Shown: piece by piece, positions 1 through 28,129 of the stretch | How positions within the stretch are numbered: the stretch's first letter is position 1 | Layout: every line of letters begins with the position of its first letter | NCBI GenBank assembly: GCA_044351075.1 | Contig: JBILGL010000001.1 | Coordinates: 1-28,129, forward strand | Length of the DNA stretch: 28,129 nucleotides | Origin: Isosphaeraceae bacterium | GTDB taxonomy: Bacteria > Planctomycetota > Planctomycetia > Isosphaerales > Isosphaeraceae | Direction: 5' to 3' | Program-made: the position numbers and the translations under genes | The notes under the pieces: model-generated | What the model was told of the DNA's origin: nothing | Seen by the model: the letters and a program-made list of their open reading frames with translations, nothing else | Database searches by the model: none

Positions 1-1
1 T

Positions 2-1150
2 AATGATGGCCGAAAGGTAAAAACCGCTGCCGAGTGGCCGGCACGCCGGGCCGAGCTGCTGGAAAACGTCACTCGCGAAATGTTTGGCCGCCAGCCAACT
101 GCGAAAATTGAAATTCAGGCTGATCCAGCAGATGTTGTTGAAAATGCCCTTGGTGGCAAAGCGAAACGCAAGCTGGTGACGCTGCACCTGAAGCACGCCG
201 GCCGTGATTTGCCTGTTGATGTGCTGATTTACACCCCCAAAAATGCAACCGGCAAAGTGCCAGTTTTTCTTGGATTGAATTTTAATGGTAATCAGGCAGT
301 GACGAATGAAAAAGAGATTCCGATTACCAAAAGCTGGATTCGCAATAATGCAACTTCGGGAATGGTGAATAATCAGGCGACTGAAAAATCACGCGGCAGC
401 GAGGCCAGCCGATGGCAGGTGGAAAAGATTATCGAGCATGGTTATGGGCTGGTCACTGCATATTACGGCGACCTCGACCCCGACTTCGACGATGGCTTCA
501 ATAATGGTGTTCATAGCCTGTTTCGCAGCGCCAATGCCGCCGGACGTGCTCCTGACGCCTGGGGCTCCATCGCAGGCTGGGCCTGGGGTTTAAGCCGCAT
601 TCTGGATTATCTGGAAAATGAAAAAAATATCGACGCCACAAAAGTCGGCGTTGTTGGCCACTCGCGGCTGGGCAAAACATCGCTCTGGGCCGCCGTGACC
701 GATCCGCGATTTGCCATCGCTTATGTCAATAATTCCGGCTGTGGTGGTGCGGCGATTGAGCGACGCGAATTCGGCGAAACCGTTTTTCGTATCAATACGG
801 CCTTTCCGCACTGGTTTGCCGAAAACTTCCGCAAATACAATCAAAATGAAAGTCAAATGCCATTCGACGCTCATTCAATTGTATCGCTCGTCGCGCCCCG
901 GCCCATTTATATCGCCAGCGCACAGGATGACACCTGGGCCGACCCCAAAGGCGAATTTCTCGGCGGGCTGGGTGCTGATCCAGTCTATCGGCTGCTAACC
1001 GGCGAAGGCATGCCTGCAAAAGAGATGCCGGGCCTGTCGCAGCCGGTCATGGGCCGGATTGGCTATCACATCCGCCCCGGCAAGCATGATGTGACTGCCT
1101 ATGACTGGGATCAGTTCATTGCATTTGCCGATAAATATTGGAAGAAATGA
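2..1150 (+). CDS. CE15-family glucuronoyl esterase-like / acetylxylan esterase-like alpha/beta hydrolase, 5'-truncated by the window edge
   Basis: GHSRLGK nucleophile motif, NNSGCGGAA, DTWADPKGEF and GKHDVT His motif. The frame is open from position 2 (NDGRKVKTAAEWPARRAELL...), so the ATG at 80 is internal. Confidence 0.85.
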   Translation, partial: NDGRKVKTAAEWPARRAELLENVTREMFGRQPTAKIEIQADPADVVENALGGKAKRKLVTLHLKHAGRDLPVDVLIYTPKNATGKVPVFLGLNFNGNQAVTNEKEIPITKSWIRNNATSGMVNNQATEKSRGSEASRWQVEKIIEHGYGLVTAYYGDLDPDFDDGFNNGVHSLFRSANAAGRAPDAWGSIAGWAWGLSRILDYLENEKNIDATKVGVVGHSRLGKTSLWAAVTDPRFAIAYVNNSGCGGAAIERREFGETVFRINTAFPHWFAENFRKYNQNESQMPFDAHSIVSLVAPRPIYIASAQDDTWADPKGEFLGGLGADPVYRLLTGEGMPAKEMPGLSQPVMGRIGYHIRPGKHDVTAYDWDQFIAFADKYWKK

Positions 1151-1165
1151 AATTAAATTCTCTTG

Positions 1166-1192
1166 CCCCGGATCATTGCATTTGGTCCGGGG
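1166..1192. terminator. Hairpin between convergent genes (possible bidirectional terminator)
   Basis: CCCCGGATCA-ttgcatt-TGGTCCGGGG, 10-bp stem with one G-T pair, between the stops at 1150 (+) and 1245 (-). No strong U-tract. Confidence 0.5.
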
Positions 1193-1244
1193 AATCAGTT
1201 ATAAATTCTTAAAATAGTTGCATTAATTCGATTTACACAACACG

Positions 1245-1934
1245 TTATGTCAATTTCTGTTGCTCGCCTCTTAAATTGCCATCGCGGTCGGTCTGCCAGA
1301 CCTGCCCCGAATTGATATCCATGGCCGTTAGCCACTTGCCGCCGCAGCAGTGAGTGTCGATGCAAACAATATGGCCGGCGTCAAGAATCTTACCGTTTTT
1401 CTGCGAAGTGTGGCCAACAATTGCCCTTTTACCAGAGTAGTGCGGCTCGGGCAGATAGCCGCGAAGGCCCGTCCAGAGCAGCGTTTCAATCTCCTGCTCT
1501 TTCAGTGGCAGCCGAGGTTCATAGCAGGCATGCATGAAGATATGCTTGTCAGACTCCAGACAAAGCTCGCATGAAGCCAGAAAATCCATGTGCTCAGGCG
1601 GAATATCGCGAATGGCCCCATAGGCTTCAATCGTTTTGTCGCCGTCCATCTCAAGCCAGAGCCGGGGCTCAACCTGACCAAAAACCGCCGCCATCATCAC
1701 CTGGTCATGATTGCCCAGCAGCGGAAAGAGCCGGCACCGGCGCCGCAGGGCGATCAGTTGATCAAGCACGCCGGGCGTGTCGGGGCCTTTGTCCACATAA
1801 TCGCCCAGCGTGATGATCGCGTCCGACTCATCCGGATCAATCGCTTCGATGATCGATTCAAGTGCCAGCGAACAGCCATGAATGTCGCCAATCGCGATGA
1901 TCCGGCTATGTTCCTGCTGCCTGACGGGTCGCAT
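1245..1934 (-). CDS. Metallophosphoesterase (calcineurin-like; PrpA/ApaH-type Ser/Thr phosphatase family)
   Basis: GDIHG, GDYVDKG, GNHD, MHA, GHT and DT motifs. Start placed at ATG 1934 (MRPVRQQEHSRIIAIGD) rather than 2066, which would overlap the divergent gene. Confidence 0.88.
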   Translation of the reverse strand: MRPVRQQEHSRIIAIGDIHGCSLALESIIEAIDPDESDAIITLGDYVDKGPDTPGVLDQLIALRRRCRLFPLLGNHDQVMMAAVFGQVEPRLWLEMDGDKTIEAYGAIRDIPPEHMDFLASCELCLESDKHIFMHACYEPRLPLKEQEIETLLWTGLRGYLPEPHYSGKRAIVGHTSQKNGKILDAGHIVCIDTHCCGGKWLTAMDINSGQVWQTDRDGNLRGEQQKLT

Positions 1935-2059
1935 AAGTGGCCTTTCGTGGCGAATGGTCTTATGAATTGTGCTCTTATCTATTGACCGCAGCACTCCTGT
2001 AGATTCTAAGTAGAAGTAAACACAAAAGCGAATCACCCTGACTTCAGGATCATCCAGCA

Positions 2060-5000
2060 ATGTCATGCACCGTCATCCTCAAAAAGTTCGGCAAACGGCT
2101 ACTCTTCATTATTTTCGGCAGTTTGTTGCTGACGTCAGCCCCCTTTGCATCGGTGTCGGCTCAGGATGAAGCGTCTGTCACCCGTGCCGCTGAAGAACGT
2201 GGCGAAAAGCCCCGCAGCCTCGACGACCGCCTGAGTGTAACACTTTTTGCCGAACAGCCCCAAATCGTTACCCCCACCGGTCTTGATATCGATAACGCCG
2301 GCCGTGTCTGGGCGCTGGAATCAAACACCCACTTCCGGCCCGAGAATTACAAGGGGCATGGCTCAGACCGACTGCTCGTTTTCGAAGACGCCAACGGCGA
2401 CGGCAAGGCCGAGAAAGAGACCGTTTTCGCCGACGGTTTCAAATATGCCATGAGCGTGCTGGTGCGGCCCGGAGGCAAGGTTTATGTGGCCACCCGTCGC
2501 GAGGTCATTCTGCTGGAAGACGACAACGCCGATCTCAAGCCTGAGCGACGTAAAACCATTCTGACACTCGACACCAAAGGCGATTATCCGCACAACGGCT
2601 TGGCTGGGCTGGCGATTGATCCGCTGGATCATCTTTACATCGGTCTGGGTGAAAATCTGGGCGAAAATTACCGCCTGATCGGTTCTGATAATGAAACCCT
2701 GATCGGCGGCGGCGAAGGTGGCAATGTTTATCGCATGCGGCTGGATGGATCAGGGCTGAAGCAGGTGGCGACCGGCTTCTGGAATCCATTTGCCTCAGGC
2801 TTCGATGCGTTTGGCCGTCTTTTTACGGTGGATAATGACCCCGACAGTCGTCCGCCCTGTCGACTGATCCATATTGTGCCGGGCGGCGACTATGGCTACC
2901 GGTTTCGTAATGGGCGGCGAGGCACCCATCCATTCTCAGCCTGGAATGGTGAGATCGACGACACCCTGCCGATGACGGCTGGAACGGGCGAAGCTCCGTC
3001 GGGTGTGGCGGCTTATGAGGGCTCGTCGTTGCCTGCGGAATATCGCGGCAAGTTGCTGGCAACAAGCTGGGGCGACCACCGGCTTGATCTGTTTGAATTG
3101 CAATCGGTTGGGGCGGGGCTGAAAAGCCGCCTCAAGCCGCTGATTGTGGGCGGGGCAAACTTTCGACCGGTGGGCGTAGCGGTTGGGCCGGATGGTGCTA
3201 TTTATCTCACGGATTGGGTTCTGCGTGAATATACCATCCATGGCAAGGGGCGAATCTGGAAAATTCAGGCCAAAAATGCTCCGGCAGGTAACCAACGACA
3301 AATAAAATTGAATGAAATTGAGTCGGGCAAGCAGCCGGAATTGCATTTGGCTGATTCTGATATCGTTGTGCGTCGTGCTGCGGCCAGAAAAGCCGCCACC
3401 ACCAGGCATGGCCAGGGCGAACTCAGACTGGTATTGAAAGACGACGCAAAACCGATGCGGGCCAGGCTTGAATCGCTTTGGGCACTGGCCCGCATTCAGC
3501 CAAAGCAGGGGGGGCTGAGCGCGGAAGACTTGGGCGAACTGTTAAAATATCGCACGGTGCTGGCCACGGCTGCTGTGGAAGTGGCACGCATTTCGCCGTT
3601 TTATCAGTCAAATGAAATTAAAATTCCGAATTTGCCCGAGTGGCAGCAGGCCCTGCAGGAAGCCTGGCGCGACCCGGCCGACCCGATGGTCTCAACCGGC
3701 CCGAAGCAGGATTACGACCCCTATTTCCCGCTGGCAGTGCTTGATTACTGGACGAGCCACCCCAGCGAAAACTTACAGTGGCCCACCAGCGCCGAGCTTC
3801 AGCGCGGCTGGCTTGACCCGTTCATCAGGCGTGGGCTGATCCGCTTCATGGCGGTCCACCCGCGGCACGAAGGCAAAATCGAAGATTCGTGGAATGCTGC
3901 CGGTAGCACCACCGAAAAAGTCATGATTCTCTCGGCGGCTCGTATGTCAGAGCCTCGTAAAACCGAATGGGCCGCCCATGTGCTGGGCGATGACAACCCG
4001 CAGATTCGCCGCGAAGCCCTGCGATGGATCGCCGAAGAAGGGCTGAATCCACTTTTGCCAGACCTCGACCGCGTGCTTGATCAGCCAGGTGTTGATCTGA
4101 ACCTGATCACCGCCCTTTCTGCGGCGAAATGGCAGCTTGAGGGCAAAAAACCGGCCGATTGGGAAAAGCGAGGCCTGGGGCCCGACGCCGTGGGCTATCT
4201 CAGCCCGCGCTGGCCTGCCGGGCTTCGGCTGGCGGTTCTTCGCAGCCTGCCTGTGGGTGCCCCGGAATTAACAGAGAAGCTGCTGCTGGAATTGCTGAAT
4301 CAGGCGGAGGGCGAATTTCGGCAGAAGCTCATTTCGCGGCTGATCCAGCTCAAAAATCCGTCGGACGCTGCCGTAAAACTGGTTTTTGCCGAATGGGACA
4401 AAGCACCCTCCGCCGAATGGGCTGATGCACTGGCCGCATGGGCCAACATGACCAGCCCAAGCGCCGCAGAAACGCGAAAGCGACTGATAGCGACATTTGA
4501 AAAAGGCCCGATCGATTTGCAATTTGCCGCTGCCAGAAGTCTGCGAGGGCCCATTCAGGCCAAGGATGAAACAGCCCGAAAAGCCCTGCTTGATCGAGCC
4601 ATCTTTGCCGTGCGGCTAAAGAAAGAAGATGCCGCCGAATGGGCCGATCAGGCTCGGGTGGCTGTGGGGCTGGAATCAATGCCCGACGAGCTGAGGGAAG
4701 CCCTGCCGAATCGTCCGGCCGATTTGATAGCCTGGGTGCGTACGCTGACCGCTCCGGCAGATGTCGAAGCAGGGCGTCGCGTGTTTGCCCATCCGCAGGG
4801 GCCCGGTTGCCTGAATTGCCACAAGGTGCAGGGCTCGGGCGGGCTGGTGGGGCCTGACCTGACGACCTATGCCGCAGGCCGAACGCCCGAGACGATGATC
4901 CAGTCGATTTTAGCTCCGGCTGCTGAAGTTTCGCCGCAGTTTGCCCCCTGGGTGATTGAGCTGAAGGACGGCCGGACGCTGGAAGGCATGATCGTTGAAG

Positions 5001-5176
5001 AGAACACCGGTAAACTGACCATCGGCCGGGCCGATGGTTCAACCGAGACGGTGAATTCTGGCGATGTCTCTGCCCGGTCGCCTCAATCCGGCTCGATCAT
5101 GCTTCCCGGCCTTGTTGATCGTATGACACTTGGCGAATTTCGCCAGCTTGTCGGTTATCTGCGAAGTTTGAAGTGA
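2060..5176 (+). CDS. PVC-type heme-binding CxxCH protein (glucose/sorbosone dehydrogenase-like beta-propeller + HEAT-like helices + C-terminal cytochrome c)
   Basis: N-terminal signal peptide; LFAEQPQIVTP, DANGDGKA, GFWNPF, DNDPD and FRPVGV motifs of planctomycete membrane-bound dehydrogenase domains; CLNCH at 4808-4822 followed by GGLVGPDLT and SIMLPGL. Confidence 0.88.
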   Translation: MSCTVILKKFGKRLLFIIFGSLLLTSAPFASVSAQDEASVTRAAEERGEKPRSLDDRLSVTLFAEQPQIVTPTGLDIDNAGRVWALESNTHFRPENYKGHGSDRLLVFEDANGDGKAEKETVFADGFKYAMSVLVRPGGKVYVATRREVILLEDDNADLKPERRKTILTLDTKGDYPHNGLAGLAIDPLDHLYIGLGENLGENYRLIGSDNETLIGGGEGGNVYRMRLDGSGLKQVATGFWNPFASGFDAFGRLFTVDNDPDSRPPCRLIHIVPGGDYGYRFRNGRRGTHPFSAWNGEIDDTLPMTAGTGEAPSGVAAYEGSSLPAEYRGKLLATSWGDHRLDLFELQSVGAGLKSRLKPLIVGGANFRPVGVAVGPDGAIYLTDWVLREYTIHGKGRIWKIQAKNAPAGNQRQIKLNEIESGKQPELHLADSDIVVRRAAARKAATTRHGQGELRLVLKDDAKPMRARLESLWALARIQPKQGGLSAEDLGELLKYRTVLATAAVEVARISPFYQSNEIKIPNLPEWQQALQEAWRDPADPMVSTGPKQDYDPYFPLAVLDYWTSHPSENLQWPTSAELQRGWLDPFIRRGLIRFMAVHPRHEGKIEDSWNAAGSTTEKVMILSAARMSEPRKTEWAAHVLGDDNPQIRREALRWIAEEGLNPLLPDLDRVLDQPGVDLNLITALSAAKWQLEGKKPADWEKRGLGPDAVGYLSPRWPAGLRLAVLRSLPVGAPELTEKLLLELLNQAEGEFRQKLISRLIQLKNPSDAAVKLVFAEWDKAPSAEWADALAAWANMTSPSAAETRKRLIATFEKGPIDLQFAAARSLRGPIQAKDETARKALLDRAIFAVRLKKEDAAEWADQARVAVGLESMPDELREALPNRPADLIAWVRTLTAPADVEAGRRVFAHPQGPGCLNCHKVQGSGGLVGPDLTTYAAGRTPETMIQSILAPAAEVSPQFAPWVIELKDGRTLEGMIVEENTGKLTIGRADGSTETVNSGDVSARSPQSGSIMLPGLVDRMTLGEFRQLVGYLRSLK

Positions 5177-5197
5177 TTTTCAGCATGAAATGAAATC

Positions 5198-5253
5198 GTA
5201 GGGCACGTGCAACGTGCCAATCCTTTGAATTCGGCACGTTGCACTGGACCTAA
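5198..5253. repeat. REP doublet (REPIN-like): GTAG-type REP plus a degenerate inverted copy
   Basis: GTAG (5198-5201) followed by the perfect palindrome GGCACGT-GCA-ACGTGCC (5202-5218). Inverted copy at 5233-5253 (reverse complement TTAGGTCCAGTGCAACGTGCC, 17/21 identical). Confidence 0.65.
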
Positions 5254-5564
5254 GACTGAAGGCAATTGGTCGGGTCTTTGCTCTTTTGTCCTAGAGAATG
5301 TCCAAAATTATATGGTTAATATTGACATTGTATGATTTTAAGTTATTTTGATAATTATCATCAATCTGCAGTTGACACTCGCAATGGAGTAACGAAAAGT
5401 CATCTTCTAGCATAACCTAGGCTTCAATTTCAATTTTAGATGGATATTCGTAGCATCTTTGATATTGAAGTAGTCGCCTAATATTTGTGCTGACAGAATT
5501 ACGCCAGCACTATGTATGCCTAAGATATCAATTTAAAATTCTACAAGTCATGGAAGGAACCATC

Positions 5565-6503
5565 ATGTCGGCTCGGCAAATCACTTCATTAGGAAAAATT
5601 TATTGCATGATTGTTTTTGCAATACATCTGCAATGTCATTGTGAATTTGCACGAGCCGCTGATTCCGACATTAATAAATTTATGAAAGAATATGGCAATG
5701 CTGCTAAAGATATTGAAAATCATTTTGAGCGGTTGAGAGGCACTTGTAAGCTGTCGCGACAAGTTGATCTAAAATCAAAAACACGTTTGATCGATAATGC
5801 CACTTTTAATATTGACCATGGAAGCAAGAAGGTCTCGATTCTGAGGTCGCTGAACTCAGGAGAAAAGGGAGATCGCCCGGAATTTGTATATTGTATTGCT
5901 CCTGATTATTCCTTTACAATCGCGCGTAAACCGGGGGAGAAATCGTTTGAGGTTCGTGGTATTGGGTCTGATAAATCCGATATTGTTTCTTACGATAACA
6001 AATTTGGCAGATTTTTATTTGCCCCATTTTCAATTTATGATCAGCCTTTATCAAAATCGGTTCTTTCTAAAAATTTTGAGATTGTTTCGGCACTTGAAGT
6101 TAAACCGAATCAGTTTGAACTTGAATATCTCATGGGTTCAAATCTTAATAATAAAAAAGATAGGATAAAACTGGTTTTGGACCCCTCAAGAGGATGGGTC
6201 ATTAAAAGTGGTGTGATTTTACCAGGTTCAATTGGCGGAAATGTGAAAATTGAATTTCAAATCGATTATCAGAATGAAGGTACAATAACCCTTCCGAAAC
6301 GTGTTAGATATCTCGAACCGACTGGCCTTGAAACGATCTGCGAATTCACTTCAATTTCAACTGATCCGACAAATGAGAATGAATTTAAAATGGCATTTTA
6401 CGGGCTACCTGAAATGACTCGATCCGGAAACAATTCGACCAGATCCCTTTTTTCGATTTTACTAAGCATGGCTTTGCTTGGGTTAATCGTTGGGGCGGTC
6501 TGA
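5565..6503 (+). CDS. Hypothetical exported protein with C-terminal transmembrane anchor (beta-rich, possibly LolA-like fold)
   Basis: ATG 5565 preceded by GGAAGGA; signal-peptide-like N-terminus ending FARA; C-terminal FKMAFYGLPE followed by hydrophobic SLFSILLSMALLGLIVGAV. The fold is an inference. Confidence 0.7.
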   Translation: MSARQITSLGKIYCMIVFAIHLQCHCEFARAADSDINKFMKEYGNAAKDIENHFERLRGTCKLSRQVDLKSKTRLIDNATFNIDHGSKKVSILRSLNSGEKGDRPEFVYCIAPDYSFTIARKPGEKSFEVRGIGSDKSDIVSYDNKFGRFLFAPFSIYDQPLSKSVLSKNFEIVSALEVKPNQFELEYLMGSNLNNKKDRIKLVLDPSRGWVIKSGVILPGSIGGNVKIEFQIDYQNEGTITLPKRVRYLEPTGLETICEFTSISTDPTNENEFKMAFYGLPEMTRSGNNSTRSLFSILLSMALLGLIVGAV

Positions 6504-6609
6504 GGTATCGTAATCATAAAACCCTGAAAACTATCAACCCTGCTGAATAACCTAATTGGCTTTGAAATTCAACTTCAATGAGATCTATTGATGTTCAAGG
6601 GATGAAACA

Positions 6610-7686
6610 ATGGCTCTTAGATTCCAGAATGATTGTAAAAATCATTTAGATAGAAATCGTTATTCAGGTTTTACACTTATTGAGATTCTCGTTGTCATTT
6701 TGATTATTACATTGCTTATTGGATTACTATTACCAGCCGTTCAAGCGGCACGCGAATCAGCAAGACGTACCGTTTGCGTAAATAATCTCAAGCAAATGAC
6801 ATTAGCTTGCGGAAATTACCACGATGTTCATCAATTCTTACCTAAAGGAAGATCGTATATCATAGAGCCTGGTTATAGTAACACCAGTTACCCTTGTACA
6901 TCTATCATCATTGACCGAAGCTTTCAGATAGCTATTCTGCCTTATATTGAACAATCAAACATTTATCATTCAATTAATACGTCTCGTTCAATATTTGAAA
7001 GACAAAATCAATCAGTCTTTTCAACGGTCATTAACACCTTCGCCTGTCCGAGTGATCCGGATGCGGGCCAACCAAGGCCAGGTTATTCCATAGCCGACGC
7101 CATTTACAGATCTTTTAATCCGTCTGAACCGATGCGACTCTCTGCGACAAGTTATGCCGGAGTTCGTGGCTCATCAATTTTTTCGCCATTTCCATTGCCC
7201 GATTGCACTGTGCCACGTAATCGAATAGCCGATTCCAATGGTTCTATTACGGATATACATGTCTCAATTGCTATGGTGACTGATGGAACGTCAAATACAA
7301 TGGCGATTGCCGAAAAATCGGTTTCAACATTACGTCCACTTCCCACCAGTCAATCCGGGAAACCGTCTCCATTTGAATTCAAAGGCTGGTGGTTTTCGGG
7401 TGATACTGGCGACACGCTGGTTTCAACGTTCTATCCACCTAATGCTTATAGCATTTATCCAAAATCTTCGGTTGAAGCTTGGACCGTTTCTGCTTCGAGT
7501 TTGCATCCGGGTGGCGTGAATGTTTCCATGGTTGACGGTTCAGTTCGTTTCGTCAAAGATACTGTTCAGTCCTGGCATGCAGGAATTGAGGGTTTCATTG
7601 ATTTGAGCCGATTACAAAATCCTGGAATTTGGCAGGCTTTAGGAACAAGAAATGGTGGTGAAGCTATTAGTTCAGATTCATATTAA
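6610..7686 (+). CDS. DUF1559 protein with prepilin-type N-terminal cleavage/methylation motif and H-X9-DG motif
   Basis: GFTLIEILVVILIITLLIGLLLPAVQAARESARR, CVNNLKQM, FACPSDP, DGTSNT and SSLHPGGVNVSMVDGSVRFVKD. Confidence 0.93.
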   Translation: MALRFQNDCKNHLDRNRYSGFTLIEILVVILIITLLIGLLLPAVQAARESARRTVCVNNLKQMTLACGNYHDVHQFLPKGRSYIIEPGYSNTSYPCTSIIIDRSFQIAILPYIEQSNIYHSINTSRSIFERQNQSVFSTVINTFACPSDPDAGQPRPGYSIADAIYRSFNPSEPMRLSATSYAGVRGSSIFSPFPLPDCTVPRNRIADSNGSITDIHVSIAMVTDGTSNTMAIAEKSVSTLRPLPTSQSGKPSPFEFKGWWFSGDTGDTLVSTFYPPNAYSIYPKSSVEAWTVSASSLHPGGVNVSMVDGSVRFVKDTVQSWHAGIEGFIDLSRLQNPGIWQALGTRNGGEAISSDSY

Positions 7687-7817
7687 TTCGCTCATAAAAA
7701 CACTAGTTTTATAATTTCACTCATAGTAATAGGTTAGAAATGGATCAAAGACTTGGATTTCACATGATAAATCCTGCCCTACGATAAAATTAAAATCTAT
7801 TGTTATAGAAAAATAAT

Positions 7818-7853
7818 AAATCCGCGCCGGTTGCAATAAACCGGCCCGGATTT
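7818..7853 (-). terminator. Rho-independent terminator of the Ntn-hydrolase gene (possibly bidirectional)
   Basis: AAATCCG-c-GCCGGTT-gcaata-AACCGGC-c-CGGATTT, 18 bp downstream of the stop at 7872, followed by a T-rich tract on the minus strand. Confidence 0.7.
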
Positions 7854-7871
7854 CATTTCGCGAAATTGCAA

Positions 7872-8915
7872 TTATTCAGGTTTGGCTGGCAGGAAAGCGA
7901 ATGGCTGGGCGTTTTTCATTTGCTTCACAGCGTTGCCGCTGTAAGTTTCACCACCCTTAAGGGCCAGTTTTTTCACGCTGGCATTTTCAGAAAAATCGAT
8001 ATCAGCCAATTCCAGCCAGAAGACATTCGGGCTTGTGGCTGAATCAAAATAGAAAATACGGCTTTTCTGGTTATAGGCGGTGCGCCAGATGGTGCTGGCT
8101 ATGTTTGGGGCGCCTGGTGTTGTCAGGCCCAGCGGCACAGAGACGCTTCGAATGATGCTGAAAACCATTGCAACTGACTTGGCTTCATCCGCAGATTTGG
8201 GCAGATTATTGACATAAAACGAAGCCCTTGCGAAGCGATCGGAGGCTCGGCTGGTGCCGGGTAACATCACCATGCCGCCAATTTCCTCCCAGTATTTATT
8301 CAGGGCAAGTTGTTCGTCGAATGTCGGGGAATTTGTCATCACCTGATATTTGCGGTCGTGATGGATCACCAACTTGCCACCGACATACTCAAAAATCGCA
8401 GAATCGCCAGAAGGGTCGGAAATGGAGAGGTGCCCCTGGGCCGGTTCCTTGTTCGGCAAGATTGGCGCGATGATCGTAAATGGCTCCTGTCGCAGGCCTT
8501 TCACGGCTTCGGCAACGGTTGCATAGTTATCCAGTGTGTATTGAGCCCATGCGGCAATGGAGAGATTGGGCCTGTTGGCCACTGGCTTACCGTAATTTGA
8601 TTCCACCAGATAAAGCACATTGGCAACAAGGCCTTTTTCATTGATGCCATCGACGCTGGCCACGCCGTAGAATGTGCAAACAACCGAGCCATATTTGCTC
8701 GTCCATTTCATCGAATTCGGTCCGGCGGCTCCGTCGCGAGCCATACCGCGCGGAAAGCTGTAGATTTCAGATCCCGGGTCTTCGGCCCAGTCCATTGAGC
8801 GGGCAACAAATACATTATTATTCGGCCCAAGATAAACGCAGCGGGTGCATGCATTCGCAACACCGGCCGCCATACCTGAAATCAAGGCAAGAGTGAATAA
8901 AAGTTGTTTGGTCAT
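7872..8915 (-). CDS. Secreted linear amide C-N hydrolase (choloylglycine hydrolase / penicillin V acylase family, Ntn hydrolase)
   Basis: AGGAGG RBS upstream of ATG 8915; signal peptide MTKQLLFTLALISGMAAGVANA followed by CTR (N-terminal Cys nucleophile); RSMDW, DGINEKGL, MTNSP, PGTSRASDRF and STIWRT motifs. The extension to 9176 is considered non-coding. Confidence 0.9.
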   Translation of the reverse strand: MTKQLLFTLALISGMAAGVANACTRCVYLGPNNNVFVARSMDWAEDPGSEIYSFPRGMARDGAAGPNSMKWTSKYGSVVCTFYGVASVDGINEKGLVANVLYLVESNYGKPVANRPNLSIAAWAQYTLDNYATVAEAVKGLRQEPFTIIAPILPNKEPAQGHLSISDPSGDSAIFEYVGGKLVIHHDRKYQVMTNSPTFDEQLALNKYWEEIGGMVMLPGTSRASDRFARASFYVNNLPKSADEAKSVAMVFSIIRSVSVPLGLTTPGAPNIASTIWRTAYNQKSRIFYFDSATSPNVFWLELADIDFSENASVKKLALKGGETYSGNAVKQMKNAQPFAFLPAKPE

Positions 8916-9130
8916 TCGTGTTTTCCTCCTGAGATTGTCAGATGATTTTGAAAAGCCAGGATGAGCAATGAAACCGGGCTGACGTGCTTCTCTACTCTTT
9001 AAGTGAATCATAGTCATTTTCCTTTTCAGGAGCAAATTTTGTAAGGAGATATTGATACATCTGCAATGATTAATGAAATGATTGAATTTCGTTTTATTAC
9101 AATTTCCAAGACAAAAATCATTGAAATTGA

Positions 9131-9157
9131 AAAAAACCGCCTGAAAAGGCGGTTTTT
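9131..9157 (-). terminator. Rho-independent terminator downstream of fliA
   Basis: AAAAACCGCCT-gaaa-AGGCGGTTTTT perfect 11-bp stem; T-tract on the minus strand; 35 bp after the fliA stop. Confidence 0.85.
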
Positions 9158-9192
9158 GGTTTTGTTCAGATATCAATGAATTTCGGTGTCAA

Positions 9193-9981
9193 TCAGGTGC
9201 CGAATTCGGTGCGTCGGCCATTGAGCTGGCCTTTTAGCCGTTCGATGATCGAGCTGTGCATCTGGCTGACGCGCGACTCGGAGAGATCAAGCGTTGCCCC
9301 GATCTCTTTCATCGTCAGTTCTTCGTAGTAATAGAGAATGATAATCAGGCGTTCGTTGCGGTTCAGGCCACGCGTGACCATACGCATCAGGTCTTTACGC
9401 TGAAGGCGGTTGGTCGGGTCTTCGCCCTTTTTGTCTTCGAGAATGTCAATCTCGCGGACATCTTTATAACTGTCAGTCTCATACCACTTCTTGTTCAGGC
9501 TCACCAGCCCGATTGCATTTGATTCGGCTGCAAGCTTCTCGAATTCCTGATGGCTCACACCCAGCTTGTCGGCAATTTCCTCGTTGGTGGCGGGCCGGCC
9601 AAGCTCTACTTCGAGAGCTTTTTTGGCTTCCTCCATTTTGGAATGCTTGCTGCGCACCAGCCGGGGCACCCAGTCCATCGTGCGGAGCTCGTCGAGCATT
9701 GCCCCGCGAATTCGCGGCACGCAATAGGTCTCGAACTTCACGCCACGCCCCAGATCAAAGGCGTCGATCGCGTCCATGAGCCCAAAAACGCCCGACGACA
9801 TCAGGTCGTCAAGCTCCACGCCATCAGGAAGACGCTGCCAAATACGCTCGGCGTTGTATTTCACCAGATGAAGATATCGCTCGACCAGACGATTCCGAAG
9901 CTCTGTGGTCGGGTTCTCCTTGAACTTCGCCCAGACTTCGCTTACGTCCATATCTACTTGGGTTGACATCCAGACCTCCAT
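9193..9981 (-). CDS. fliA: FliA/WhiG-family RNA polymerase sigma factor (sigma-28)
   Basis: DDLMSSGVFGLMDAIDAFD, KFETYCVPRIRGAMLDELRTMDWVPR, region 4 LTMKEIGATLDLSESRVSQMH. The start could also be ATG 9969. Confidence 0.93.
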   Translation of the reverse strand: MEVWMSTQVDMDVSEVWAKFKENPTTELRNRLVERYLHLVKYNAERIWQRLPDGVELDDLMSSGVFGLMDAIDAFDLGRGVKFETYCVPRIRGAMLDELRTMDWVPRLVRSKHSKMEEAKKALEVELGRPATNEEIADKLGVSHQEFEKLAAESNAIGLVSLNKKWYETDSYKDVREIDILEDKKGEDPTNRLQRKDLMRMVTRGLNRNERLIIILYYYEELTMKEIGATLDLSESRVSQMHSSIIERLKGQLNGRRTEFGT

Positions 9982-10327
9982 GTCGTCGCCGAGAGTCGCG
10001 CACTTCCTGTGCTATGCCTTCAAATGTCAAAAACAATCATTTCTGAAAATTCGCCTGTCAGGCTTTTTCAGATCAAACTGCTTGTGTCACCTGAGGAGTG
10101 ACCCCCGATAAGACCAGGAATCACCAGTATCTTTATCGTCATGACTCGATACCGGCCTTGATCATATTCTCGGAAAATTCCGCAAAATCGTTATTTCTTT
10201 ACAATCAGCGGACTGTTGGTTAACGCGGCCCATGTTTAACGGTCAAGTTCGTTCGGAAAGGGAGAATCCGACGCTTTTACGATTAAACCGGGTGATGATT
10301 CAACTGGCGGAAATCGATGGAAATTCG

Positions 10328-11386
10328 TCAGCCGGCACGCCGAGCTTTGGAATTGGTGATTTCCGTTGTATCGATGGTATCTGCCTGTTGAAATTGCCGG
10401 AAAAAGTCAGGCAATTCGGTCGAGGCCGATGTCCACTGCTCAAAATTGCAATGAATTTTTGTCGCCAGGCGTTCGATATCGCGGGCGGCTGTTGAAAGCC
10501 ACCAGCCCGGTGCCTGAACGACGGGGATTCGTGCCTTGATGGCCCGGGGCACGTCAAGATCGTCTCGAACAGAGCCGAGATGACTGACCGATAGCCCCTG
10601 AAACAGCCGCGAAGCCTGAATCAGCCGGTCTGCTGATTCATCGCCCGCCTTGTGTGAGCCCGCTTTATTGACAACTGTCACAATCTTCAGATGGCTGCCC
10701 ACTGCCCTTCGCAGGTGCGAAAGCAGGGCGTGGCTTGCGGCCAGCGAAGCTTGCTCTGGTGTTGTGGTCAATACCATTCCATCGGCCACGACGGCCAGAG
10801 TCTGGGATCGGGCCGTCAGGCCGCTGCCGGCGTCAACGATGATCCAGTCAGCAACCTGGCTGTCTCGCAGCTCAGTTACCACCTGGGCCACCAGCTCGTC
10901 AGTAGCCGGGCCCACCAGCCAGGCTTCGTTCATTCTAGCAGCGTGTGATCCAGCAAGCAGCTTCACGCCTTCTGGGCCTTCGACCAAGGCTTCCCAAGGG
11001 GCGACCCGGCCGGAGAGCACATCTTCCAGATCAACTGTTGGCCGTCGGTCGCAGATGATCTCAAGCTGCCCCAGGCCATAGTCGGCGTCAACCAGCGCCA
11101 CTCGCAAATTCTTTTTCGCAAGTGAAACGGCCAGGTTCAGGGCGAGCGTGCTTGTGCCTACGCCTCCCTTGCCGCTGGCCAGGCAAAGTACCCGTGTCGG
11201 GTGTGGAATGACTGCGTCAGACTCCGGGCAAGTCTCAGCCAGCACTTCCGCATCGTCGGAAGTGTCGGCCTGAATCGTCCAGGCTGAGTTGTTCGCGAGC
11301 TTTTCCGCAGACGAATCAAGCGGCTGAGATTCATCAGCAGCTTTGGCGGCAAATAAGTGTCGAAGCGATTCCGCTTGATCAGACAT
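10328..11386 (-). CDS. flhG: FlhG/FleN-like MinD/ParA-family protein with altered Walker A
   Basis: N-terminal DQAESLR (FlhG DQAxxLR motif), SGKGGVGTST, VDADYGLG, IIVDAGSG, TTPE and VVNKA motifs; lies upstream of fliA as in flhF-flhG-fliA clusters. Start placed at ATG 11386. Confidence 0.8.
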   Translation of the reverse strand: MSDQAESLRHLFAAKAADESQPLDSSAEKLANNSAWTIQADTSDDAEVLAETCPESDAVIPHPTRVLCLASGKGGVGTSTLALNLAVSLAKKNLRVALVDADYGLGQLEIICDRRPTVDLEDVLSGRVAPWEALVEGPEGVKLLAGSHAARMNEAWLVGPATDELVAQVVTELRDSQVADWIIVDAGSGLTARSQTLAVVADGMVLTTTPEQASLAASHALLSHLRRAVGSHLKIVTVVNKAGSHKAGDESADRLIQASRLFQGLSVSHLGSVRDDLDVPRAIKARIPVVQAPGWWLSTAARDIERLATKIHCNFEQWTSASTELPDFFRQFQQADTIDTTEITNSKARRAG

Positions 11387-11760
11387 GGCATCCCTGCCTT
11401 GCGTCATGGGGGGCGAAGAATCGGAATATTGCAATGAAGCAGGGCCCTGAGCCAGATCCATCCGGCATCATTGAAACAGTCTTTCATGGCTGTTTCACCC
11501 GACTTGGGCAGAATCATACCAATTTGACCAATTCTGGCAAGCCGATTTCACCAGATATTTCTCTTCGATCAGGCACTGCCAGAAAAAAGTCTGATTATAA
11601 CGAAAAAATTATGCAACAATGTAGTAAATGGGTAAAATAAGTTGATTAAAGTTTATTTGTCGATTAAAGATTATGAATAGTTATTGCCTGATCAATATGA
11701 TCGTGAGCAATGCGCCACCAACGTGATACAACCTGATTGACACCAGGAGTAGTTTTAACG

Positions 11761-13473
11761 ATGTTTCGGTCTTCGAAATTCTATTTTCTTGCGATTCTTG
11801 CGGGCTTTGCCAGCGACGCAGCTGCTTGTAGCGTCTGTCGCCCGGCAACGCTCAAGTGTGCGCCACGCACAATTGCCGCCCCTTGTGCGACGACCATTCC
11901 ATGCCAGGTTTCGGCCCCAGCCTGTGAAGTGCTGGTTCCCCGCACCGTCACAAAATTTCATAACGTGACAGAAACCATCTGCGAGGAAGTGATTGACACG
12001 CATAACGTTACGAAATATCGTACCGAAACCAAGACCGAAAAGGTTCCAGTGAGCCGCACCGTTTATGACACTGAAGAAGTCAAAACGAATGTAACTCGTT
12101 ATCGCACGGAATATAAGACAGAGACCGTTCCCGTTACCCGTACGGAATATGATTTGGTTCCTGTCAATACCGAAGTCACGCGTTATCGCACGGAGTACAA
12201 AACGGAAACCGTTCCAACCACTCGGGTTGAATACGACAATGTGCCTGTTAAGAGCAACGTGACACGTTATCGCACGGAATATAAGACAGAGACCGTTCCC
12301 ACCACCCGCACTGTTTATGAGCCTGTTCAAAAGACCCGTAACATTCAGGTGCAAGTGCCAGTGACGGAAAACTTTGAAGCTTCTGTCACCAAAACGGTTT
12401 ATGACACCGTCACCAGCAAGCAGAAGCGTTACGAGCCTTACACCGAGACGATCACGGTGAAGGAAAAGGTCATGCAGCCGGAAGTCTTCCAGACGACCCG
12501 CAAAGAGACCCGCACCGTGCATGTGCCAGTACAGAAGATAGTCACCCGTGAAGTCATGCAGTGCCAGGAAGTGATTGAAGATCGTGGCTGCTGGGTGAAT
12601 CAGGCCGTGCAGACAAGCTCTGGCTGCACAAGTGGCTGTGGCGTTTCCGGCAAGTGCGGTGGCTGTGGTGGCCACAAGAAGAGCCTCGGCTGCGGCTCGT
12701 GCGGTCATGTTTGTCAGGGCGTAACTTATGCCTGTCAGCAAGTATGGGTGTCACGTCCGGTTCGCACGTCGGTGCCTGTCAAAGTGCAAGTTCAGGACTG
12801 TGTCACGGAAATGGTCGCCCAGAAGCAGGAAGTTGAAGTTCCAGCCACCGAAACACGCATGGTTCCCAAAGAAGTCGAGAGAACGGAATGCGTAACCAAG
12901 ACTCGTGAAATTGAAGAACCTGTCACGCATCAGGTTGCCCGTTCTGTGGAAGAAAAAGCTCAGGGAACACGGGTTTCATACAAAACCGAATCCCGGGTTG
13001 AAACCTACACAGAGATGGTCGCTCGTCAGATCAACGATACCACCACGCAAACTGTTGCCGTGCAGGTGCCTTATCAGGAAGAAGTGACCAACTACGTGCA
13101 GAAGGCACGCGAAGTGAAAGAACTTGTCTCACGCCAGGTTGCTGTGCAGGTGCCTTACACCGAAACAGTCACTAATCACGTGCAGAAGCCACGCCAAGTA
13201 ACGGAAACGGTTACCCGCAAGGTTCCTTATCAGGTTCCTTACACAGAGACAGTGACATCACACGTTCAGAAGGCCCGTCTGGTAACAGACATGATTGAAC
13301 GGACCGTCTGCACGCAGGTTCCTTACACCGAAACGGTGCAGGTCAAGCGCATGGTACCCAAGACGATCACTAAGCAGGTTCCTTACTGCGAAACCGTCTG
13401 GGAACGTCAGGCCCCAGCCGCTGCCGCTGCACCGGTAGCTGCTCCAGCCGTCGCTCCTTCTGCCCAGAAGTGA
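11761..13473 (+). CDS. Exported Thr/Val/Glu-rich repeat protein with Cys/Gly-rich core (planctomycete YTV-like envelope protein)
   Basis: AGGAG RBS upstream of ATG 11761; signal peptide ending DAAA; VTRYRTEYKTETVP and QVPYTETV repeats; Cys-rich N-terminus and centre; Ala/Pro tail. Confidence 0.85.
   Translation: MFRSSKFYFLAILAGFASDAAACSVCRPATLKCAPRTIAAPCATTIPCQVSAPACEVLVPRTVTKFHNVTETICEEVIDTHNVTKYRTETKTEKVPVSRTVYDTEEVKTNVTRYRTEYKTETVPVTRTEYDLVPVNTEVTRYRTEYKTETVPTTRVEYDNVPVKSNVTRYRTEYKTETVPTTRTVYEPVQKTRNIQVQVPVTENFEASVTKTVYDTVTSKQKRYEPYTETITVKEKVMQPEVFQTTRKETRTVHVPVQKIVTREVMQCQEVIEDRGCWVNQAVQTSSGCTSGCGVSGKCGGCGGHKKSLGCGSCGHVCQGVTYACQQVWVSRPVRTSVPVKVQVQDCVTEMVAQKQEVEVPATETRMVPKEVERTECVTKTREIEEPVTHQVARSVEEKAQGTRVSYKTESRVETYTEMVARQINDTTTQTVAVQVPYQEEVTNYVQKAREVKELVSRQVAVQVPYTETVTNHVQKPRQVTETVTRKVPYQVPYTETVTSHVQKARLVTDMIERTVCTQVPYTETVQVKRMVPKTITKQVPYCETVWERQAPAAAAAPVAAPAVAPSAQK
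12007..12342 (+). repeat. Four tandem 84-bp (28-aa) coding repeats, N-terminal arm
   Basis: VTKYRTETKTEKVPVSRTVYDTEEVKTN / VTRYRTEYKTETVPVTRTEYDLVPVNTE / VTRYRTEYKTETVPTTRVEYDNVPVKSN / VTRYRTEYKTETVPTTRTVYEPVQKTRN. Confidence 0.92.
13042..13377 (+). repeat. Four tandem 84-bp (28-aa) coding repeats, C-terminal arm
   Basis: TTQTVAVQVPYQEEVTNYVQKAREVKEL / VSRQVAVQVPYTETVTNHVQKPRQVTET / VTRKVPYQVPYTETVTSHVQKARLVTDM / IERTVCTQVPYTETVQVKRMVPKTITKQ. Confidence 0.88.
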
Positions 13474-13503
13474 TTTGCAGAACGATTATTGACAACTACG
13501 TCG

Positions 13504-13536
13504 AAAAGGGGCCGCCATTGTGCGGCCTCTTTTTTT
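13504..13536 (+). terminator. Rho-independent terminator after the repeat-protein gene
   Basis: AAAAGGGGCCGC-cattgt-GCGGCCTCTTTTTTT; GC-rich stem followed by 7 T. Confidence 0.85.
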
Positions 13537-13551
13537 GCATCATCCCAAAGG

Positions 13552-13631
13552 TCATTAAAGAACTCTTTAATGAGGAGGCAGTTCATTAAAATTTTTGGCC
13601 ACTTTTTTTAATGAGACTTTTTTGATTAAAA
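13552..13631. promoter_or_regulatory. Array of TCATTAAA(G/A) inverted repeats upstream of the Fic gene (putative operator)
   Basis: TCATTAAAG-aact-CTTTAATGA (13552-13573), TCATTAAAA-N14-TTTTAATGA (13583-13614), plus the half-site TGATTAAAA (13623-13631). Confidence 0.6.
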
Positions 13632-13663
13632 TGAATGTGTGATAAATTCAAAAGTGATCGAGA

Positions 13664-14836
13664 GTGGCCAAGCCATTGCGTATTAAAGACTTCAAGCCAG
13701 AAATGCCGGGCTCGTTTGTATCGCTTGCGAGCGGTGATCAGGCTTTTTTGCCGAATCCATTGCCGCCAGAGTGGGAGTTTCCGACAAGACTCTGGCCGAT
13801 GATCAGTGAAGCCAAACGATTGATTGGTATTTTAGATGGAATTGGCCGGGTGCTGCCTAATCCGGCGATACTTCTTCGGCCCACAGAAGATCGCGAAGCA
13901 ATTCAATCGTCTGCGCTTGAGGGCACTTATGCGACGCCGCGGGAATTGCTGCTTTTTGAGCTTGAACCAGAACAACGAGAAGATGAGCCGGATACAGTTA
14001 ACCGGTTTCGTGAAGTTTATAATTATCGCCTTGCCATTCAGCACGCCGTTGCAAGTCAACTTCCGATTTGTCAAAGACTTATGCGCGAGCTTCACAAGAT
14101 TTTGCTCGAAGGCGTGCGTGGCCAGCATACAGATCCCGGTCATTTTCGCCGGATTCAAGTCGCAATCGGGACAAATAAACGATTCATTCCGCCGCCTCCA
14201 CAAAACTTGCCCAAGTGCCTTGATGAACTTGAAGTCTATATTAATCAGGAATCTTCGTTTGACCCGCTGATCGACTGTTTTCTGGTGCATTATCAATTTG
14301 AAACAATTCATCCTTTTGTTGATGGAAATGGCCGCATCGGCAGGCTGATACTGGCTTTGATGATCCAGCGCAAATGCCACCTGACGAAACCCTGGCTTTA
14401 CCTCAGCGATTACTTCGAACAGCATCGGGATGATTACATACAGGGTCTTTATCAGGTGAGCACGCTGGGAAACTGGGAAAAATGGATTGAATTTTCGCTT
14501 CAGGCTACGATTGAACAAGCCAGATCAACCATCGTTCGTTGTGAAAGCCTGCTGGCTATTCGCGAGCAATTCCGCCAGCGCCTCAATGAAACTGGCGGAC
14601 ATGTAAGGCTACATACAATCATTGATCAAATCTTCATTACACCAATGATTCGAGTGACAGACGCTCAAAGCATTTTACAAGTGACATATCCAACAGCCAA
14701 ATCCGATCTCGAAAAACTTGTGAAAGCGGGAATTTTGCAAAAGCTAAATGATTCACCCGCAATTACTTACTATGCACCTGAAATATTCAAAGTGGCTTAC
14801 GACGACATCTCCAGTAATAACGATAAGGAGATTTAA
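13664..14836 (+). CDS. Fic-family protein (class II: N-terminal inhibitory helix, Fic core, C-terminal HTH-like region)
   Basis: Canonical HPFVDGNGRIGR active-site motif; SSALEG matching the (S/T)xxxE(G/N) inhibitory motif; C-terminal VTYPTAKSDLEKLVKAGIL helix-turn-helix-like segment; GTG start. Confidence 0.92.
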   Translation: MAKPLRIKDFKPEMPGSFVSLASGDQAFLPNPLPPEWEFPTRLWPMISEAKRLIGILDGIGRVLPNPAILLRPTEDREAIQSSALEGTYATPRELLLFELEPEQREDEPDTVNRFREVYNYRLAIQHAVASQLPICQRLMRELHKILLEGVRGQHTDPGHFRRIQVAIGTNKRFIPPPPQNLPKCLDELEVYINQESSFDPLIDCFLVHYQFETIHPFVDGNGRIGRLILALMIQRKCHLTKPWLYLSDYFEQHRDDYIQGLYQVSTLGNWEKWIEFSLQATIEQARSTIVRCESLLAIREQFRQRLNETGGHVRLHTIIDQIFITPMIRVTDAQSILQVTYPTAKSDLEKLVKAGILQKLNDSPAITYYAPEIFKVAYDDISSNNDKEI

Positions 14837-14839
14837 AAA

Positions 14840-17800
14840 TTACCTCGGGCTCAGGCCCCTGAATAATCCCTGGCCAAACCGCCGCGAAATCGGGTTTTGA
14901 TCCAGTGGGCTGCGGGGCGGGGCAACATCATCGCCAAGGGTCCGAAGGGCGTCGAATGTCGAAGGCAGCACATCCAGATGAAATTCAGGGAAAGCCGGCG
15001 TGCCGGAAATGCGGACCTGAAGAAGCTGCCCGGTGGCTTCCTTGATAGCATCCGAAAGCACGGGCAGCTTGAAGCGGTCGCGGCCATAGATCACTTTCAG
15101 GTGGACATCCAGATCGCCTCTGGGCGACATTTCGCCGTCGCCATCAAGGCTGAAGGCATCGCCCTGAAACTTGATCGGGTTAAAGGTCGTCATGCCACGA
15201 TCGATCTGAAAACCGACCTGGGCCGAATCAAATGCCGTTCTGGTTGTGGGTGATAAATTCAGCGCCTTCACAAACCGCAGAAAATCAGGCAGTTCTCCCA
15301 AATCACCCTGCGTAATCTCGGCACTTCCCTGGCCCTTCAGGTTGCGTGCATCGCTGCCGCGACCTTCCAGATCAATCTGGCCGGTCACACGCCCCTTGAT
15401 GTTCTGAGGGCCGGGCACTGTGCGGGCATATTGGGCCAGATCAAGCCCGGTCAGTTTAATCGAGGCCTGATACTGAGGCTCCTGCGCAATCTGCACATTC
15501 ATGCTGCCATTAGCATTCCCGCCCAGAATCACGGCCTGAACGCTGGGCAATTCCACCAGCCCCTTTTCCACATGCACTGGTGCACTGATGTGCTGAATCG
15601 GGAAGCCCTTAAGCATCATGTTTTCAATAGCCAGCACGCCATCGCAGGCAAACTCGCGGCCGTCGTATATGCCCGAGATATTTTCAACCTGCCCCTGCAA
15701 ATTATTCAGCATCCATCCAGCGTCAAACGAGTTGCCATTCAGCACCACTATGCCATTCTGCCAGCGACACCAGGCCGTGTCATCGGCCTTGCCTGACCAG
15801 CCTAATCGCATGTCCGTGCGGAAGGTGATCGCCCGGCCGTCGTCCAGCCGACGGGCAAAATGAGCCATCACCGGCGGCATCTTCTGCCGCAGGCCAGCGT
15901 CAAGCCGAAGCTCTCGTGCCTCGAGTGCCTTTGCCCAGAGGTCAAATTTTCCATCTTTTTCAAGTGTCACCTGTCCCTGTTGCATCGAAACATTTGAATT
16001 TCGAAACAGGAAATGAACGTCGTTCATGGCCACTTTGCCATTGGTCGAAACAAAAGTGCCCTGCACATGATCCAGCGGCAATTCCAGCGGTTTTGGTTGC
16101 TGGTTATCTTCTGAAGGTCTTCGCTGAATCACCAGATTCAGCCGCGTTTCAGCCTCTGGCTTTATGGTAATAATGCGATTATCAATCTGGGCGACCGGGT
16201 CAAGGTCGATCAGCACATCAACATCGGCCGAACCGATCGGATTAATCGTCCTCCAGGTCGTTTTCCACACTTCCGGCAGGCTCAGCCTCAATTGTTCGTC
16301 AAATGGCAATTGATCGGCATGAAGCTCAATGTGTGTGCGCAGCGGTGTCGGGCTGGTCACTGCCGACGCTGCCGGCTGTACCTGATTGCGCTGCTGGGCA
16401 ATTTCATGATGCCTGATTTCGCCATTCTTTTCAGGCAGGCCCTGTGTTCGCCGCCGCGGGAAAGGGGCCTGCGGCGTCTTTCGCGGGCCGATCCGCTCGA
16501 CCCGGCCTCGGCCACTGATCTTCGCCGTACCATTCGAGCCAGAAATATTTTCAAAAACCCAGTAGTCTGGGTGCAATTGCAGCGTTCCCTTCAGGTTGCT
16601 TATAGGATAAGGCATATCGGCCCAGCGGATCGAGCACCTTTCCATCAGTTCAATGGTCGTATGCACTTCCAGCTTGCCAATGGGTGGTTCGCCGGGCTTG
16701 GTCGGCGGCAGTCTGGTGATATGTGCCCTGGCCCTGATTTCACCCGTTGGCTGAAAAGCATCAACCACTCGTCGTGTGTCAGGTGGCAATGCATTGAGTA
16801 AAGTTTCGTCAACTGTCAGATTTTCCGCTTCAAACCGAAGATCGACCTCAGCCCTCGGGCCAGGCTTGCGAATCGTGCCCGTGATGGCTGCCGGGCGATT
16901 ACCCAGCAGCGTGCGCAGGCCACTTTCCAGCGGTGGTTTATCCGGGTTGCCCAGCCGGATCGTATCGCCCGACCAAGTGATCTGCCCCCAGATATGCTCC
17001 AGCGGATAGGGGAAAAATTCGTAGCAAATGGCCACGTCGCGGCAATCGGCATTGAGGCCGAAGCCGATTTCGCCGCCGGGCCGGTTTCGCACCATGCGAA
17101 TGGCCAGATTCAGCTCGCCCCTGGGCAGATATTCCACCCAGAAATTCTGCCACTGTTGTGGCGTCACGCGCTGGAGCCGCTGATCGATCGGCAAGTTTAT
17201 GGCACTCAGCGTAATATCCAGCGGATCAGTGCGCCAGTTGGTCGCACCGCTTCGCCCGGTGGCTCGCAGAATCGTCTTGCCATGATACGCTTCGGCGCGT
17301 TCAATGAGGAGCAGGTCGTCTTTGACGATAAATGTTCCACGAATGTCGTTGAGCGGGAAGGGCAGCTCAGCGCGTTGCAGCCGCCCGCGGAGCATGTCGG
17401 CCCTGACGCGGTAATTGGCTGGACGAATGCCGCCTTTGGCGATTTGCAGCGTGGCTGATTCCAGATAAAGGTTGCAATTGGCGTCGTCAATGCCGAGCTT
17501 TTCCCAATCATTTACCAATTCTGGCTTTAAGTCGCTGATGAGCCGCTGGCTGACCTCAAGCCCGATTACCGACCCGCCCAGCTCAACCAATCCGGTCTCA
17601 AGATTAATCGTCCCCTGAATTTGCAGACGTTCGGCCCAGGTGCCCTGAGCACTGCCATTGAATTTCAGGATCTGGCTATCTTTAGTCGATTCAATCGTCA
17701 GCTCTACATCACGCAAAACGGCAGGCGATGTCTGCTCTTTTGTCTCTTTTGAATTTTGGATGGCTGTGTGCTGGATGAGCTCAAGTGTACCGCGAGTGAC

Positions 17801-25629: not shown

Positions 25630-27162
25630 TCATTTTCCTGCCATGTCATCTTTATCCATATCGTCCACACCTGAAATCCACTCGCTCAGCACATCGGCCG
25701 CCTGTTCAACGGGTATTGATTGATCCGTTCGCTTCGCATGTTTTGCTGCCGGCGGTGTCTGGCTTGAAGCATCCATCCGCCATTGATCCGAAAAATCTGC
25801 CGGCATCGGTTTTACGGCAAGATCAAAATCGTTGCTCTTTCGCTGATGAAAAAGCCTTCTGCCGATGAAAATTGCGGCCAACAATCCGCCTGCAATTCCG
25901 CCCATAATCCAAGGCTCGCGCATGGAATGCGAGGTTTTGAGAAGCGTTTTTATTACAGTTTCATTCTTGTTTTCATTTACTGGGGGAATTGTATTTGGAT
26001 TTTCTGATTTGACATCAGCCATTGCAATTGGTTCTTTACCAACCCAATCAAGATTCTCCAGAAGAATCGGGCTAAGCATGGCACTGATCTTTGTATGAAT
26101 CTGCCGCCGCAGCTCTGGTGTGGCACTTTTCTCATCGAAGAGGCCAATCAGGACCCGAGCCCTCACAATCTCTGGCTTCTCATTTTCAGCTTTTTCATTG
26201 AAATCGATCGATACCGGCTCATTGAAATAAAGCACTGGTTTTTCAGGACTTTTAACGGTAGTCGTTGAATTTGCCGATTGTATTTCACTGCTGCGGCTTA
26301 ATGTTATTTTGACTTCCGCATCTCCAAGCCCGGCCACACCACGCCTGATCCTATTTTCCAGCGTTTTCGTTTCGAATCGATCAGCTACTGCTCCATCCGG
26401 CTTTCTCAGCGTATTGGCTGCCTCTCGCTGGCCCAGAATGTAAATATTCTCGGCATCGTGAATGGTAATCTGATCGTCTTTTACGCCTGTTATGCTTGCC
26501 GTGATGATATTGCGAATTTTCTCAAGTGTTTTTTCATTCACAATTTCGCCTATTTTTGGCGGTTCGAGAAAGACCCTTACCCGCCAGGCGGGGCCGCTTG
26601 AATCATTAATAAATCGTCTGGTGGCCGAAAGTGGCTCGAGCGAAACCTGCACATCACTGAATTCGCCGGCGCGGCGGATCAGCCAGGTCAGCTCTTTTTC
26701 TTTTTGATTGCGCTGTCTCTCTTCGCGCTGAACGGGCGATTCCAGAATGGCCAGCGGGCCACTGTTTATCGTGCGAAGTTCTTCCAGCGTTTCGGGCCTC
26801 AGGCCTTTTTTCTCAAGAGTTGACTCAATTTTGGCGAGCTCTGCTGGTCTGACAAAAATGCGGCCGTCTGGCTGAACCCGAAACTTGACACCTGTCTGTT
26901 GCAATTCATTGAGCGTTTTGCGCCGAAGAACTGAATCAAAGCTGCGGCCTTCGTAAAGTGTCGCCCACGACTCTTCCCGAAACGAACCAACAAACCAGAA
27001 TGTGCCGACCAGCATGCCACCAATGACCACCAGCGGTAAAAGCCAGATGGCAATGACCACCGGGCTTGAATGACGAGTGGCAAACTCGGCCGGAATGCTG
27101 CCCGAAATGTTGTTGCCGGTTGGGCCGGGTTCAATCGCGGAGTTCATCGCTGGTTCATCCAT
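25630..27162 (-). CDS. fliF: Divergent FliF/YscJ-family MS-ring-like protein
   Basis: TM1 (IWLLPLVVIGGMLVGTFWFVG); RBM1-like LYEG...ELQQTGVKFRVQPDGRIFVR...LEKKGL; RBM2-like KEKELTWLI...VQVSL...KIRNIITASITGVKDDQITIHD; LENRIRRGVAGLGDAEVKI; TM2 (WIMGGIAGGLLAAIFIG); C-terminal VEQAADVLSEWI (FliG-binding-like). The start may be 27147. Confidence 0.72.
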   Translation of the reverse strand: MDEPAMNSAIEPGPTGNNISGSIPAEFATRHSSPVVIAIWLLPLVVIGGMLVGTFWFVGSFREESWATLYEGRSFDSVLRRKTLNELQQTGVKFRVQPDGRIFVRPAELAKIESTLEKKGLRPETLEELRTINSGPLAILESPVQREERQRNQKEKELTWLIRRAGEFSDVQVSLEPLSATRRFINDSSGPAWRVRVFLEPPKIGEIVNEKTLEKIRNIITASITGVKDDQITIHDAENIYILGQREAANTLRKPDGAVADRFETKTLENRIRRGVAGLGDAEVKITLSRSSEIQSANSTTTVKSPEKPVLYFNEPVSIDFNEKAENEKPEIVRARVLIGLFDEKSATPELRRQIHTKISAMLSPILLENLDWVGKEPIAMADVKSENPNTIPPVNENKNETVIKTLLKTSHSMREPWIMGGIAGGLLAAIFIGRRLFHQRKSNDFDLAVKPMPADFSDQWRMDASSQTPPAAKHAKRTDQSIPVEQAADVLSEWISGVDDMDKDDMAGK

Positions 27163-27361
27163 GAACGGGTCTCGCCACGCCCCATCTCACCCGCCAATTG
27201 CAACCGGTGTTCGATTCAATCTGCCCGCAGCGTGACGATATTAAGCATCGATCTATCGCCTTTTTCGCCCATTTCGTCAATGTCAATCGTCGTCAAATCA
27301 TCAAAGACGGTTCTGAAAAATGAAGATTACAAAACACCCTAACATTCTGACTGGCAGCAAC

Positions 27362-28129
27362 TTACTTCTTCCGGGCCCACATATTCACCCCAGAGCCGAT
27401 GATCAGGTCGTGGTCATAACACCACTCATAAAACCGCCCTTTTTTCTCGGGCCGAAGCTCAAAAGGCTCTTCAAAACCTTCTTCCAGAAACCACTGCCTC
27501 AGCTCTTCCAGCCGATGATGGCTTTGGTATCGGGGCGCATACCAATCATAATTATCGCAGATGCGCAGGCCACGGTCTGCAAAGGTGCTGAAATTAATGA
27601 CCTTGCTGCCAACCTGCTTCACGCCCGGAATGCTGCCGGGAATATCAAGCAGGCGTGCCCAGAATCGCAGAATGCCATCCGGCAGGCGCGTCGTAATGCG
27701 CCGCAGCGCTGAATTCAGCACTTCCTGCGGCCAGGTGTTTCGCCGGTAGAGCCATACGGCCATCCTGCCGCCCGGCTTTACCGACCGGGCCACCCGGGCA
27801 AAGGCCTGGCGAGGGTCGGGGCAATGGTGCAGCACACCAATGGAATAGGCAAAATCAAACGACTCAGGGGCAATCGGCGGATTCAGCAAATCGGCCTGGG
27901 CGACCTGAACATTCGGCAGCTCCCGGCAGTTTTCTCGTGCCTTTTCTACGGCACTTGAAAGATCGAGCCCGATGATAATTGCTCCGGCTTCGCCGACCAA
28001 CCTTGCATAGCGACCCCCGCCAACCCCGGCGTCGAGCACCTTCAAACCGGCCAATTCTGATGGATCTACGCCCGTTTTTGCCGCGAATGTGGCGGCATCC
28101 ATCGCCGGACGAACCACGTCATAGCGATT
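27362..28129 (-). CDS. Class I SAM-dependent methyltransferase, 5'-truncated by the window edge
   Basis: VLDAGVGGGRY (motif I), IGLDLS, QADL, FDFAYSIGVLHH and VKPGG. The frame is open to 28129 (NRYDVVRP...). Confidence 0.88.
   Translation of the reverse strand, partial: NRYDVVRPAMDAATFAAKTGVDPSELAGLKVLDAGVGGGRYARLVGEAGAIIIGLDLSSAVEKARENCRELPNVQVAQADLLNPPIAPESFDFAYSIGVLHHCPDPRQAFARVARSVKPGGRMAVWLYRRNTWPQEVLNSALRRITTRLPDGILRFWARLLDIPGSIPGVKQVGSKVINFSTFADRGLRICDNYDWYAPRYQSHHRLEELRQWFLEEGFEEPFELRPEKKGRFYEWCYDHDLIIGSGVNMWARKK

Follow-up and report, generated by a model that had tools for sequence, protein, structure and literature searches.

A secreted planctomycete protein with length-matched arms, predicted to form a single two-stranded beta-ribbon

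Introduction

One gene in a 28,129-nucleotide stretch of DNA from an Isosphaeraceae bacterium, a freshwater planctomycete (contig JBILGL010000001.1; hereafter, the window), probably encodes a secreted, Cys-rich envelope protein in which, judging from structure models, one chain would form a single two-stranded antiparallel beta-ribbon with length-matched arms. In silico, this reading of the protein (P0001) is supported by its two-arm anatomy, the phase-locked alternation of its residues, the complementarity of the arms when paired at an odd register, their coupled lengths among homologues, the hairpins obtained with AF2, and the transcription of the gene. A first-pass annotation of the same DNA had already proposed a two-stranded ribbon of ~220 residues and ~75 nm. 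This proposal finds support in the AF2 hairpins, the coupled arm lengths and the strongest covarying pairs, all of which are computational.

Planctomycete wall preparations have been known since 2008 to contain Cys-rich proteins of the YTV type among their major components. In the Planctomycetia, proteins with the YTV domain (PF07639) occur in the wall material prepared from Rhodopirellula baltica, Gemmata and Tuwongella. YTV proteins have been reported from preparations of planctomycete walls (PMC8567305, PMC12673574), and one YTV-type protein has been reported to be essential in Planctopirus (PMC10632474). In this study, we describe the anatomy of P0001, weigh its predicted fold against other explanations, and compare it with YTV proteins and other elongated proteins.

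Results

The coordinates of the gene and of its parts are given in Table 1. Translation likely starts at the ATG at 11761 (M9) rather than at 11737. The Ala-x-Ala-Cys junction that follows the probable signal peptide is also present in relatives, and the part of the homologue P0017 matching this peptide is modelled by AF2 as a helix (residues 2-18). The Cys cluster behind it has a low pLDDT. By segmentation, the two arms extend over residues 67-287 and 331-554. The Cys/Gly core that had been noticed between them is confirmed, since residues 285-333 hold 9 of the 21 Cys found in the 578 residues and 12 of the 16 Gly. W286 and W337 are conserved beside the loop, the latter within the motif Q-Q-V-W-V-S-R-P, and the flanking motifs are kept in homologues. 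Altogether, P0001 shows the features of a two-arm family: a signal peptide, near-equal arms (221 and 224 aa) poor in Ala, Gly, Ser and Cys, a Cys/Gly loop, the motifs G-C-[WY] (at residue 284) and Q-Q-V-x-V-x-R-P (at 334) and, in the AF2 models, a single hairpin with the loop at its tip.

Table 1. Features of the P0001 gene and protein (positions in the window; residues numbered from the 11737 start)
Feature	Residues	Coordinates	Strand	Basis and remarks
ORF P0001	578 aa	11737..13473	+	ORF call; stop codon included
Sec signal peptide (probable)	9-30	11761..11826	+	Sequence reading; A-A-A end, then C31
Cys cluster, mature N-terminus	31-63	11827..11925	+	6 Cys; open end of predicted hairpin
N arm	66-287 (~221 aa)	11932..12597	+	One continuous beta-strand predicted
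84-bp tandem array, N arm		12079..12308	+	2.7 copies; Tandem Repeats Finder
Cys/Gly-rich loop, predicted hairpin tip	288-330 (43 residues)	12598..12726	+	Between W286 and W337
C arm	331-557 (~224 aa)	12727..13407	+	Returning strand predicted
84-bp tandem array, C arm	440-512	13054..13272	+	2.6 copies; V-P-Y-T-E-T units; Tandem Repeats Finder
Ala/Pro-rich C-terminal tail	558-578	13408..13470	+	Sequence; last residues S-A-Q-K

Each arm contains a tandem array. The N-arm array sits inside four 28-residue Y-R-T-E units (about residues 94-205) and, by calculation, lies opposite the C-arm array, residues 115-191 being mirrored to residues 434-510 at a sum of positions (i+j) of 625. The equal 28-residue period and similar copy number of the two arrays, pointed out in the first-pass annotation, are borne out by Tandem Repeats Finder (Table 1). 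Its description of two different repeat families is correct in that the arrays differ in sequence, but they are not wholly unrelated, as N-arm residues 200-240 are similar to the C-arm unit (BLASTP E = 4e-4).

The gene is transcribed. Contigs from RNA libraries (lake metatranscriptomes) cover positions 11695-13500; the adjacent Fic and AsmA genes have no RNA-contig cover, and DNA covers everything. A scan of the + strand around the gene for promoters and terminators found nothing convincing. The gene neighbourhood includes DUF1559 and N-methyl genes, as is typical of planctomycetes. A flagellar role, considered on account of fliA/flhG-like neighbours, was dropped as a family-wide clue because this synteny is common to the closest relative only, and more distant family members have other neighbours, adjoining an NYN-domain gene and a paralogue. 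Similarly, a C-terminal Lys serving as an Lpp-like link to peptidoglycan is no family feature, with just 13 of 101 tails ending in Lys. P0001 could be aligned with 44 homologues. The profile of alignment A1 matches 5 of the 201 Planctomycetota species genomes, all of them in the class of the window, and the named matches belong to Planctomycetota, Pirellulaceae and Gemmata.

Structure prediction had been suggested as a check of the hairpin, with a beta-solenoid or a disordered chain as results that would count against it. AF2 returned neither for the arms of the two proteins modelled. In P0001, long paired strands were predicted at residues 66-93, 133-204 and 209-292 of the N arm and at residues 331-414, 447-518 and 530-557 of the C arm, with strand ends that sum to 623. 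The strands beside the loop (209-292 and 331-414) have a pLDDT of 84-90. Values are low in the repeats; for the model as a whole the mean is 59, and stretches at about 84-140, 415-445 and 511-539 fall below 50. Moreover, one C-arm unit is looped out, which shifts the register by 28. The homologue P0017 (382 aa), modelled with a 52-sequence alignment, gave a clean single hairpin (strand 62-200, loop 201-219, strand 220-359) with a pLDDT of 80-90, and its five models all score 69-72. These strands measure 139 and 140 residues, and a single phase slip in the C arm agrees with those lengths.

When the P0001 model was compared with the PDB by Foldseek, the sole matches were short beta-arms or hairpins inside oligomeric barrels, namely the phi29 tail, lysenin, the anthrax PA pore, aerolysin and the membrane attack complex. 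VIA-align found no solved structure at a Z of 5 or more. Thus, we found no solved protein with an isolated two-stranded ribbon of such length, the best PDB matches being barrel stems. Matches among AFDB clusters include alveolin and IMC proteins, which are also modelled as long hairpins, and the nearest shape in the ESM Atlas is a YTV cluster. One AFDB match carries the automatic name of a G5 domain protein.

The barrel matches bear on the question of whether the antiparallel arms pair between molecules, either in swapped dimers, in head-to-tail polymers, or as side-by-side hairpins building a multi-stranded sheet, a fibril or a long barrel tube resembling pore-forming toxin stems. In the AF2 monomer models, the two arms of a single chain pair with each other at high confidence, and the loop is short in most relatives (17-35 residues). 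However, every PDB match is a long hairpin that exists only in an oligomeric barrel, and a lone ribbon would lack a hydrophobic core, so that its Val-rich face would favour packing on another ribbon. The arm equality, complementarity and covariation described below fit pairing between chains equally well. A barrel with a membrane stem is at odds with the arm faces, one highly charged and the other polar, and with the lack of any cap or receptor domain in Pfam. A complex prediction with two copies of residues 209-414 scored 0.06 and speaks neither for nor against. Sequence alone cannot tell pairing within one chain from pairing of N and C arms of different chains; on balance, we infer that the pairing is intramolecular and regard the intermolecular arrangement as unlikely.

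Turning to the register of the arms, all residues cited in the first-pass annotation lie where it placed them, and its pairs do sum to 624, with W286/W337 at 623. However, the ten pairs at 624 are not ten observations. The sum is constant because both arrays have a period of 28 (94+28k with 530-28k), and the pairs collapse to one fact, a shared period with a similar copy number. Neither can 624 be the direct cross-strand register. Over ~220 residues per arm, non-repeat parts included, a two-residue alternation is strict and without phase slip, and each arm has one Gly. At even and odd positions, respectively, the N arm holds 12 and 0 Pro, 9 and 40 V/I/L/M, and 41 and 5 Thr, while the C arm holds 0 and 13 Pro, 48 and 9 V/I/L/M, and 3 and 31 Thr. 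The arms are therefore opposite in parity, and like faces meet only at an odd i+j (623 or 625).

In agreement with the parity of the arms, a crude score of cross-strand complementarity, chosen before looking and computed for N-arm residues 66-286, was best at i+j = 625, with 28 hydrophobic, 28 opposite-charge and 0 like-charge pairs; the corresponding counts at 624 were 24, 7 and 7. This score, 0.235 per residue at 625, exceeded the maximum of 500 repeat-preserving nulls (0.196) as well as that of the best parallel alignment (0.18), and 625 came out on top in 12 of the 16 sliding windows, non-repeat parts among them. The best register is centred on the Cys/Gly core, but we give this little weight because it is partly geometric, the overlap being longest near mid-protein. 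In a paralogue on contig C427 of the same genome, the N arm has a net charge of +19 and the C arm of -17. Two results are less favourable: about 24 paired positions include a Pro, which counts against a ribbon, and in homologues of ~380 aa the score did not separate antiparallel from parallel pairing (22 versus 10, p = 0.14). Altogether, these data suggest a register of 623-625 whose exact value is not fixed, AF2 giving 623, the pair score 625 and the parity argument any odd sum.

As the first-pass annotation had anticipated, the two arms change in length together among homologues. Across 75 full-length homologues with two arms, which measure about 100 to 224 aa, the median difference between the arms is 4 aa, versus 24 when permuted (Spearman's rho 0.85), statistics that overstate independence because the homologues share ancestry. 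In the closest relative, 72% identical and assembled as a composite of P0002 and P0046, exactly residues 103-130 and 468-495 of P0001 are absent; residues 468-495 are also missing from P0103. Among long-type proteins, the unit counts of N and C arms are 3:3+1 in P0004, 4:4+1 in P0145 and P0001, and 6:6+1 in L010. By eye, P0006 has a non-repeat insert of ~250 aa in its C arm, yet its arms still measure about 197 and 202 aa. Three classical YTV-type proteins (P0109, P0130 and P0136) have unequal segments.

Covariation was assessed in an alignment of the short family (A2), where the signal is modest and the effective number of sequences is ~20. The anti-diagonal that had been predicted is partly recovered. 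The strongest pairs between the arms are concentrated at the AF2 register, with a peak at i+j 417-421 and an enrichment of ~3.6-fold, or ~2.8-fold without gaps, since part of it is gap covariation. However, the mean MI-APC on this anti-diagonal does not stand out (z about 1.3), and the highest value lies at 451 (z = 2.9).

These results also allow us to judge whether modelling has produced a spurious hairpin from a low-complexity chain that is in truth extended, largely disordered or otherwise folded (a beta-solenoid or a meander of 14-residue strands), its arms owing their equality to internal duplication with concerted evolution. An even period would keep the alternation parity through regular turns, but the parity of P0001 also holds through the non-repeat parts, and Gly and turn motifs are nearly absent from both arms. 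The weak similarity of the N and C arms and a 14-residue half-period in the scores (register 611) are in keeping with duplication. Yet the arrays, different in sequence, agree in unit length, copy number and mirror position, and duplication alone does not predict the exact 28+28 indels at 72% identity or matched counts of 3:3, 4:4 and 6:6. It would, moreover, give a parallel diagonal, whereas the covariation falls on the anti-diagonal, and the C427 paralogue has oppositely charged arms. The low AF2 confidence in the repeat region of P0001 remains a point for an artefact, as does the readiness of AF2 to build long hairpins at such composition, which the alveolin and IMC matches illustrate. Taking both sides together, we consider this explanation quite improbable.

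It is very improbable that the Cys/Gly/His core is a metal or iron-sulfur site and the essential part of the protein, with the arms as mere spacers: residues 297-333 do contain C-x3-C, C-x2-C and G-C-G patterns plus His, and "ferredoxin" is the automatic name of some homologues and AFDB matches, but Pfam and NCBIfam give no ferredoxin, 4Fe-4S or metal-binding family match, the conserved and length-coupled arms make up ~78% of the protein, and P0004 and P0023 keep the two-arm plan with few or no Cys in their loops. Disulfides are likelier than a metal site because the protein is exported. Cross-strand disulfides within the arms were rejected on inspection, since C82, C276, C285, C355, C525 and C551 face no Cys at 623 or 625.

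Neither NCBIfam nor Pfam assigns P0001 to a significant family. An hmmscan against Pfam-A with E up to 1 listed only DUF7458 (E = 0.023, below the cut-off) and ArAE_1_C, the YTV family PF07639 being absent. The A1 profile reaches proteins bearing PF07639 at E = 1e-10 to 1e-28, and P0035 was matched directly at E = 4e-6, although biased composition may inflate these scores. By sequence, the P0001 family thus appears to be an unnamed, Pfam-negative and distant relative of the planctomycete YTV wall proteins. With its 21 Cys, putative signal peptide and planctomycete matches, P0001 fits the Cys-rich, secreted and planctomycete-restricted profile of YTV proteins, and both are repeat proteins rich in Thr and Val. 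Many YTV-type matches also have two near-equal arms (168-191 and 165-194 aa) between Cys/Gly-rich regions. Unlike in YTV proteins, where Cys are spread through the repeats, those of P0001 lie only at the two ends, and its repeat units are other 28-residue motifs. In the literature searched, mainly open-access, we found no description of YTV proteins as hairpins and no structural or mechanistic account of them.

Among proteins of solved structure, the stems of beta-pore toxins and the knobs of phage tails (anthrax PA pore, lysenin, aerolysin and phi29 gp9) contain the longest beta-hairpins and are the only PDB matches. Their hairpins have about 30-50 residues per strand, are found inside oligomeric barrels and are joined to globular domains, unlike that predicted for P0001. 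They match its model with TM-scores of 0.04-0.15 and a Z of at most 3.1, without sequence or domain relation; Pfam and NCBIfam reveal no toxin, receptor or cap domain in P0001. Both faces of its arms are charged or polar, in contrast to the membrane-spanning hairpins of these toxins.

Another comparison is with the G5-E repeats of SasG/Aap and the central sheet of OspA, single-layer beta-sheet rods without a conventional hydrophobic core. Like the proposed ribbon, they are elongated envelope rods whose length is set by repeat number, but they consist of small three-stranded domains arranged head to tail rather than of one hairpin, and one insertion is enough to change their length, whereas the P0001 family requires two matched ones. 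P0001 has no Pfam match to a G5 domain. Lpp (Braun's lipoprotein), a lipidated and peptidoglycan-linked periplasmic spacer of ~8 nm, is a trimeric alpha-helical coiled coil. It offers an analogy for the proposed role only, as an envelope rod whose length follows sequence length. Finally, the alveolins and articulins of protist membrane skeletons share short repeats rich in Val, Pro, Glu and Lys, and their AFDB hairpins match residues 200-440 of the model. However, these proteins are eukaryotic and cytoplasmic, the matches have 9-17% identity and low TM-scores, and their models are also predictions.

Discussion

The results of our study are best explained by a single-chain ribbon. After cleavage of the putative signal peptide, the 6-Cys N-terminal segment would be followed by an arm of ~221 residues forming one uninterrupted beta-strand. 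The 43-residue Cys/Gly loop would then make the turn, and an arm of ~224 residues would run back antiparallel to the N arm. At 0.33-0.35 nm per residue, such a ribbon would be about 73-77 nm long. One of its faces would carry Val and cross-strand salt bridges, and the other Thr, Tyr, Gln and all Pro. Its length would be set by matched 28-residue units, one per arm, each adding about 9.5 nm.

By analogy with other envelope rods, the ribbon may act as a structural element of the planctomycete envelope, that is, a strut or spacer. We also infer that the Cys clusters at the tip and at the open end cross-link the rod to its neighbours. A more far-reaching proposal, which we put forward tentatively and hold to be rather unlikely in its full form, is that these proteins are length-programmable single-chain beta-ribbon rods, Cys-cross-linked at both ends, that control distances or stiffness within the planctomycete wall or enlarged periplasm, and that they include the longest beta-hairpin known. 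Under the same proposal, paralogues of roughly 40, 68 and 74 nm would coexist in one genome, and the rods would be beta-structured equivalents of coiled-coil spacers like Lpp.

If true, single two-stranded ribbons of 35-90 nm would represent a new architectural class of protein, without a solved analogue. The model makes a testable prediction, namely that rod length scales with arm length, and ribbon rods might interest protein designers as stiff, length-tunable spacers at the nanoscale. The family would also provide a natural case in which, under a length constraint, an insertion in one part of a gene must be matched by another far away in the same gene. For the planctomycetes themselves, such rods would offer a concrete model for the rigidity or spacing of their protein-rich envelope.

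Protein and gene architecture

The protein studied here, P0001, has an extreme composition (V 96, T 89, E 54, R 38, K 37, Q 37, P 35), and no significant family was found for it in Pfam or NCBIfam. Its start codon is likely the ATG at 11761, which begins a hydrophobic signal-like segment whose Ala-Ala-Ala end directly precedes Cys31; an Ala-x-Ala-Cys junction is common to its relatives. The mature N-terminus holds six Cys. Composition-based segmentation delimits two arms, residues 67-287 (N arm) and 331-554 (C arm), both low in Ala, Gly, Ser and Cys, with a 43-residue loop between them. Residues 285-333 contain nine Cys and 12 of the 16 Gly of the protein, and the C-terminal end is an Ala/Pro tail. 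Across the family, most C-termini are rich in Ala, Pro, Ser and Gln, and a conserved [S/T]-[P/A]-Q motif lies among their final 2-6 residues (for example A-S-P-Q, S-P-Q-G-G-L, S-T-Q-A-G-H or S-A-Q-K); this motif might signal sorting or cross-linking.

The first-pass annotation had described repeats in both arms, and Tandem Repeats Finder indeed detected an 84-bp array in each. Of note, amino acids 200-240 (12334-12456), in the N arm outside its array, are similar to the C-arm repeat unit (BLASTP E = 4e-4), a hint that both arms derive from one ancestral motif.

Coordinates of the gene encoding P0001, its repeat arrays, its neighbours and its paralogues
Feature	Position	Strand	Remark
P0001 ORF	11737..13473	+	578 aa
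84-bp tandem array, N arm	12079-12308		Tandem Repeats Finder
84-bp tandem array, C arm	13054-13272		Tandem Repeats Finder
FlhG/MinD-like ATPase and FliA-like sigma factor genes	9193-11461	opposite to P0001	upstream, divergent
Fic gene and AsmA-like gene	within 13557-15500		downstream
Paralogue, 335 aa	contig C476, L002:961-1968	-	same genome
Paralogue, 499 aa	contig C427, L017:441-1940	-	same genome

Pairing register and strand continuity

We found a strict two-residue alternation in both arms, with opposite phases. Even and odd positions hold 12 and 0 Pro in the N arm and 0 and 13 in the C arm; the corresponding counts are 9/40 and 48/9 for V/I/L/M and 41/5 and 3/31 for Thr. Hence, like faces of the two arms can meet only at an odd register, that is, an odd sum i+j of facing residue numbers. 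This excludes direct cross-strand pairing at 624, the register proposed in the first-pass annotation. The residue positions behind that proposal are all correct. However, its ten pairs summing to 624 are not independent evidence of pairing, as two arrays of equal period yield a constant sum by mere arithmetic.

Pairing was evaluated with a score set before looking, in which hydrophobic-hydrophobic, opposite-charge and Thr-Thr pairs count positively, and like charges and Pro negatively. The maximum lies at i+j = 625, where N-arm residues 66-286 form 28 hydrophobic, 28 salt and no like-charge pairs, against 24, 7 and 7 at 624. The score at 625 (0.235 per residue) exceeds the best parallel alignment (0.18) and also every one of 500 nulls with consistently permuted C-arm repeat columns (maximum 0.196). 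Moreover, of 16 sliding windows, 12 score best at 625, among them windows beyond the arrays.

The alternation phase runs without a slip over about 220 residues in each arm, and each arm has one Gly only. The non-repeat parts also keep the alternation (even/odd counts in the N and C arms of 18/1 and 2/19 for Thr, and of 7/21 and 27/6 for V/I/L/M). Such a pattern is the one expected of uninterrupted beta-strands, and a meander of short hairpins, or disorder, is hard to reconcile with it. Homologues behave likewise: in P0145, P0023 and P0004 the two arms share one parity, and the best register is an even one in each (624, 536 and 872, respectively). The C arm of the shorter homologue P0017 has one phase slip.

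Coupled arm lengths and covariation

Four agreeing lines of evidence indicate that homologues vary both arms together. In 75 full-length two-segment homologues, nearly all with arms of about 100 to 224 aa, the median absolute arm difference is 4 aa, compared with a permuted median of 24 and minimum of 13 (5000 permutations), and Spearman's rho is 0.85. N/C arm lengths are 221/224 in P0001, 206/206 in P0023, 200/194 in P0004, 132-156/132-152 in the main class and 116-122/114-117 in the short class. The exceptions with unequal segments, P0109, P0130 and P0136, are classical Cys-rich YTV-type proteins.

The homologue P0002 runs off its contig and is extended by P0046, from a near-identical population, through a 67-nt overlap with 3 mismatches. 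This composite is about 72% identical to P0001 and lacks exactly residues 103-130 and 468-495, 28 aa per arm; the N-terminally cut P0103 (79% identical) also lacks the C-arm unit 468-495. Counted as complete 28-aa units plus the terminal partial one, long-type lineages have N:C ratios of 3:3+1 (P0004), 4:4+1 (P0145 and P0001) and 6:6+1 (L010, a frameshift-broken gene read across its breaks). In P0001, the arrays occupy mirror positions: amino acids 115-191 face 434-510 at i+j = 625, and the C-arm array spans 440-512. Since the array sequences of the two arms differ, their expansions were distinct events that agree in the size, number and location of the units.

P0006 has a non-repeat insert of about 250 aa in its C arm, and yet its arms, read by eye, measure about 197 and 202 residues; the insert would be a globular module on the side of the predicted ribbon. 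This 759-aa protein comes from a JGI metagenome, and in its insert a non-repeat domain of about 120 aa occurs twice.

Covariation was assessed in the 52-sequence alignment of the short family. Mean MI-APC along the predicted anti-diagonal was unremarkable in this set of only about 20 effective sequences, but the strongest inter-arm pairs do fall on it. Within 3 of i+j 419-421 we found 18 of the top 100 pairs (5 expected) and 25 of the top 150 (7.4 expected). None of the 245 anti-diagonals shows a stronger enrichment, and the best parallel diagonal reaches 8-10. With gaps removed and low-gap columns only, the peak stays at 417-421 but weakens (13 of the top 100, with 4.7 expected; 10 on the best parallel diagonal). 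These data lend modest support to the predicted pairing, the same alignment having served as AF2 input.

Structure prediction

AF2 models paired strands around the loop in P0001 and a single hairpin in P0017. With a 45-sequence alignment, P0001 (mean pLDDT 59) has N-side strands at 66-93, 133-204 and 209-292, a loop at 293-330 and C-side strands at 331-414, 447-518 and 530-557. Strand ends sum to 623 except in the middle pair, whose sum of 651 implies that one C-arm unit is looped out in the model. The pLDDT reaches 84-90 in some 70 residue pairs adjoining the loop and drops below 50 in most of the arrays, where shifts by whole units make the register ambiguous. P0017 (382 aa), modelled with the 52-sequence alignment, shows a signal helix (2-18), a low-confidence linker and strands 62-200 and 220-359 around a loop (201-219). 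Its pLDDT is 80-90 along both strands, all five models score 69-72, and the strand lengths of 139 and 140 agree with a single parity slip in the sequence.

No similar solved chain was found. VIA-align of the model against 48,161 chains gave none at Z >= 5, the best matches being an HU-like beta-arm and the anthrax PA pore stem, and Foldseek against PDB returned only long hairpins of oligomeric barrels (TM <= 0.15). Other predicted long hairpins, a YTV cluster among them, were matched in AFDB clusters and the ESM Atlas.

Transcription, gene neighbourhood and paralogues

DNA near-identical to the window occurs in many lake-water metagenomes. Positions 11695-13500 and the fliA-like gene are covered by contigs of three lake metatranscriptome libraries, identical to the window except for one base in one run. 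In the same assemblies, no contig covers 13557-15500, where the Fic and AsmA-like genes lie, whereas coverage by a DNA run is even throughout; the hairpin gene is thus very probably transcribed in situ. Coverage was read from assembled contigs and denotes presence, not quantity.

The closest relative (L004/L005) keeps the sigma factor and ATPase neighbours and has an SRP54/FlhF-like gene after the hairpin gene; this synteny places the latter between flhF-like and flhG-like genes, on the opposite strand. More distant members adjoin an NYN-domain gene and often form tandem pairs, one paralogue short (~380 aa) and the other long (~575 aa); this rules out a flagellar neighbourhood as a family trait. 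At L007:6001-8950 and L009:4763-7693, both on planctomycete contigs, for instance, members of ~381 and ~575 aa follow a divergent NYN/OST-HTH gene, and a serpin gene lies upstream of that. The long-type genes at L010:3001-5013 and L009:6001-7693 (ENA contigs) carry several frameshifts; the frames resume cleanly past the breaks, which suggests assembly errors rather than pseudogenes.

The source genome, a MAG of 690 contigs (85% complete), encodes two paralogues of P0001. The one on C476 shares its plan and has a similar Ala/Pro tail ending in E-Q-K; its own Cys/Gly core lies at the centre of its best antiparallel register. The one on C427 combines basic repeats of R-R-Y-T-V-x-K-P-V type in its N arm with acidic ones of Y-V-x-E-E-R-V-E type in its C arm; the paired segments carry net charges of +19 and -17, respectively, which suggests mutual neutralisation of the arms.

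Relation to YTV proteins and predicted role

The family profile matches Pfam YTV (PF07639) proteins at E = 1e-10 to 1e-28, including one of Gemmata obscuriglobus. Many of these matches share the two-arm plan, their arms being near-equal and set between Cys/Gly-rich N-end, middle and C-end regions. P0001 itself has no match to the Pfam YTV model. Among 201 species genomes of the phylum, profile matches were confined to the genome of the window and four of the eight of one family of the same class. Wall preparations of Rhodopirellula, Gemmata and Tuwongella reportedly contain YTV proteins, and one YTV protein is among the essential, planctomycete-restricted genes of Planctopirus (PMC8567305, PMC12673574, PMC10632474). 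In the literature searched, we found no description of YTV proteins as hairpins.

Altogether, the observation in the first-pass annotation is real, although its sum numerology is trivial and its register is off by one. The predicted giant beta-hairpin withstands every computational test available. We consider it highly likely that the two arms of P0001 pair antiparallel, and rather probable that they do so within one molecule, as a single hairpin. At 0.33-0.35 nm per residue, the predicted rod would measure about 73-77 nm, each 28-residue unit accounting for about 9.5 nm. By analogy, such a rod may be a structural element of the envelope, and could be cross-linked via the Cys clusters at both of its ends.
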